NCBI GenBank assembly: GCA_964648335.1
Contig: CAZYLZ010000004.1
Span: 6,189-70,188 of the forward strand
Source of the DNA: an uncultured Candidatus Saccharibacteria bacterium
GTDB taxonomy: Bacteria > Patescibacteriota > Minisyncoccia > Phycocordibacterales > UBA2100
DNA: 64,000 nucleotides
Direction of reading: 5' to 3'
In this document: positions 1 to 64,000 of the stretch, in pieces
Position numbering within the stretch: the first letter of the stretch is position 1
How the letters are laid out: the number at the start of each line of letters is the position of its first letter
Program-made: the position numbers and the translations under genes
Notes under the pieces: generated by a model
The model's input: the letters and a program-made list of their open reading frames with translations, nothing else
What the model was told of the DNA's origin: nothing
Databases searched by the model: none

Positions 1-8132: not shown

Positions 8133-9950
8133 TTACCCTACCTTGTCTAATTTTGCAATGTCAAGCGCAAGTCGCTGGCTTTCGGCCATCGCTCGGGCGA
8201 GTGCCTCATCGTCGCCCTGGGCCTCGGCCTGCTGTATCTGAGCAGTAGCTAGCTGAAGTTCGCGGCCGAGTTTTTCACGCAAAAGCGCCCGCAAAAGCTC
8301 GTGCGCCTCGATGGCAATATTGAGTCCCCCGTACAATCCCTCGGCCTTAAAGCGCATCACCTCGAGCTCTTCTTCGGCACCGGCAGAAACGGTGTCGAAA
8401 ATATCTCCGAGTGCAGCTTTGAGCTCGGCCCTGAAGACATCGGTGTCGATTTCTTTCTTCTGCAACGACTCTTGCCAGAGCAAGAGGCCAAAGACTTGTC
8501 GCGCACGAGCCAGAGGATCGTGATTTTTGCCAAACTGCGGTCGTGTAAACGATTGCGTAGACGACTGAGGCCGCAGCGACGGATTAGACGATGTAGTAGC
8601 TCCTTGCACTGAGCGCGCGGGCGTTACTGCTCCGCGGGCCACCTTTTGCACAGCCTCGGCTAGCACGCGCTCGGGAATGCCGGTGCGCTTGGACGTTTCG
8701 CGCGTAAAGAAATCGCGATCGAGCACGCTTGGCATCTCGACAATGAACGGAAGCACCGTAGCCTCGACCGCCTTCACGAAGGCATGATCGTCGACCGCGC
8801 GCTTCTTGAGGACATCGAGAAGAAAGAACACGACCGGCTGCGCGCTCTTGACCGCATCTTTCCACGCGTCGCTTCCCTTTTCTTTTATAATGTCCGCCGG
8901 GTCTTTTCCTCCTTCGACGGCTACGACTTTTACATCCATACCAAGTCCTAATGCCAGGCGCGCAGACTTTTGTGCCGCGGTTATGCCCGCGTCGTCGGAG
9001 TCGAGCGCGAGTATGAGGTTGTTGGTCATGCGCTTGAGCAGGGTCACGTGGTCGGCGGTCAAGGCAGTGCCCGACACAGCAACCGTGTTGGTCCACCCTG
9101 CTTGGTGCGACATCACCAGATCCATCTGCCCTTCGACCAAGATTGCGCAGTCGAGCTTGCGCATGCTCTGTTTGGCACGGTCGTAACCGTACAGGACTTT
9201 CGCCTTATGAAAGAGTTCCGATTCGGGGCTATTGATATACTTTGCCGCGTCGGAATCTTTGGACTGCCCGAAGATGCGGCCACTAAAGGCGATGATGCGT
9301 CCGGCGGTGTCGCCCATCGGAAACATGATGCGGCTACGAAAGCGGTCGTAGGCACCCTTGTTCGCCCCTTCGGAGTCGGGCATCTTGGCAAGACCCGCTG
9401 CTATTACCTCGGCTTCGGTGAAGCCCTTGTCCTTGAGATGAAGCGTGAGTGTGCGCCAGCCGACCTCTTCTGAGGGCGCCCAACCGAGCCGAAATTTCTG
9501 AATGGTCTCGGCCGTTATACCGCGCGAGAGCACGTAGTCGTACTGCGCGCTCTTGTCGGCAAGATTGCGCTGGAAAAAGATTGTCGCTGCCTCGATAAGC
9601 TCGTACAGACGCTGCTTGGCATCTTTGTCTTCTTTGCCCGCGCCCTTTTCGTACACGATCTCGACACCCGCTTTGTCGGCCAAAATCTTGAGCGCACCCT
9701 TGAAGTCAATCCCCTCGATGGTCTCGATAAAGGTAAACATGTCGCCGCCCACGCCGCAGCCGAAGCAGTGGTAGGTGCCGCGCTCGGGCGAGAGGGTGAA
9801 CGAGGGAGACTTTTCGCTGTGAAAGGGGCACCGTGCCTTGTAGTTGAGGCCGGCGCGCTTGAGCTCGACGTAGCCTGACACCACGTCGACGATCGAGAGT
9901 TTCTCTTTTATTTGTTCTACCGTTGTTGCCACAGGTGAATGATACGTCAT
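8133..9950 (-). CDS. dnaG: DNA primase DnaG.
   Basis: CHC2 zinc finger (CPFHSEKSPSFTLSPERGTYHCFGCGVGGD), TOPRIM region (ILVEGQMDLV...LDSDDAG). Confidence 0.9.
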   Translation of the reverse strand: MTYHSPVATTVEQIKEKLSIVDVVSGYVELKRAGLNYKARCPFHSEKSPSFTLSPERGTYHCFGCGVGGDMFTFIETIEGIDFKGALKILADKAGVEIVYEKGAGKEDKDAKQRLYELIEAATIFFQRNLADKSAQYDYVLSRGITAETIQKFRLGWAPSEEVGWRTLTLHLKDKGFTEAEVIAAGLAKMPDSEGANKGAYDRFRSRIMFPMGDTAGRIIAFSGRIFGQSKDSDAAKYINSPESELFHKAKVLYGYDRAKQSMRKLDCAILVEGQMDLVMSHQAGWTNTVAVSGTALTADHVTLLKRMTNNLILALDSDDAGITAAQKSARLALGLGMDVKVVAVEGGKDPADIIKEKGSDAWKDAVKSAQPVVFFLLDVLKKRAVDDHAFVKAVEATVLPFIVEMPSVLDRDFFTRETSKRTGIPERVLAEAVQKVARGAVTPARSVQGATTSSNPSLRPQSSTQSFTRPQFGKNHDPLARARQVFGLLLWQESLQKKEIDTDVFRAELKAALGDIFDTVSAGAEEELEVMRFKAEGLYGGLNIAIEAHELLRALLREKLGRELQLATAQIQQAEAQGDDEALARAMAESQRLALDIAKLDKVG

Positions 9951-9969
9951 GCTCTACGATGGCATGATA

Positions 9970-9998
9970 TTGACTTTTTACCCTAATAGTGTTATCAT
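9970..9998 (+). promoter_or_regulatory. Sigma70-like promoter (TTGACT, 17 nt, TATCAT) upstream of the 10055 ORF.
   Basis: ttgact at 9970-9975 and tatcat at 9993-9998. Confidence 0.45.
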
Positions 9999-10054
9999 AC
10001 TATTTAGCCCTCCTACCAGGGAATGGTAGGTTCATCACCGAGAGGAGCTGACTC

Positions 10055-10426
10055 ATGGCTACCATCCACGAGTACAACGACATCCTGCGCCGTCGTGGCG
10101 CAAAGGACGCGGTCGAGTTTGCCGTCGTTTCGCGGGAGCCCGTACTTCTGCGCGCCGCTCGTAAGACGGTGCAAGGTCTGTGGATCCTCGACGACAAGCG
10201 CGTGCCGGCATGCCCGGGTCTGTCTGTCCCGGACGAACTGCCAGCGATGGCCCGTCAGCCGCAGGACTTCCGTGATCACCGGACGGCACCTTCTCCGGCT
10301 CCCAAGCCGACGAAGACCGCCCTCGGCACCGGGAAAGCTGCATCCGATAAAAGGAAGCGCGATCGCTCCGCTGCCGACATGAAAATTCGCGCCAAGATGA
10401 AAGGTGCTGGCAGCAAAAAGAGCTAG
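10055..10426 (+). CDS. Hypothetical small basic protein (123 aa).
   Basis: Good RBS (gagaggagctgactcATG), promoter upstream, terminator downstream. Confidence 0.5.
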   Translation: MATIHEYNDILRRRGAKDAVEFAVVSREPVLLRAARKTVQGLWILDDKRVPACPGLSVPDELPAMARQPQDFRDHRTAPSPAPKPTKTALGTGKAASDKRKRDRSAADMKIRAKMKGAGSKKS

Positions 10427-10446
10427 CTGCCACTCCACTCACACCA

Positions 10447-10479
10447 CCGCCGACCCGTTCTGGGTCGGCGGATTTTTAT
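10447..10479 (+). terminator. Rho-independent terminator.
   Basis: ccgccgacccg-ttc-tgggtcggcgg + ATTTTTAT. Confidence 0.6.
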
Positions 10480-10482
10480 AGC

Positions 10483-10512
10483 AAAAGACCGCCACTGGTG
10501 GCGGTCTTCGGT
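10483..10512 (-). terminator. Terminator hairpin serving the minus-strand NUDIX gene.
   Basis: aaaagaccgccac-tg-gtggcggtcttcgg. The stem overlaps the NUDIX stop region. Confidence 0.4.
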
Positions 10513-10929
10513 CTATCGAGCCTCGCCCAGATAGAGCGATATGTCGGTAAGAATACGGAGATTGGTGCGTCCGATCGGAATACCGCCGAGCGCTTGGCGT
10601 AGCGAGTAGAACTTTCCGTACTCTCCTTCGCACACGGTCACGCTCGCTTCGAAGGTATCTGCAACAGCCATGATGAAGATGTGGTGAATCGACGTCTCTC
10701 CCTCGTAGTCTCCAAAGTACTGATACTGAGAAATATCGATGGAGAGCTCTTCTCGAATCTCTCGTCGGAGCGCCTGCTCAATGGTTTCGCCAGGCTCTAT
10801 TCCGCCTCCGAAGAATGCATACTTGCTGGCATGACGTGGCGCATCGGCCGTCCGCTTTTGCAGGAAAAACTTGAATTCGCCATTGCACGACCGGTACGGA
10901 ACCAGCACGGCACAGGTACGTTTTGTCAT
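10513..10929 (-). CDS. NUDIX hydrolase.
   Basis: Nudix box GGGIEPGETIEQALRREIREELSI (GX5EX7REUXEEXGU). Confidence 0.8.
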   Translation of the reverse strand: MTKRTCAVLVPYRSCNGEFKFFLQKRTADAPRHASKYAFFGGGIEPGETIEQALRREIREELSIDISQYQYFGDYEGETSIHHIFIMAVADTFEASVTVCEGEYGKFYSLRQALGGIPIGRTNLRILTDISLYLGEAR

Positions 10930-11078
10930 AGTCGCTCCTCCTCTGTTCTTTTTTGAGTATACGCGTACTCGTCATGCACGCAATGGATGGTCTTGTGCCT
11001 CTCGTCCGCGCACCCAGCACCCTTGCCACAGAGCTCGCTCGGGTGTATTTTCGATGACGGTCTGAGAGGGAGTCGTTA

Positions 11079-11288
11079 ATGAGAATATCCGTACAGCGGC
11101 GTAACGCCGCAAAGATCGCTCGAGAGTCGGTTGCAAAGCGTCCGCGTTCGGCAGCTAAACGGCAGCCGAAATGCAGCCAATGCCCACACTACCCTATCGC
11201 TTCCCTGCCGGCTCGAAAGCGTGAGATCAACCGATCAATACTGATCGCTCTCATACTGTCGCGGTTCTGCTTGGATCGCGACAGCTGA
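11079..11288 (+). CDS. Hypothetical small basic protein (69 aa).
   Basis: RBS gagggag 7 nt upstream of the ATG; terminator at 11296-11330. Confidence 0.4.
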   Translation: MRISVQRRNAAKIARESVAKRPRSAAKRQPKCSQCPHYPIASLPARKREINRSILIALILSRFCLDRDS

Positions 11289-11295
11289 TACCAAA

Positions 11296-11330
11296 CAACC
11301 CCCACGTTTCCGTGGGGGTTGTTCTCTTTC
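11296..11330 (+). terminator. Rho-independent terminator.
   Basis: aacccccacg-tttc-cgtgggggtt + GTTCTCTTTCT. Confidence 0.55.
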
Positions 11331-11386
11331 TGAATCAATGACTCTTTAGTCACGGATCGTTTTTGCTAAAACGTCCGCGACCCACT

Positions 11387-11410
11387 AAACAGTGCCTAGG
11401 CACTGTTTAA
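11387..11410 (-). terminator. Perfect palindrome/hairpin just downstream of rpoC; candidate rpoC terminator.
   Basis: taaacagtgcc-ta-ggcactgttta. On the minus strand it is followed by ...cgtttt. Confidence 0.35.
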
Positions 11411-11453
11411 TCGCGCCGTCGCGCTCCGATTCGTAAAGCTCCAAGTATTCGCT

Positions 11454-14400
11454 TTACGCGTCGCGACGGCGGACCTCCTTGTGTGGGAACTTGATATCAA
11501 GCTCGCGCTGCAAGTCGGTAATCATCTGCTTCTTGCGGCTACCCGGGAATCCGGTGCCTGCTGGGATGAGTCGGCCGATGATGACGTTCTCCTTGAGTCC
11601 GACAAGATTGTCAGTGACTCCCGAGACTGCAGCATCGGTGAGCTTGCGAGTTGCGTGCTGGAAGGATACGGCAGCAAGGAACGATGCGCGGGTCAGCGAG
11701 ACTTCTGCGATACCCAAGACGAGTCGCTTGCCCTTGCCTGCTTCGCCGCCTTTGGTCTTCACTTCGTCATTGGCTACATCGAGCTCGAACTCCTCGACGA
11801 CGTCGCCGACCGAGAACTGTGTGTCACCGGCAGTGACGAGTTCGACACGGCTAAACATCTGACGAACGATAAGTTCCAAGTGCTTGCGAGAAATCGCCAC
11901 TCCCTGGAGCTCGTAGATGCGTGTGATCTCTTCGATGATGTATACCTGGGTCGCCTCCTTGCCAGCGTACTGGTAGAGCTCCTCGAGGTTCGCCGATCCG
12001 TCAGTGAGGAATTCTCCCTTCTCGACAGTCTGGCCAACCTTGACGATGACCGAACGTGCTGGGTGCGATCGGTATTCGAGATCACGCTTGCCGTGCTTGC
12101 CTTCTGCCATGAGCATGATGACCGTCTCGGCGCCGTCTTTCTCGATAGATGCGACAGAACCGGTTACGTGTGAGACGAGTGCCGGAACCTTTGGCTTGCG
12201 GCGCTCGAAGACTTCTTCGACGCGTGGGAGTCCCGAGGTGATGTCTCCTCCTGCGACCGCCACACCACCGGTGTGGAACGTACGCATGGTGAGCTGCGTT
12301 CCCGGCTCGCCGATTGCCTGTGCTGCGACGACTCCGACCGCTTCTCCGATCTCTACCATCTCGCCGGTCGTGAGGTCGTTACCATAGCACTGCTGGCAGA
12401 TGCCGCGGACGGTCTTGCAGGTCATAGGCGAGCGCACGTTGATGGACTTTACGTCCGATGCGTCGATAAGCTTTACGTCTTCTGCGAGTACGCGGTGGTT
12501 GCGTTTCAGCGCGACACCGTCTCCCATAAGATCGTCGGCGATGACACGGCCCATAAGCTGCTGTCCAAGCGATTTTCCAAGCGCTCCTTCTTTTGGCTTC
12601 TCCAAAAGCACACCCTCTTTGGTTCCGCAGTCCTCTTCGATGACGATTACGTCCTGACCTACGTCGAACAAGCGGCGAGTAAGATATCCTGCCTTTGCCG
12701 TGTTGAGTGCGGTGTCTGCCAATCCCTTACGTGCACCGTGAGTCGAGATGAAGTACTCGATCGGAGTAAGACCCTCTTTCATCGAAGCGGTGATCGGGAA
12801 TTCGATGATCTCTCCGCGTGGGTTGGTGATCATTCCCTTCATACCAGCCATCTGGTTGAGCTGGCCCACCGATCCACGAGCGCCCGAGGTGATCATGTCG
12901 TAGACAGAGCCTTTGCGGTCGAGCGAATCCAAGATGAGCTTGCGGAGATCTCCTCCGATGCGCTCCCAGAGCTCGATCGTCATGCGACGGCGTTCGTCTG
13001 CAGTGAGAAGTCCTTCGTTGAACTGCGTCCAGAGCTCGGTCGTCGCCTTGCGACCGTCCTCGACGAGCTTGGTCTTCTCTGGCGGGACCGCGAGATCCGA
13101 GAAGCTCCAGGTGATTCCTGCGTGAGTAGCGTATTTGAAACCGAACTGCTTGATCTTGTCGATGATCGCAGGGATTCCCTCGAGCTTGTAGCGCTTGACG
13201 AGATCCTGCACGAGCGCGTTGATGCGCTTGTTGGTGACTTCGTCGTTGATGTAAGGGAAGTCGTTCGGGAGTGCTGCGTTGAACAAGAGGCGTCCAACAG
13301 TCGTCTCGAAGATCTTGCCGCCAAACTGTGCGTACTTAGCGTTTTCGGATGGAAGGACCTTGATCTTGGCACGGAGATTGATGTCGTCGAAGTCGTATGC
13401 GGTGATCGCCGCGTTGGTCGAGTGGAAGGCCTTGCCCTCACCCTTCAAACCATCGACAGATTTCGTCATCCAGTAGCAGCCCAAGACGATATCGAGGAGC
13501 TTCGATGCGATGACTGGATCTCCGTTACCTGGCTTGAGTACGTTCTTGTTGGCCGACATGATCTCGCGTGCTTCCATCTGCGCCTCAGGCGAGAGTGGTA
13601 CGTGGACCGACATGGTGTCTCCGTCGAAGTCTGCGTTGTATGCAGGACATACGAGCGGATGGAGCTGTATTGCCGAACCTTCGATGAGTACCGGGCGGAA
13701 TGCCTGGATAGACTGACGGTGAAGTGTCGGTGCGCGGTTGAGTAACACGTGCTTGTCGGCGATGACCTCTTCGAGGATTGCCCAGACCTCTGGCACGCCT
13801 TCTTCTATAAGACGGCCTGCGCCGCGGATGTTGTATGCGAGCTCGCGCTGCAACAATCCTGCGATGACGAACGGACGGAAGAGCTCGAGCGCCATGTGCT
13901 TTGGAAGTCCGCACTGGTCGAGGTTCAAGTCAGGTCCGACCACAATGACCGAGCGTCCCGAGTAGTCTACGCGCTTACCGAGGAGGTTTCCGCGGAAGTA
14001 ACCCTGCTTACCCTTGAGGTAATCAGCGAGCGACTTGAGCGGACGGCGGCGAGCACCCAAGATTCCTGCTGCACCCTGTCCGCGGCGCATCGAGTTATCC
14101 AAGAGCGCGTCGACTGCCTCCTGCAAGATGCGCTTTTCGTTGCGCAAGATGACTTCTGGCGCCTTGATAGCGAGAAGCTTCTTGAGACGGTTGTTTCGGT
14201 TGATGACGCGGCGGTAGAGATCGTTCAAGTCAGAAGATGCATGGCGACCGCCTTCGAGTGCCACCATCGGACGCAACTGTGGAGGAACGACTGGCAAGCG
14301 TGACATGAACATCCACTCTGGACGTACGCCCGAGCGGAGCATGCCCTCAGCGAGCGAGATGCGCTTGCGGAGCTTCTCGCGGTCGGCTGCAGGAGCCTTG

Positions 14401-15125
14401 TCGAGATCGCCCTTCAGGGTCTTTACGTATGCTGCGAGGTCGAGCTTCTTCAAGATGTCGTAGAGAGCCTCGGCACCGATAGCTGCTTCGAACATCGCGC
14501 CGTATTTGACGGCAAATGTGTGATACGCAGCCTCGTCGAGCACGATTCCCTCGCGCACGCGCTCGATGTCGCGCTTGGTCTGCGCAGCGAGATCCTTGAG
14601 ACGGGTCTTCTCGTCGGCATTGTTAGCGCCCTTCATCTTGGCGTTGAACTCGGTGTCCAAATCCTTGAGCAAGCGATTCTTCTCGTTCTCTAGAACGCGG
14701 GTCACGATGTAGCCGGCAAAGTAGACGACCTTCTCGACATCTGCTGCTGAAAGTCCGAGCAAGAGGGCGATGCGAGATGGAATGCCGCGCAAGAACCAAA
14801 TGTGAGCGACAGGAGTCGCGAGGTCGATATGACCCATGCGCTCGCGGCGTACGATGGCGCGCGTTATCTCGACGCCACACTTCTCACAGATGATGCCCTT
14901 GAAGCGGATACCGCGGTATTTACCACAGTAACACTCGTAGTCCTTCTCAGGACCGAAGATCTTCTCGTCAAAGAGTCCGCTCTTCTCGGGGCGCTGGGTT
15001 CGGTAGTTGATAGTCTCTGGCTTGGTCACTTCACCATACGACCAGTCGAGCATCCTCTCAGGCGATGCAAGTGACACCGACAGGATGTCGAAGTCTTGCG
15101 GGATCGAGTCTGTTTTCTTTTTCAT
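11454..15125 (-). CDS. rpoC: DNA-directed RNA polymerase subunit beta' (RpoC).
   Basis: 1223 aa; zinc-binding CxxC region, NADFDGD catalytic motif, conserved trigger-loop and bridge-helix regions. Confidence 0.95.
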   Translation of the reverse strand: MKKKTDSIPQDFDILSVSLASPERMLDWSYGEVTKPETINYRTQRPEKSGLFDEKIFGPEKDYECYCGKYRGIRFKGIICEKCGVEITRAIVRRERMGHIDLATPVAHIWFLRGIPSRIALLLGLSAADVEKVVYFAGYIVTRVLENEKNRLLKDLDTEFNAKMKGANNADEKTRLKDLAAQTKRDIERVREGIVLDEAAYHTFAVKYGAMFEAAIGAEALYDILKKLDLAAYVKTLKGDLDKAPAADREKLRKRISLAEGMLRSGVRPEWMFMSRLPVVPPQLRPMVALEGGRHASSDLNDLYRRVINRNNRLKKLLAIKAPEVILRNEKRILQEAVDALLDNSMRRGQGAAGILGARRRPLKSLADYLKGKQGYFRGNLLGKRVDYSGRSVIVVGPDLNLDQCGLPKHMALELFRPFVIAGLLQRELAYNIRGAGRLIEEGVPEVWAILEEVIADKHVLLNRAPTLHRQSIQAFRPVLIEGSAIQLHPLVCPAYNADFDGDTMSVHVPLSPEAQMEAREIMSANKNVLKPGNGDPVIASKLLDIVLGCYWMTKSVDGLKGEGKAFHSTNAAITAYDFDDINLRAKIKVLPSENAKYAQFGGKIFETTVGRLLFNAALPNDFPYINDEVTNKRINALVQDLVKRYKLEGIPAIIDKIKQFGFKYATHAGITWSFSDLAVPPEKTKLVEDGRKATTELWTQFNEGLLTADERRRMTIELWERIGGDLRKLILDSLDRKGSVYDMITSGARGSVGQLNQMAGMKGMITNPRGEIIEFPITASMKEGLTPIEYFISTHGARKGLADTALNTAKAGYLTRRLFDVGQDVIVIEEDCGTKEGVLLEKPKEGALGKSLGQQLMGRVIADDLMGDGVALKRNHRVLAEDVKLIDASDVKSINVRSPMTCKTVRGICQQCYGNDLTTGEMVEIGEAVGVVAAQAIGEPGTQLTMRTFHTGGVAVAGGDITSGLPRVEEVFERRKPKVPALVSHVTGSVASIEKDGAETVIMLMAEGKHGKRDLEYRSHPARSVIVKVGQTVEKGEFLTDGSANLEELYQYAGKEATQVYIIEEITRIYELQGVAISRKHLELIVRQMFSRVELVTAGDTQFSVGDVVEEFELDVANDEVKTKGGEAGKGKRLVLGIAEVSLTRASFLAAVSFQHATRKLTDAAVSGVTDNLVGLKENVIIGRLIPAGTGFPGSRKKQMITDLQRELDIKFPHKEVRRRDA

Positions 15126-15149
15126 ACGTTTGTGTGTGTTATGAGAAGA

Positions 15150-18100
15150 TTACGCTTCTGGGTTATTAATGGTGAACTGCTCGTCGCCATGGAACTGGAT
15201 GTCGATACCCAATCCGCGCAAGTGTCGTACAACGACGTTGAACGTAGCTGGGATGTTGGACTGCTCGATGCGCTCGTTGGAGACGATAGCGTCGAATGCG
15301 GCAGAGCGACCCAAGATGTCGTCCGATTTGATGGTGAGGATTTCGCGAAGTGAGTGAGCTGCTCCGTATCCCAAGAATGCCCACACTTCCATTTCTCCGA
15401 CGCGCTGACCGCCGTTTTGTGCTTTTCCTCCAAGCGGCTGCTGGGTGGTAAGTGAGTAGGGACCGATAGAGCGCATGTGGATCTTGTCTTCCACCATGTG
15501 ATGCAGCTTGAGCATGTACATGTAGCCGACTGCGGTGTGCTGGTCGAACTTGTCTCCGGTGCGGCCGTCGTAGAGCTGCATCTTGCCCGAGGCATTGAAG
15601 CCAGCCTTGACCAACTCGTCGCGGATCTCCTCTTCGGTTGCTCCGGCAAACGATGGTACGAGCGCCTGGTAGCCCAAGGTGTTTGCGGCCATTCCCAAGT
15701 GAAGCTCCAAGATCTGTCCCAGGTTCATACGGGATGGGACTCCGAGCGGGGTCAAAATGATGTCTACCGGCTCGCCGTTCTCGTCGTATGGCATGTCCTC
15801 TTCTGGAAGCACGCGCGAGATAACTCCCTTGTTTCCGTGGCGTCCTGCGAGCTTGTCACCCACCGATATGGTGCGCAGCTGTGCGACTTCGACGTGCACG
15901 CGCTTGATGACGCCGCTTTCGAGCGAATCGCCATTCTCGCGAGAGAAGATCTTCACGCCGACGACGCGTCCACGCTTTCCGCCTTCCATGCGAAGCGAGG
16001 TGTCTTTGACATCCTTCGCCTTCTCTCCGAAGATCGAGTGCAAGAGACGCTCTTCTGGGGTGAGCTGGGTCTCGCCTTTCGGTGTGACCTTGCCTACCAA
16101 GATGTCGCCTGGGCGGACCTCGGCGCCGATGCGCACGATTCCGTCCTCGTCGAGGTTTCTCAATTTAAATTCTGATACGTTAGGGATGTCGTGTGTCGTC
16201 ACTTCGGGACCGAGCTTCGTGTCGTGCACGACCGCTACGAACTCTTCCATGTGGATCGAAGAGAATCGTCCCTGCTTGGACAAGCGCTCCGATATGATGA
16301 TCGCGTCTTCGAAGTTGGCACCTGCCCACGACATAAACGCGATGCGGACGTTCTGGCCGATTGCCATCTGTCCGCCGACCGAAGTCGATGTGTCTGCGAG
16401 GACTTCTCCGCGCTTGACCTTCTGGCCCACATCGACGCAAGGGCGCTGGTGGCGCGCAGTGAAGTCGTTTGAGCGAGCGAAGTTGACCAATGGATACTCC
16501 TTCTTCTTTCCTTCTTTGTTCTCGACGACAACCTTCTTGGCGTCGACGTAGGTGACCTCTCCTGCCTCGAATGCGAGAGCGAGGCGACCCGAGTCGTGCG
16601 CTGCTACCTCTTCGATACCGGTTCCGACCAAGGGAGCCTCGGGAACGATGCAGGGCACTGCCTGCTTCATCATGTTCGAACCCATGAGCGCGCGGTTAGC
16701 GTCGTCGTGTTCTACGAACGGAACCAGGGATGTTGCAACCGAGAATGGCTGGTTGGTAGCGACCTCGATGAAGTCGACTTCGTCGCGCTTAACGACCGCT
16801 GGCTCGCCGTGCTTACGCACCTCGACCATGTCTGGAACAAGCTTACCGTTCTCTTCGCGGTCGATCGCCGAGTGAGCGATAACGTACTGCTCTTCGTCGA
16901 GCGCGTTCATATAGACGATCTCGTCGGTAACCTTCCCCTTCACGACCTTCGCGTATGGGGTCTCGATGATGCCGAACTCGTTAGGGCGGGCGTAGAGCGA
17001 CATGTGGAGCACGAGTCCGATGTTCTTACCTTCTGGAGAGTGCACCGGGCACACGCGTCCGTAGTGGGACGAGTGCACGTCGCGGACCTCGAGTCCTGCG
17101 CGCTCGGATGTGAGTCCGCCGGGGCCAAGTGTGCTCAAGATGCGCAAGTGCTCCATCTCGGTCAAGATGTTGTACTGCTGCATGAGCTGAGAGAGCTGGT
17201 TTGAAGTGAAGAATTCTTTCACAGACGCGGCAAACGGGCGCGGGTTCAAAACCTGGACCGGAAGCGTGGTCTCTGCCTCTACGGTCGACATGCGGTCTTG
17301 GGTATTGCGCTTCATGCGCGAAAGTCCGACGCGCATCTTTTGCTGGAGGAGTTCTCCGACGAAGCGGACGCGGCGAAGACCCAAGTGGTCGATGTCGTCT
17401 GCAGTCGATCCAGGTGTCTGGTTTAATGTAAGGATGTGCTCGATGATGCGGTAGATGTCTTCTGGTGAAAGTGTGCGTGCATCAAGCGCCTTCCCTTCGA
17501 ACGGGAGTCCGAAGCGGCGATTGAAGTGGAAGCGTCCTACCTTGGAGAGGTCGTAACGCTCGGAACCGAGCATCGTGTCGATGTGGTCCTTGGCAGTGTC
17601 GGCAGTCGCGATATCTCCGTCGCGAAGGCGGCGGTAGATCTCGGCGTATGCCTCTTCTGCAGAAGCAGTCGTGTCGTGTGCGACGGTATTCTTGTACGCC
17701 TCGGCTCCCCCTTCCATCTTCTCCATGCGCTTCGATATGTCCTCGACCTTCTCACCCATGACGCGAAGAAGGTTGGTGACCGGGAATTTGCGCTTGCGGT
17801 CAATCTTAACGTAGATACCTCCGTCTGCCTCTGACTCAATCTCGATCCAGACGCCGCGAAGCGGGATAATCTTGGCGGCAAAATAGTTGGTGCCGCGGTA
17901 TTGGTTCGCGTCGAAGAATACGCCGTAGGAACGCGCGAGCTGAGCGACGATGACGCGCTCGACTCCGTTGATGATGAACGTTCCGTGATCGGTCATCCAT
18001 GGGAAGTCGGTCAGGAAGATCTCCTGCTCCTTCTCCTCCTTAGTGGTCTTGTTCTTGAGGGTGGCGACTGCGGTCACCGGAACCTCGTAGTTGAGCATCT

Positions 18101-18344
18101 TGTGCTTTGCGTACTCTTCGGTCCACTTCGGCTGACCGAAAGTCACCTTAGAGATAGAGAGCTCGAACTTCTTGCCCGAATAGTCGGCAATAGGAGAAAA
18201 CTCCCGAAGAACGTCGGTAGTTCCTTCTTTGACGAGCCACTCAAACGACTTCAACTGCGCCTCCACGAGGTTCGGGAGTTCTGCAATCGGTTTCTTGTAC
18301 GCCGCGAAATACTTCTGCGGGCGTGACTGCTTTGCGTGTGCCAT
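15150..18344 (-). CDS. rpoB: DNA-directed RNA polymerase subunit beta (RpoB).
   Basis: 1064 aa; conserved rif-region and the C-terminal ...GGQRVGEMEVWA... motif. rpoB-rpoC are adjacent. Confidence 0.95.
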   Translation of the reverse strand: MAHAKQSRPQKYFAAYKKPIAELPNLVEAQLKSFEWLVKEGTTDVLREFSPIADYSGKKFELSISKVTFGQPKWTEEYAKHKMLNYEVPVTAVATLKNKTTKEEKEQEIFLTDFPWMTDHGTFIINGVERVIVAQLARSYGVFFDANQYRGTNYFAAKIIPLRGVWIEIESEADGGIYVKIDRKRKFPVTNLLRVMGEKVEDISKRMEKMEGGAEAYKNTVAHDTTASAEEAYAEIYRRLRDGDIATADTAKDHIDTMLGSERYDLSKVGRFHFNRRFGLPFEGKALDARTLSPEDIYRIIEHILTLNQTPGSTADDIDHLGLRRVRFVGELLQQKMRVGLSRMKRNTQDRMSTVEAETTLPVQVLNPRPFAASVKEFFTSNQLSQLMQQYNILTEMEHLRILSTLGPGGLTSERAGLEVRDVHSSHYGRVCPVHSPEGKNIGLVLHMSLYARPNEFGIIETPYAKVVKGKVTDEIVYMNALDEEQYVIAHSAIDREENGKLVPDMVEVRKHGEPAVVKRDEVDFIEVATNQPFSVATSLVPFVEHDDANRALMGSNMMKQAVPCIVPEAPLVGTGIEEVAAHDSGRLALAFEAGEVTYVDAKKVVVENKEGKKKEYPLVNFARSNDFTARHQRPCVDVGQKVKRGEVLADTSTSVGGQMAIGQNVRIAFMSWAGANFEDAIIISERLSKQGRFSSIHMEEFVAVVHDTKLGPEVTTHDIPNVSEFKLRNLDEDGIVRIGAEVRPGDILVGKVTPKGETQLTPEERLLHSIFGEKAKDVKDTSLRMEGGKRGRVVGVKIFSRENGDSLESGVIKRVHVEVAQLRTISVGDKLAGRHGNKGVISRVLPEEDMPYDENGEPVDIILTPLGVPSRMNLGQILELHLGMAANTLGYQALVPSFAGATEEEIRDELVKAGFNASGKMQLYDGRTGDKFDQHTAVGYMYMLKLHHMVEDKIHMRSIGPYSLTTQQPLGGKAQNGGQRVGEMEVWAFLGYGAAHSLREILTIKSDDILGRSAAFDAIVSNERIEQSNIPATFNVVVRHLRGLGIDIQFHGDEQFTINNPEA

Positions 18345-18732
18345 GACGTTATGGTGCTAATCCATCCACAGATGCACGGTTCATCGGCCGTTCATCAGCG
18401 GTCGGACGCGAATAAATGTGACCCCTTTATCGAATCCAGGTTAACAAAAACCTGTGTTTATAAAAAACGGGGTCGGGTTCGAGCGGAACTGTGCTAGTTC
18501 TGACACTAAAGACAGGAGTCAGGTGACCATGTACTCCACGCATGCATCTTTTCAGCCAAGACTCAATCGCAAGCAGGAGGAAAGTACGCGCGGGATTATA
18601 TACCCTGGGCCAGGCCAGGTCAAGGGGAAAACTATCGTTTTGGAGTCATTTTGAACGAAGAAATGCGGGCGACCATTATGGCCGCCCGCATCGGGGTTGT
18701 CGGGTATATGCTCATTATCATCTCAGCTACAG

Positions 18733-18948
18733 CTAGCGGATGCCAGACGAATGGTTGCCGATTTCGCCGTAGACGGCACAGGCTGCTTGGCGCAATGCCA
18801 TGCGCGCACGGGCGTCACGTTCCTTCTGTCGGTCGACTGCATCTGAATACTGCAGTTTACGGGCCAGAAAGTCGTCGTGCGATTCGCCATCAAGCCTCGT
18901 GGGCTCGACGAGCACGACGTCGGAACCATCTTCCGAACAGGTATTCAT
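18733..18948 (-). CDS. Hypothetical small acidic protein (71 aa; alternative longer start at 19068).
   Basis: ATG at 18948 preceded by aaggggaa. No homology recognised. Overlaps the trmD 3' end only in its longer form. Confidence 0.25.
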   Translation of the reverse strand: MNTCSEDGSDVVLVEPTRLDGESHDDFLARKLQYSDAVDRQKERDARARMALRQAACAVYGEIGNHSSGIR

Positions 18949-19027
18949 ACAAAATTCCCCTTCTTGCTGAGTTGTTGCCAGCCCGACGCCGACAACACCA
19001 GAACCGTACTCCTCCCCCGCGGGAGTG

Positions 19028-19756
19028 TCAATTCTGTTGTCCCCGTTTCCAGGCCTCGATCTCGGCATGATTGCCGCCCAAGAGTACTTTTGGCACCCTG
19101 TGGTTCTTTCCTTTCCACTTCAAGACCTCGGGGCGTGTATACACGTCGGGGCTTGCCGTGCGTTCCTCTTCCAAAGACTCATACTTACCCAAGACTCCCG
19201 GAATCTGCCGAACAACCGCATCAATAACGGTTGCTGCTGGCAACTCGCCGCCGGTAAGGACATAGGGGCCGACAGTGATCGCGTCTGCTTTGAGTATCTT
19301 TGCGACACGCGCGTCCACGCCTTCGTAGTGACCACAAATCATGAGTATGTTTTTCTTTTTCGACAGATCTCGGGCCATCTTGGCGTCGAATTGCTTACCG
19401 CTCGGAGAAAAGAAGAGCACGGTAGCGCCACGCGTACCTTTAAGAGCGGCGGCCGCCGCTTTAAGCATGCTTTCAGGTTCCATCACCATGCCAGGCCCGC
19501 CACCGTATGGCCTGCGATCTACCCTGCTTCGCAAATGCTTCGCAGGACGAGCGTTCACGATATCAACTTTCTTGTTTGCCTCTTGGGTATCGGTCACGAA
19601 ATCGCGTGGATTGTAGTACGAGATTTTGACCAACGCTTTGCGTCCCGGTTTTCTGCCATGCGGTTCGATATCCTTTTGCGAACGGCCGAGCATCGACGCG
19701 TCGAGGTACGGCTTGATGGACTCGGGAAACAGCGAAAGTATGTGGAAATGCAACAT
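19028..19756 (-). CDS. trmD: tRNA (guanine37-N1)-methyltransferase TrmD.
   Basis: MLHFHILSLFPESIKPYLDASMLGRS...; SPOUT-fold motifs (ILMICGHYEGVDARV). Sits downstream of rpsP and a KH protein in the usual rpsP-KH-(rimM)-trmD neighbourhood. rimM is not present. Confidence 0.85.
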   Translation of the reverse strand: MLHFHILSLFPESIKPYLDASMLGRSQKDIEPHGRKPGRKALVKISYYNPRDFVTDTQEANKKVDIVNARPAKHLRSRVDRRPYGGGPGMVMEPESMLKAAAAALKGTRGATVLFFSPSGKQFDAKMARDLSKKKNILMICGHYEGVDARVAKILKADAITVGPYVLTGGELPAATVIDAVVRQIPGVLGKYESLEEERTASPDVYTRPEVLKWKGKNHRVPKVLLGGNHAEIEAWKRGQQN

Positions 19757-19758
19757 AG

Positions 19759-19787
19759 TTGACACTATACAATAAACGACGTAATAT
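19759..19787 (+). promoter_or_regulatory. Consensus sigma70-like promoter (TTGACA, 17 nt, TAATAT).
   Basis: ttgaca at 19759-19764 and taatat at 19782-19787, placed to drive the 19814 ORF. Confidence 0.5.
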
Positions 19788-19813
19788 ATCAACTGGTAAC
19801 AACGGAGACTCCG

Positions 19814-20200
19814 ATGACTGCGAATTCAAAAAAACGCGCTATGGTACTCAAGCTACCGGCTGCACAATTTTTTAGCACGCCGTTCATACTCGAGTCGTCA
19901 CCGAGTGACTGCGCCACTGCCACCGCGAAACGCATCGCCAAAGCGTTCCTGAACACGTTTGTCCTGCGGGATGAACGTATGACTGTGGCAGAAGTGCTTG
20001 AGCAGACAGCCAGTAACAGAGGTGTGAAAACGACGCTGCTCTCGGCAATCGGTACCCCGGAATCTACCGCCCGGGCTGTATTCGCGAAGTTCTGCGAAAA
20101 GTTCGAGCTGCACGAGCTCTGCGACAACCAACCCGCCAAGATGTACGAAACCGGTTACGCGCTCTCTGCGGAAGCGAAGGCCGTTCTGGCTGAGAACTGA
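19814..20200 (+). CDS. Hypothetical protein (128 aa).
   Basis: RBS ggagac, consensus promoter upstream, strong terminator directly downstream. It lies on the opposite strand between KH and trmD, where rimM usually sits. Confidence 0.5.
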   Translation: MTANSKKRAMVLKLPAAQFFSTPFILESSPSDCATATAKRIAKAFLNTFVLRDERMTVAEVLEQTASNRGVKTTLLSAIGTPESTARAVFAKFCEKFELHELCDNQPAKMYETGYALSAEAKAVLAEN

Positions 20201-20209
20201 ACAATACGC

Positions 20210-20247
20210 AATCAGCCGCGACATTGTCGCGGCTGATTTCTTTTTTA
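20210..20247 (+). terminator. Rho-independent terminator.
   Basis: aatcagccgcgac-attg-tcgcggctgatt + TCTTTTTTAT. Confidence 0.7.
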
Positions 20248-20258
20248 TGTAAGAAAAA

Positions 20259-20588
20259 TTAGGACTCGAGATCTGCCAAGGCTTCGTCGACGGACTTCTC
20301 GCGAGGGGCCGATGTGCCGCCGGTTGCACCATCGCGCATACCGCCTTCGGGTTCGTTGATCTTGAGGTTGACGCGAGCGTCGTACTTCATGCCGACGACG
20401 CGAAGTACCGTGCGGATTGCCTTAGCTGTCTGTCCTGCACGTCCTATCACCTTCCCCATGTCGTCGCGATGTACCGTAAGGGTAAGGAGCACGCCCATCT
20501 CGTCGACGGTTCGCACTATCTTGATGTCGGCCGGATGGTCGACCAAAGCCTTGATTACGTATTCGAGAAATATCTGATCTTGTTCCAT
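20259..20588 (-). CDS. KH-domain RNA-binding protein (YlqC/UPF0109-like) with a short C-terminal tail.
   Basis: VIKALVDHPADIKIV...MGKVIGRAGQTAKAIRTVL KH-like GXXG core. Conserved position between rpsP and trmD. Confidence 0.7.
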   Translation of the reverse strand: MEQDQIFLEYVIKALVDHPADIKIVRTVDEMGVLLTLTVHRDDMGKVIGRAGQTAKAIRTVLRVVGMKYDARVNLKINEPEGGMRDGATGGTSAPREKSVDEALADLES

Positions 20589-20739
20589 GGCGGTATACGT
20601 TAATTCTTAAATCCTAAAGACTTTTCGGTCAAAAAAGCATGTCCGCGCATGTGATGCGCGCATGAACGTAATGCTACACGAGAACCGCAGAAATCCTGCG
20701 GACTTTTCCACATGATACTGCAAAGAGGAGTCGAGCGAG

Positions 20740-21102
20740 TTACGCTCCGGGCGCGTCGGCGACAACTGGTGTCTCCTCTGCCGCTGCAATTGGGGCTGCT
20801 GCAGGTGCTGCAACCTCTTCCTTCTTAGGAGCACTTTTCTGAGGAAGAACGTTGACCTTCTTCCCCTTAATGATACCTGCCGAGATGAGCATGTTATGAA
20901 CCGTCGGAGATGGCTGAGCGCCCATTTTTATCCAGTGCTGGATGCGGTCTGCCTTGAGATTGCGCTGCTTGGTTATAGGGTCGTACGTGCCGACCATGTC
21001 GACATTGGTACCCGCCTTAGGGCTTGCTGTATGCTCGCACACCACGATTCGATACGAAGGATCGTTGGTGCGGCCGCCGCGTTGCATGCGTATCTTCAAC
21101 AT
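20740..21102 (-). CDS. rpsP: 30S ribosomal protein S16 with a Lys/Ala/Pro-rich C-terminal extension.
   Basis: MLKIRMQRGGRTNDPSYRIVVCEHTASPKAGTNVDMVGTYDP matches the S16 N-terminus. The ORF-track start at 21120 is probably an upstream artefact. Confidence 0.85.
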   Translation of the reverse strand: MLKIRMQRGGRTNDPSYRIVVCEHTASPKAGTNVDMVGTYDPITKQRNLKADRIQHWIKMGAQPSPTVHNMLISAGIIKGKKVNVLPQKSAPKKEEVAAPAAAPIAAAEETPVVADAPGA

Positions 21103-21266
21103 AGGGTCAAACTGTAGCAAATAATAAGTATGCGGTCAAATTGCTCGAAATAAGGGTCTAACAACGCCAAGATGTCCGGGTACGGGATACGGGCCAGGAA
21201 TCGGACCGACGGTCGGACAATAGCACGGGATTCCTGCTGTGGCAAACGGGTGGTATACTCCCCTGT

Positions 21267-23177
21267 GTGTTAACTCCAAAGACCTATCGCGGCATCATCG
21301 CCGTCACCCGTCGTGGCACGGGTTTCTTATCAAACCCCGAATTCACTGAAGACGTGCTCATCGAGCGCGAGTCTCTTAACTGTGCCTTAAATGGCGACGA
21401 GGTCGAGATAACCTTGGGCAAGAAGGTACGCGGGCGCCAGACCGGCCAGGTGACGGAGGTCCTCATCCGCGCCCAGACCGAGTTCGTCGGCGTCATGTCG
21501 AAGGTCGACAGCACGCTCGTGCTCGTTCCCGACGACCAGCGCTGCTACGTAAAATTCCGTCTCTCGGACCCCAAAGACGCACAAATTGGCGACAAGGCAA
21601 TTGTCAGGCTCTCTCGCTGGAACAATGCCCGCCTCGACCCTATTGCAGACTTGGTAGAGGTCTTGGGCAAGGCCGGCGAACACGAGGCCGAGACCCGCGC
21701 TACCGTCATCGTCCACGGCTTCAAGACCGAATTCCCTGCCGACGTGCTGAGAGAAGCAGAAGAGCTTCATAAAAACCGTGCAATAACCGACGCCGAAGTT
21801 GCGCTGCGCCGCGACATCCGCGATGTCGTCACCTTCACCATCGACCCGGACGACGCGAAAGACTTCGACGACGCGCTTTCAGTAAAAAAGATTTCTGACG
21901 ATCGATACGAGATCGGCGTGCACATCGCCGACGTGACGCACTACGTACGCCCCGGCATGGCGCTCGACGCCGAAGCGAAGAAGCGTGGCACCTCGGTATA
22001 CCTGGTAGACCGTACTATCCCCATGCTTCCCGAAGTACTATCGAACGACATCTGCTCGCTTCGTCCCAACGAAGATCGACTCACCTTTAGCGCGATGTTC
22101 GTGGTAGATGCAAGCGCGCGCATTCACGAGCGCTGGTTTGGCCGCACCGCCATCAACTCGAACAAGCGATTCACCTACAAAACAGCGCAGGATAATCTCG
22201 ACGCCAACTCCGGCGAGCACATCGAAGAGCTTACTGTGCTGCGTGACCTCGCGCGTCTCATGCGGCGCGAGCGCGAAAACTCGGGAGCAATATCCTTCGA
22301 AACAGACGAGGTCAAGATTGCGCTCGACGACAAGGGCAAGCCGGTGAAGGTGTACGTGAAGGAGCGGCTCGAAACAATGAAGATGATCGAGGACTGGATG
22401 CTCCAAGCAAATCGCGAAGTACCTGACTACATAAAGAGCCTATCGCCCAAAGACGCCGAGCTACCCTTCATCTACCGTATCCACGACACGCCCGCGGACG
22501 ATCGTATCGAGGACCTGCGCATATTCTTAAAGGCCGTCGGCTATGAACTCGGAAAAGCAGGATCGAAGATCGCACCCGGAGACATCAACAAGCTCCTCGC
22601 TGCAGCGAAAGGATCGCCCGAAGAGACCGTCGTGCAGATGGCGACCCTGCGTTCGATGGCCAAGGCGATCTACAGCCACGCAAACATCGGACACTTCTCG
22701 CTCGGGTTCGAGAACTACACACATTTCACCTCGCCTATCCGTCGTTACCCCGACATGCTCGCGCACCGATTGCTCGCATCGCATATCAAAGGAAAACCCA
22801 TATCGAAAGAAGAGCTCGAAAGCTACCGTCGCGCCTGTGTCACCAGTTCCGAGCGCGAGGTGGCTGCTGCCGAGGCTGAACGCGAGTCAATAAAGTACAA
22901 GCAGATCGAGTTCTTGGAGAACCGCATCGGGCAGACGTTCGAAGGAACAATCACCGGAGTCGCCGAGCACGGCATCTACGTTGCCGAAAAGGAGTCGCGC
23001 GCCGAAGGACTCTTGCGCGTCGCAAACCTCAAAGACGACTACTACAGTTTTGACAAGAAGCACTATGCGCTCGTGGGCCAGCGCAACAAAAAATCATATC
23101 GCTTGGGCGATGCCATCACCGTCAAGTTGTATGCTGCGGACCCGCTCCATCGTCAGATCGACTGGATGCTCGCATAG
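21267..23177 (+). CDS. rnr: Ribonuclease R / RNase II-family 3'-5' exoribonuclease (RNB domain + C-terminal S1).
   Basis: RNB catalytic region (TIDPDDAKDFDDALSV, ...FSLGFENYTHFTSPIRRYPDMLAHR...), N-terminal cold-shock-like OB and C-terminal S1-like region. GTG start. Confidence 0.85.
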   Translation: MLTPKTYRGIIAVTRRGTGFLSNPEFTEDVLIERESLNCALNGDEVEITLGKKVRGRQTGQVTEVLIRAQTEFVGVMSKVDSTLVLVPDDQRCYVKFRLSDPKDAQIGDKAIVRLSRWNNARLDPIADLVEVLGKAGEHEAETRATVIVHGFKTEFPADVLREAEELHKNRAITDAEVALRRDIRDVVTFTIDPDDAKDFDDALSVKKISDDRYEIGVHIADVTHYVRPGMALDAEAKKRGTSVYLVDRTIPMLPEVLSNDICSLRPNEDRLTFSAMFVVDASARIHERWFGRTAINSNKRFTYKTAQDNLDANSGEHIEELTVLRDLARLMRRERENSGAISFETDEVKIALDDKGKPVKVYVKERLETMKMIEDWMLQANREVPDYIKSLSPKDAELPFIYRIHDTPADDRIEDLRIFLKAVGYELGKAGSKIAPGDINKLLAAAKGSPEETVVQMATLRSMAKAIYSHANIGHFSLGFENYTHFTSPIRRYPDMLAHRLLASHIKGKPISKEELESYRRACVTSSEREVAAAEAERESIKYKQIEFLENRIGQTFEGTITGVAEHGIYVAEKESRAEGLLRVANLKDDYYSFDKKHYALVGQRNKKSYRLGDAITVKLYAADPLHRQIDWMLA

Positions 23178-23247
23178 AGACTCTCCGCGATTGGTGCATT
23201 CCGGCATTGCGACCTTGAGGCGCATCCGGTTTCTGAGATCACACGTA

Positions 23248-24156
23248 CTAGCGAGTCTTTGTCTTCTTTTTCGAAGCCGCTTTCTTCTGAGAAATCGGCG
23301 CTACTGCTGCGACAGCATCGCTGCCGTAGACGCCACGAAGGAGGTCGAGATCTTTTCCTGTTGATGTAAGCAGATGGATATTCTTCTTTTCCATCGCCTT
23401 TAAGACGTCGATGCCTATCGCATCGTCCTTGCAGTACATCTCGTAATGACCTCGGAGCGCCGCCATGTCTTTTATAAAGCAGACGCCACCGGCACCCCGT
23501 CCGCCCTGGTCTACTGGGCGTGTGTATTCGGGCCCGTTCTCGGGGTCTGCGGCGATAGCCTGGCGTATCGGGTCCCAGTTGGCGTCGAAGGTGCTCGCGA
23601 GGTCGTGCAGTATGTTGTAGAAGATGATTCTAAAGTACCCGACACCGTTGCGCGCATACTTTATGAGCTCGGCCTCGGTCGAATCGCACACCAAATCGAA
23701 CGATGCCTTGGGCAAGAGCTTGATGATTGCTGCTGCTGCCTTGCGCTGCGCCGGCGTGTCCTTGGTTATACCGACGATGTTGCGCTTAGGATTCGCGGCG
23801 TCGTACGCGGCAGTGCGCGCATTAAGGAATTCTGGGCTGTGAAGCACCGAAATCTTGGGAAATGCTTTCTGCAGATTCTTGGTCGTGCCGGGTAATAGGG
23901 TCGACTTGACGACGGCGGTCTTGCCGGTGCCCACGAGCCGCAGCGCGCCTTCGACGATACTCATGTCGAACTCGCCGTTTTTGGTAGGCGTCGGCACCGC
24001 AATAAAGACGTAATCGCACTTCGATATCTTGTCCTTGTTCTTTACGTACGCGGGCTCGAGCGAGTAACGCACCACCTCGTAGCCGCGCGACTCGAAGTCG
24101 TCGGCGTAGGACTTTCCTATGAACCCCTGCCCTATAAAACCTATGGTTACGCTCAT
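23248..24156 (-). CDS. Nucleotide-sugar (UDP-glucose/GDP-mannose) 6-dehydrogenase family protein, short form.
   Basis: N-terminal Rossmann GFIGQGFIGKS; SPEFLNARTAAYDAANPKRNIVG (EFL motif); catalytic GGxCFxKD-like GGVCFIKD. Confidence 0.6.
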   Translation of the reverse strand: MSVTIGFIGQGFIGKSYADDFESRGYEVVRYSLEPAYVKNKDKISKCDYVFIAVPTPTKNGEFDMSIVEGALRLVGTGKTAVVKSTLLPGTTKNLQKAFPKISVLHSPEFLNARTAAYDAANPKRNIVGITKDTPAQRKAAAAIIKLLPKASFDLVCDSTEAELIKYARNGVGYFRIIFYNILHDLASTFDANWDPIRQAIAADPENGPEYTRPVDQGGRGAGGVCFIKDMAALRGHYEMYCKDDAIGIDVLKAMEKKNIHLLTSTGKDLDLLRGVYGSDAVAAVAPISQKKAASKKKTKTR

Positions 24157-24335
24157 AAAATCCATCCTACCAGAATAAAAAAACCATGCACGCACTGCCC
24201 CTCACCCCCTCATGTTACGAGGTTTTGAAAGTATTGATGCTTAGTACCAAAGACAGCACTAGATCAGGCATGGAAAGGCGCCAACGATGCCGGTGTTCTG
24301 TTTTGTTATAATCGGATAAGACAAAGGAGGAAGCG

Positions 24336-24599
24336 ATGACACCAGAACAAAAGACTGCGAGAGACAACTGCATCAGGCATGCGGCGTCCGTTCAGGTAAC
24401 AGTTGATTTTAGGATGGACGGGGTCACCTGTATCGCCTATTTCCATAGCGGCGGCCCAGCCCAGCTCTACGAGCTAATCTCGCCCGAAGGATTCTCGATT
24501 GAGCTCGATCCGAACCAAGGCATTACGCGTGACATGATAGATCGCCTCGAAGATCTGCGTATCCACGGTAAGGAACCAGTCGTTTCCTCGTCGGCATGA
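24336..24599 (+). CDS. Hypothetical protein (87 aa).
   Basis: Strong RBS (aaaggaggaagcgATG); hairpin downstream. Confidence 0.5.
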   Translation: MTPEQKTARDNCIRHAASVQVTVDFRMDGVTCIAYFHSGGPAQLYELISPEGFSIELDPNQGITRDMIDRLEDLRIHGKEPVVSSSA

Positions 24600-24618
24600 C
24601 TCCTCGTTACCGCAAACA

Positions 24619-24656
24619 ACCCCGGTAAGGCCATCTTCGGCACTTATCCGGGGTTC
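24619..24656. terminator. Hairpin between convergent genes (aaccccgg ... ccggggtt).
   Basis: 8-bp GC stem with a large loop, followed by cgttcgttc. Weak T-tract. Confidence 0.35.
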
Positions 24657-24662
24657 GTTCGT

Positions 24663-26375
24663 TCATGCGACCGGGTCCAACGAGAACCCGCCCGAGATCT
24701 GCTTGAACGTTTTCTTCTTTTGGGGCGTATCGGGTGCCGGAACTAATACAACAGGAGATGAATGGTGCTCCGTCGATGGATCAGAATCCTTGCGAACGAT
24801 GTCGCCTATCGTCCCGGCTTTTTCGCCAGAAAATACTGCGCGCAAAAAATGGTTTTTCCAGCTATTCGTCGCCGGATTGTGCGTATGGACCAATGACTGA
24901 CCACTCTCGCTGCCAGCGATCACGATACTAGCCGGGACGCCCGCCTTCGTGACCGTATCGAGCACTTTTTGCGCAAGATCTCCCGATAGACATGCCGAAA
25001 AAACATAGACATCTGGCTGCTTGGGATCGAAGGTCTTGTTCTTTATGCGTCGACGTGTCCGCTCGATTATTGCAGACGCCAGAGCATCGCTCGAAAGTGC
25101 AAACGCAGGATGTAGGGGCCTCAGAGGATCGGTAGACACCGACATCCTTTCAGGAGAACCGTGCATTGCAAAGATTACGCTGAGCGGCGCATCGGATGAT
25201 TTTCGTATGACTTCAAAAATAGCTCCAGGAAAATGCTCGAGGTCGCTTTGCCGCGATGGAGGGCGCAAAACTAAGAATTTCGTGGCGGTGTCGTTGTTTT
25301 TTTTCCAAAGTTCTTCTAGGGATTTTTCTGCCACTCTGTCATCCAAAAAATTGACATTACCTACAGTATCAAAGCCGTACGTCATTATCACATTGCGTTG
25401 CTTCAATATGTCTAAGTCCTCGAACTGATGCCGCAGCGCAACAAGCGACTCGACAGATTCTCTAATCGCTTCAGGAGTGACTGCCATCTTCTTCTTTGCC
25501 AAGTCCGCAGCAACAAGAAGTTTTGCCTGCGCCCATGCCGAGAAATTCCTCATCATATGTTCTTCCGAGAATGATTTTAAGAAAGCATATCGCTCGTAGT
25601 TGAGCGTGTATTTTTCTTGTGAATACTGCTTCCATTTTATCTGAGAAGGTAGGCCCCCCATACTCGGATTCATAAGTGGTTCGTAATCATTCCATACGAC
25701 TGGAGCAGCGGTGTCAGTGATCGGCAACAGTGCCTCGTCGGGAATTTTGAGGGCAATCGTAACCAAAGGATTCTCCCAAAAAGTTTTCCAATTGACCACA
25801 AAGTTATCGATCGTAAAGAAAGCGCCGACACCAAGAGCTGCAGCTTGGTCGTCGAGCGCACGCTCAAGGTTCTTCGCTCTGTTACCTGGTTTGCCACTCT
25901 CTCGCGCAGCGCGCGATTCGTCTAAGATCTTTCCCGTCTCGATTGGGTGCATCGACGACCAATACCGTACAAAGATTGGGTCCACGACGCCGGTCTCTAT
26001 TACGAATGCCGCAACAACCCACGCGTCTTTGTGCGAAGCATAGTGGTCGTAGGCAAGCAGAGCTGCAAGTGGATCCTTTGCGACGGCTGCTGCCAAAAGT
26101 TCCGTCGATTTTGGGTGCTCTCCCCATCGCGCGGCGAAGCGCTCGTAAAAGAGCGGCAAATTACTCGCCAAAGTATCGCGTGCTTCTTTCTCGCTCAGCT
26201 GCACGGGATCCCCCGGAACCTCTGGTGCGCTCGCCGAGGGGCTTTTTGCTAGGAGTGCATCGTCGGGCGATGCGGCGATAGCTTCGACCGGACCGCTCGC
26301 CAAAAGCGCCGCAAGAGCGGCACCCAAGAGCGGATTCTTTTTTGGCACACGGTTCTTTCGTCCCTCGAAGCTCAT
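24663..26375 (-). CDS. Secreted hypothetical protein (570 aa) with an N-terminal signal peptide.
   Basis: MSFEGRKNRVPKKNPLLGAALAALLASGPVEAIAAS signal-like N-terminus. No recognisable catalytic motif. Start overlaps the stop of the upstream gene (operon). Confidence 0.55.
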   Translation of the reverse strand: MSFEGRKNRVPKKNPLLGAALAALLASGPVEAIAASPDDALLAKSPSASAPEVPGDPVQLSEKEARDTLASNLPLFYERFAARWGEHPKSTELLAAAVAKDPLAALLAYDHYASHKDAWVVAAFVIETGVVDPIFVRYWSSMHPIETGKILDESRAARESGKPGNRAKNLERALDDQAAALGVGAFFTIDNFVVNWKTFWENPLVTIALKIPDEALLPITDTAAPVVWNDYEPLMNPSMGGLPSQIKWKQYSQEKYTLNYERYAFLKSFSEEHMMRNFSAWAQAKLLVAADLAKKKMAVTPEAIRESVESLVALRHQFEDLDILKQRNVIMTYGFDTVGNVNFLDDRVAEKSLEELWKKNNDTATKFLVLRPPSRQSDLEHFPGAIFEVIRKSSDAPLSVIFAMHGSPERMSVSTDPLRPLHPAFALSSDALASAIIERTRRRIKNKTFDPKQPDVYVFSACLSGDLAQKVLDTVTKAGVPASIVIAGSESGQSLVHTHNPATNSWKNHFLRAVFSGEKAGTIGDIVRKDSDPSTEHHSSPVVLVPAPDTPQKKKTFKQISGGFSLDPVA

Positions 26376-26376
26376 A

Positions 26377-27210
26377 TCATTTCGCCTGCCAGTAGTGCCG
26401 CCACGAATAGACCGTTTTTCCAGTATTGCTCTTTTGTATCGGAGTATACCGGCTCACATATTCGTGACCTTCGTAAGTAATCACCGCTCCCGAGGGTGCA
26501 TTTGGGTACAGGTCGTCGAGCATAATGTCCAACCTCTCCTCTTCGGTCATAGGAATCTTCCCTGTCTTCTTGAGTGCACGCTCTATGCGCATTTTTTTCT
26601 TGTAGCTGTCTACAAACGGAGCATCGCTACTCTTGTTTGGATTGTTGCTGTTATCACTCATAGTTCCGAATATCTGACCGTCCTTATATCGTTCGTATTC
26701 TTCGAGCGTAAACGATTCGTCGGGCCGTGCCAAAAATTCCTTAAGATTTTGCGCCGATCGTCTCGCTGCCGCTCGTTCAGCTTTGAGTAGCTGTTCGTGT
26801 GCCTCGCGATATTTTGCAGACTGCTCCATACCCTCGAGCACGCGCTCGCGCGAATACTCAAACGTATGTGGTCTCCACTGGTCCTGCAGTTCGGGTGACA
26901 TTTGTAGTTTATGCTTTTCCCATTGCTTAAGACTTACCAGCGCGCTCAGGGTTACCGATCGTTCGTCCCAAGACACCTCGGGTTGCTTCTGTCGTATCCA
27001 TCGAACTGCTTGTTTGGCTTCTTCGAGCGAGATGTTCGATTGTAAATGTTTGTGGTTGATCCGCTGTACTTTGGCAAAGTCGACGATAAACATGCGGGCC
27101 TCTTGTTCGAGCTTGTCTTCGGTAAATTCCGGCGCCGCTTTGGGAATCACTTCTTTCTTGGCTCGCTTAGTGGGCTTTTCGATACCTTTCTTGGACATAC
27201 TATTTTGCAA
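26377..27210 (-). CDS. Hypothetical protein (277 aa); overlaps the smc stop, so likely the same operon.
   Basis: Intact ORF with a basic N-terminus. No motif recognised. Confidence 0.5.
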   Translation of the reverse strand: MQNSMSKKGIEKPTKRAKKEVIPKAAPEFTEDKLEQEARMFIVDFAKVQRINHKHLQSNISLEEAKQAVRWIRQKQPEVSWDERSVTLSALVSLKQWEKHKLQMSPELQDQWRPHTFEYSRERVLEGMEQSAKYREAHEQLLKAERAAARRSAQNLKEFLARPDESFTLEEYERYKDGQIFGTMSDNSNNPNKSSDAPFVDSYKKKMRIERALKKTGKIPMTEEERLDIMLDDLYPNAPSGAVITYEGHEYVSRYTPIQKSNTGKTVYSWRHYWQAK

Positions 27211-29422
27211 CGCGTTCCGCTTCTTCGAGCTTTACAGAGAGCAAGCGCGAGATGCCGTCGTGGCCCATGGTAACGCCGTAGAGTTCTCCTGCGGCAGCCA
27301 TGGTGGCGCGGTTGTGCGTTATCAAAATGAGCTGGCTGCGGTTAGAGAGCGCCTTTACGATCTCGGCATAGCGGCGACTGTTGGCCTCGTCCAAGGCCGC
27401 GTCGGTCTCGTCCAATATGATAAACGGCGGCGGATTCACCTGCGACATTGCAAAAATGAGCGCGATAGACGTAAGCGCGCGCTCGCCGCCCGACAATACC
27501 TCGAGCCCACGCACTTTCTTCCGCGGCAACTGTACCGTGACGGTAAGTCCGGCGATCGGTGCTTCGTCTTCGATGATTGTTTCCTCTCCCGACTCTTCGT
27601 CGTCGAGAACTTTCTTCTCGGGCATCTCGAGAGCAAGCTTGGCTTCACCACCACTAAACAGTTCGGCAAAAAAAGTACCAAAGGCATCGTTTATCTTTAC
27701 GAGTCCCCGCTTAAAATCTTCGTCAATCTTCGCATCCAGCTCTTCAATAATCTTTTTCAGCTGCTCTGCCGATGCCGACAAGTCGCCGAGCTCGCGTGCC
27801 AAGAACGAGTCGCGCTCTTTGGTGGTGTTGAATTCGCGCACGACCTCGTCTCCCGACCCTGCACCGGACTCCTCGAGTTTTATCTTAAGGCGCTCGATCG
27901 TGCGGCGGCGCTCGTGCTGCATGCGGCGGTCTTCCGAAAGAGCACCGTCGGGAATGCCCGCGTGCTCGTACTGGCGGATATCGCTCCCCACCAGGGCAAT
28001 CCCTTCGCGCACCTCTGACTCAAAGGCCTCGCGAGCACCTGCTATCTCGCCGAGCATCCGCTCGACGTTTGCCAAAGTGCCCCGCACTTGCGCCATATTG
28101 GTTTCCAAATGCAAAAGTCCTGTCTCAGCCTCGTGTGCCGCGTCTTTGCGCTCTTGAACGTCGGCGCGCATCCGGCTTAGCCTCTGTTCGAGCTCGCGCT
28201 CTTTTCCCCGCGCAAGTTCCAATACCTGCGTCGCCGCTTGCGCCTTGGTTCGCACCTCTTCTATGAGCTCAGCAGAATCATCGATCGGCGCTGCTACGTC
28301 GTGTGCTCTGGCCGAGAGTTCGCCCAAGGCAGTCTGTGCGCCCCGTACCGCTGTCTTTGCCTCTTCGAGCGACGACGCATCGAGTGCGCGCGCCAGCGAG
28401 TCTCCTGCCGCGTGAACATGGGCCAAGACTACCTGTCGTGGTATCGGCGATTCGTCGGGCGTAGGTACCCGCACCATGCGAATCGCCGCTGCAAGCTCGC
28501 CCTCGGCGCGCCCGAGCTCGCGTGCCGCATCTTGGCGCTCTATTCGCAGAGCACTGAGCGTTTCTTCGAGCTCGCGCGTGTGATCGTTCTCGGGATCGGC
28601 GACTTTGGTGTCTTGTACCAAGACAGCGCGCGCCTGCCGCATTTCTTCTTCGATACGGGCAAGTTCGGCGCGATACGCACTTTCTTCGCCCTTGAGCCGT
28701 GCGCCCTCTTGTCCTATGTAGGCATGCTCGCGTGCCAGGTAGTCGGCAAGTTTGTGCTTAAGCTCTTCGGCGAGCTCTTTCGCCTTCTCTATCTTCTCTA
28801 CCTGTTTGCGCAAGAATGTAAGATGGGGCCCCAGTTCGCGGCGCAAGCTCTCTACCCGTCCGATATTCTCTTGCGTCTCGTCGAGCTTTCGCTCGCTCTC
28901 GGCTTTCTTGTGCTGGTAGAGCTTAAGACCGAGTGCGTCTTCGATCATCTCGCGCCGCTCGCGAGGGCTCGCGTTCAAGATGCGGTCGGCCTCGCCCTGC
29001 GAGATGATCTGATATCCCGATCCACCAATATTGGCCCCGGCCAAGAGGCGGATAACGTCCTTGAGGCGAACCTGCGATCCGTTTATGAGGTATTCGTTGA
29101 CGCCGTCGCGAAAGACCGAGCGCTCCACCACCACCTCGGGAAAATCGATATCTAAAAGTTTGTTCGAGTTGTCGAAGGTAACCTTGACCGAAGCGCGATT
29201 TCCACGCGGGACGGCGGGACTCCCGCCCCAAATCAGATCTTCGCCTTTCTTGCTGCGCAAGGACTTCATTGACTGCTCGCCCAAGACGAAGCGAAAGCCT
29301 TCGGCCACATTACTCTTGCCCGAGCCATTAGGACCGACGATCCCCGCCACGCGCGACCCGAAGACGAGCTCGGTTTTCTTTCCAAACGATTTAAACCCGA
29401 CGAGCTCGATGGACTTCAGCAT
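27200..29422 (-). CDS. smc: Chromosome segregation protein SMC; unusually short at 740 aa.
   Basis: N-terminal Walker A (GPNGSGKSNVAEGFRFVLGEQS) and a C-terminal signature/Walker B/D-loop (LSGGERALTSIALIFAMSQVNPPPFIILDETDAALD...ITHNRATMAAAGELYGVTM) typical of SMC heads. The coiled-coil/hinge region is much shorter than in canonical SMC proteins of about 1150-1200 aa. Confidence 0.75.
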   Translation of the reverse strand: MLKSIELVGFKSFGKKTELVFGSRVAGIVGPNGSGKSNVAEGFRFVLGEQSMKSLRSKKGEDLIWGGSPAVPRGNRASVKVTFDNSNKLLDIDFPEVVVERSVFRDGVNEYLINGSQVRLKDVIRLLAGANIGGSGYQIISQGEADRILNASPRERREMIEDALGLKLYQHKKAESERKLDETQENIGRVESLRRELGPHLTFLRKQVEKIEKAKELAEELKHKLADYLAREHAYIGQEGARLKGEESAYRAELARIEEEMRQARAVLVQDTKVADPENDHTRELEETLSALRIERQDAARELGRAEGELAAAIRMVRVPTPDESPIPRQVVLAHVHAAGDSLARALDASSLEEAKTAVRGAQTALGELSARAHDVAAPIDDSAELIEEVRTKAQAATQVLELARGKERELEQRLSRMRADVQERKDAAHEAETGLLHLETNMAQVRGTLANVERMLGEIAGAREAFESEVREGIALVGSDIRQYEHAGIPDGALSEDRRMQHERRRTIERLKIKLEESGAGSGDEVVREFNTTKERDSFLARELGDLSASAEQLKKIIEELDAKIDEDFKRGLVKINDAFGTFFAELFSGGEAKLALEMPEKKVLDDEESGEETIIEDEAPIAGLTVTVQLPRKKVRGLEVLSGGERALTSIALIFAMSQVNPPPFIILDETDAALDEANSRRYAEIVKALSNRSQLILITHNRATMAAAGELYGVTMGHDGISRLLSVKLEEAERVAK

Positions 29423-29443
29423 TCCCCTATTCTACCCGAATAT

Positions 29444-32092
29444 ATGGCTGTGGAGAACCATGATTTCGCGGATAGCACGAGCGTATACTGGATTGACATG
29501 AAGCAGCCACACGGAGGCAAGAGAGAGTTGATCGGAAAGCCCGGTGCCGAGAAAGGGTCATCTGCGCCCGAAGTACTCCCTCCGCTTGAGCAATCAGAAG
29601 CTCCCCATTTTCAAGAAACCATGGCGGTCTTTGGAAAAGCCATATCGAAGGCGCGCGAATCTGCAAACACGCAAGACAAGTACGGGCTCTACCAGCTGCA
29701 GGTGCTTATGCGTATGGAAGAAGCGCTCAAAGAGGGTGTCTTGGATGTGCGAGTCATCGAAGCGGTCCATACGATTTTTAAAGACCACCGCGCGATAAAC
29801 AAGTTTGGCGAAAACAAGGGCGGCGTCATCTTGCAGCATATCAATACGTATTACGACTCCGTACTCGACAAGAGCGAAGCATCAAAAAAGGTCGAGGCCC
29901 ACGGCAATATCATGCTGGAGCTCGCCGAGGCACTTGGCATACCACTGAGCGATCCCGGTCTCATATCGGCCGAAGCACGCAAGACCAAACAATGGCTTGC
30001 GGTTATCCCTAAGGAAACGATGTCCAAAGAGGCACGTGCCGAGTACGAACGCACACAGAGCATGCAGGAGCGCGCTGCAAAACGCGGCGAGCGCATCGAT
30101 GCCATCATAAACGGCCTGTTGCCGCGCATCATGGAAGCGGTACCAACCATGCGGATAGCGAAGGGCGACTTCAAAGACGGAGAACCTCACCCCGAGATGA
30201 ACGAGAAGCTGCAGCAGTTCGCTACAGTGGTGGTCCAGCGTATCAACCGCCAGCTCAAGGCAAAGTTCACCGACATCTCGCGCGCCGACAAGATGTCGAT
30301 GACCGACGAAGAGGCCTATATTCAGATGCAAAAAGACAAGGGCCATTGGAGCGATGACGACTCGTCACGCTGGGACGAGTTGTCGGACGAAGGCAAGGCG
30401 GGCGTCCTCAAAAGCAATCGTACCGAGATACTGCGTATCAAGGACGATCCCACGCGTCGACAAGTCTTTCAGAACGAGTACCTAGAAAAGCTCGCCACGC
30501 TCGATGCGGCGCTCGCAAAGCTCGCAGAATCCGCCACAGGCACCGGCGAACGTATGGGACGGCTCGATCTGTTGCGCGACGATCGTGTCTATGTAGCCCT
30601 CGCTCACATCAAGGCATTTTTTAAGCACACGTACCTTGCAGACGAGATGACTCAGAACGAGAAAGACCGAATCGCAAATTACATGAAAGACGGCGGAAAC
30701 TTTGTTAAGACCTTCGGTACCTACGTCGGCGCAACGTTCCCAAAAACACTGAAGGGCATCGATGGCGCCAAAAAATTCGAAGAAAAGAAGCGCAACGAAA
30801 ACACAGGACTCTCGCTCGATGATACTCCCGAAGAAATCGCGCCACCGGAAGATCGGCTAGAGTCAGAACGATTGCGCAATCTTGCTATCGTCTACCGTGC
30901 CGATCTGGCACGCTTCAACTCACGCTATATCGCGCCAATCCAGCACATGGTCGACCACCCTAACCATCCGTACTTGTCTCCCGATTTCCTGGTCATTTTG
31001 AAAGGACTCATCCCTATATTGCACAAAGACCGCGAGCGGATGCGTACCGGCGCGCTCGCTCGCATAACCGAGGCCGAGAACGGTCCGCAAGACGCGCACA
31101 TCCGCAGCAACCTGTACGCAGCGCGCCTGACGCTCCAGAGCGCGATGATAGGAAGTATCGATCTCGATACCCGCGCACGAGTGCTCATCGAAAAGATCGA
31201 GAGCAGTGGAATATCGACTGCCGACAGCAAACTCGGCGTCACGCCAAAAAGCCAATCGAGCCTAGAAGAAGCATTTGACATACTCGTGGCAAAAGACGGT
31301 CAACTCACGAGACTCTACGACACCTCGATCCACGGCACGATGCTCCAGCTTGCAGACCGCGTCGAGGACCTCCGCAGGGCCGGAATCGACACGGAAGAAT
31401 TACGAAAAATGCGTCTCGCTCTCAAAGGTCTCGAACAGAGCGTTGCCCGGGATTACGCAACGGAAGAGCGACTGCAAAAAATCCGTTTCCGAACTGCCGA
31501 AGCCCAGCTTCGCTCTGCCGAACCATCCGACCGGTTGGGCGAACTCTCCGTTTCGCAGAGTCTGGTCACCAACGAGCTCCTCGCAAACCGTACCGCTGCG
31601 CTTTCGGCCTGTATGGTACTTGATAAGACAATAGACAGGCTTGTTCTTACCCTTCCGAAGGCGGGAACGATGTCCCTTGCATCGCCTATAGATCGGGCTG
31701 CTACCGCGATACCAAAAGAGGAAACGAGATCTTTTGCGCCACCAAGTCCGGTGGCCGAGGCAAAATCAGTTCTCGATACCTTCGATATGGCGCGCAAGAA
31801 TAATGGCATCCAAAGAGATCTCGATACAGCCAAAGCAGCGTTGGCAGCAATGAAAGCAGAAGCGGCTCAGAACAGCGAAGCACTTCGGGAGCTCCAAGCA
31901 GAAGCGAACGAGACGAAAGAGTCTCTCCTCGATCACCAAGAATTTTTGGGTGGTATGACCGATGTTGTAAAATCAACGATATCCATGCTTGAAGCCGTCC
32001 TCGCCGAGGGACATGAAGATCCGAAGGTTCTTTCTAAAGACATTGAAACGATACTAGCTAAGCTCCGTCGCATAAACGAAATAACCGATTAA
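29444..32092 (+). CDS. Large hypothetical protein (882 aa), predicted soluble, alpha-helical/coiled-coil rich. Start codon uncertain.
   Basis: Long intact ORF with no recognisable motif. The start is only 21 bp from the divergent smc start and has no clear RBS. Alternative in-frame ATGs at 29498 and 29621. Confidence 0.6.
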   Translation: MAVENHDFADSTSVYWIDMKQPHGGKRELIGKPGAEKGSSAPEVLPPLEQSEAPHFQETMAVFGKAISKARESANTQDKYGLYQLQVLMRMEEALKEGVLDVRVIEAVHTIFKDHRAINKFGENKGGVILQHINTYYDSVLDKSEASKKVEAHGNIMLELAEALGIPLSDPGLISAEARKTKQWLAVIPKETMSKEARAEYERTQSMQERAAKRGERIDAIINGLLPRIMEAVPTMRIAKGDFKDGEPHPEMNEKLQQFATVVVQRINRQLKAKFTDISRADKMSMTDEEAYIQMQKDKGHWSDDDSSRWDELSDEGKAGVLKSNRTEILRIKDDPTRRQVFQNEYLEKLATLDAALAKLAESATGTGERMGRLDLLRDDRVYVALAHIKAFFKHTYLADEMTQNEKDRIANYMKDGGNFVKTFGTYVGATFPKTLKGIDGAKKFEEKKRNENTGLSLDDTPEEIAPPEDRLESERLRNLAIVYRADLARFNSRYIAPIQHMVDHPNHPYLSPDFLVILKGLIPILHKDRERMRTGALARITEAENGPQDAHIRSNLYAARLTLQSAMIGSIDLDTRARVLIEKIESSGISTADSKLGVTPKSQSSLEEAFDILVAKDGQLTRLYDTSIHGTMLQLADRVEDLRRAGIDTEELRKMRLALKGLEQSVARDYATEERLQKIRFRTAEAQLRSAEPSDRLGELSVSQSLVTNELLANRTAALSACMVLDKTIDRLVLTLPKAGTMSLASPIDRAATAIPKEETRSFAPPSPVAEAKSVLDTFDMARKNNGIQRDLDTAKAALAAMKAEAAQNSEALRELQAEANETKESLLDHQEFLGGMTDVVKSTISMLEAVLAEGHEDPKVLSKDIETILAKLRRINEITD

Positions 32093-32096
32093 TCAT

Positions 32097-33317
32097 ATGG
32101 CTGAAGGATTTAGAAAAAAAGCAGAAGCGTTGCGAAGACTCGCGAAAGATATCCTGGATACGGAACTCACACCGGCCCAGAAAGCCGCAGCTGAAGCGGC
32201 GGAGCAAGAGGGTGCAGAAGCCGAGATAGTCCCACCTGTCGTCGATACCCCGCACGATATGCCAACCGGCACTGCCCCGATAGACCGCGCGCACGACGAA
32301 AACGAGGCACGAAGGGCCGCCCAGGCGGATCTTGCAGAAGCTACGCGTGCGGCCGCGGCTCTCGAACCTATCGCTCCCCCAACGGCAGCACCTGAACCCG
32401 TTGTCGAGGATGAGAAAACAGAACGAAATACAAGGAAGCCGATACGCCGAGTGCGTAGAAAGAAAAGCGATGGACCTACAAAAGCTACTCTTGACGGTGC
32501 CATGCGCTATACTGCCGACAAGGCCCGTTTCGGTCGCGAGATGGTTGAAGCCTGCGGTCGACTGAAAGAGCGAATCGACAAACAATCCATAGTAATTATG
32601 GAGCAGCTCAATACAGCACTGACTTCAGCCGCCGATGGAAGAGCATACTCGTTCGACGCGACGACAGGAAAAATATCAGCAAACCCACAAACTCCAGATC
32701 TGGTGACTGGATATATCAATACAGAAGAGGTCGTGCGCGAACTCGAGGCACTGGTCCGCGATATCCCGAGGGAAATCGAGACGCTCTTCCATACACTGGA
32801 CGAATCGCACGCGGAATTTGTCGGAATAATGAACGGGGAGCCCGAAACAGCAACCCGAAGGACTTTCGCAGAAGTACCGAAAGTCGAATCGAAACCGCTC
32901 GATACTATCGCTGGAGGAACGCCGAGCCCGATTAAGACTTCGCTCGAAGCGGCACTTCTTGCGAGCGCGGACCGAACCGCTTTCCTTAAAGAACTTGTCG
33001 AAGCATCGAATCGCCTCAAAAAGCAAATTGACGAAAAAGTGGTTTCCCTTCTCATGATGATGAAGAGCGCGCTTGCCACCGGTGTCGATGACATAGCCTT
33101 TACACAAAACGAATCGACAGACGCCATCACCCCGGTCCCTCAGAGCGATCCAGTCGCAGGCTTTGCGACACTCGAACGGACTGCGCATGAATTTGCCAAC
33201 GCCGTCGAGAGCATGCCAGAAGAGATCAGACTCCTCATCCAGACACTCTTCGATGCCGATCAGGAATTCACGCGGATTATCAGCAACGGCCTGAACAAAG
33301 GCAGTGCGACTAAATAA
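32097..33317 (+). CDS. Hypothetical protein (406 aa) with an internal tandem duplication of about 130 aa.
   Basis: Repeat pairs FGREMVEACGRLKERIDKQS.../AFLKELVEASNRLKKQIDEK... and ...IETLFHTLDESHAEFVGIMNG/...IRLLIQTLFDADQEFTRIISNG. Starts 4 nt after the previous gene. Confidence 0.6.
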   Translation: MAEGFRKKAEALRRLAKDILDTELTPAQKAAAEAAEQEGAEAEIVPPVVDTPHDMPTGTAPIDRAHDENEARRAAQADLAEATRAAAALEPIAPPTAAPEPVVEDEKTERNTRKPIRRVRRKKSDGPTKATLDGAMRYTADKARFGREMVEACGRLKERIDKQSIVIMEQLNTALTSAADGRAYSFDATTGKISANPQTPDLVTGYINTEEVVRELEALVRDIPREIETLFHTLDESHAEFVGIMNGEPETATRRTFAEVPKVESKPLDTIAGGTPSPIKTSLEAALLASADRTAFLKELVEASNRLKKQIDEKVVSLLMMMKSALATGVDDIAFTQNESTDAITPVPQSDPVAGFATLERTAHEFANAVESMPEEIRLLIQTLFDADQEFTRIISNGLNKGSATK

Positions 33318-33326
33318 CCTACTCAT

Positions 33327-36300
33327 ATGGCAGAATCATTCTTGAGAAAGATGCGCGAAGGCAAAAGCACGGCTGGACCGGCAATGCCGACATTTACCGG
33401 AAATCGAGCGAACGTAGAACACCTACTATCTCCGACCAAGGACATTGAAGCAGGCGCGAGCAAAGAGACGCTCGAGGCGATACAGCGGATAAAGGAAAAT
33501 GCCATACAAGGCATGGTTGCCGATATGAAGGCGGCCGGTATCGAGATCGACGACGCCGGCATCAAAGCCGCCATCGACAACTACGAGAACCAGCCCGGAG
33601 TTAAGCAAGAAGCGATGAAAGCGGTCAAATCGATGCTGCAGTCCCTGCAAGGGAAGACGCCGGATGAGATTGCAGAAACGCTGGCCCAAGACTCTCTCGC
33701 CGTCTTCGAGGCAGGAAAAAACAAGTCAGAGATTCCGCTCGACAACGTCCTGATACCCCTTCTCATGTCCCAGGGCCAGATTCAGCAATCGGCGCTCGAT
33801 AAGGCATCCAAGAAAAAACTTCGCGGTGTAAGCTTAAGCACCAAGAAGCTCAAGACCGGGGCGTTGAGTGCGACAAAGACCGCCATAAGCCGAACCGCCA
33901 TTCCATCGGCATATCTCGTGCACTTTACCCTCGGCGTCGTAGACACAGCAGTCGTCGAGACCGCCGCGAACGGCACGTTTTCGGATTGGGGTCTCGAAGG
34001 CAAGGTCAAAGACGGATTAGCACTCACCTTCTCCATCGCGGCAAATGCTCAATTCGTTAACCGAAAGCTCGGAGTACGAGGAGAATGGATTCGCGGTATC
34101 GGCGACATGGTATGGGGCGATACAACACGTACACGCGTCACCGGTGTCCTCACCTCCGCCCTTATGGCGACGATGGCCCTTGCCATAACTGCAAATACCG
34201 AACGCGGCATCGTAGATTCTGCGGTTTCCGAAGAAGTCGGAATGAAGATGAAAGAGCGCTGGGAAACAGAACGCAAAGCGATGGAAAGTACTATCAGGCA
34301 AGCAGCCAGCCTGTTCCAGACCATTCAGCCGGTAATTGATAAGAAAATGAGCGACGCGTACGTAGCGGGCGGCGTCGGTTGGGGCCCGAGGACCTGGGGA
34401 GTAAACCGTGTTCTCTATGGCAAGAACGCAGAAAGCGATTCGAACTATGCTTCTTTCAAGTCAACACCGGCAACCGCGACACCAACCTTCCGCGGCAAAG
34501 CCATGTCTACCGTAGAAACTCCTACTGCGGCACCAGAAGCACCTGGCCGGCGTGAGGCGGCAGCAGCAGAACTTGCTGCGGCGCAAAAGCGACTAGATGC
34601 GATAAATAAGCAAGCCGAAGGAAAAAGCAAAGCAGAAAAGTCTAAAAAGAAGGCAGATTTAGATGCGGCAAGACTGCGAGTGACAAACGCTCAGGCCGCT
34701 ATCAATGCTCCAAGTCGTGGCACCCCGGCTCCGGGAACTCCCGATACCAGAGCAGCAAAGAGCCCCGAAGAGGTTGAGGCTGCCATGAAAGCGCTCAACG
34801 AGAAGTATGGGTTACAACCTACCGATGGCGCCGAGCAGTATCTTAAAAAGTTGACCGCGGACATTGAACGGGTAAACCCAGAAAATGTGTTCGCCATGCT
34901 CGACTCTCTCATAAAGGAAAGCGAAGTACTTTCGAAATCGGGAATCCTCGGTAACATTTTCGGCATCCTGGCTCCGGTGCCCGGCGTCATGAAGCAGATC
35001 GGAACCAACGTATGGCAAGGCGAGGGATTAGGGTCATTCACTCACGACATCGACTGGTCTGAAACGTTCCATCGAACGTCCGGTGTACGTGCGATTTTTA
35101 AGTCAGAAGAGAAATACCGTAATCGGCGTAACGAGATGGTCAAAGAGCTGAAGAAGGTAATGGTAAGCGCCCAGCTTGATGCCTATCTGAAAGAAGTCTC
35201 TGCTGTCACCGGCATCGACACTGCCATGTCGCTTCCCAATACAAACTTCAACGTTGAGAATGACGCGTTGGGCATCGACCAGACCCCGTATAAGGACATC
35301 GCCAACAAGACCGTTTTCGACTATGTGACACAGATCATCCCTCCCGATGACAGTCCGACGTGGGGTTATATTCAAAGGAGTTTCAGCAAATCGGGCATAG
35401 ATTGGGTGGATGTCTCGACACCACTCGGCAAGAAAGAGGCAATGACACTGCTCATATCTTTTGTGATTCTTCTAATCGGCGGTAGCGTTCTCTACACTAT
35501 CGGCGCCAAGAAAGTGAGTAAACGCTGGGGCGTCATGGGCGCTCTCAAGGATGATGAGAAGAATGGTATCTACAAGACGGAATCGAAGCTCGTCCAGGAC
35601 ATGGTGAAGCTCATCGACGACCGTGAGAAGACGACCCTTGGTGCTATCGCAAAAAGCGGGCTCGATGTTGCCTTGCCGCAGAGAGACAGCGTCGCATTAA
35701 GTGCTGTATTACAGAAGCGGCTGCGCGAACACATCTTGAGCCGCATGAATCCCCCACTCGACCAGACGCCCGAGGGTATCGCATTCGTCAACCGGGAAAA
35801 TTCGCTTGGAAGCCGTAAACTCCGTCACGAGTACGTAGGCAAGTTGAACGAATACATTGAAGGATACAAAAACGATCGAAGCGGTGCCTTGGTTGCCATT
35901 CTACGCGACATAGATTCGGGCCGGTATGCAGAGATAAGCGCCATCAAGGGCTTCGTTGAGAGTTCTCAGGTGCCGGTAAATCGCGAAATGGCGGCAAAGA
36001 ACGTCGCGGACTGGTGGAGCCGTATTGATTCGAAATTTACCAAGACCGAGGTCGAATCCCGCAAGGCAGAAGTACAGAACTTGTATGCACAGCGCGAAGC
36101 GCTTTTGAGCTTGCGACCAGCCATGAAGATCGAGCTCAGCGGATCGATACCGTCTGACGTGATATCACCTGCCGATATCGTCTACACAAACCGATTGGCC
36201 GATATCGATGCCGATATCGCCATACACCACGAAGCGATTAAGCGCATAACCGAGGGCAAAGTAGATGGTCCTGTCGACCGCGACCCGAACGTAGTCTTTT

Positions 36301-37097
36301 CGACCGAACAGGTTCAGTCGCTACAGTCGGAACTCCAAGAGGAAGAGCTTGGAAATACCCTTGAAGGCGCGGATATTACCAAAATAGCGAAGGAATACAG
36401 CACTCTCGTGCAGAGCCTCGGAAAACGCATCGGATCGATGGAAGGGCTCGTATCGCGTGCCTTCGGCGATCAGGCATCCGGGAGCAAAATCTCTTTCGAA
36501 TACGCCTATCGCGACGATCTCCGCGGGCCGGCGATAGTACTCAATCTCGTGCGCCCCGATGGTGACGTGATGACGCTTCCCTTGCGACAAGTAGTCCCGA
36601 GCGTACTCCTCTCTTCCGATGAAGCGATCATGGGAGCAATCGCTCAGTGGTTGCGTCCCGATAGCCAAGAGATGCAAGTTACGCGTCTCTATGCTGTCCA
36701 CGACTCGTATGCGACAACAGTCGAAGAGATCAAAAAAGAGGTGCTTTCCGGAGCAACAGGAGGAATGCTCGACATCGCAGACATCGACGATGCAAAGCTT
36801 GCAAACCTCCAAGACCTGATCCGTCGCAGTGACGTGCTCAAGGTGCAGCGACAACTCATTAAGGTCGCGGACTCTCCCGGTAAGAGTCTCAACCCGGTAC
36901 AACAGAAGGTCTTCGAACAGCCAGACAAGGTTACCCTCAGCGGCATATGGAATAAGGATATCCGCATTACCTTCCGGTTTGCTAAGGAGCGCTACCCTGG
37001 AATCCCTATCAAGTATGATGTTGCCACCGAAGAAGTGGTCATACCTGACCCGACGGGTGAAAAACGAATCAGCATCCGCAGTCCGCAGCTTGGATAA
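33327..37097 (+). CDS. Giant hypothetical protein (1256 aa) with a single central transmembrane helix (around aa 700; LLISFVILLIGGSVLYTIGA) and an N-terminal amphipathic/hydrophobic region.
   Basis: Long intact ORF 9 nt after the previous gene. Shares the start context cATATGGCnGAA and the N-terminus MAE(G/S)F(R/L)(K/R)K with the 32097 gene. No domain recognised. Confidence 0.6.
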   Translation: MAESFLRKMREGKSTAGPAMPTFTGNRANVEHLLSPTKDIEAGASKETLEAIQRIKENAIQGMVADMKAAGIEIDDAGIKAAIDNYENQPGVKQEAMKAVKSMLQSLQGKTPDEIAETLAQDSLAVFEAGKNKSEIPLDNVLIPLLMSQGQIQQSALDKASKKKLRGVSLSTKKLKTGALSATKTAISRTAIPSAYLVHFTLGVVDTAVVETAANGTFSDWGLEGKVKDGLALTFSIAANAQFVNRKLGVRGEWIRGIGDMVWGDTTRTRVTGVLTSALMATMALAITANTERGIVDSAVSEEVGMKMKERWETERKAMESTIRQAASLFQTIQPVIDKKMSDAYVAGGVGWGPRTWGVNRVLYGKNAESDSNYASFKSTPATATPTFRGKAMSTVETPTAAPEAPGRREAAAAELAAAQKRLDAINKQAEGKSKAEKSKKKADLDAARLRVTNAQAAINAPSRGTPAPGTPDTRAAKSPEEVEAAMKALNEKYGLQPTDGAEQYLKKLTADIERVNPENVFAMLDSLIKESEVLSKSGILGNIFGILAPVPGVMKQIGTNVWQGEGLGSFTHDIDWSETFHRTSGVRAIFKSEEKYRNRRNEMVKELKKVMVSAQLDAYLKEVSAVTGIDTAMSLPNTNFNVENDALGIDQTPYKDIANKTVFDYVTQIIPPDDSPTWGYIQRSFSKSGIDWVDVSTPLGKKEAMTLLISFVILLIGGSVLYTIGAKKVSKRWGVMGALKDDEKNGIYKTESKLVQDMVKLIDDREKTTLGAIAKSGLDVALPQRDSVALSAVLQKRLREHILSRMNPPLDQTPEGIAFVNRENSLGSRKLRHEYVGKLNEYIEGYKNDRSGALVAILRDIDSGRYAEISAIKGFVESSQVPVNREMAAKNVADWWSRIDSKFTKTEVESRKAEVQNLYAQREALLSLRPAMKIELSGSIPSDVISPADIVYTNRLADIDADIAIHHEAIKRITEGKVDGPVDRDPNVVFSTEQVQSLQSELQEEELGNTLEGADITKIAKEYSTLVQSLGKRIGSMEGLVSRAFGDQASGSKISFEYAYRDDLRGPAIVLNLVRPDGDVMTLPLRQVVPSVLLSSDEAIMGAIAQWLRPDSQEMQVTRLYAVHDSYATTVEEIKKEVLSGATGGMLDIADIDDAKLANLQDLIRRSDVLKVQRQLIKVADSPGKSLNPVQQKVFEQPDKVTLSGIWNKDIRITFRFAKERYPGIPIKYDVATEEVVIPDPTGEKRISIRSPQLG

Positions 37098-37101
37098 AAG
37101 C

Positions 37102-37134
37102 AAAAGTCCCCGAATGGTCGGGGACTTTGCATTT
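37102..37134. terminator. Bidirectional rho-independent terminator.
   Basis: aaaagtccccga-atgg-tcggggacttt + GCATTT. Sits between convergent genes. Confidence 0.65.
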
Positions 37135-37315
37135 ATGGCAACCGCTTGCCTATGAAGAAAAGGAGCGCACCGACCATGCTGCCGAGGATCGAGAAAGTGA
37201 GCACGAGCGTCAACTTGCGTATATCGGTATAGCCATGGCTTTCGAGAAAGAGTGTGATTCCCCACAGAAATGCCAGTACGAACGTCATTATGAAGAGAGC
37301 TTTCCTGTTGGTCAT
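37133..37315 (-). CDS. Small membrane protein (60 aa, two predicted TM helices).
   Basis: MTNRKALFIMTFVLAFLWGITLFLESHGYTDIRKLTLVLTFSILGSMVGALLFFIGKRLP. Excellent RBS (aaaggagacagtctgATG). Confidence 0.5.
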   Translation of the reverse strand: MTNRKALFIMTFVLAFLWGITLFLESHGYTDIRKLTLVLTFSILGSMVGALLFFIGKRLP

Positions 37316-37411
37316 CAGACTGTCTCCTTTCCGATCTCGGCTGTGTTGGACTTTCCAATATCAATTAAATACCCAGACGGATGTAAATGCAATGAAGTAA
37401 GAAGATCTCTC

Positions 37412-37475
37412 TACCACCCCTTTGCCGCAAGGGCGTTCTCTGCGGCCATCTGCTCGCCCACTTGCTTGGACCTCC
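37412..37475. repeat. Diverged direct duplicate (about 89% identity over about 64 nt) of the rnc 3' end (38350-38413). In-frame and ends with TAG.
   Basis: The 29-nt perfect core aagggcgttctctgcggccatctgctcg occurs at both sites. Minus-strand translation of the copy gives ...KQVGEQMAAENALAAKGW* versus rnc ...KQEAEQMAAENALSAKGW*. Confidence 0.8.
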
Positions 37476-37564
37476 TCTTCGTCTTTTTTCCTTTTTGCCA
37501 GATAAACCCTGTCTTTTTATCTCCTCATATTCACACCGTAAGCTCTTTCTCCATACATGTCCTT

Positions 37565-37598
37565 ATATCAAGACGACCGTTTCAATATAAGAAATCGG
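37565..37598. repeat. 34-bp quasi-palindrome downstream of PaaX-like gene 1 (tccttatatcaagacgaccgtttcaatataagaa). Same sequence family as 38222-38255.
   Basis: Central acgRccgt core flanked by inverted tccttata/tataagRa arms. About 80% identical to the copy upstream of the gene. Confidence 0.7.
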
Positions 37599-37638
37599 AC
37601 TCTGACTGCTCTTCGAAAGTTGTCGTGCCTTGATTTCC

Positions 37639-38220
37639 TCACGGCTTCGAAAGATTAAATCGCTTGCGAAGACGAGTATCGCCCTCGAGTTCTTCTACGA
37701 CCGCATACAATACCTCTCGACCGAGCACGAATTGGGTCTTGATGAGCGTAACGACGTCTTCACTGTCATAAGGATATACCCATACACTCCCCTGAAGCTG
37801 AACAAAGCCTACCGACGCAAGCATCGCGCGAAGCTGATTTCGTGCAGTGCGTCTTCGTTCAGGAACATCAAAAATGACCATCCTCCACTTTTGATCCCAC
37901 TTTTTAGGAACACTTGTCGACCGCGGCTTTTCGGAAAACTTGATTAAAAAACTTTCACCGAGCGAGGTTATGCGCGCATATTTTTTACCATTTTCCTCGT
38001 GCCATGCCACATATCCATGTGCCACAAGTCGCGCTAATGCTGCATTTGCTCGCCAAGCATACGCGGAGCGGTTTTGATTAGTGTACGTCAGCAACTGCAA
38101 GGCATTTGGTGCAACAACTGCGACGCCGAGTAATCCTCCCACCTTGAGTGCTGTCAGGACTGCGTGCTTGATATTCTGCTTACGGGCTCGTTTCTTGACT
38201 CGTTTTTCTATTTTACCCAT
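37639..38220 (-). CDS. PaaX-family transcriptional regulator-like protein, short form (N-terminal winged helix plus central PaaX/Cas2-like domain; no long C-terminal domain). Paralog of 60191..60754.
   Basis: WDQKWRMVIFDVPERRRTARNQLRAMLASVGFVQLQGSVWVYPYD matches the PaaX central region (WDGKW...GFG...). N-terminal wHTH ...LARLVAHGYVAWHEENGKKYARITSLGESFL. Confidence 0.6.
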   Translation of the reverse strand: MGKIEKRVKKRARKQNIKHAVLTALKVGGLLGVAVVAPNALQLLTYTNQNRSAYAWRANAALARLVAHGYVAWHEENGKKYARITSLGESFLIKFSEKPRSTSVPKKWDQKWRMVIFDVPERRRTARNQLRAMLASVGFVQLQGSVWVYPYDSEDVVTLIKTQFVLGREVLYAVVEELEGDTRLRKRFNLSKP

Positions 38221-38221
38221 A

Positions 38222-38255
38222 TCCTTATATTAACACGGCCGTCTATTTATAAGGA
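38222..38255. repeat. 34-bp quasi-palindrome immediately upstream of PaaX-like gene 1 (tccttatattaacacggccgtctatttataagga). Putative operator.
   Basis: Near-perfect dyad around a palindromic acggccgt core. Begins 2 bp upstream of the gene start. Confidence 0.7.
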
Positions 38256-38348
38256 TACTGAGAGGAGATCGGGCAAAATTGAGGGACGGGAAATCGCTTG
38301 GTAGGTGCCGGGCTTTTCGATGTATCGTTAGAGAAACGCTTGTGTGAA

Positions 38349-39038
38349 TTACCAACCTTTTGCTGAAAGGGCGTTCTCTGCGGCCATCTGCTCGGCCTCT
38401 TGCTTGGACTTCCCTTCGCCCTTGGCGACCAAGGTCTGGCCTATGTAGGCTCCCGTTATGAACTTCTTGTCGTGGTCGGGTCCTGCCTGCGCCACGAGCT
38501 CGTACGACGGCGTGATGCCCTCTTTCTCTTGCGCGATCTCCTGGAAGCGGCTCTTAGCGTCTTGCCAGAGGCGTTTCGCAACCACCTCGTCGGTCTTATG
38601 GAACAGCTGCTTGGCGATAAACTGCTCTGCGGCAGCATAGCCTTGGTCCAGGTACAAAGCACCTATGAAGGCCTCGAAGGTGTTGGCCAGTATGTATTGG
38701 CGTGCGCGGCCGGTGTCTTTTGCCTCGCCCTTCGAGAGGAGCAAGAAGTCGTTCATGCCAAGATCGGTCGCAGCCTGCGATATAGAAACAGTATTGACGA
38801 GCGCTGCACGAAACGCTGTGAGCTCCCCTTCGGCTTTGTCGGGATACTTGCCGAACAAAAAATCGGTGACAGCAAGCTCCAAGACCGCGTCGCCCAAGAA
38901 CTCGAGACGCTCGTTATGTGCGATACCCGAGCGGTTCTCGTTTATAAACGAGCGATGTGTAAAGGCCTGCTTTAGCAGCTCTTTCTTGGCAAACGTAAAG
39001 CCGACACGTACCTCGAATGTAGAGAAATCTTTGTCCAT
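38349..39038 (-). CDS. rnc: Ribonuclease III.
   Basis: RNase III signature ERLEFLGDAVLELAVTDFLF; C-terminal dsRBD. Confidence 0.9.
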   Translation of the reverse strand: MDKDFSTFEVRVGFTFAKKELLKQAFTHRSFINENRSGIAHNERLEFLGDAVLELAVTDFLFGKYPDKAEGELTAFRAALVNTVSISQAATDLGMNDFLLLSKGEAKDTGRARQYILANTFEAFIGALYLDQGYAAAEQFIAKQLFHKTDEVVAKRLWQDAKSRFQEIAQEKEGITPSYELVAQAGPDHDKKFITGAYIGQTLVAKGEGKSKQEAEQMAAENALSAKGW

Positions 39039-39075
39039 GTGTCTGCACTCTATCGTAGCGGACCTAAATTACAAG

Positions 39076-39996
39076 CTATTTACTCTCGAGACGCGAGCGC
39101 TCCTTCGAGACGAGCACGTTAATGGCGCGCGTGACGACCGGCAAGATATCGTCGTAAAAGTTGAGGTCTCCTACCTTAGCGAGCGGAAACCACTGAGCGT
39201 CGTCGAGCCCGCCCTCGCGCTTCAAGGTAAGTTCGTCAAATGGCGCTTCGGCGAGGTAGTAGGTGCAGTGACGGCGCTTCTTTCCACGCTCTGGGTCGTT
39301 GGCGATGTACTCGTTCTCGCCGAGCTTTTCGTCGATAACCGAGAGGTCGATACCCATTTCTTCTTTTACTTTGCGGCGAACGCCGTCTTCTGCCGGTTCG
39401 TCGGGCTTGAGCTTTCCTTTGGAAAGCGTCCAGTGCCCGAATATGTCGTGCACGAGCGCAAGATATATCGAACCCGAGTCGCGTGCGTACACGACCGCAC
39501 CGATGAGCTCTTCTACAAACATCTGTTCGCGCGGAATCTTGGGCTTCTTTGCTATGTCGTTCTTTCCAGGCTCACCCAGTTCTACGTATACCGCGCCCAA
39601 GACGCCGTTAACGAAGCGTCCCGACGATTCGCTACCGAAGGTCTTTGCGAGCTCGATAGCTTCGTTTATAGCGACTTTTGCGGGAACCTGCGAGCGGTCG
39701 GCGAACAAGAGCTCGGCCAAGCCCAATCGAAGTATGTTTCTGTCGATGACGGCTATCTTAGATATTGGCCAATCCGGTGCTGCTTTCTCTATGACGCGGT
39801 CGAGCTCGGGGCGCTTGGCGAGGATAGTACGAACGAGCGCCTGCATAAACGGCATGTCGGCTTCGCGAGCGCCGAATTCTTGCGTGTTGGCCATGAGCCG
39901 GCCATTGAGAGCGTCGTCGTTGATAGCATATCCCGCGCTATCCCACTCAAAGAGGGTCTGAAGAACAATCGATCGGGACAGGTGCCTGTTAGCCAT
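39076..39996 (-). CDS. nusB: Transcription antitermination factor NusB fused to a C-terminal NUDIX hydrolase domain.
   Basis: NusB core [31 protein letters not shown] (compare E. coli [31 protein letters not shown]). A Nudix box follows: [23 protein letters not shown]. Total length 306 aa versus about 140 for NusB alone. Confidence 0.75.
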   Translation of the reverse strand: [306 protein letters not shown]

Positions 39997-40072
39997 ACGT
40001 ACGATTATACCTGGTTTAAAAAAGAAAACCCCCTATCGATAGTGGATAGAGGGATTTCTTGCATAGTTTGAT

Positions 40073-40468
40073 TTAAGCTCCTTTCGCGTCGTCTCCTGCC
40101 TTCTTGCGTGATTTTCCTTTTACCTTCTTCGTCTCTTTCTTTCCGTCTACTTCGCCATGATCGTGCTTGTGATCTCCGTGATCGTGGTCGTGGTGATCGT
40201 GAGTCTGCTTGGCGCCTTCTTTCGGAGCGGTGTCGGTGCCGAGTGCGCGCGATTCGGTCTCGCGGCGCTTCAAGCGCTTCTGCGCGCGCTCGGTGCGAGC
40301 AACGACGTTGATGACCTGGCGTCCGCGGTACTTGCCGCAATTGGCGCAGGCGCGGTGTTTCTGGTGATAAGCACCACATTCGCACAAAGCGAGGCGAACC
40401 TCGTCGAGTCCGTGGTGTGAGCGGCGTTTGCCGGTTGCTGAGCGCGTAGAGCGCATTCGGGATACCAT
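40073..40468 (-). CDS. rpmF: 50S ribosomal protein L32 with a long C-terminal extension containing a His/Asp-rich tract.
   Basis: L32 core ...GKRRSHHGLDEVRLALCECGAYHQKHRACANCGKYRGRQV (CxC...CxxC). Tail HDHHDHDHGDHKHDHGE plus a Lys-rich end. 131 aa versus about 57-60 typical. Start could instead be at 40456. Confidence 0.75.
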   Translation of the reverse strand: MVSRMRSTRSATGKRRSHHGLDEVRLALCECGAYHQKHRACANCGKYRGRQVINVVARTERAQKRLKRRETESRALGTDTAPKEGAKQTHDHHDHDHGDHKHDHGEVDGKKETKKVKGKSRKKAGDDAKGA

Positions 40469-40561
40469 AAGGCGCCTAGTATACGTGATATTTCAAATCT
40501 GGCAAGATGAAGCCCCGCAGAGGCCACAGATGGCGCTGATGCGGGGCTAAATATGGCTTTG

Positions 40562-40849
40562 TTAAGCCGTTTTCTTATTCTTAGCACGAACGGAGCCGGC
40601 CAAGAACACTGCGTCTGCACTCAACTTTACCTGCGTGCAGGTTGTTATGAAATTGCTGTCAGCCCCGGATTTGGTACAGCCCGTGCATGCGGGCGAGCCA
40701 GTATGTTCCTTGCAGTGATCGCATGCGAAGCGATCGAGCTCGGTGCGGCTTACCGATTCCAACTCTGAATATCGTTCGAGGACCGATCTGAGGTCCCGAA
40801 CATCGAGCCGGTCTCTTGGCAATCCCTTAGACGCTTTTGGTACTGTCAC
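40562..40849 (-). CDS. Small Cys-rich protein, possibly YceD/DUF177-like (conserved position upstream of rpmF).
   Basis: Contains CDHC...CTGC cysteine pairs. Gene order rnhB - this ORF - rpmF. Weak similarity only. Confidence 0.35.
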   Translation of the reverse strand: MTVPKASKGLPRDRLDVRDLRSVLERYSELESVSRTELDRFACDHCKEHTGSPACTGCTKSGADSNFITTCTQVKLSADAVFLAGSVRAKNKKTA

Positions 40850-40901
40850 GACTTCCCCTTCTTCACTTGTGTTGCAGACCGCGTATCAGTTAACGTCTTT
40901 T

Positions 40902-41483
40902 TTACGAGTTAGTCAACGACCTGATGAAGGTAGCACGATGGATACCGACCGATGGACCGTGCGCAACAATCGCGTCTCGATGAATCTGCGTACCGTAGCC
41001 CTTGTGGATTTCGAACGCGTACGCAGGATAGTCTTGGGCAAGTGCTGTCATCAAGCGATCGCGCGAGACCTTGGCGACAATGGATGCAAGCGCGATGGCC
41101 ACTTCGGTCTCGTCGCCACGCACGATAGCCTTTTGATCCCAAGCATCGTACGGCAGCACCTTGAGACCGGCGTCGAGTACGACCGGCACCGAACCCGGCG
41201 ACGCCAGCCGAGCGGCCGCACGACTCGCGGCAGCGTTGCATGCAGGGACGATACCCTCTGTGTCGATTGTCTTGGCACTCGAGAACTCGACCGCCCAGAC
41301 GACCGCATCGCTTTGCTGTATCCACGCAAACCATTCGTCGCGTTTCTTTGCCGAAAGCTTCTTGCTGTCTTTGAGCTTGGGCACATCGGCCCAGGCGAGC
41401 GGCCTTACGAGCATCACAGCACCTACCGACACTGGACCTGCGAGCGCCCCGCGCCCGGCTTCGTCTATACCAATGCAAATCAT
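40902..41483 (-). CDS. rnhB: Ribonuclease HII.
   Basis: MICIGIDEAGRGALAGPVSVGAV... catalytic DEAGRG motif. Confidence 0.85.
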   Translation of the reverse strand: MICIGIDEAGRGALAGPVSVGAVMLVRPLAWADVPKLKDSKKLSAKKRDEWFAWIQQSDAVVWAVEFSSAKTIDTEGIVPACNAAASRAAARLASPGSVPVVLDAGLKVLPYDAWDQKAIVRGDETEVAIALASIVAKVSRDRLMTALAQDYPAYAFEIHKGYGTQIHRDAIVAHGPSVGIHRATFIRSLTNS

Positions 41484-41599
41484 CTGTGCATCATAGCAGC
41501 CCCCAGATTGGTCGCAGAAACCAGAAAAACGCGTCTGCTATAATCTGCCAATGTCTCCCTGTAGCAGAGCTAGCCTCGCTACAGGGCAAGCGTCTGCCT

Positions 41600-44500
41600 A
41601 TGAAAAACTTCGTCCATCTGCATGTCCACTCGCACTACTCGCTCCTCCAAGCACTCCCCCAGATAGACCAGCTCGTGAAGGCCGCAAAAAAAGACGGCCA
41701 GACGGCGCTTGCACTTACCGACGCCGGCAACATGTACGGCGTCATCGATTTTTACAAAGAATGCCAGAAAGCGGGAATAAAGCCGATCATCGGCGTGGAT
41801 GCATACGTAGCGCCGCGCACGCGCTTCGACAAGGAGCACCGCATCGACAACCGTACCGCGCGCCTTGTCTTGTTGTGCCAGAACGAAATTGGTTACAAGA
41901 ATCTGATCCAGCTCGTCACTAAGTCGAACCTCGAGGGTTTCTACTACAACCCGCGCATGGACCGCGATCTCCTCACAACCTACAAAGAAGGCCTGATCGC
42001 CATCCTTCCGTCCTTCGGCAGTGAAGTTTCGCGTGCCATAGACGAAGAAGATATACCCCGTGCCGAACAGGCGCTCGACTGGTACAAGAGCACATACGGC
42101 AATGCCCTCTACATGGAGATCACGCACCACCCCGAGATCGACCGCCACGACGAGAAGATGGCGAAGATCGTAGCCATCGCAAAGAAGCACGCGGTGCCCC
42201 TGGTTGCCGCGCAAGACACGTACTACATGCAGCCCGGCGAGGGCCTCGCACGTGAGCTCGTGATCAAGATAAAGAGTGGAGGACATCTCGACCGCGACAG
42301 CGAAATCGTCGAGGACTTCTCGTTCAAGACGACGCCACAGATCAACGACATGTTCGAGGACTACCCGGAGGCCGTCGCCAATACCGCGCTCGTCGCCGAA
42401 CGCTGCAACGTCACCTTAAACCTCGGCTCGTGGGTGTTTCCCAATATCACGGTGCCGCCCGGAACGACCCACGACTCGGAGCTCCGCGACCTCGCCTACC
42501 GTGGTTTCGAGTTGCGCGGACTTCCTAAGACGCCCGAGATCATCGCGCGACTCGACTACGAGCTCAACGTCATCTCGACCAAAGGATACTCGCCGTACTT
42601 TTTGGTGGTGTCCGACCTGTTGCAGTATGCGCGCAAAGTAGGAATATTTACCAACACGCGTGGCTCTGCAGCAGGATCCTTGGCCTCGTACATGACCGGC
42701 ATCACTACGGTGAACCCGCTCGAGTACCAGCTTCCCTTCGAGCGCTTTTTAAACCCCGAGCGCCCCTCGCCGCCGGATATCGATATGGACATCGCGGACA
42801 ATCGTCGCGACGAGCTCATCGATTATGCGCGATCAAAGTACGGCGACGACCACGTGGCGCAAATAGGCACCTTCGGAACGATGATGGCGCGTGCAGCCGT
42901 GCGCGACGTCTCGCGCGCGCTTGGGTTCTCGTACGGCGTGGGTGACAGGATTGCCAAGCTCATCCCTTTCGGAAAGCAGGGATTCCCCGTAACCATCGAC
43001 AGCGCGCTCAAAGAAGTCGCCGAGCTTAAAGAAGCGTACGACAGCGATTCTGAGGTCCGCTCCGTAATCGACCTCGCGCAGAAGATCGAGGGCAACGCGC
43101 GTCACATCGGTGTGCACGCAGCGGGCGTTGTTTTGGCACCAACGCCAGTGACCGACTTCGTCCCGCTGCAGCAGGACCCCAAAGGCGGCAAGACCATCAC
43201 GCAATACGACATGCATGCGGTCGAGGACGCAGGCCTCCTCAAGTTCGACTTCTTGGGACTCACCAACCTTTCCATATTGGCCGATGCCGTCTCGCGCGTA
43301 AAGAATCGCCTCAACGTCATAGTCGACACCGACAAACTCCCGCAGACCGACGAAAAGACGTTCGCAATGCTTAGCCGTGGCGAGACCTTGGGTGTGTTCC
43401 AAATGGCAAGCGACGGCATGACGAGCTATCTCGTGCAGCTTAAGCCCACGCGCATCGACGACTTGAACGTGATGGTCGCCTTGTACCGCCCAGGACCGAT
43501 GGACAACATCACCGAGTACATGGCGCGCAAGAACGGCGAGAAAAAGGCCGAGTACCTGCACCCCAAGATGGAGTCGTATCTCGCAAAGACCTTCGGCGTG
43601 CTCGTGTACCAAGACGACCTTCTCATGACCGCAATCGAGCTCGCTGGCTACTCGTGGGGCGAGGTCGACAAGTTTCGCAAAGCGGTCGGAAAGAAGATCC
43701 CCGAAGAGATGGCAAAACAGCACGTGATCTTCGTCGAAGGCTGCAAGAAGCACACCGGCATGAGTGCACGCGACGCCGAGGCGCTCTGGAACCTCTTCGA
43801 GCCGTTCCAAGGTTACGGCTTCAACAAGGCGCACGCGGCAAGCTACGGCAACCTCGCGTATCAGACCGCCTACATGAAGGCCAACTTCCCCGTCGACTAC
43901 ATGGCGGCACTCCTTACCGCCGACTCGGGCGACGTCGAAAAGATCGGCGGCATAGTGGGCGAAGCAAAGCGTATGGGCATCGCGGTCTTGCCGCCCGACA
44001 TAAACGAGAGCGATAACACCTTCACGGTCGTCGACGACAAAACCATCCGCTTCGGACTCTCGTCGATAAAAAACTTCGGCGAAGGCATCGGTGCGGCGAT
44101 CATCGCCGAGCGAAAATCCGCCGGACGCTTTGCATCCTTGGCCGACTTCCTGACGCGCGTCACCGACAAGAACCTCAACAAGAAGTCGCTCGAGTCGCTC
44201 ATCATGTGCGGCGCCCTCGACGCTTTGGGAGAGCGCGGCGCCCTGCTCGAGAATATCGAATTCTTGCTCGCGTACCACAAAGAAGGCTCGCATGCAGCCA
44301 AAGACCAAGGATCGCTTTTTGGCGGCGGAGCACAAACCACTATCCCGCTCGTCCTTCCACCGTCGCGTCCTGCGACCCAAAAGCAGATGCTTACCTGGGA
44401 GAAAGATCTCTTGGGCCTCTATGTCTCGGGTCATCCGCTCGACGCATTTCGCGAGAAGCTCTCGAAGCAGAAGCTCGACTTGGCGGGGGCCAAAGCCACG

Positions 44501-44755
44501 CTCAAGGACGGTGCGCAGACAGTGATAGCCGGCTGTGTTGAGGCACGCACCGAGATAATCACCAAGAAAGGCGACAAGATGGCGTTCATCACTATTGTCG
44601 ACATGAAAGACAAGATGGAAGTCGTCGTATTTCCTAAGACGCTCAAAGAAAATGCGGCGCATCTCGAGTCGGGCAAGTGCATCCTCATCAAGGGCGCCAT
44701 GTCGGAGCGCAACGGCGAAAAATCGTTCATAGCCGACGCGATTATGGCATTGTAG
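41600..44755 (+). CDS. dnaE: DNA polymerase III alpha subunit DnaE.
   Basis: PHP domain start MKNFVHLHVHSHYSLLQALPQ; polymerase core motifs (GSAAGSLASYMTGIT; ...FDFLGLTNL...). The ORF-track start at 41486 is probably upstream of the true ATG at 41600. Confidence 0.9.
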   Translation: MKNFVHLHVHSHYSLLQALPQIDQLVKAAKKDGQTALALTDAGNMYGVIDFYKECQKAGIKPIIGVDAYVAPRTRFDKEHRIDNRTARLVLLCQNEIGYKNLIQLVTKSNLEGFYYNPRMDRDLLTTYKEGLIAILPSFGSEVSRAIDEEDIPRAEQALDWYKSTYGNALYMEITHHPEIDRHDEKMAKIVAIAKKHAVPLVAAQDTYYMQPGEGLARELVIKIKSGGHLDRDSEIVEDFSFKTTPQINDMFEDYPEAVANTALVAERCNVTLNLGSWVFPNITVPPGTTHDSELRDLAYRGFELRGLPKTPEIIARLDYELNVISTKGYSPYFLVVSDLLQYARKVGIFTNTRGSAAGSLASYMTGITTVNPLEYQLPFERFLNPERPSPPDIDMDIADNRRDELIDYARSKYGDDHVAQIGTFGTMMARAAVRDVSRALGFSYGVGDRIAKLIPFGKQGFPVTIDSALKEVAELKEAYDSDSEVRSVIDLAQKIEGNARHIGVHAAGVVLAPTPVTDFVPLQQDPKGGKTITQYDMHAVEDAGLLKFDFLGLTNLSILADAVSRVKNRLNVIVDTDKLPQTDEKTFAMLSRGETLGVFQMASDGMTSYLVQLKPTRIDDLNVMVALYRPGPMDNITEYMARKNGEKKAEYLHPKMESYLAKTFGVLVYQDDLLMTAIELAGYSWGEVDKFRKAVGKKIPEEMAKQHVIFVEGCKKHTGMSARDAEALWNLFEPFQGYGFNKAHAASYGNLAYQTAYMKANFPVDYMAALLTADSGDVEKIGGIVGEAKRMGIAVLPPDINESDNTFTVVDDKTIRFGLSSIKNFGEGIGAAIIAERKSAGRFASLADFLTRVTDKNLNKKSLESLIMCGALDALGERGALLENIEFLLAYHKEGSHAAKDQGSLFGGGAQTTIPLVLPPSRPATQKQMLTWEKDLLGLYVSGHPLDAFREKLSKQKLDLAGAKATLKDGAQTVIAGCVEARTEIITKKGDKMAFITIVDMKDKMEVVVFPKTLKENAAHLESGKCILIKGAMSERNGEKSFIADAIMAL

Positions 44756-44812
44756 CCAAGACCAAACCTCCCCTAGAAACCGGTGCGTGCCGGTGGTAGG
44801 ATGGCTTGATAT

Positions 44813-46570
44813 ATGGAATCAAACATAGACGCGATCCGGCACACGCTTGCCCACGTATTAGCATCGGTTATAGCCGAACGATACCCCCACGCCAAAGCAA
44901 CGATAGGACCTGCTATCGACGACGGCTTTTATTACGACTTTGACTTTGCTGGTGGGCAGACACCTGGCGAAGCCGACCTCAAGGACCTCACTAAGGCGAT
45001 GAAGAAAGCCCTCAACAAGTGGACGGCCTTCGAGCGTGCCGAAGTTTCGGCGACTCAGGCAAAAGAACGATTTGCCGGGAACGAATACAAGCTCGAACTC
45101 ATAGAAAATCTCGAGACCGAAGGTGCGACCATAACGCTCTATACCTGTGGCGGCTTTACCGACCTGTGTCGCGGCGGCCACGCCGAAGAGCCAAAGAAAG
45201 AGATCGACACCGACGCGTTCATGCTCTCGCGTATCGCAGGCGCCTATTGGCGCGGCGACGAGACGAAGCCCATGCTCACCCGCATCTACGGCCTCGCGTT
45301 CGCTACTGCAGCCGAGCTCGATGCATACATTCGGCAGCAAGAAGAAGCCAAGAAACGCGACCACCGCAAACTCGGCGCCGAACTCAAGCTGTTCACCAAT
45401 TCCCCGCTTGTCGGCGCTGGGCTTCCCCTTATGCAGCCACGCGGCATGATCGTCCGCAAAGAGATTGAGGATTACCTCTGGTCGCTCCACGCAGACAAGG
45501 GCTATTGGCGTGTATGGACGCCACACATAGCAAAAGAAGACCTCTACGTTACTTCCGGCCACGCAGAGAAATTCGGCGATGAGCTCTTCCGCGTGAGCGG
45601 TAAGGAAGAGAAGTTCATCATGAAGCCCATGAACTGTCCGCACCACATGCAGATCTTTGCCGACAATCAGTTCAGCTACCGCGACATGCCCGTGCGCTAT
45701 TTCGAGCCGGCAACCGTGTACCGCGACGAGAAGACCGGCCAGCTCGGCGGTCTCACGCGTGTACGCTCGATAACGCAAGACGACGGACACCTTTTCTGCC
45801 GCGTCTCTCAGATCAAGAATGAGGTATCGACGATTGTCGGCATCATCAAGGAATTCTTCACGACCATGGGTATGATGGAAGGCTACTGGGTACGACTATC
45901 GCTCCGTGGACCAAACGGGAAATACCTCGGGTCCGACGAGGTGTGGGACGCAGCAGAGGCAGCTTTGCGCGAAGCAGCAGAATTTAACGACCTTCCGATA
46001 AAAGTAGGGATCGACGAGGCCGCATTTTACGGACCGAAGCTCGACTTCATGTTCAAGGATGCAATCGGGCGCCAGTGGCAGCTCTCTACCATCCAGTGCG
46101 ATTTCAACCTTCCGAACCGTTTTGAGCTTTCGTTCACTAACGAAAAAGGAGAAAAGGAGCAGCCAGTCGTCATCCATCGTGCCATCTCGGGTTCGCTCGA
46201 GCGCTTCATGGGCGTCATGATCGAGCACTTCGGAGGAGCATTCCCCGCATGGCTCTCGCCTGTCCAATGCTCTATCGTTCCGATTTCCGAGCCGCATACC
46301 GCGTACGCTCAGACGGTCGCGAGCGCTCTTAGGGCCGCAGGGATACGCTACGACATGTCTGGAACCGATGACAGCTTGGGCAAGCGAATCCGTAACTGGA
46401 AAGTATCTAAGACACCGTACGCGCTCGTTATGGGAGACGCAGAAGTAGCCGACGGCACTGTCTCGGTGGAGCACCGCGAGCTCGGCAAAGTGGGCGTCAT
46501 GCCGCTTGCCGACTTTGTCGCCAAGATAAAAGATGAGGTCGCAAGTCGTGCCCTTGCTCCGAAGGCGTAG
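44813..46570 (+). CDS. thrS: Threonine--tRNA ligase (ThrRS). Appears to lack the N-terminal TGS (N1) domain.
   Basis: Class II core motifs (HLFCRVSQ..., FMFKDAIGRQWQLSTIQCDFNLPNRF), editing-domain-like N-terminus HTLAHVLASVIAERYPHAKATIGPAIDDGFYYDFD. Confidence 0.9.
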   Translation: MESNIDAIRHTLAHVLASVIAERYPHAKATIGPAIDDGFYYDFDFAGGQTPGEADLKDLTKAMKKALNKWTAFERAEVSATQAKERFAGNEYKLELIENLETEGATITLYTCGGFTDLCRGGHAEEPKKEIDTDAFMLSRIAGAYWRGDETKPMLTRIYGLAFATAAELDAYIRQQEEAKKRDHRKLGAELKLFTNSPLVGAGLPLMQPRGMIVRKEIEDYLWSLHADKGYWRVWTPHIAKEDLYVTSGHAEKFGDELFRVSGKEEKFIMKPMNCPHHMQIFADNQFSYRDMPVRYFEPATVYRDEKTGQLGGLTRVRSITQDDGHLFCRVSQIKNEVSTIVGIIKEFFTTMGMMEGYWVRLSLRGPNGKYLGSDEVWDAAEAALREAAEFNDLPIKVGIDEAAFYGPKLDFMFKDAIGRQWQLSTIQCDFNLPNRFELSFTNEKGEKEQPVVIHRAISGSLERFMGVMIEHFGGAFPAWLSPVQCSIVPISEPHTAYAQTVASALRAAGIRYDMSGTDDSLGKRIRNWKVSKTPYALVMGDAEVADGTVSVEHRELGKVGVMPLADFVAKIKDEVASRALAPKA

Positions 46571-46590
46571 ATCCGTGGTAGATTGAATCG

Positions 46591-46827
46591 ATGGATGCAA
46601 ACGAGAACATCGAGAAGAAACTGGACGAGCTCTTGGAGGCGGTCCTCGTGATGCGCGATAAGATGGTCACCAAAGAGGACCTCGACGAGGCCGTACAGAA
46701 CATAAACGACGCCCTGAGCATGAAGTTAGGCGGGCTCAATCGCCGCATGGACGAAGAGCTCGACCGCCGCAAGGTCATGGAAGCGCGCCTCGCGAGCGTC
46801 GAGCACGTAAAAGAAGACGCGGCATAA
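46591..46827 (+). CDS. Hypothetical small coiled-coil protein (78 aa), sitting where infC often follows thrS.
   Basis: Intact ORF directly after thrS with a terminator at its 3' end. No IF3 similarity. Confidence 0.45.
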   Translation: MDANENIEKKLDELLEAVLVMRDKMVTKEDLDEAVQNINDALSMKLGGLNRRMDEELDRRKVMEARLASVEHVKEDAA

Positions 46828-46866
46828 AAAGAAAGAACCACCTCTTGCGAGGTGGTTCTTTCTTTG
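46827..46866. terminator. Rho-independent terminator (bidirectional context).
   Basis: aaagaaagaaccacctc-ttgc-gaggtggttctttctttg. Confidence 0.7.
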
Positions 46867-46919
46867 CGACTGAGCACTTGTTTTTGGAGCTCGCACCCAG
46901 TCCATTTACCATTCAGATT

Positions 46920-48800
46920 CTAAGAACGGTTGATGATAAGCCGAGGCATACCATCGTTACCGGTAGAAAACTGCATGGTGTCGTGAGTTGTGATATCCGA
47001 GGTGACGATGACTTTCTCTGGGGCGGCAGTTGTGACAGGAGCCTCAGGAGTAATCGGTGCCTCTTCGTAAGCTGGCTCGTCGATGATGGTCTCGTCGAGG
47101 ATCATAGACTCGGGGTCGCTTGCGTGAGCAGATGCTCCCACGAGTCCCAAGACCGATCCTGCAAGGAGTCCGCGCTTGGCTACCACGAGGTAGCCTGCGA
47201 CGACCGAGAGCGATACAAGAGTGAACCAGTACATCGCGTTTCCGAACGGACCGAAGTCGATGCCGGTATACGGGATCTGCGAGAGCGATACGTACGGTGC
47301 ACCCGAGACGTTCACGTTGGTCGCACAGGTGGTCTGGCGTCCCGCGAAGTCTGCGATGGTGAGCACGTAGCTGCGCGATGCCTCTGGGCGTACTGCGAGC
47401 ACTCCCGAAGGGTTTACGTTACCCAAGCCGTCAGAGAGCCATGCACGTACGGCACCCGTCGAGTTCCAGGTAAGGTTTGCTGCAGCGCCGTTTGCAATAA
47501 CATTTGGCGTTGCCGAGATCGAGCATGCAAGGTTGCCAGGAACAGGGATTGGCGTAGGAACCGGTACTGGGATGTAGGTGCTGCCTACCACAGTCGAACA
47601 GGTGTTCGAGCGACCGTTGTTGTATACCGTGAGGGTATAGGTACGTGCGCCGTTGTTAGTACCTGGGTAGACGGTCGTGGTGCCCGCGGTCGAGACCGTT
47701 CCGACACCCGAGAGGTTTGCCGAGGTGGCGTTGTACGAGGTCCAGGTGACCGTCGCATAGCCGTTTGCGTTGATAGTAGAAGGGTTTGCAGAGATGGTGC
47801 AGGTAGGAAGCTGGACCGGCTGTGGCTGTGGAGCGACAACGGAAACCGTTGCTGCACACGAGCTCGTACCGCCTGGGCCATTAACCTGCATAGTGTAGGT
47901 GCGGTTGGTGGTGACGTTCGCTTCGGTTCGGGTACCCGAGCCTATTGCGACCTGGCCAAAGCCCGAGAGGTTTGCCTGGGTTGCATTAGTGGTCGTGTAG
48001 CCAATCGAGACGGTGCCGCCGTAGTTTACCCCCGTGACATGCAGCTGGCATGACGGAACTGGGTAGAACTGTGCCTGCACTATTGGCTGTGGGGTCACCT
48101 GGGTGACGCGAGCAACAGTAGTTACCGGAGTGACGGTGGTTACCGGGCGTGCAACCGAGGTTGCGTATCCAGTAGCGCCGTAGGATGCGCCACGAGCGCT
48201 GGTGTACGAGCCGTAGGCCTGTGCACCGTAGCTAGCTGCGCCATAGCTTGCCGATCCCATTGATACGCCGTAGCCGTCTTCGTTGACGTTAGTCCATGTG
48301 TCGGACTCCGCGACGTTAGTCCAAGTATCTGATTCATTGACGTTAGTCCACGTGTCGGACTCCGCAAGATTAGACCAGGTGTCAGACTCGGACTGGTTAT
48401 ACCAAGCATCGGTGTCACCGGTGTTTGTCCACACATCGGAAGCTGCGTTGTCGTACCATGCATCAGAAACGCCCAAATCAGCCCAGGTATCGGACGAGCC
48501 ATCGGTGTACCAAGAATCAGAGTCGCCGCCAGCATCAGTCCACGTATCAGAAGATCCGCTGTCGTACCAAGAATCCGATGAACCCGAATCATACCAACTG
48601 TCAGACGACCCACTGTCGTACCACGAATCGGACGAACCAGAGTCGTACCAACCGTCGGAATCTCCAAAACCGTCTGCGAATGCTATCTGCACCGTACCAA
48701 AAACACTGGCGAACATGATCGTCGCGACGAGTGTGGTCTGTGCTGTTGTTGCCAATGTCTTATACATACTATGCGTTGTTAAACCCTGTAATAGAGCCAT
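46920..48800 (-). CDS. Large secreted surface protein. Signal peptide, tandem SDSWYDSGS / ESDTWTNVN repeats, three Cys-bracketed domains of about 75 aa, ...YVSLSQIPYTG motif plus TM plus KRG, then a 90-aa acidic C-terminal tail.
   Basis: MYKTLATTAQTTLVATIMFASVFGTVQIAFADG signal (alternative start at 48767). Repeats CTISANPSTINANGYATVTWTSYNATSANLSGVGTV...C. C-terminal PYVSLSQIPYTGIDFGPFGNAMYWFTLVSLSVVAGYLVVAKRG. Confidence 0.7.
   Translation of the reverse strand: MALLQGLTTHSMYKTLATTAQTTLVATIMFASVFGTVQIAFADGFGDSDGWYDSGSSDSWYDSGSSDSWYDSGSSDSWYDSGSSDTWTDAGGDSDSWYTDGSSDTWADLGVSDAWYDNAASDVWTNTGDTDAWYNQSESDTWSNLAESDTWTNVNESDTWTNVAESDTWTNVNEDGYGVSMGSASYGAASYGAQAYGSYTSARGASYGATGYATSVARPVTTVTPVTTVARVTQVTPQPIVQAQFYPVPSCQLHVTGVNYGGTVSIGYTTTNATQANLSGFGQVAIGSGTRTEANVTTNRTYTMQVNGPGGTSSCAATVSVVAPQPQPVQLPTCTISANPSTINANGYATVTWTSYNATSANLSGVGTVSTAGTTTVYPGTNNGARTYTLTVYNNGRSNTCSTVVGSTYIPVPVPTPIPVPGNLACSISATPNVIANGAAANLTWNSTGAVRAWLSDGLGNVNPSGVLAVRPEASRSYVLTIADFAGRQTTCATNVNVSGAPYVSLSQIPYTGIDFGPFGNAMYWFTLVSLSVVAGYLVVAKRGLLAGSVLGLVGASAHASDPESMILDETIIDEPAYEEAPITPEAPVTTAAPEKVIVTSDITTHDTMQFSTGNDGMPRLIINRS
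48283..48665. repeat. Imperfect 27-bp tandem repeats encoding (S/E)D(S/T)W(Y/T)(D/N)xGx nonapeptide repeats.
   Basis: Top-strand units gttagtccatgtgtcggactccgcgac / gttagtccacgtgtcggactccgcaag etc. At least 5 SDSWYDSGS copies. Confidence 0.7.
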
Positions 48801-48902
48801 TATACTACTTATAAATGATTTGTCAAGAGCAAAGAAAAGAGCGGCTATAGTATAGCCGCTCTTGGAGTTTTGTCATCATCCGATTCCCAGGTCAACCCGG
48901 AA

Positions 48903-49457
48903 TCACTTCCAGGTCATCTGCGGCATGTCGAACTTGCCACCCTTCTTGCCGACTGGCTTGAGGATGATGCCTTCGCTCGCGGTTCCGGCCCACTCGCCTT
49001 CATAGCACTGCTGGGCGAAGTTCGAGCACGAACGAATCTTGATTACCCCTGCATTAGTCGGGAGCATCAACTTCGCCGTATCGTAGTCAGGATTGAAGCC
49101 GGCCGAATCTTTCTTGTTGGGCAGCACCCGCACTTGATAGCGGATGACGCGGTCGCTGCAGATTGCAGCACCGAGCACCGAACTCTTCGATTCGACCTCG
49201 GAATCGACCCGCAGACGATCCTCGATCTGGTCGATCTTGGTGGTGAACTGCACCTCGATCGGCAGATCCGAGAGATATCCTTTCGGACTCTCGACGAGCG
49301 GTCGACGCACGCCGACTGCGACATACCCCGAGCTGGACTCCGCGACCTTGATGGTCTTGTAGTCCACTTCGGTGCATTCCGGCTTCTGCGCCATAGCGCC
49401 GAACGATGACGTGACGAGCGCAGCGAGAGCTGCGGTAGCGAGAGCGAGCTTGTTCAT
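48903..49457 (-). CDS. Secreted hypothetical protein (about 184 aa) with a signal peptide.
   Basis: MNKLALATAALAALVTSSFGAMA signal peptide at an internal ATG of ORF 48903..49877. Lies in the surface-protein cluster. Confidence 0.5.
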   Translation of the reverse strand: MNKLALATAALAALVTSSFGAMAQKPECTEVDYKTIKVAESSSGYVAVGVRRPLVESPKGYLSDLPIEVQFTTKIDQIEDRLRVDSEVESKSSVLGAAICSDRVIRYQVRVLPNKKDSAGFNPDYDTAKLMLPTNAGVIKIRSCSNFAQQCYEGEWAGTASEGIILKPVGKKGGKFDMPQMTWK

Positions 49458-49675
49458 TGGATTGGTATCCTTTGCCAGTTTCACTTTTTCGCACCCTTCG
49501 AGGAGCGTCTGCAGAGGCCATAATTGCCCTCGACAGATACTCCTCGAACCTCGTGTTTGTAAAGAACGTGCATCCTCTTGCGAAGACCTGTAAGCATCCC
49601 GTGGATGTTCGTAGGTACTAACAAAAGTCGAAAAAATTGGGGTGGGCGGTGCGTACAGCACCGGCCCGACTCCCG

Positions 49676-50110
49676 TCATTGTGCAGCCGTCTTTCGACAG
49701 CCGTATTGCGTTTGCCCATCGGGACCAATTCGCGTCCCGAGATACGTTTGTCCCACTGGGCAGGGGTTTTGGCTTGGAGTTGACCGAGTTTCTTGCGACG
49801 GAATCTTTCGACATCCGTGCTGCAATTGTCCGTCTTCTCCTCTGCGGTAGCCGATCGACTTTTGTCCTTGCGGACAAATGTCGTTTCTTGGCTGCGCTCC
49901 GCCGCGACTTGCTGACCCCAAGGATGCTCCGACATGATCGGGCACCCTGACAATCATCGGCAGATCTGGCGGCAATATTTTTGCCGCTATCAAGAATGGC
50001 TTCACCATCACGTTGAATAAAACGACTAACGCGATAGTGCAGACTCCGACGGTCAAGGCTACTTTTGCGATGTCTCCACCGCCACCGCCGCCCTTTGGAT
50101 GGTCGCTCAT
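49676..50110 (-). CDS. Membrane protein with a Gly-rich N-terminus, one TM helix and two short Cys-containing repeats (CPxGQ...GxRxGxDGQxQxGCRK).
   Basis: MSDHPKGGGGGGDIAKVALTVGVCTIALVVLFNVMV... Repeats CPQGQKSIGYRRGEDGQLQHGCRK / CPVGQTYLGTRIGPDGQTQYGCRK. Confidence 0.45.
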   Translation of the reverse strand: MSDHPKGGGGGGDIAKVALTVGVCTIALVVLFNVMVKPFLIAAKILPPDLPMIVRVPDHVGASLGSASRGGAQPRNDICPQGQKSIGYRRGEDGQLQHGCRKIPSQETRSTPSQNPCPVGQTYLGTRIGPDGQTQYGCRKTAAQ

Positions 50111-50211
50111 TCTATGAGTCCCTCTTTTGTTCTTGCTCCCTTTATTATATACCAAAGAACAGGCATTGTCAATATACCCTGTTTTGGCTAAAGTATGGCT
50201 CTAAATAAGAG

Positions 50212-51351
50212 CTAAATATCGTATGTTCGAACCTCTGCGCTATCCACTGTGCCCTGGTCGTTATCGTTAGGGTCTTGGTACTGAGCACCCTCTGGAAGCG
50301 CATCGTACGAACCTCCCTCCTCACCCCATGGTGCACCCGGCGTTCCTTGGTCGTTATCATCAGAGTTTTGGTACTGCGGCACCCGCAGGCTATTCGGTGT
50401 AAACACACCACCTTGATCATTAGAATTAAAATCTCCTTCGGTAACATAGGTCCCGTCTGCTGTTTCGGTCGTGCGATACGTACCTCCCTGATCGTTATCG
50501 TAAGGGTCCTGGTAATTACTTCCATCTGAATCGCTTCGCACATAGCTATCATCGTATTCTTCGTCGAGGTATCCAAAATAGCTTTCGATTGGCTCCCATA
50601 CCGGCAAGAACACTTCGTCGTAGACAAACTCGGGCACTGCCCATACGGGCTCGAGCCACGAGTACCACGGGTCGTCGACGATTATAACCGGTGTCGAGTT
50701 GACCAACTGATATGAGGGCGAGACGACCGTCAGAGGGCGCGGTTGAGCCACGCTTCCCTGTTGTCTGATTTGGGGCGCGGCAACCGAGTTGTTCGAATTT
50801 ACGACCGAAAGCGTCGTCGCACAGCTTGCGGTGCCCGACGAGTTTTGAACCGTCATGCGGTACTGTGTCGTTACCGATGGGCTCACGATGTACGAGTCGT
50901 TTGGATCTACCGTACCGATGCCGGGAATATTTGCACCAAGTGCATCCTTCGAGCGCCACGAGATCGATGCAGAATTACCGCGTACGATCTGTGCCGGGTT
51001 TACGGCGATAGTGCAGCTGGGCATTGCCGAGCGGACAATGACCTGTGTTGCGCACGTTGTCTGTGCTCCGGAGTCGTCTTTGACTACCAGTGTGTACGAG
51101 CGGCTCTCGGTAGGCTTTACCGTGTCAGAGCCCGAAGCGGTTACCGTCTTTCCTCCCGAGAACACACCAACGATGGCGTTGTTCATGGTCCAGCTCAAGC
51201 GCGTAGATTCGCCCGGTGCAATCGTACTGGGCACCACCGCGATAGAACAGGCGGGTGTTGCCGCCAGAGCCACGACCGGGCCGAGAGATGCCGCGATGAG
51301 TGCTCCAGCAAGAACCAAGCGGGTCGTAAGGAAAGGTAAGCGCATCAGCAT
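50212..51351 (-). CDS. Secreted surface protein with two Cys-bracketed domains of about 75 aa (same family as 4605..6224 and 46920..48800) and an acidic C-terminal region with D-N-D-Q-G repeats. No C-terminal anchor.
   Basis: Signal peptide MLMRLPFLTTRLVLAGALIAASLGPVVALAATPA. Repeats CSIAVVPSTIAPGESTRLSWTMNNA...C and CTIAVNPAQIVRGNSASISWRSKDA...C. Tail ...YQDPYDNDQGG...NSNDQGG...NSDDNDQGT...PNDNDQGT. Confidence 0.65.
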   Translation of the reverse strand: MLMRLPFLTTRLVLAGALIAASLGPVVALAATPACSIAVVPSTIAPGESTRLSWTMNNAIVGVFSGGKTVTASGSDTVKPTESRSYTLVVKDDSGAQTTCATQVIVRSAMPSCTIAVNPAQIVRGNSASISWRSKDALGANIPGIGTVDPNDSYIVSPSVTTQYRMTVQNSSGTASCATTLSVVNSNNSVAAPQIRQQGSVAQPRPLTVVSPSYQLVNSTPVIIVDDPWYSWLEPVWAVPEFVYDEVFLPVWEPIESYFGYLDEEYDDSYVRSDSDGSNYQDPYDNDQGGTYRTTETADGTYVTEGDFNSNDQGGVFTPNSLRVPQYQNSDDNDQGTPGAPWGEEGGSYDALPEGAQYQDPNDNDQGTVDSAEVRTYDI

Positions 51352-51400
51352 GCCCAAAGTATACGTCCTCGCAACAGACGCATTTTCCACGAATGGGGAC

Positions 51401-51445
51401 AAAAAATACCCGGTGCCGCCTACGCAGCACCGGGTATTTTTAAAA
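51401..51445 (-). terminator. Rho-independent terminator downstream of the sortase gene.
   Basis: atacccggtgc-cgcctacgca-gcaccgggtat flanked by A/T tracts. Confidence 0.6.
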
Positions 51446-51448
51446 GAT

Positions 51449-52213
51449 TTATTGCGTAGCGTCTGGCGTCGGATATGCCGAGACAAAGTTGGCTTCGACG
51501 ACCCAGCGCGAGCTCTTTGCTCCAAAGGTGTCACAGGTGCTAAGGGTCAGCTTTTGTCCGCCGTTGCCGCTTAAGTCGATTACTTCTTCGCTCGCATCGG
51601 TCTTGCGAATCTTCGTCACTTGGTAGGTGTAGGTATAGCCGCCTCCGATGACCTCGATAAGCGCGCCATCACTTAGGTCGGGTAAGCCGTTGAAGGCTTT
51701 GTACATCTGGTTGTGCACGACCGGAAGGTGCGAACTATGGCCAAAGATAAGGACATTTCCGACCTCGCCGAGTTTGCCCGACGATGGGTAGCGCACGACC
51801 TCTTTCGTAAGAAGCGCATCGAGTGATGCGACGTTGGTGGTCGATGGATTGCCTACAGGCAAGTCGAGACCTATCGAGCGGATCACCAGGCGCGAAGGCT
51901 CGGCGATTGGTGCGTGCGCCACAACAGGCGCGAGCTCCTCGCCCAAAACCGGAAGCGCGCTGAGTGCCACGGCCATTTCCGGATGCTCTGCCAAGGGGGC
52001 AATCGCTGCAATCTCGGAGTCTGAAATAGTATAGGCCACCGGTACGTCGAAGTCGCTCGAGGCCGAGACGGTGGGCGCGCTACCGTCGACGTAGTATGGA
52101 ACAAACCCGGTCGCGAAAGCGGCCGAGAATGTGATACCGAACAGGAAGAGGCTCGCGAGCATTACTGCGGCGAGATCGCTCGGTTCTTTATGTACTCGTT
52201 TTTGTATGGCCAT
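51449..52213 (-). CDS. Sortase-family transpeptidase (membrane-anchored).
   Basis: N-terminal TM (LAAVMLASLFLFGITFSAAFA), catalytic His (NVLIFGHSSH), TLxTC cysteine motif (QKLTLSTCDTFG) and a downstream Arg (SSRWVV). Confidence 0.8.
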   Translation of the reverse strand: MAIQKRVHKEPSDLAAVMLASLFLFGITFSAAFATGFVPYYVDGSAPTVSASSDFDVPVAYTISDSEIAAIAPLAEHPEMAVALSALPVLGEELAPVVAHAPIAEPSRLVIRSIGLDLPVGNPSTTNVASLDALLTKEVVRYPSSGKLGEVGNVLIFGHSSHLPVVHNQMYKAFNGLPDLSDGALIEVIGGGYTYTYQVTKIRKTDASEEVIDLSGNGGQKLTLSTCDTFGAKSSRWVVEANFVSAYPTPDATQ

Positions 52214-52264
52214 ACGGGTTTTCGCACTGTAGCAGAGACACGGCCCCTGGCTACTGGTACCGGC

Positions 52265-52294
52265 ATATTACCATATAAATGATGCTTTTGTCAA
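52265..52294 (-). promoter_or_regulatory. Consensus sigma70-like promoter for the sortase gene (TTGACA, 18 nt, TAATAT).
   Basis: Reverse complement of tgtcaa at 52289-52294 and of atatta at 52265-52270. Confidence 0.5.
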
Positions 52295-52336
52295 TATTTG
52301 TGTTTTTGGAACCATTCATGCTAAGACCACCATTAC

Positions 52337-52365
52337 TTGACACACGACACCGTATATACTATAAT
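52337..52365 (+). promoter_or_regulatory. Perfect consensus sigma70-like promoter (TTGACA, 17 nt, TATAAT) for the 52414 gene.
   Basis: ttgaca at 52337-52342 and tataat at 52360-52365. Confidence 0.6.
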
Positions 52366-52413
52366 CCCTGCTATATTAGGAGTGCCCCGTACTAGCGAAA
52401 ATTCATACGATTT

Positions 52414-53514
52414 ATGTCCGAGATCCACAAAGAAGTGACCATCGAGAAGAAGAGCACGCTCATGAACGTGCTTTCTATCGTCGGCTTCATCATCATCGTC
52501 GGTATCGGCATCTGGGGTGCGATCAACGCGGTGCGCCTCGCTCCTTCCCTCTTTTCGACCATCGGCAATCCGTTCGCTTCGGCCTCGACCAAGCTCACGC
52601 TCAAGCTCCCCACTTCGCCAGTACAGTCGGGCACACCGTTTGCTATCACCTGGACCCACACGCCCAAAGGCGGCATCTATGCCTTTAGCTACGCCTGCAA
52701 GGACGGCTTCGCATTCCAGACAGCCGCTACCTCGACCGGCGGCTTCTCTGACATCAAGTGCCAGACCGCGTACACCATTCCGGTAACACAAAAGTCGCTT
52801 ACCTTGCTCGGTGTCTCGACCAAGAATCACTTCATGGACGTTCCGTTCGCAGTCGCCTACGTCGGCGCCGACGGCAAAAAGGCAGCAGAGGCTTCGGCGT
52901 CGCTTACCTTCGAGAACATCACCATCGCCCAGAGCCCTAACACCACCGGATCTGTCGCAACTACAACTACCGCTAAGCCTGCGACCACAGTAACGCCAGT
53001 TGTTAAGCCCACCACAACGACTCCTGCAAAGCCTGTCGTCACAACGCCAACAACGCCCACCAAGACTCGCTCGAACCCCAACGGCACGGCCGACCTCGCA
53101 GTACGCATCCTCTCGATCACTGGCAACACCAGCTATTCAAACGGCTCGCAGTACGGCGCGTACGTCGATCCTTCGCAGCTTGTATCGGTAAAGTTCGAGG
53201 TTAAGAATATCGGAGACAAAGCAACGCCATCGTGGACTTTTAACGCAGCGCTCCCAACGAACCCTCCGCAGCCGTTCTACTCGAAGGTCCAGGCGCCGTT
53301 GTATCCGGGCGACCGTGTCGAGTACACACTTACCTTCGACCACATCATCCCGGGCGCCTTCATGGTCACGGTAGACCCGACACAGCAGGTATACGAGGCA
53401 AGCGAGAGCAACAACGTCGTCTCGTACCCAATCGAGGTAAACTCGTACCAGCCGGTACCACAGCCACAGCCCTACTATCCGACCGTCTACGACAACGGCT
53501 ACGGCACCTACTAA
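52414..53514 (+). CDS. Membrane-anchored surface protein with Thr/Pro-rich linker and a C-terminal beta-sandwich (CARDB-like) domain.
   Basis: N-terminal TM (LMNVLSIVGFIIIVGIGIWGAI); TTTAKPATTVTPVVKPTTTTPAKPVVTTPTTPTKT linker; ...ADLAVRILSITGNTSY...KFEVKNIGDKATPSWTFNAALP resembles CARDB. Confidence 0.55.
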   Translation: MSEIHKEVTIEKKSTLMNVLSIVGFIIIVGIGIWGAINAVRLAPSLFSTIGNPFASASTKLTLKLPTSPVQSGTPFAITWTHTPKGGIYAFSYACKDGFAFQTAATSTGGFSDIKCQTAYTIPVTQKSLTLLGVSTKNHFMDVPFAVAYVGADGKKAAEASASLTFENITIAQSPNTTGSVATTTTAKPATTVTPVVKPTTTTPAKPVVTTPTTPTKTRSNPNGTADLAVRILSITGNTSYSNGSQYGAYVDPSQLVSVKFEVKNIGDKATPSWTFNAALPTNPPQPFYSKVQAPLYPGDRVEYTLTFDHIIPGAFMVTVDPTQQVYEASESNNVVSYPIEVNSYQPVPQPQPYYPTVYDNGYGTY

Positions 53515-53534
53515 AAAGATATCCACAGAAAACT

Positions 53535-53567
53535 AAAGCCCCCTTTCGGGGGCTTTAGTTTTCTGTA
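53535..53567 (+). terminator. Rho-independent terminator.
   Basis: aaagccccc-tttc-gggggcttt + AGTTTTCTG. Confidence 0.7.
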
Positions 53568-53796
53568 TAATCGTACACTGGTCCCTGTGCCGAAACGCTC
53601 CGTATATTCCTACGCTCGAGATATTTTCTCACTTGAGCACGTACAAAGGAATTTGGGTAAATAACCCTCGGGGCGTTTTTGAGCGCCTGCCGCCGCAATC
53701 TCTTTTACAAATACACACGCCGCAGCAGCTGCGTGCGTAAGTCTTTTCATTCGCAGCAGTAGCTAAAAAAGGTCGCTGTCTGCCGCTGTTGCGGCA

Positions 53797-53946
53797 GCGC
53801 TGACTCTCGCGTCGTCACGCTGCGAGACACCTTTTTATACCTACCTGCTGCCGGGAATGGAATACAGGAATCCCTGTATTTAAAACACCCGCTGCCCATG
53901 CTTTAAAACCGTGTCTCGCAGGCAGACGTGCCGAGAGTCAGCGCTG
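53797..53946. repeat. Nested long inverted repeats forming a 150-nt imperfect hairpin in the gyrB-downstream noncoding region.
   Basis: cagcgctgactctcg at 53797-53811 pairs with cgagagtcagcgctg at 53932-53946. ctgcgagacac at 53820-53830 pairs with gtgtctcgcag at 53910-53920. Inner hairpin aatacagg/cctgtatt near 53860-53882. A further inverted pair gctgccCatGctttaaaaccgt (53893-53914) / acggttttaaagTatggcagc (53961-53982). Confidence 0.6.
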
Positions 53947-54048
53947 GGCGAGCACGCCCAGATAGCGACGGTTTTAAAGTATGGCAGCTATAAAGAAGAC
54001 TTAACGCACCTGGCTTTGCAGGGCGTGCGTATGTTCGATCAAAAAAAC

Positions 54049-56082
54049 CTAGATATCCAAATTCGCTTCGCGTGCGTGCGACTGGATGAACGACTTGCGC
54101 GAGGTAACGTCATTACCCATGAGAATATCGAAGGTACGGTCTGCATCTTGTGTGTCGTCGATGCGCACCTGCTTCAATATGCGCCGCGCTGGATCCATCG
54201 TCGTCTCCCACAGCTCCTCGGCGTTCATCTCTCCCAATCCTTTATACCGCTGCACAGTGACTTTGGATTTCTTTACCGGTGCCTCTTCGTCGCCGATGTC
54301 TGTCGGCTCTTCGTCGACCGACTCTTCTGGTTCGGGGTTATCTTTGCCGGCGATGGCTACTTTTTCTTCTTCGGTGTATGCGTACGAGACTTCGCGTCCT
54401 TTGGTGACCTTGTACAAGGGCGGCTGCGCGATATAGAGGAAACCACCGTCGATGACGGGACGGAAGTAGCGGTACATGAGCGTAAGCAAGAGCGTACGAA
54501 TGTGGGATCCATCGACGTCTGCATCGGTCGCGATGATGATCTTGTGATAGCGCAGCTTCGAGAGATCGAAGGTGTCGCCGATAGCGGTGCCGAGCGCGAT
54601 GACGAGGTTCGTGATCTGCTCGGAGTCGAGCATCCGGTCGAGACGTGCACGTTCGATATTGAGGATCTTGCCGCGCAACGGAAGGATCGCCTGGTTTCTG
54701 CGATCGCGGCCGGCCTTTGCCGTTCCACCTGCGGAGTCTCCCTCCACGATAAAGAGTTCGGCCTCTTCGGCAGAGGTTCCGCGCTGACAGTCGGCAAGCT
54801 TCCCCGGAAGCGTCATACCCTCGAGTGCTCCTTTGCGGAGGATCGAGTCTTTCGCCGCCTTTGCGGCCTTGCGCGCCTTCATCGCCAAGAACGCCTTGCT
54901 TACGATCGCACGTGAGTCGTCCGGATGCTCTTCCAAGAACTGCGAGAGTGCCTCAGAGAATACCGATTCGACGGCGCCGCGTGCCTCGACCGATCCGAGC
55001 TTGCCCTTTGTTTGGCCCTCGAACTGGACTTCGCGCATCTTTACCGAGACGACCGCAGTGAGCCCCTCGAGCACGTCGTCTCCCGAGAGCGCCTCGACGT
55101 CCTTGGCGTTACCCTTCTTGGCGACGTTGTTGATGGTGCGTGTGAGCGCGGTCTTGAATCCAGTTATATGGGTTCCACCTTCCGAGTTGTAGATGTTGTT
55201 GGCAAATGCGCTGATGCGCGTCGTCATGTCGTCGACGTACTGGAGAGCAATCTCCACCTGCACGCCGTCTTGTTCTTTCTCTACGTAAAAGACGTTCTTG
55301 TGGAGCGGGCTCTGGTGGCGGTTCTGGAAGTTTATAAGCGACGCGAGACCTCCCTCGAAGTAGTACGTCTGCGACGGAGCCTCGATACCGAGCTCGCGCA
55401 GGTACATGACAGATGTGTCGTCGAACTTAGCCTTGACCTCGCGCATGTCAAGGATTGCGATGCGAAGCCCCTTTACAAGGTATGCCTGCTGGCGCAGGTG
55501 CGAGACGATGGTATCGAAATCGAAGGTACGGTCGGGGAAGATCGATCCGTCAGGTTCGAAGGTGATGATGGTGCCGTGGAGTTTCGAGGTGCCAACCTTC
55601 TTTCCTTTGGCGACCGGCTTTCCACCGTTCTTGTACTCCTGTACGAAGCGCTCGCCGTCGCGATGCACCTCGGCGCGTACGTACGTAGAAAGCGCGTTTA
55701 CCACAGACACTCCCACACCATGGAGTCCGCCGGATACTTTGTAGCCTTCGCCACCGAATTTTCCTCCGGCATGGAGGATGGTCATGACAGTCTCCAGGGT
55801 CGACACCTTGGTCTTGGGGTGGATGTCGGTCGGGATGCCGCGGCCGTTGTCGACGCAGCGAATCTTGCCGCCGGGCAAAAGCGCTACTTCGATATCATCA
55901 CAAAAGCCGCCCATCGCTTCGTCGCGCGAGTTGTCGAAGATTTCCCAGATGAGGTGATGCAACCCCGAGATGCCGGTGGTACCGATGTACATTCCCGGAC
56001 GCTTGCGTACCGCCTCGAGTCCCTCGAGGACAGTGATCGAGTCTGCGCCGTATGATCCAGGTTTTGATGTATCTTTTGCCAT
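54049..56082 (-). CDS. gyrB: DNA gyrase subunit B.
   Basis: GHKL ATPase motifs (GLHHLIWEIFDNSRDEAMGG; GGKFGGEGYKVSGGLHGVGVSVVNALS), TOPRIM (EGDSAGGTAKAGRDRRNQAILPLRGKILN). Start MAKDTSKPGSYGADSI at 56082; the ORF-track start at 56169 is probably upstream. No gyrA adjacent. Confidence 0.9.
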   Translation of the reverse strand: MAKDTSKPGSYGADSITVLEGLEAVRKRPGMYIGTTGISGLHHLIWEIFDNSRDEAMGGFCDDIEVALLPGGKIRCVDNGRGIPTDIHPKTKVSTLETVMTILHAGGKFGGEGYKVSGGLHGVGVSVVNALSTYVRAEVHRDGERFVQEYKNGGKPVAKGKKVGTSKLHGTIITFEPDGSIFPDRTFDFDTIVSHLRQQAYLVKGLRIAILDMREVKAKFDDTSVMYLRELGIEAPSQTYYFEGGLASLINFQNRHQSPLHKNVFYVEKEQDGVQVEIALQYVDDMTTRISAFANNIYNSEGGTHITGFKTALTRTINNVAKKGNAKDVEALSGDDVLEGLTAVVSVKMREVQFEGQTKGKLGSVEARGAVESVFSEALSQFLEEHPDDSRAIVSKAFLAMKARKAAKAAKDSILRKGALEGMTLPGKLADCQRGTSAEEAELFIVEGDSAGGTAKAGRDRRNQAILPLRGKILNIERARLDRMLDSEQITNLVIALGTAIGDTFDLSKLRYHKIIIATDADVDGSHIRTLLLTLMYRYFRPVIDGGFLYIAQPPLYKVTKGREVSYAYTEEEKVAIAGKDNPEPEESVDEEPTDIGDEEAPVKKSKVTVQRYKGLGEMNAEELWETTMDPARRILKQVRIDDTQDADRTFDILMGNDVTSRKSFIQSHAREANLDI

Positions 56083-56250
56083 AGTGTTATAGAAATTTTT
56101 GCAACAGTCTCCCCCGAGGGATTCGACCCTGAGTCCCAAAAGTATACCAAATTCAAGTGTGCAATGCACGGGACAAGGGACACCAAATATGTTGCATTTG
56201 CTCGATTTTTCTGATGTACTCTAGTGAGTAAGCAGCGAGAGGAGAACATA

Positions 56251-56736
56251 ATGAACATAGAACACCAGTGGCTTCCGCAAATATCGAGGCAGTCGCTCGC
56301 CTATGTGAGCTCCGCCGATACAGAAGATATGGCACGGCTCGTTCAGCAACTGTCGCCCAAAGCCCCGCCCTTTACCGACCAAAAGCTGCTCGCACTTCGT
56401 CGCTCGGCCGACATCATCCTGATGCGCGACAAGGACGTTCCGCGAGGTTCTTGGTCGGAAACCGGTCAGGAGCGTTTTAAGATAGTGGCCATGACCTGCG
56501 TCTTCCCGATGCATCTACCGCAAGGATTGCGGCTGCATATCGAAAATGTCGTCGTTGACGAGGCATATCGAGGCAAAGGAGTCGGCAAGCACATGATGAA
56601 ATGCATCGAAGCTTCGGCGCTCATGATGGGTGGCGAGCGCCTGCAGCTGACCTCGAGCAGGCCCGACGCGCAAAAGATGTATCTTTCGCTCGGGTTTACG
56701 ACGCCCAAAACCCAGCTCTTTCGCAAGAGCCTGTAG
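56251..56736 (+). CDS. GNAT-family N-acetyltransferase.
   Basis: Acetyl-CoA binding motif VVVDEAYRGKGVGKHMM. RBS gagaggagaacataATG. Confidence 0.65.
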   Translation: MNIEHQWLPQISRQSLAYVSSADTEDMARLVQQLSPKAPPFTDQKLLALRRSADIILMRDKDVPRGSWSETGQERFKIVAMTCVFPMHLPQGLRLHIENVVVDEAYRGKGVGKHMMKCIEASALMMGGERLQLTSSRPDAQKMYLSLGFTTPKTQLFRKSL

Positions 56737-56741
56737 AAGGA

Positions 56742-56778
56742 AGAGACCCGAAGCATGGCTTCGGGTCTCTGTTTTTTG
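56742..56778 (+). terminator. Rho-independent terminator (bidirectional context).
   Basis: agagacccgaagc-atg-gcttcgggtctct + GTTTTTTG. Confidence 0.75.
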
Positions 56779-56782
56779 TGAG

Positions 56783-57781
56783 TCAGCGGATGCCTTGCGC
56801 CAAAAGCGACAAGAGTGCCATACGAATCGGCAGTCCGTTGTTGGCCTGCTCGAAGTACTTGGCACGCGGGTCGCTGTCGATGCATTCGGGCAGCTCGGAG
56901 TTACGGGGCAGTGGATGCATGATGATCGCATCAGGCTTCATCGAGGCGACAATCTTGGGCGTGAGATTGATCTGTTCTTGCGCACGTCTCCATCGCTCTT
57001 CCATAACATGTGCCTCACCAATGAAGCGCTCCTTCTGGACGCGAGTCATGTACAGGACATCGATGTTTTTGGCGACGGCAGCAAGATTGCTGCTTTCGGA
57101 AAAGTCGACCTCGTGCTCGCGAAGATGGTCCTTGATTCCTTGCTTTATCTGAAATTCCTCGGGCGAGACGAACAAGATTTCGTTCCCTGAGAACTTGGAC
57201 AAGATATAGGCCAAGGATCCGCATGTTCGACCATGCTTGAGATCGCCCACGATTGCAACCCGCAGGTTGGTGAGGCGCTTATAGTGCCTTTTTATGGTAA
57301 AGGCGTCCAAGAGCGCCTGTGTCGGATGTTGTTCTTTACCATTGCCCGCGTTGATCATCGGCACGTGAAGCTTATTGTGCCCACTTATGCTATACGGATA
57401 TGCTCGCTCGCACGCATCGTCGTCTTTGTGGCGCATCACGAGCATGTCGCAGTTGCCAGCGAGGATGCGCGTAGTGTCCTGGAGCGATTCGCCTTTGACA
57501 GCCGACGAGAACTGCTCTGCGTTTTCGGTTGTAACGCATTCGCCGCCGAGGCGCTTTACCGCGCTTTCGAACGAAAAACGCGTTCGGGTCGACGCCTCGT
57601 AAAAGACGATTCCGACGACCATCCCGCGTAGTACGTTGTCGTAACCGCGTAGACCGTATTTCTGCATGTCCTCGGTACGCTTGAACAGGTGCTCGAGATA
57701 CTCGGGCGAGAACTGTCGGGTGTCGATTACATGCTCGTACGGCGAGATGTCTTTGGCCTTGATAGCCAATCGATGTGGCAT
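56783..57781 (-). CDS. pyrB: Aspartate carbamoyltransferase catalytic subunit.
   Basis: STRTRFSFE carbamoyl-phosphate motif; HPLPR (ATCase-type, not HCLP). C-terminal MHPLPRNSELPECIDSDPRAKYFEQANNGLPIRMALL matches PyrB. No pyrI or other pyr genes adjacent. Confidence 0.8.
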   Translation of the reverse strand: MPHRLAIKAKDISPYEHVIDTRQFSPEYLEHLFKRTEDMQKYGLRGYDNVLRGMVVGIVFYEASTRTRFSFESAVKRLGGECVTTENAEQFSSAVKGESLQDTTRILAGNCDMLVMRHKDDDACERAYPYSISGHNKLHVPMINAGNGKEQHPTQALLDAFTIKRHYKRLTNLRVAIVGDLKHGRTCGSLAYILSKFSGNEILFVSPEEFQIKQGIKDHLREHEVDFSESSNLAAVAKNIDVLYMTRVQKERFIGEAHVMEERWRRAQEQINLTPKIVASMKPDAIIMHPLPRNSELPECIDSDPRAKYFEQANNGLPIRMALLSLLAQGIR

Positions 57782-57847
57782 CGTACCTCTCCTCTGCTTC
57801 TATTGACCTAAAGGATGGTACATGGTCTTAGAAATTTTGGCAACCGT

Positions 57848-58258
57848 CTAATCACCAAAGTTCATGGGTGCGTTATTGGGGTCTTGGGGCGGACTGCAGG
57901 TCACCGGCGTAGGCATGTCGGCTCGCGTTATGGCTACCCCTTCGCCCCTAAAGGTAAAAGTCGTGTGCTGATCTTTGTATACCCTGCCCGAAGAGCTTGG
58001 CGTAAGTGTAACCTGCTTGATAGCGACGCCGTCGACGACGATCTGGGCACTTTCCATGTCGGTACTGAATGCCGCAACAAAATGTGATCCGTCGTTGCAC
58101 AGAAACGGCGCTTCGATAGTCTGCGTCACGGCCGAGATTTGTACTGCGCGCGCAGCAGGAGCTTTGGCATCGTCTTTCTTTCCAAACACGCTTATGCCGA
58201 CAAGCACAAGAAAAAAGATACAGAGACCGGCGAGCACATGGTTTTTGTTAAGCTCCAT
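57848..58258 (-). CDS. Membrane-anchored or secreted protein with an MliC-like (C-type lysozyme inhibitor) domain.
   Basis: Signal/TM MELNKNHVLAGLCIFFLVLVGISVFG. Paired Cys (FLCNDG ... VTCSPP) and the SSSGRVYKD...FTFRGEG pattern resemble the MliC SxSGAxY/KG motifs. Confidence 0.45.
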   Translation of the reverse strand: MELNKNHVLAGLCIFFLVLVGISVFGKKDDAKAPAARAVQISAVTQTIEAPFLCNDGSHFVAAFSTDMESAQIVVDGVAIKQVTLTPSSSGRVYKDQHTTFTFRGEGVAITRADMPTPVTCSPPQDPNNAPMNFGD

Positions 58259-58326
58259 GGAGGTACAAAAAGTATACATCGCACCGGTGCCAACGGAGGC
58301 GTCTGCATATGAATTCTGTTTATAGC

Positions 58327-58354
58327 AAAACCACCCGTCGAAACGGGTGGTGTG
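58327..58354 (-). terminator. Terminator hairpin for the small basic protein gene.
   Basis: On the minus strand, ccacccgtttcgacgggtgg is followed by TTTTGCTAT. Confidence 0.5.
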
Positions 58355-58362
58355 GTCAGCAC

Positions 58363-58532
58363 TTAGCAGGCGCAGATAGGAAACATCGAGTTCGAGTTGG
58401 TGCTCGATGTAGATGGGGCCGACGTGCGGTCGTACGGCACATGTTGCCGGTGCGTTGAAATTTTGCCGCGCTTTGCAGGCCTTTTAACAGGGCGATTGAC
58501 GAAAGGAACCTTGGGCTGACGAATCTTGAGCA
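58363..58532 (-). CDS. Small basic protein (56 aa), possibly ribosome-associated. Function unknown.
   Basis: MLKIRQPKVPFVNRPVKRPAKRGKISTHRQHVPYDRTSAPSTSSTNSNSMFPICAC. Very good RBS (ccaaaggagtgttcATG) and terminator. Confidence 0.4.
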
Positions 58533-58582
58533 TGAACACTCCTTTGGTTGCAGGCCTCAAAGTACCTTTTTTTATTAAAATG

Positions 58583-58819
58583 TCAAATCTCGACCGGAGC
58601 AAACCGCGGTACCGTCTTCCCTTCGTATTCGACGGTCGCCAAAAACATAGCTGCCGGGCGTGCCCATACTGGTTTTGGACCGAACTCGGCCGAGTCGTAC
58701 TCGCCGCGGTAAATAACGAGCGGCTCCAGAGTCTCGCTGTGATGCGCGAGTGCGATCACCTCGTACATGTTCTTAGTTTTGTAGTGGCGGTAACGCATAC
58801 CCACCTGCGGCATTTCCAT
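58583..58819 (-). CDS. DUF1653-family protein.
   Basis: GMRYRHYKTKNMYEVIALAHHSETLEPLVIYRGEYDSAEFGPKPVWARPAAMF matches the DUF1653 consensus (YRHYKG..YEV...A.HSET.E..VVY...W.RP..MF). Confidence 0.55.
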   Translation of the reverse strand: MEMPQVGMRYRHYKTKNMYEVIALAHHSETLEPLVIYRGEYDSAEFGPKPVWARPAAMFLATVEYEGKTVPRFAPVEI

Positions 58820-58866
58820 GTGCACAACTATACCAGGCCAAGGCTCCTGCCCCGTATACTGACGGC

Positions 58867-59331
58867 ATGAAGCGACATCACAGCGCACTCATTCTTCTCG
58901 CTGCGCTCATCATCGTCTTTGCGTACGTTCAGTACTCGATAAAGACGCGCTTTATCTCGACCGACACCGTCGACGTCGCGACCACCGAGGTCGTGACCAT
59001 CTGCGGCAAAGAGCTCGAAACCGATGTCGTGACGATAGACGGCGTCGACGTCGCACGCGAGCTGGGAGCGATCATGACCAGCGAATACGAGGCAGTGGCG
59101 AATAAAGATGCGACAAGCTGCTTCGTGATGCAGGCGTATCTCGATGGCACGCGGATACGCACCTCGGTAACCGAGGAGATTGGCATTGACTCACCACTCA
59201 AGGGTAGGCACCTGTACCGCATCCGCCTCGACGACACGCAGTTCTTGCTGGACCGCGCAACACGGCAAATCTACAGCGTAAACACGATGGACGGCAGCAC
59301 CCGCGATATCGTCGGCATCTTTGCCGACTAG
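58867..59331 (+). CDS. Membrane-anchored hypothetical protein (154 aa).
   Basis: N-terminal TM MKRHHSALILLAALIIVFAYV. Intact ORF. Confidence 0.45.
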   Translation: MKRHHSALILLAALIIVFAYVQYSIKTRFISTDTVDVATTEVVTICGKELETDVVTIDGVDVARELGAIMTSEYEAVANKDATSCFVMQAYLDGTRIRTSVTEEIGIDSPLKGRHLYRIRLDDTQFLLDRATRQIYSVNTMDGSTRDIVGIFAD

Positions 59332-60035
59332 AACGGCTGCACTACCCCTTTGTGATCGACGAATGCACCCGAAACCAGGGTGTCTTTTTTTGCCGTAAGC
59401 AGTGCAAAGATGTCGCGTGCAGCGTCTGTGGCAGCAATAGGCGCCGACGTGCCACCCATATCGGTAGCGACCCAGCCCGGGTGTATCAAGACCGATGTGA
59501 TGTCTTTGTTGCGTATGCCGAACGACGCGAATGCGTAGTTGAGTGCAGCTTTGCTCGCACCATACGCCCAATGGTCGGCATAGTATTGGTTGCCCTCTCC
59601 CACAGTAAGCGCAGACACCGATCCCATGATCGACGTGATAGAGGCGACGATCTTGTCGTTACCGGCATGAAGGTTTTCTAAGAGAGCATTGGCCAAAAAA
59701 GTGGGACCGATGGCATTGGTCTTGAATATGGTATCGACAGTGACGAAATCGCTAGTGATATCGTCGTCATCGACCGAGGTGCTGTCGTAGAGCCCAGCGT
59801 TGTTGATGAGGATGTCGAGACCGACTCCGGAAAGCGATGACGCGAGCGCTTGAATAGACTCTTGGCTCGTGACATCCAAAGGCACCACGATGGCGGACGC
59901 GTCTGCCACCAAGTCCTCGGGCATGCTGCCAGGGTCGCGCACCGCGGCGTACACCTGCCACCCTTCGCGCAAAAAGACCCGAGTAAGTTCGAGCCCCACC
60001 CCGCGCCCAGCCCCGGTTATGAGTACGGTTTTCAC
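59328..60035 (-). CDS. Short-chain dehydrogenase/reductase (SDR) family oxidoreductase; GTG start.
   Basis: TGAGRGVG cofactor-binding motif, NNAG motif, catalytic Yxxx K region (YGASKAALN). Confidence 0.8.
   Translation of the reverse strand: MKTVLITGAGRGVGLELTRVFLREGWQVYAAVRDPGSMPEDLVADASAIVVPLDVTSQESIQALASSLSGVGLDILINNAGLYDSTSVDDDDITSDFVTVDTIFKTNAIGPTFLANALLENLHAGNDKIVASITSIMGSVSALTVGEGNQYYADHWAYGASKAALNYAFASFGIRNKDITSVLIHPGWVATDMGGTSAPIAATDAARDIFALLTAKKDTLVSGAFVDHKGVVQPF
60005..60034. repeat. Native 5' end of the SDR gene (first 10 codons), duplicated in diverged form at 60979-61008.
   Basis: gcccagccccggttatgagtacggttttca versus gcccagtctcggtaatgagtacggttttca (27/30). The copy reads ATGAAAACCGTACTCATTACCGAGACTGGGC (MKTVLITETG) versus the native VKTVLITGAG. 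Confidence 0.75.
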
Positions 60036-60123
60036 AGAGTAATACTAACACCCAACATTCATCAGGGTTACCCTTGTCCGCACGTCGACCTCCATGATGA
60101 TCGCCCAAACTACATGCACCGAT

Positions 60124-60157
60124 AATGTCCTATAGGACATTATCGGTGCATTCAAAA
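60124..60157. repeat. Perfect 34-bp palindrome gcaccgataatgtcctataggacattatcggtgc, between PaaX-like gene 2 and the SDR gene. Putative operator.
   Basis: Exact reverse-complement symmetry. Same family as 60755-60786 and 60841-60874. Confidence 0.8.
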
Positions 60158-60190
60158 AATCGCAAAAAAATAATTGGTACCGCAGTATAC

Positions 60191-60754
60191 TTAACGAAGT
60201 GAGAAGTGTGACCTAAGATCGCGGTCGTTCTCGATCGATTCTACAACCATGTACACAAGATGTTTTCCTATCCCAAGTTCAGTTTTTAATAATGTAAGCA
60301 GATCCTCGCAGTCGTAGGGATGAATCCAGACGCTATCTTGTAAACGCAAGAAGCCGGCGAGCATCAAGATTTCTCGAAGACGAACTCGCAGTTTCCGCCG
60401 TTTCTCTGGTATATCGAACACAACCACACGCCATCGTTCGTCCCACAGACGTGCACGACGTATCGCAAAATCCTCGAATACAAATTGTGACATCCTTCGC
60501 TCACCAGCTCTTGTGAGCGAATAGCCCTTCTCAGACCGTATTACCAAGCCGTTTTCTACCAAACGCTCAAGCGATCGGCCAAGGCTCGCCTTATGTCGTT
60601 TTCCCGGCACCATGCCGAGCCTCTGCATGGCACCGAGGATGTTTGGCACTACTAAGGCCACCGCTAAGACTCCCGCGAGTTTTATCGCATTAAGCAAAAG
60701 CTTTTGCTCGGGCGACAACCTCTTCTTCCTACCTTGTTCCTCAACAGCTCCCAT
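60191..60754 (-). CDS. PaaX-family transcriptional regulator-like protein, short form. Paralog of 37639..38220.
   Basis: WDERWRVVVFDIPEKRRKLRVRLREILMLAGFLRLQDSVWIHPYDCEDLLTLLKT (PaaX central/Cas2-like motif). wHTH ...LERLVENGLVIRSEKGYSLTRAGERRM. Confidence 0.6.
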   Translation of the reverse strand: MGAVEEQGRKKRLSPEQKLLLNAIKLAGVLAVALVVPNILGAMQRLGMVPGKRHKASLGRSLERLVENGLVIRSEKGYSLTRAGERRMSQFVFEDFAIRRARLWDERWRVVVFDIPEKRRKLRVRLREILMLAGFLRLQDSVWIHPYDCEDLLTLLKTELGIGKHLVYMVVESIENDRDLRSHFSLR

Positions 60755-60786
60755 ACGCCGATACTAGCCTATAGGACTATATCGGT
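60755..60786. repeat. Degenerate copy of the 34-bp palindrome (cgccgatactagcctataggactatatcggtg), abutting the start and RBS region of PaaX-like gene 2.
   Basis: 26/32 identical to 60125-60156. Centred on tcctatagga. Confidence 0.6.
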
Positions 60787-60840
60787 GTAGTTGCGTTGCC
60801 ACGAGGATCATTGCGCGTAATTCTTCTGTCTTTTTGGCTT

Positions 60841-60874
60841 TTCTACCAATACACCGATAACATCCTATAGGATG
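60841..60874. repeat. Perfect 34-bp palindrome acaccgataacatcctataggatgttatcggtgt, a variant with the central tg/ca dinucleotides swapped.
   Basis: Exact dyad. Differs from 60124-60157 only at the inner NN positions (CA...TG versus TG...CA). Confidence 0.8.
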
Positions 60875-60978
60875 TTATCGGTGTATTTGGAAGCGGATAA
60901 TGCTAAAAAATGGGTGCTAGAGATTGACAGAGATGGAGGCTAGAGTATTTGATGCTATCATCTGCCACACTTCCAACC

Positions 60979-61008
60979 CTGCCCAGTCTCGGTAATGAGT
61001 ACGGTTTT
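60979..61008. repeat. Diverged duplicate of the SDR gene 5' end (pseudo-start ATGAAAACCGTACTCATTACC...).
   Basis: See 60005-60034. It lies 944 bp away, on the far side of the PaaX-like cassette. Confidence 0.75.
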
Positions 61009-61060
61009 CATCCTTTAGTGTAAACCTAATAACTCTAGCAGGCGAACAAATGAGTCGACT

Positions 61061-62104
61061 TTAAAAAGGAATATCATCAATACTTATGTCAGGAGGTCGG
61101 GTAATTTCTACAGGTGTAAGTACCATCGGGCGTGGTGGCGATTCAAGGCCCAGTATACGCTTGGCACGAGCAAGTACATGATCATACGTCATGATTGCGA
61201 GGTTATGGTACGAAGAATTTACAATTCGATAGGCTTCATTCTGTGAAGAAGTCCAGTCCGCTGATCGCCCAAAGACTAACACGCAGCGTGGTTTTACAGT
61301 CTTTACATATTCGATCCTTTCAAGAAATTTGACACTGTTTGCCTCGCGCTCAAGCTCATAAACATACCTATTTGCCTGTGTTATTGCTTTCGTTAAATCC
61401 GGCGATGGAATATCATTCCCATGATCCTGACTATTCGCCCAAAACGTGAGGCCACCTCCGGGCCGCTTTATCTCAACAACATCCACGAAGCCATCATAGG
61501 CCTGCATTAAATAGTCTGAGACATGCGCTGTATCAATCGATCTCTCGTCCAGTATCTTTACAAACTCTGTTCCTAATACCCAATGATTCTCTTTAAACCA
61601 TTTCTGCCAACTACTTTCAGTTAAATCTTCACCCAGCATGCGCTCGAAGTCTTCCAATGCAGAAACCCTCTTTTGCTGGTCTAGACTGAGTAAGATATCT
61701 CTCGGTAAAATTGAGTTTTCATTTATGAACTTCAGAACACTTGTCTTGTCAGGATTCTCGAAGAGTGCCTTGATATGCTCAATATCGCCGCCATCAAATT
61801 TCTGATCAAGAGGGATATATTTTTTTACCCCATCTATTAGAGGAGCATAATTCTCACCTATAAATTTAACTAAAGATAAAAATTCTTCATTATCTAATGT
61901 GAGCTCGCTCTTCGGAACAGTAACCTCTGGCGATTCGGCCCCAACCTCATTCTTATAACGACCAATCTTGAGATTTATGTCATCAGTTTTTCCGGAATTA
62001 TGCGGAACCCTCCAAAAAGAGGCTCGTGTGACAACGGTTTTTTTCCTTTTTAGAACAGTGTGCAATGAGCCTATGCCTCCCTTACTTTGTCGCACCTCTT
62101 TCAT
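61061..62104 (-). CDS. PD-(D/E)xK nuclease-fold protein resembling the Shedu/DUF4263 defense family. The gene is AT-rich (about 42% GC versus about 58% for flanks).
   Basis: ESSWQKWFKENHWVLGTEFVKILDERSIDTAHVSDYLMQAYDGFVDVVEIKRPG has a D...(D)hhEhK nuclease motif preceded by a W..F..N.W.LG segment. Visibly lower GC than neighbours. Confidence 0.5.
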   Translation of the reverse strand: MKEVRQSKGGIGSLHTVLKRKKTVVTRASFWRVPHNSGKTDDINLKIGRYKNEVGAESPEVTVPKSELTLDNEEFLSLVKFIGENYAPLIDGVKKYIPLDQKFDGGDIEHIKALFENPDKTSVLKFINENSILPRDILLSLDQQKRVSALEDFERMLGEDLTESSWQKWFKENHWVLGTEFVKILDERSIDTAHVSDYLMQAYDGFVDVVEIKRPGGGLTFWANSQDHGNDIPSPDLTKAITQANRYVYELEREANSVKFLERIEYVKTVKPRCVLVFGRSADWTSSQNEAYRIVNSSYHNLAIMTYDHVLARAKRILGLESPPRPMVLTPVEITRPPDISIDDIPF

Positions 62105-62110
62105 GATGCG

Positions 62111-64000: not shown

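What the first reader, a model, noticed from the sequence alone, without database searches (positions are those of the whole stretch)
60124..60874. Perfect 34-bp palindromes (caccgataaNNtcctataggaNNttatcggtg) flank a PaaX-like regulator, with a central-dinucleotide swap
There are two exact 34-bp palindromes at 60124-60157 and 60841-60874, and a degenerate third copy over the regulator's own start region at 60755-60786. The two perfect copies differ only by exchanging the inner TG/CA dinucleotides, which keeps the symmetry. This is the behaviour expected of a dimeric wHTH repressor operator. One copy sits in the SDR promoter region and one overlaps the regulator's RBS, which suggests autoregulation and control of the SDR gene. 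The paralog at 37639..38220 has its own, different quasi-palindrome family (tccttatat...acgRccgt...tataagga) on both flanks. The two paralogs therefore look like co-evolved regulator/operator pairs.
Basis: partly seen in the sequence, partly recalled or inferred. Interest (0 to 1): 0.55.

Follow-up and report, generated by a model that had tools for sequence, protein, structure and literature searches.

The report
Self-flanked mini-PaaX (wHTH–Cas2-like) autoregulatory cassette
The palindromes are real and are most likely the binding sites of the small DNA-binding protein encoded between them; this gene-plus-sites unit recurs widely in Patescibacteria, appears to regulate mainly itself, and looks like an inserted block rather than a switch for the neighbouring dehydrogenase gene.

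Summary
There are perfect palindromes at 60114-60151 (38 bp) and 60848-60887 (40 bp). A degenerate copy at 60754-60789 ends on the A of the regulator's ATG. The window holds no other copies.

The protein (60191..60754, minus strand) is a 187-aa "mini-PaaX": a winged-helix domain plus a Cas2-like domain, without the PaaX ligand domain. In 80 Patescibacteria loci the same layout recurs. A ~36-bp site, TACR…C-NNNN-G…YGTA, ends on the start codon and carries a TATAAT-like hexamer, which fits a leaderless promoter inside the operator. A second copy lies 0-63 bp after the stop codon. Sites match within a locus and differ between loci. This supports autoregulation and locus-specific protein/site pairs.

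Control of the SDR gene is not supported. Neighbours are unrelated housekeeping genes in either orientation, and pal1 is centred about 98 bp upstream of the SDR start.

Two further results are new. Both window cassettes are bracketed by duplicated ends of host genes (the SDR 5' end and the rnc 3' end). The gene is also AT-richer than its flanks across the 82 loci compared. The unit therefore looks like an inserted, self-contained cassette, although there is no sign of recent transposition. The role of the downstream copy and of the Cas2-like domain remains open.

The parts
60114..60151 (.). pal1: perfect 38-bp palindrome (ATGCACCGATAATGTCCTA|TAGGACATTATCGGTGCAT). It starts 37 bp after the regulator's stop codon and ends 79 bp upstream of the SDR start. 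This is the post-stop copy typical of the family.
   Evidence: (I5)
60191..60754 (-). Regulator gene, 187 aa: N-terminal predicted winged helix plus a Cas2-like (PaaX_M) domain with the FDIPE and QDSVW motifs. It has no PaaX C-terminal domain.
60754..60789 (-). pal3: degenerate 36-bp copy (TACACCGATATAGTCCTATAGGCTAGTATCGGCGTA on the gene strand). Its last base is the A of the ATG. Proposed primary operator overlapping a leaderless promoter.
   Evidence: (I6)
60761..60766 (-). TAGTAT, a -10-like hexamer at -12..-7 from the A of the ATG, inside pal3.
   Evidence: Read from the sequence. Family-wide enrichment of TATAAT at this position: 23/54 upstream copies against 6/54 downstream copies.
60848..60887 (.). 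pal2: perfect 40-bp palindrome (AATACACCGATAACATCCTA|TAGGATGTTATCGGTGTATT), 94-133 bp upstream of the ATG. An extra upstream copy of this kind is seen in only a few family members.
   Evidence: (I4)
60005..60034 (-). Direct-repeat copy A: the true 5' end of the SDR gene (GTG start at 60035; MKTVLITGAGRG, carrying the TGxxxGxG motif).
   Evidence: D2; D6
60981..61012 (-). Direct-repeat copy B: a decayed duplicate of the SDR 5' end (ATG at 61012; MKTVLITETGQGWKCGR*), 90% identical over 30 nt. It lies on the far side of the cassette, 976 bp from copy A.
   Evidence: D2; D6
59328..60035 (-). SDR (short-chain dehydrogenase) gene downstream of the cassette. It has its own TGTTAGTAT extended -10-like motif 6 nt before the GTG.
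37639..38220 (-). Paralogous cassette gene (193 aa, 38% identical to the first).
38222..38255 (.). Paralogue's promoter-proximal site (TCCTTATATTAACACGGCCGTCTATTTATAAGGA), which ends 1 nt before the ATG.
37560..37593 (.). Paralogue's post-stop site (2 mismatches to the pattern), 45 bp after the stop codon.
38350..38413 (-). True 3' end of rnc: direct-repeat copy bracketing the paralogous cassette.
   Evidence: D1; D4
37412..37475 (-). Decayed duplicate of the rnc 3' end (89% over 64 nt; frame and stop codon kept), 938 bp from the true copy.
   Evidence: D1; D4

Best explanation
The three palindromes are the cognate binding sites of the protein encoded between them. This protein is a 187-aa mini-PaaX, with a winged-helix DNA-binding domain and a Cas2-like domain that probably acts as the dimerisation domain.

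The degenerate copy (pal3) overlaps the gene's own promoter. Its -10 hexamer, TAGTAT, lies 6 nt before the ATG, so the transcript is probably leaderless. Binding at pal3 would exclude RNA polymerase and give negative autoregulation. pal3 is degenerate because it also has to serve as a promoter.

The two perfect copies are high-affinity auxiliary sites that bracket the gene, one 96 bp upstream and one just after the stop codon. They probably raise occupancy at pal3 through cooperative binding or looping. They may also block transcription entering or leaving the unit.

The whole unit (site, gene, site) is a self-contained cassette. It recurs across Patescibacteria with locus-specific site sequences, and here it was inserted into the 5' end of the SDR gene.

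Shown: the sequence architecture and its conservation. Inferred: binding, repression, looping and dimerisation.
For: 1. Only three copies exist in 64 kb, all at the gene, with zero expected by chance. The paralogue has its own two sites and no others in the window.
2. The protein is PaaX-like: Pfam PaaX_M 4.7e-20; PDB profile hits to Rv0674 and PaaX; Foldseek best matches PaaX 8a39 and Rv0674 3kfw, then Cas2 proteins.
3. PaaX is known to bind TGATTC-N27-GAATCA (39 bp) and to repress its own promoter by steric hindrance (PMC9493321). The 36-40-bp sites here have the same geometry, with conserved outer TACR/YGTA.
4. In 80 loci from other Patescibacteria genomes, the site ends exactly on the A of the ATG in the majority. 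Same-locus upstream and downstream copies match at a median of 28/36 against 18/36 across loci, and 45/80 exceed the 99th percentile of cross-locus pairs.
5. Upstream copies carry a hexamer matching TATAAT at 5 or 6 of 6 positions, at site position 24 (23/54) or position 6 (14/54). Downstream copies show 6/54 at each position.
6. The window is poor in Shine-Dalgarno motifs (5/44 genes), and TAnnnT peaks 6 nt before start codons.
7. Site similarity co-varies with protein similarity (Mantel rho 0.42, 0/500).
8. A distant subfamily (26-31% identity) shows the same layout with different palindromes.
9. The neighbours have no common function (110 Pfam families among the 126 scanned).
Against: - No binding data exist. 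The N-terminal domain model has low confidence (pLDDT 42-70).
- Site/protein covariation is no stronger for the winged-helix region than for the Cas2-like domain, so it may simply reflect shared ancestry.
- An autoregulatory operator needs only one site. The conserved post-stop copy, usually in direct register with the promoter copy (20 direct against 5 inverted), is not predicted by simple autorepression.
- Perfect symmetry extends to 50-54 bp in some loci, longer than a typical dimer footprint.
- The Cas2 acidic motif (D114 in FDIPE) is invariant. This suggests a function beyond dimerisation.
Confidence: 0.6

Rival explanations
1. One reading: the protein is a local repressor that controls the SDR gene through pal1 as well as controlling itself.
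For: pal1 lies between the regulator and the co-directional SDR gene, 79 bp upstream of its start. A bound protein could block read-through from the regulator gene into the SDR gene. The same arrangement is fixed in all five population contigs recovered.
Against: The post-stop copy is a cassette feature whatever lies downstream. Where paired sites are present, the downstream gene is convergent in 38 of 54 loci. When it is co-directional, the distance from site to start ranges from 18 to 390 bp with no fixed register. The 126 neighbours scanned match 110 Pfam families. The SDR gene has its own extended -10-like motif (TGTTAGTAT) 6 nt before the GTG, about 60 bp downstream of pal1, so pal1 does not overlap it. 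The SDR 5' end was duplicated by the insertion, which suggests the adjacency is an accident of where the cassette landed.
Confidence: 0.2
2. The palindromes are the ends or recombination sites of a cassette that is, or once was, mobile. The wHTH-Cas2-like protein recognises them to direct insertion or excision. Autoregulation is a secondary effect.
For: - Both window cassettes are bracketed by duplicated host-gene ends. These are the only dispersed direct repeats less than 2 kb apart in the window apart from repeats inside coding sequence.
- Such outer repeats occur in 8/81 loci against 3/233 controls.
- In L065, L027 and L007, all 5, 4 and 2 differences between the repeat copies fall in a single codon phase.
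- The two site copies are mostly direct repeats.
- The gene is AT-richer than its flanks in 88% of loci (mean -4.7% GC, p=1.6e-13).
- The rnc-smc spacer is empty in several relatives and occupied by a distant family member in four others.
- There are several diverged copies per genome.
- The Cas2 motifs are retained (TIGR01573 28.2 bits, above the 24.5 cut-off).
Against: - No transposase or integrase is present, and there were no hits in viral contigs.
- Paralogues within a genome are only 40-70% identical; none are near-identical.
- Identical proteins P0094 and P0003 sit in the same context in all 23-24 contigs read.
- Outer repeat lengths vary from about 14 to 111 nt, so they do not reflect a fixed staggered cut.
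- Empty rnc-smc sites contain no solo palindrome.
- Cas2 alone has no known integrase activity (established knowledge).
Confidence: 0.12
3. The perfect palindromes act mainly at the RNA level, as long 3' or 5' hairpins that terminate, process (for example as RNase III substrates) or stabilise transcripts. Protein binding is not their main role.
For: pal1 folds into an uninterrupted 17-bp RNA stem. The 99-nt 3' region that contains it has a minimum free energy of -33.8 kcal/mol, which also includes two other small helices. Symmetric double changes between pal1 and pal2 keep perfect pairing. Ten of 54 post-stop copies are perfect over 16+16 nt, against 2 of 54 promoter copies.
Against: There is no U-tract: T4 or longer follows the site in 9/54 loci against 7/54 in a control window, and the scanner calls no terminator at any palindrome. 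Across the family the two arms of the post-stop copy are less alike (4.35 mismatches per 16 nt) than the equivalent arms of the two copies (2.72). The constraint is therefore on sequence shared with the promoter copy, not on pairing. Outer TAC/GTA and central C…G are conserved as sequence. A hairpin role does not explain why the copy matches the promoter site. Rfam gives no match.
Confidence: 0.08
4. The palindromes are REP-like or MITE-like dispersed repeats, or chance matches, unrelated to the gene.
For: None found.
Against: There are only three copies in 64 kb, all at the gene, with zero expected. The only matches among the 185 loci fetched by then are in contigs of the same population. The architecture is conserved with locus-specific sequences in 80 other genomes.
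Confidence: 0.01

Closest known systems
PaaX, the phenylacetyl-CoA-responsive repressor of E. coli and Pseudomonas (PDB 8a39; TIGR02277), and the PaaX-like Rv0674 (PDB 3kfw)
   Same: An N-terminal winged helix followed by a Cas2-like central domain (PF20803). The operator is a long palindrome with widely spaced half-sites (PaaX: TGATTC-N27-GAATCA, 39 bp; here 36-40 bp with conserved ends). It represses its own promoter by occlusion (PMC9493321).
   Different: The protein is 187 aa and ends after the Cas2-like domain, so it lacks the C-terminal ligand-binding domain. It scores 34.5 bits against the 264.55 cut-off of the PaaX equivalog model. There are no paa genes nearby. It keeps Cas2-type motifs (FDIPE, QDSVW); at the position of its FDIPE aspartate the aligned PaaX-like Rv0674 has no aspartate. 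A second site copy follows the stop codon. There are several diverged copies per genome, each with its own site.
Cas2 (CRISPR adaptation protein; TIGR01573, PF09827)
   Same: The C-terminal domain matches the Cas2 model above its cut-off (28.2 against 24.5 bits) and aligns structurally with many Cas2 structures. The beta1 aspartate is invariant. The gene is bracketed by ~36-bp palindromic repeats, mostly in direct orientation, which formally recalls a repeat-spacer-repeat unit.
   Different: It is fused to a DNA-binding domain. The window holds no cas1 hit among the proteins scanned and no CRISPR array, and none appeared among 126 neighbours. The repeats are ~600 bp apart with the gene between them. 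The resemblance to a CRISPR unit is formal only.
Controller (C) proteins of restriction-modification systems with C-box operators
   Same: A small dimeric HTH protein binds palindromic boxes placed immediately upstream of its own start codon, on a leaderless transcript, forming an autoregulatory loop. Specificity classes of protein and box co-vary (from my own knowledge, not tested here).
   Different: The fold is different (Xre-type HTH). C proteins control a downstream endonuclease gene, whereas no partner gene exists here. C-box systems have no post-stop copy.
Auxiliary-operator and looping systems (lac O1/O2/O3, gal OE/OI) and B. subtilis RTP with the Ter sites next to rtp
   Same: A weaker operator constrained by promoter sequence is combined with stronger, more symmetric sites nearby, including sites beyond the promoter. 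The RTP example is a winged-helix dimer whose sites lie beside its own gene and autoregulate it (from my own knowledge).
   Different: Looping and fork arrest are both untested here. The site spacing (~600-735 bp) brackets the entire gene.

Membership tests
PaaX family proper (TIGR02277 equivalog) | Whole-protein score above the curated cut-off | tested here: not met
   34.5 bits against a cut-off of 264.55; the paralogue scores 37.2.
PaaX family proper | Central Cas2-like domain (PF20803 PaaX_M) | tested here: met
   E = 4.7e-20 and 1.4e-21, 72-77 bits against a cut-off of 24.
PaaX family proper | C-terminal PaaX_C ligand (phenylacetyl-CoA) domain | tested here: not met
   The protein ends at residue 187, about 10 residues after the Cas2-like domain. 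There is no Pfam hit, and all family members are ~190 aa.
PaaX family proper | N-terminal winged-helix DNA-binding domain | tested here: inconclusive
   No PF07848 hit. Weak HVO_A0261_N hit (23.6 bits, below the cut-off of 35). The AF2 model shows helix-helix-helix-hairpin topology but with pLDDT 42-70. The PDB profile alignment to PaaX and Rv0674 covers this region.
PaaX family proper | Linkage to paa catabolic genes | tested here: not met
   Neighbours are pheT, a Shedu gene and an SDR gene here, and unrelated housekeeping genes elsewhere.
PaaX-type operator | Long palindrome with conserved outer half-sites ~27-28 bp apart, overlapping the regulator's own promoter | tested here: met
   The site logo is TACR…YGTA, 36 bp, ending on the ATG with an internal -10 hexamer. 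Compare TGATTC-N27-GAATCA. Binding itself cannot be tested with these tools.
Cas2 (CRISPR-associated) | Cas2 sequence model and fold | tested here: met
   TIGR01573 28.2 bits, above the cut-off of 24.5, though only model positions 2-45 of 96 align. Foldseek matches Cas2 structures with TM-scores up to 0.67 normalised to the target. D114 is invariant.
Cas2 (CRISPR-associated) | Genomic association with cas1 and a CRISPR array | tested here: not met
   No array-like repeats in the window. No Cas families among the 25 most frequent families listed for 126 neighbours. No Rfam CRISPR hits.
REP / MITE-like dispersed repeats | Many dispersed copies unlinked to a particular gene | tested here: not met
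   Three copies, all at the gene. Only 64 kb of the genome could be examined.
Insertion sequence / transposon | Encoded transposase, and near-identical copies in different contexts | tested here: not met
   No transposase domain. Paralogues are 40-70% identical. Identical proteins occupy a single context in 23-24 contigs.
Insertion sequence / transposon | Terminal repeats plus a target-site duplication of fixed length | tested here: inconclusive
   Flanking palindromic repeats are present. Outer duplications are present in both window cassettes and in ~10% of loci, but range from ~14 to 111 nt.
Intrinsic terminator | GC-rich hairpin followed by a U-tract | tested here: not met
   No terminator is called at any palindrome. 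T-runs are no more frequent than in a control window.

The most novel reading that the evidence does not exclude
The unit of wHTH-Cas2 gene plus two direct copies of a ~36-bp palindromic repeat may be a previously undescribed kind of selfish, integrating cassette specific to Patescibacteria. In this reading the Cas2-like protein recognises its own repeats to promote insertion, excision or maintenance, which produces the duplicated host-gene ends seen here. If so, it could be an evolutionary relative of the Cas2-plus-repeat part of CRISPR adaptation modules. In that case the operator function is only one aspect of the element.
Probability: 0.1. Interest if true: 0.85.

Novelty: new variant of a known kind. 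Interest (0 to 1): 0.55.

Why it matters
Patescibacteria (CPR) have tiny genomes and few recognisable regulators, yet they carry several diverged copies of this cassette. The family comprises at least 697 clusters at 50% identity with E≤1e-30, and 3,820 with E≤1e-10. Five literature searches on PaaX, Cas2 and CPR terms returned nothing that describes it.

The comparative data give a ready-made set of natural protein/site specificity pairs. They also give a clear example of an operator that contains a leaderless promoter. These are predictions that could be tested directly by heterologous expression.

Three features remain unexplained: the retained Cas2 catalytic-type motif, the obligatory second site after the stop codon, and the duplicated host-gene ends. 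If these reflect nuclease or integration activity, the family would bear on the origin of Cas2 and its repeats. If not, it is an unusually self-contained autoregulator whose cellular role still needs explaining.

Tried and rejected
- REP-like or chance repeats: rejected.
- Intrinsic terminator: rejected. There is no U-tract and the scanner makes no call.
- Known RNA family: none. Rfam gave 0 hits in the whole window.
- Phage or viral origin: no relatives in viral contigs.
- Defence-system component: PADLOC returns only weak Cas2 model hits for the regulators. The adjacent Shedu gene is not a conserved partner.
- Recent transposition: rejected.
- Population polymorphism at the W1 locus: all five contigs carrying the identical SDR gene show the same SDR-proximal arrangement; the four longer ones span Shedu-regulator-SDR and the shortest starts within the regulator gene, so no empty site was found. 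The SDR gene has no close orthologue (next best 53% identity).
- Empty site for the rnc cassette of this genome: not found. Synteny downstream of rnc differs in relatives, which have rnc-smc. The small membrane protein at 37133..37315 has no homologue in those loci.
- Remote extra sites in L001, L028 and L062: I looked for decayed gene copies beside them. There was no significant similarity.
- Mapping specificity to the winged-helix region by partial Mantel test: not specific. The Cas2-like region correlates at least as well.
- Literature: no paper holds both PaaX and Cas2, or both PaaX and Patescibacteria. Searches for Cas2-like with winged helix, and for Cas2 with Candidate Phyla Radiation and HTH, returned only unrelated papers.
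Full report
**1. Observation**

The motif CACCGATAANNTCCTATAGGANNTTATCGGTG occurs exactly twice in the window, at 60117-60148 and 60852-60883. None was found in 100 dinucleotide-preserving shuffles. Read outwards, the perfect palindromes span 60114-60151 (38 bp) and 60848-60887 (40 bp).

A looser pattern, CCGATA-N4-CCTATAGG-N4-TATCGG, finds a third, degenerate copy at 60758-60785. Its full extent is 60754-60789, and its last base is the A of the ATG of the ORF at 60191..60754 (minus strand). A scan for any long palindrome in the window finds only these and a handful of A-run/T-run terminator-like hairpins.

The two perfect copies differ at three positions per arm: TGC against TAC at the outer end, and TG against CA further in. 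Every difference is mirrored, so both remain perfect.

The paralogue at 37639..38220 (38% identical) has its own pair of sites at 38222-38255 and 37560-37593, and no other copies in the window.

**2. The protein**

Pfam gives PaaX_M, the "PaaX central Cas2-like domain", for both paralogues (4.7e-20 and 1.4e-21). There is a weak winged-helix hit and a weak Cas2 hit, and no PaaX C-terminal domain.

NCBIfam gives 34.5 bits for the PaaX equivalog against a cut-off of 264.55. The cas2 model scores 28.2 bits, above its cut-off of 24.5, over its first half only.

A profile built from 99 homologues finds Rv0674 (3kfw) and E. coli PaaX (8a39) as the closest solved structures. The AlphaFold model is confident for the Cas2-like domain (pLDDT above 90) and poor for the N-terminal part (42-70). 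Foldseek ranks PaaX and Rv0674 first, followed by many Cas2 structures.

Family-wide invariant residues include D114 in FDIPE and S141/W143 in QDSVW, which correspond to the hallmark Cas2 motifs.

The protein is therefore a mini-PaaX, a winged helix plus a Cas2-like domain. It is not an orthologue of PaaX.

**3. Family and architecture**

An exhaustive profile search found 697 clusters at 50% identity with E≤1e-30 and 3,820 with E≤1e-10. Genomes carry several copies that are only 40-70% identical to one another.

I analysed 80 loci, and the layout recurs in them:
- A ~36-bp quasi-palindrome ends exactly on the A of the ATG.
- A second copy starts 0-63 bp after the stop codon (one overlaps the stop by 8 bp).
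- The logo is T-A-C-R-Y-T-A-W, then about 7 variable positions, then C-(4 variable)-G, then the mirror image ending Y-G-T-A.
- Within a locus the two copies match at a median of 28/36 positions, against 18/36 across loci. Forty-five of 80 loci exceed the 99th percentile of cross-locus pairs.
- Site similarity tracks protein similarity (Mantel rho 0.42, 0/500 permutations). This is no stronger for the winged-helix region than for the Cas2-like region.
- A distant subfamily (26-31% identity) found next to rnc in other metagenomes has the same layout with quite different 36-44-bp perfect palindromes, one of which overlaps the ATG.

**4. Promoter inside the operator**

Upstream copies carry a hexamer matching TATAAT at 5 or 6 of 6 positions. 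It sits at site position 24, which is -12..-7 from the A of the ATG, in 23/54 loci, and at position 6 in 14/54. The downstream copies show 6/54 at each position.

In this window the hexamer is TAGTAT at 60761-60766. In the paralogue it is TAATAT.

The window as a whole is poor in Shine-Dalgarno motifs (5 of 44 long ORFs). TAnnnT hexamers peak exactly 6 nt before start codons.

The simplest reading is a leaderless transcript whose core promoter lies inside the binding site. A bound protein would then exclude RNA polymerase. The degeneracy of pal3 relative to pal1 and pal2 is what one expects when a site must also serve as a promoter.

E. coli PaaX binds TGATTC-N27-GAATCA (39 bp) and represses its own Px promoter by steric hindrance (PMC9493321). 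The geometry here is the same.

One structural inference cannot be tested with these tools. A Cas2-like dimer may span the centre of the site, with the two winged helices reaching the outer TACR/YGTA.

**5. What the perfect copies are for**

The post-stop copy is a family-wide feature and belongs to the cassette, not to the neighbouring gene. The evidence:
- The 126 neighbours scanned match 110 Pfam families, including aminoacyl-tRNA synthetases, PGK, Obg, RecJ, RNase H and ribosomal protein S7.
- Across all loci the downstream gene is convergent in 50 and co-directional in 30. Where paired sites are present the counts are 38 and 16.
- When the downstream gene is co-directional, the distance from the site to the next start ranges from 18 to 390 bp.

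In this window pal1 is centred about 98 bp upstream of the SDR start. The SDR gene has its own TGTTAGTAT motif 6 nt before the GTG. Direct control of the SDR gene is therefore not supported, although a block to read-through remains possible.

The copies are not intrinsic terminators.

Across the family, equivalent arms of the two copies are more alike (2.72 mismatches per 16 nt) than the two arms within one copy (4.35). On asymmetric positions the copies are in direct register in 20 loci and inverted in 5. The constraint is therefore on shared sequence and not on hairpin pairing.

My preferred reading is that these are high-affinity auxiliary operators acting cooperatively with the promoter site, perhaps with an insulating role. 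This step is inferred.

A few loci have further copies up to 4 kb away, so small regulons cannot be excluded.

**6. The cassettes look inserted**

- Direct repeats bracket both cassettes. The segment 60005-60034, which is the true SDR 5' end starting at the start codon, is repeated at 60981-61010 (90% identity). That copy is a decayed remnant, MKTVLITETGQGWKCGR*, which has lost the glycine motif.
- The last 64 nt of rnc, ending at the stop codon, are repeated at 37412-37475 (89% identity, frame and stop kept) beyond the paralogue.
- Within 2 kb of each other, these are the only dispersed direct repeats in the window apart from repeats inside coding sequence.
- The rnc remnant and the true copy are each other's closest relatives (57/66; the best other lineage scores 52/66). 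This points to a duplication within this lineage.
- Similar outer repeats occur in 8/81 loci against 3/233 controls. In L065, L027 and L007, all 5, 4 and 2 differences between the two copies fall in a single codon phase. I took this to be the third position, but did not check it against the reading frame.
- Cassette genes are AT-richer than their flanks in 88% of loci (mean -4.7% GC, p=1.6e-13).
- Here the cassette lies with a Shedu gene (SduA, 1.8e-137) in a low-GC stretch between pheT and the SDR gene.
- In relatives, the rnc-smc spacer ranges from overlapping genes, through 90-126 nt, to ~400-700 nt and ~1.5 kb of other sequence. In four loci it is filled by a distant family member together with both its palindromes. 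The empty spacers hold no solo palindrome.

Several results argue against active mobility. There is no transposase. There are no viral hits. There are no near-identical paralogues. Two proteins seen on 23-24 contigs each always sit in the same context. The outer-repeat lengths vary from ~14 to 111 nt.

I conclude that these are old, self-contained insertions acquired by some recombinational route. A site-directed mechanism is not excluded.

**7. Comparison and novelty**

The cassette works most like PaaX autorepression, and like C-protein/C-box circuits on leaderless transcripts. It fails membership of PaaX proper because it lacks the ligand domain, scores below the cut-off and has no paa genes nearby. 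It fails membership of CRISPR Cas2 because there is no cas1 and no array.

Five literature searches on PaaX, Cas2 and CPR terms found no description of this family.

I rate it a new variant of a known kind. The operator reading is ordinary. The family-wide gene-plus-two-sites cassette, the promoter inside the operator, the retained Cas2 motifs and the duplicated host-gene ends are not.

Noticed in passing
window 61061-62104 (-), with low GC across 60050-62100: A Shedu defence gene (SduA; PADLOC 1.8e-137, Pfam SduA_C 2.2e-22) lies directly upstream of the cassette. GC there is 0.36-0.45, against ~0.55 in the rest of the window. This looks like a small acquired island between pheT and the SDR gene.
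   Followed up: partly
window 60005-60034 / 60981-61010 and 37412-37475 / 38350-38413: Both cassettes are bracketed by imperfect direct repeats that are duplicated ends of the adjacent host genes: the SDR 5' end from its start codon, and the rnc 3' end up to its stop codon. The mechanism that generates them is unknown.
   Followed up: partly
L083, L084, L086, L092 against L085, L093, L098, L099 (rnc-smc spacer): In relatives the rnc-smc intergenic region is a variable spot. It ranges from overlapping genes to 90-126 nt, ~400-700 nt containing other sequence, ~1.5 kb in L082, or a distant wHTH-Cas2 cassette on the opposite strand with its own 36-44-bp perfect palindromes.
   Followed up: partly
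whole window (44 long ORFs): Shine-Dalgarno-like motifs are rare (5/44). TAnnnT hexamers peak exactly 6 nt before start codons, for example TATACT before 58867 and TAGAAT before 29422 (-). The smc genes of relatives have TGATACAAT 8-11 nt before the ATG. Leaderless expression may be common in this lineage.
   Followed up: partly
L001:2346-2381, L028:1278-1313, L062:91-126: Extra copies of the locus-specific site lie 1.6-3.9 kb from the cassette. In L001 and L028 the copy is followed directly by ATGGG, as at the cassette start. No recognisable family gene lies beside them.
   Followed up: partly
window 37133-37315 (-): A 60-aa hydrophobic ORF (MTNRKALFIMTFVLAFLWGITLF…) lies between the rnc remnant and a terminator-like hairpin. 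It has no homologue in the 80 rnc loci of relatives.
   Followed up: partly
window 5881-6095 and 48279-48659: Tandem, degenerate coding repeats with periods of 12-18 nt and 27 nt lie inside long ORFs, which suggests repetitive surface or low-complexity proteins.
   Followed up: no
L161 (JGI Ga0490005_002210, 7634 bp): This contig is a mirror image of itself: pheT-Shedu-regulator-SDR is followed by the same genes inverted. It is most likely an assembly artefact.
   Followed up: no
whole window: Rfam at gathering thresholds gives no hit in 64 kb, so no RNA family reached its gathering score.
   Followed up: no
L001-L080 neighbours: Class II aminoacyl-tRNA synthetase genes (tRNA-synt_2b plus HGTP_anticodon) are the most frequent neighbours of the cassette, at 7 of 126. 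This could be chance or a preferred location.
   Followed up: no

What the first reader, a model, noticed from the sequence alone, without database searches (positions are those of the whole stretch)
61061..62104. AT-rich horizontally acquired gene for a PD-(D/E)xK nuclease resembling Shedu/DUF4263, adjacent to the PaaX-like cassette
The 1-kb gene body is conspicuously AT-rich (about 42% GC) in a genome segment of about 58% GC, so it was probably acquired recently. The protein carries a PD-(D/E)xK-type motif (DGFVDVVEIK). The preceding W..F..N.W.LG segment resembles the Shedu (SduA/DUF4263) anti-phage nuclease family as far as I can recall it. It sits between pheT and the PaaX-like regulator with its palindromic operators. 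This could be a minimal defense island in a streamlined genome, with a dedicated repressor.
Basis: partly seen in the sequence, partly recalled or inferred. Interest (0 to 1): 0.6.

Follow-up and report, generated by a model that had tools for sequence, protein, structure and literature searches.

The report
Shedu anti-phage nuclease with SSB-like tail
The AT-rich gene is an intact, horizontally acquired Shedu (SduA) anti-phage nuclease in a variable cargo site next to pheT of a Patescibacteria (CPR) genome; it is a known kind of defence gene, the neighbouring PaaX-like gene is not its regulator, and its one unreported feature is a C-terminal tip that copies the docking motif of the bacterial single-strand-DNA-binding protein SSB.

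Summary
ORF 61061-62104 (-) encodes 347 aa at 42.0 % GC (GC3 0.385, lowest of 35 ORFs) against about 55 % for the rest of the window.

The main interpretation is confirmed. The protein is a full-length Shedu/SduA: Pfam SduA_C 80 bits (cut-off 27), PADLOC SduA subfamily profile E 1.8e-137, and best sequence and fold matches to the solved Shedu structures. All PD-(D/E)xK motif residues are present and invariant in 68/68 relatives (E163, D197, E211, K213, Q243). The motif-II Asp is D197, not an Asp inside "DGFVDVVEIK".

A close relative (PheT 93 % aa) is collinear up to the pheT stop codon and again from 59383, but carries an unrelated gene in between. The site is therefore a variable cargo hotspot.

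The "dedicated PaaX repressor" idea is not supported. No PaaX-like gene lies within 6 kb of 79 homologues. The palindromes lie downstream of sduA. A second PaaX-like cassette with the same anatomy sits 23 kb away.

One feature appears unreported in the papers searched. About 70 % of close relatives end in an acidic linker plus [D/E/N]-I-P-F, the SSB C-terminal tip. In one genome the adjacent SSB and the SduA share the last seven residues (LDDSIPF) through different codons.

Verdict: a new member of a known kind, with a testable lead.

The parts
61061..62104 (-). sduA: complete Shedu nuclease gene (347 aa plus stop)
   Evidence: ORF. Pfam SduA_C E 2.2e-22, 80.4 bits against cut-off 27. PADLOC SduA PDLC00385 E 1.8e-137 over aa 14-321 / profile 8-317 of 319.
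61919..62104 (-). aa 1-62: beta-rich N-terminal putative sensor domain (four to five strands, net charge +7 over aa 1-60; invariant W31, G48, R49; near-invariant K19, K21, R27, K46, H35)
61625..61918 (-). aa 63-160: helical part of the N-domain plus alpha-helical linker, homologous to the B. cereus Shedu linker
   Evidence: The family profile aligns positions 62-320 with 8ti8 residues 110-379, E 6.5e-13. Helices 72-158 in the model.
61145..61624 (-). aa 161-320: DUF4263 PD-(D/E)xK nuclease domain. Catalytic codons: E163 61616-61618, D197 61514-61516, E211 61472-61474, K213 61466-61468, Q243 61376-61378
   Evidence: Mapping to B. cereus E204/D249/E264/K266/Q295 and E. coli D269/E283/K285. All invariant in 68/68. 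Foldseek top hits 8ti8/8ti9, E 2.5e-10, probability 1.0.
61064..61144 (-). aa 321-347: poorly conserved Pro/acidic linker ending in the extreme C-terminal tip ...ISIDDIPF, an SSB-Ct-like motif
   Evidence: 83 unique tails among the top 119 relatives end [ILVMT]-P-F, with P and F invariant, D at -4 in 59/83 and mean net charge -4.5. None of about 1,140 background ORFs end in this motif. SSB-Ct is defined as DFDD+DIPF in PMC10143822.
62105..62110 (-). 6-nt spacer between the pheT stop codon (62111-62113) and the sduA ATG; left boundary of the variable segment
   Evidence: Sequence. Homology with the close relative ends at 62112. No promoter-like site above chance.
59384..62110 (-). Variable cargo segment (sduA, PaaX-like cassette, SDR gene), replaced in a close relative by one unrelated 283-aa membrane-protein gene
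   Evidence: blastn of L094/L095/L096 against the window: 64000-62112 at 89.2 % and 59383-55910 at 83.5 %, with nothing in between.
60973..61029 (-). Degenerate copy of the SDR gene's ribosome-binding region and first 31 nt (MKTVLIT...), 32 nt after the sduA stop. With 59996-60048 it forms the direct repeat bracketing the PaaX-like cassette. Adjacent to the Shedu gene, not part of it.
   Evidence: 57 nt, spacing 976.
60191..60754 (-). PaaX_M/Cas2-like wHTH gene with palindromes at 60848-60887, 60753-60789 and 60114-60151. An independent inserted cassette, not a Shedu component.
   Evidence: Pfam PaaX_M E 4.7e-20. Palindromes. 0/79 co-occurrence. Paralogous cassette at 37412-38413.

Best explanation
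The gene encodes an intact single-protein Shedu (SduA) immune nuclease. It has an N-terminal regulatory domain, so it is 'Type 1' in the sense of Gu et al. and 'type I' in the sense of Loeff et al. Its architecture is a basic beta-rich N-terminal domain (aa 1-62), a helical region and linker (63-160), a DUF4263 PD-(D/E)xK nuclease (161-320) and an acidic tail ending in DDIPF (321-347). By homology with the two characterised enzymes (inferred, not shown here), it should form a homotetramer through the nuclease domains. The N-terminal domains would hold the nuclease inactive until they recognise an infection-specific nucleic-acid feature: free DNA ends in E. coli SduA, possibly single-stranded nucleic acid for Whirly-type domains as in B. 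cereus. The enzyme would then nick or cut the invading DNA using E163/D197/E211/K213/Q243 and a divalent metal. The gene is cargo in a variable site immediately 3' of pheT in a Patescibacteria (CPR) genome. It starts 6 nt after the pheT stop and is probably read through from the pheST transcript (inferred). It works alone. The PaaX-like gene downstream is a separately inserted cassette. The conserved C-terminal tip most likely acts as an SSB-tail mimic (see novel case).
For: Family: Pfam SduA_C 80.4 bits against cut-off 27. PADLOC SduA PDLC00385 E 1.8e-137 full length, plus 22 further SduA profiles. PDB sequence hits are only Shedu: 8ti8 E 6.8e-8 and 8ps4 E 1.2e-4 with the single sequence, 6.5e-13 and 1.7e-11 with the profile. 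Foldseek of the AF2 model (pLDDT 73; nuclease domain 80-94) gives only B. cereus Shedu chains below E 1e-3. Catalytic motifs I-IV are all present and invariant in 68/68, mapped onto residues whose mutation abolishes defence (PMC10441436; 10.1101/2023.08.10.552762). Single-gene system: no PaaX homologue in 79 loci. The 142 nearest neighbours are heterogeneous, with ResIII in 8 plus methylases, resolvases and reverse transcriptases. Individual homologues sit beside MutH plus methylase, Vsr plus methylase plus resolvase plus transposase, and integrase plus AlwI R-M plus GmrSD. Acquisition: lowest GC and GC3 in the window. A GC deficit of -0.13 is exceeded by only 5 of 79 homologue loci. The close relative carries different cargo at the same site. 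The gene is intact and 100 % identical on 7 contigs from independent metagenomes. Host: the nearest named PheT relatives are Campbellbacteria, Kaiserbacteria and Paceibacterota.
Confidence: 0.85

Rival explanations
1. One reading: sduA and the PaaX-like wHTH protein form a two-gene defence module in which the PaaX-like protein represses sduA through the palindromic operators.
For: Adjacency and same orientation. Both genes are below genomic GC. A two-component Shedu with a DNA-binding partner exists (KELShedu, PMC12577705).
Against: 0 of 79 homologue loci have a PaaX-like gene or the palindrome within 6 kb, and none of 142 nearest neighbours is PaaX-like. All three palindromes lie 3' of sduA; sduA begins 6 nt after pheT, leaving no operator space. 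The PaaX-like gene is bracketed by a 57-nt duplication of the SDR 5' end, so it was inserted separately. A 38 %-identical paralogue with its own palindromes and a 64-nt duplication lies beside RNase III, far from any Shedu. KELA is an upstream WYL-like protein separated by a 3-bp gap, which is unlike this arrangement.
Confidence: 0.04
2. The protein is not primarily an immune effector but a housekeeping or mobile-element DNA-processing nuclease recruited to replication or repair sites through its SSB-like tail.
For: Conserved SSB-Ct-like tip. Tight coupling to the essential pheST operon. One homologue is directly adjacent to ssb. Very high conservation (57-67 % identity) across many phyla.
Against: Patchy, HGT-like distribution with AT-shifted composition in 72/79 loci. 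Absent from a close relative at the same site. Homologues sit in R-M and mobile-element islands. About half of the species-level homologues lack the tail altogether. DUF4263 proteins with mutated catalytic residues lose anti-phage function in two tested systems.
Confidence: 0.07
3. The gene is a non-functional passenger or decaying remnant of a past transfer.
For: Un-ameliorated composition; no recognisable promoter or Shine-Dalgarno sequence of its own.
Against: Full-length alignment to the subfamily profile with no frameshift or stop. Every invariant family residue is retained, including all catalytic ones and the C-terminal tip. The sequence is identical in several independent metagenomes.
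Confidence: 0.03

Closest known systems
B. cereus B4264 Shedu / SduA (PDB 8TI8, 8TI9; Gu et al., PMC10441436), 'Type 1A'
   Same: Three-part plan: an N-terminal beta-rich domain of about 100 aa, a helical linker and the DUF4263 nuclease. Linker plus nuclease are detectably homologous (profile E 6.5e-13 over 62-320). It is the best fold match. Motifs I-IV are identical in kind. The N-domain has beta-beta-beta-beta-alpha order, like the sPC4/Whirly repeat proposed for B. cereus.
E. coli SduA (PDB 8PS4/8PS5; Loeff et al., 10.1101/2023.08.10.552762)
   Same: DUF4263 nuclease with the same catalytic D/E/K. The N-domain restrains a toxic nuclease. Single-gene system.
   Different: The E. coli N-domain (1-145) is an unrelated fold that clamps free dsDNA ends, and no homology outside the nuclease domain was found here (profile 147-317 only). 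It has no SSB-like tail.
PADLOC SduA subfamily PDLC00385 and NCBI 'Shedu immune nuclease family protein' / 'DUF4263 domain-containing protein' entries
   Same: This protein is a full-length member (E 1.8e-137). Relatives of 57-67 % identity are already deposited from Moranbacteria, Shapirobacteria, Parcubacteria, Omnitrophota and Flavobacteriaceae MAGs under those names.
   Different: None of these has been characterised. The profile ends at aa 321 and does not include the tail.
Bacterial SSB C-terminal tip (SSB-Ct, DFDDDIPF; PMC10143822, PMC5872125, PMC10018359)
   Same: The extreme C-terminal position, a preceding disordered linker, acidic residues, and the identical distal D-I-P-F. Two Poribacteria copies read D[YN]DDDIPF. 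One copy matches its neighbouring SSB over 7 residues.
   Different: It is attached to a nuclease, not to an OB-fold ssDNA binder. The proximal part has I/V at -8 and -6 rather than F at -7. Binding to any SSB partner is untested.
KELShedu two-component system (PMC12577705)
   Same: A DUF4263 nuclease encoded next to a DNA-binding protein.
   Different: KELA is a 12.6-kDa WYL-like beta-barrel encoded upstream with a 3-bp gap, and it binds the nuclease's N-terminus. Here the neighbour is a wHTH plus Cas2-like protein 306 nt downstream, not conserved with the nuclease.

Membership tests
Shedu / SduA (DUF4263, PF14082) | SduA_C (DUF4263) domain above the curated threshold | tested here: met
   80.4 bits against cut-off 27, aa 162-310 covering 3-158 of 159. 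23 PADLOC SduA profiles match, the best at E 1.8e-137.
Shedu / SduA (DUF4263, PF14082) | Complete PD-(D/E)xK active site: motif I Glu, motif II Asp, motif III Glu-x-Lys, motif IV Gln | tested here: met
   E163, D197, E211, K213 and Q243 align with B. cereus E204/D249/E264/K266/Q295 and E. coli D269/E283/K285. Invariant in 68/68.
Shedu / SduA (DUF4263, PF14082) | Nuclease-domain fold like the solved Shedu structures | tested here: met
   Foldseek against PDB: the only hits with E < 1e-3 are 8ti8/8ti9 chains (E 2.5e-10 to 3.8e-7, probability 1.0, TM 0.56-0.68 normalised to the target).
Shedu / SduA (DUF4263, PF14082) | Stand-alone gene without an obligatory partner, found in defence or mobile islands | tested here: met
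   Heterogeneous neighbours, R-M and mobile contexts, variable hotspot in this genome.
Shedu / SduA (DUF4263, PF14082) | Homotetramer; metal-dependent DNA cleavage; protection against phage | not testable with these tools
   Requires multimer modelling, biochemistry and a phage assay.
Type 1A Shedu (sPC4/Whirly N-terminal domain; Gu et al.) | N-terminal domain with the sPC4/Whirly beta-beta-beta-beta-alpha fold | tested here: inconclusive
KELShedu-type two-component Shedu | Small WYL-like partner encoded immediately upstream in one operon and conserved with the nuclease | tested here: not met
   Upstream is pheT. The downstream neighbour is PaaX_M/Cas2-like and absent from 79 homologue loci.
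   Palindromes at 60114-60151, 60753-60789 and 60848-60887 all lie 3' of sduA; there is a 6-nt gap upstream of sduA.
SSB-Ct-type C-terminal docking motif | Acidic residues followed by I-P-F as the last residues of the chain, after a disordered linker | tested here: met
   ...ISIDDIPF-COOH. P and F are invariant in 83/83 unique tails, with D at -4 in 59/83. pLDDT is below 52 for aa 321-340. The motif is absent from about 1,140 background ORFs.
SSB-Ct-type C-terminal docking motif | Binds the SSB-Ct pockets of SSB-interacting proteins, or an ssDNA-binding surface | not testable with these tools
   Needs peptide-binding assays or complex modelling. The only indirect support is the 7-residue identity with the adjacent SSB in L081 through different codons.

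The most novel reading that the evidence does not exclude
A large sub-clade of Shedu nucleases, including this one, carries a functional mimic of the SSB C-terminal tip on a flexible acidic tail. The tail could fold back on the basic N-terminal nucleic-acid-sensing domain as an autoinhibitory pseudo-substrate that ssDNA or DNA ends displace, as SSB, T4 gp32 and T7 gp2.5 tails do on their own DNA-binding clefts (own knowledge). Alternatively it could dock the nuclease onto proteins that read SSB tails, such as host or phage replication and recombination enzymes (ExoI, RecQ, RecJ, PriA-type partners). That would place Shedu at replication forks or couple its nicking to an exonuclease. Either way it would be a previously undescribed regulatory layer for Shedu and an example of an immune effector plugging into the SSB interactome.
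Probability: 0.4. Interest if true: 0.65.

Novelty: new member of a known kind. Interest (0 to 1): 0.38.

Why it matters
As a gene call it is routine: defence-finder profiles already recognise this exact subfamily. Three points add some value. (1) It documents a Shedu nuclease as swappable cargo welded 6 nt behind an essential tRNA-synthetase operon in a CPR/Patescibacteria genome, a group in which defence repertoires are still poorly described. (2) It separates the nuclease from the PaaX-like cassette, which turns out to be a small, repeated, insertion-like unit worth studying in its own right. (3) The SSB-tip-like C-terminus is conserved in most close relatives, recurs in more distant Shedu clades, and in one genome matches its neighbouring SSB residue for residue. 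How Shedu enzymes are kept off and switched on is still open for most N-domain classes, and this motif gives a simple, testable hypothesis through tail deletion and peptide binding.

Tried and rejected
- PheT searches of genome contigs and metagenome contigs for relatives found nothing. The empty-site test succeeded only through the protein database plus contig look-up.
- Rfam and tRNA scans of the window were empty, giving no taxonomic marker and no tRNA-type integration site.
- The seven metagenome contigs with the exact protein are all identical to the window and break at the 40-nt palindrome, so none is a natural variant lacking the PaaX cassette.
- The promoter/terminator scan was not above shuffled expectation.
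- Comparing tail-bearing (101) with tail-less (52) members column by column gave no sharply discriminating position (maximum JS 0.39). The apparent N-terminal differences are partly an artefact of tblastn-truncated sequences.
- Phage records gave no match, plasmids only 24-33 % relatives, and IMG/VR a single locus, so phage or plasmid carriage of this subfamily was rejected as the main vehicle.
- The alternative cargo gene of the relative has no Pfam or PADLOC assignment.
- A beta-clamp-binding motif was considered for the tail and rejected from my own knowledge of the consensus (QL[SD]LF type): the tail matches the SSB tip instead.
- No SSB gene lies in the window, so the host's own tip could not be compared.

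Full report
**1. The observation**

Its N-terminus aligns with those of its homologues. Gene GC is 0.420 against 0.551 for the rest of the window.

The 1-kb bin 61001-62000 (0.415) is the lowest of all 64 bins. GC3 is 0.385 against a mean of 0.626 (sd 0.087) for 35 long ORFs, z = -2.75 and the lowest value. Synonymous-codon log-likelihood has z = -2.07.

pheT upstream and the SDR gene downstream have normal GC, so the deviation is local. The background is about 55 %, not 58 %. The quoted DGFVDVVEIK is aa 204-213. The preceding motif is WQKWFKENHWVLG (aa 166-178), one residue off from the recalled pattern.

**2. What the protein is**

- Pfam gives a single family, SduA_C (PF14082), at 80.4 bits against a cut-off of 27.
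- PADLOC matches 23 SduA profiles. The best is PDLC00385, E 1.8e-137, covering aa 14-321 against profile positions 8-317 of 319, so the protein is a full-length member of an already modelled subfamily.
- NCBIfam has nothing significant.
- The only PDB sequence relatives are the Shedu structures: 8ti8/8ti9 (B. cereus) and 8ps4 (E. coli). E-values are 6.8e-8 and 1.2e-4 with the single sequence, and 6.5e-13 and 1.7e-11 with a 68-sequence family profile.
- An AlphaFold2 model (mean pLDDT 73; nuclease domain blocks 80-94) has only B. cereus Shedu chains below E 1e-3 in Foldseek (E 2.5e-10, probability 1.0).

Gu et al. define the Shedu active site as motif I E204, motif II D249, motif III E264/K266 and motif IV Q295 (PMC10441436). 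Loeff et al. show that E226, D269, E283, K285 and E314 of E. coli SduA are required (10.1101/2023.08.10.552762). After correcting for tag offsets in the PDB chains, the alignments map these to E163, D197, E211, K213 and Q243 here. All five are invariant in 68/68 relatives.

**3. Architecture**

- aa 1-62 are beta-rich (strands 12-20, 24-33, 42-53, 56-59) and basic (net +7). W31, G48 and R49 are invariant.
- aa 63-160 are helical. The family profile aligns positions 62-320 with B. cereus residues 110-379, so linker and nuclease are homologous to that enzyme.
- aa 161-320 form the nuclease domain.
- aa 321-347 form a poorly conserved, low-confidence tail.

**4. Distribution and context of relatives**

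The word-indexed search finds 1,688 relatives at E <= 1e-5. The top 119 are 57-67 % identical and about 340 aa long. The exhaustive representative search finds 1,427 clusters at E <= 1e-3.

Eighty species-level genome loci span Patescibacteria, Elusimicrobia, Omnitrophota, Proteobacteria, Bacteroidota, Nitrospirota, Actinomycetota, Chloroflexota and two MAGs labelled archaeal, at 48-62 % identity. This is a star-like, HGT-type pattern.

The gene has lower GC than its flanks in 72 of 79 loci (median -0.058), while tracking host GC (r = 0.90). The -0.13 seen here is exceeded in only 5 loci.

Individual homologues lie next to MutH plus methylase, next to Vsr plus methylase plus resolvase plus transposase, and next to integrase plus AlwI R-M plus GmrSD. 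The 142 nearest neighbours share no dominant family: ResIII in 8, then methylases, resolvases and reverse transcriptases. This matches Gu et al.'s description of Shedu as a single-gene system associated with R-M systems and transposable elements. Phage records hold no relative, plasmids only 24-33 % ones, and IMG/VR one locus.

**5. The local site**

PheT homologues place the host in Patescibacteria: the named relatives at 45-60 % identity are Campbellbacteria, Kaiserbacteria and Paceibacterota. One relative has a 93 %-identical PheT (P0130).

Its contigs (L094-L096) align with the window from 64000 to 62112 (89.2 %) and from 59383 to 55910 (83.5 %), and not in between. Where the window has sduA, the PaaX-like gene and the SDR gene (2.73 kb), the relative has one unrelated 283-aa membrane-protein gene. 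That gene also starts 5 nt after the pheT stop and has no Pfam or PADLOC assignment.

The position immediately 3' of pheT is thus a variable cargo site, and sduA was gained or lost since these lineages split. In the window sduA starts 6 nt after the pheT stop, with no promoter-like site above chance. Read-through from pheST is the simplest inference.

**6. The PaaX-like neighbour**

The PaaX-like protein (187 aa; PaaX_M/Cas2-like plus wHTH) is not a Shedu partner, for four reasons:

- No homologue and no copy of its palindrome occurs within 6 kb of 79 sduA homologues.
- Its three palindromes (60114-60151, 60753-60789 overlapping its ATG, and 60848-60887) all lie downstream of sduA.
- It is bracketed by a 57-nt imperfect direct repeat (61029-60973 and 60048-59996). 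The repeat is the ribosome-binding region plus the first 31 nt of the SDR gene, so a cassette of about 0.98 kb was inserted into the 5' end of that gene.
- A 38 %-identical paralogue at 37639-38220 has the same anatomy, with its own different palindromes at both ends. It also has a 64-nt, 89 % direct repeat (37412-37475 and 38350-38413) copied from the 3' end of the RNase III gene. No Shedu is nearby.

The published two-component KELShedu has a quite different partner: an upstream WYL-like protein separated by a 3-bp gap.

**7. The C-terminal tip**

The protein ends ...PPDISIDDIPF. Among the top 119 relatives there are 83 unique tails that end [ILVMT]-P-F. P and F are invariant, I occupies -3 in 67, D occupies -4 in 59, acidic residues fill -5, -9 and -10, and I/V occupies -8. 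The linker is variable, 10-25 aa long, with mean net charge -4.5. The remaining relatives stop right after the nuclease domain.

In 1,166 ORFs of at least 100 aa from all fetched loci and the window, all 24 that end [DEN][ILVM]PF are SduA homologues. Among species genomes the tail is present in about 22 of 80. These include 9 of 12 Patescibacteria, and two Poribacteria copies read D[YN]DDDIPF. It recurs in about 11 of 92 complete, more divergent representatives, some with different N-terminal regions. The characterised B. cereus and E. coli enzymes lack it.

The motif equals the distal half of the bacterial SSB C-terminal tip, DFDD+DIPF. [quoted passage not shown]

In L081 (an Alphaproteobacteria MAG) an ssb gene lies directly upstream of a tail-bearing sduA. 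The SSB ends GGDLDDSIPF and the SduA ends NPELDDSIPF. The last seven residues are identical, including the rare Ser at -4. The DNA is only 18/24 identical, with the differences at four synonymous codons, and the two genes differ in GC (0.58 against 0.43). The identity is therefore held at the protein level and is not a recent DNA copy.

This is one case, not a statistic. Neither Shedu paper mentions such a tail or SSB, and four literature searches found no link. I therefore put it forward as a lead, not a finding. The tail may act as an SSB-tip mimic, either autoinhibitory on the basic N-domain or recruiting the nuclease to SSB-tail readers.

**8. Verdict**

The 'defence island with dedicated repressor' is not supported. 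The gene is a new member of a known, already profiled kind of single-gene anti-phage nuclease. It sits in a pheT-adjacent cargo hotspot of a CPR genome. The unreported SSB-like tail and the repeated PaaX-like insertion cassettes are the parts worth further work.

Noticed in passing
window 59996-61029 and 37412-38413: Both PaaX_M/Cas2-like wHTH genes of the window are cassettes of about 0.95 kb with the same anatomy. An imperfect 57-64-nt direct repeat copied from the end of the adjacent host gene (SDR 5' end; RNase III 3' end) brackets a unit of palindrome, gene, palindrome. Each cassette has its own palindrome sequence, and the proteins are 38 % identical. They look like small insertion-type elements that target gene ends.
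   Followed up: partly
L081 5481-7011 (JANRKK010000017.1, Alphaproteobacteria MAG): An ssb gene lies directly upstream of a tail-bearing sduA. The SSB ends ...GGDLDDSIPF and the SduA ends ...NPELDDSIPF: seven identical terminal residues encoded with different synonymous codons (18/24 nt), with ssb GC 0.58 against sduA GC 0.43.
   Followed up: partly
L094 8247-9098 (also L095, L096): In a close relative (PheT 93 % aa) the site 3' of pheT holds a different AT-rich gene for a 283-aa protein. It has an N-terminal and two or three C-terminal hydrophobic segments, no Pfam or PADLOC match, and starts 5 nt after the pheT stop. It is alternative cargo of the same hotspot, possibly another defence or membrane effector.
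   Followed up: partly
window 59332-59383: The last ~52 nt of the SDR coding region are conserved in the relative that lacks the SDR gene. This suggests the relative once carried it, or that this stretch belongs to the convergent 154-aa gene's 3' region.
   Followed up: no
L013 2063-4417, L015 2346-4685, L018 18-2474, L020 3607-5997: In several Patescibacteria/PVC homologue loci an ORF of about 780-820 aa ends just upstream of sduA on the same strand. ResIII was the commonest neighbour family (8/142), and these long ORFs may account for some of those hits, but this was not checked per ORF. It may be a recurrent helicase or R-M partner in these lineages.
   Followed up: no
window 60848-60887; L001, L002, L005, L006: Metagenome assemblies of this organism break at, or fold back around, repeats. 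L002, L005 and L006 end inside the 40-nt perfect palindrome. L001 is an inverted-duplicate assembly artefact joined near window 59209-59249.
   Followed up: yes
P0140-P0258: Many Patescibacteria PheT homologues are about 780-810 aa and carry an extra NlpC/P60 (PF00877) peptidase domain, and some are named 'C40 family peptidase'. The PheT of this organism (643 aa) lacks it.
   Followed up: no
P0030: One SduA homologue (340 aa, PF14082) is named '23S rRNA pseudoU1915 N3-methylase RlmH' by JGI, which is probably a mis-annotation.
   Followed up: no
P0271, P0283, P0281: Some more distant Shedu representatives end in other acidic tips (…DDEDPFGDE, …GEDPFGDE, …EEEDFSEWPF). These may be variant C-terminal docking motifs.
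   Followed up: no
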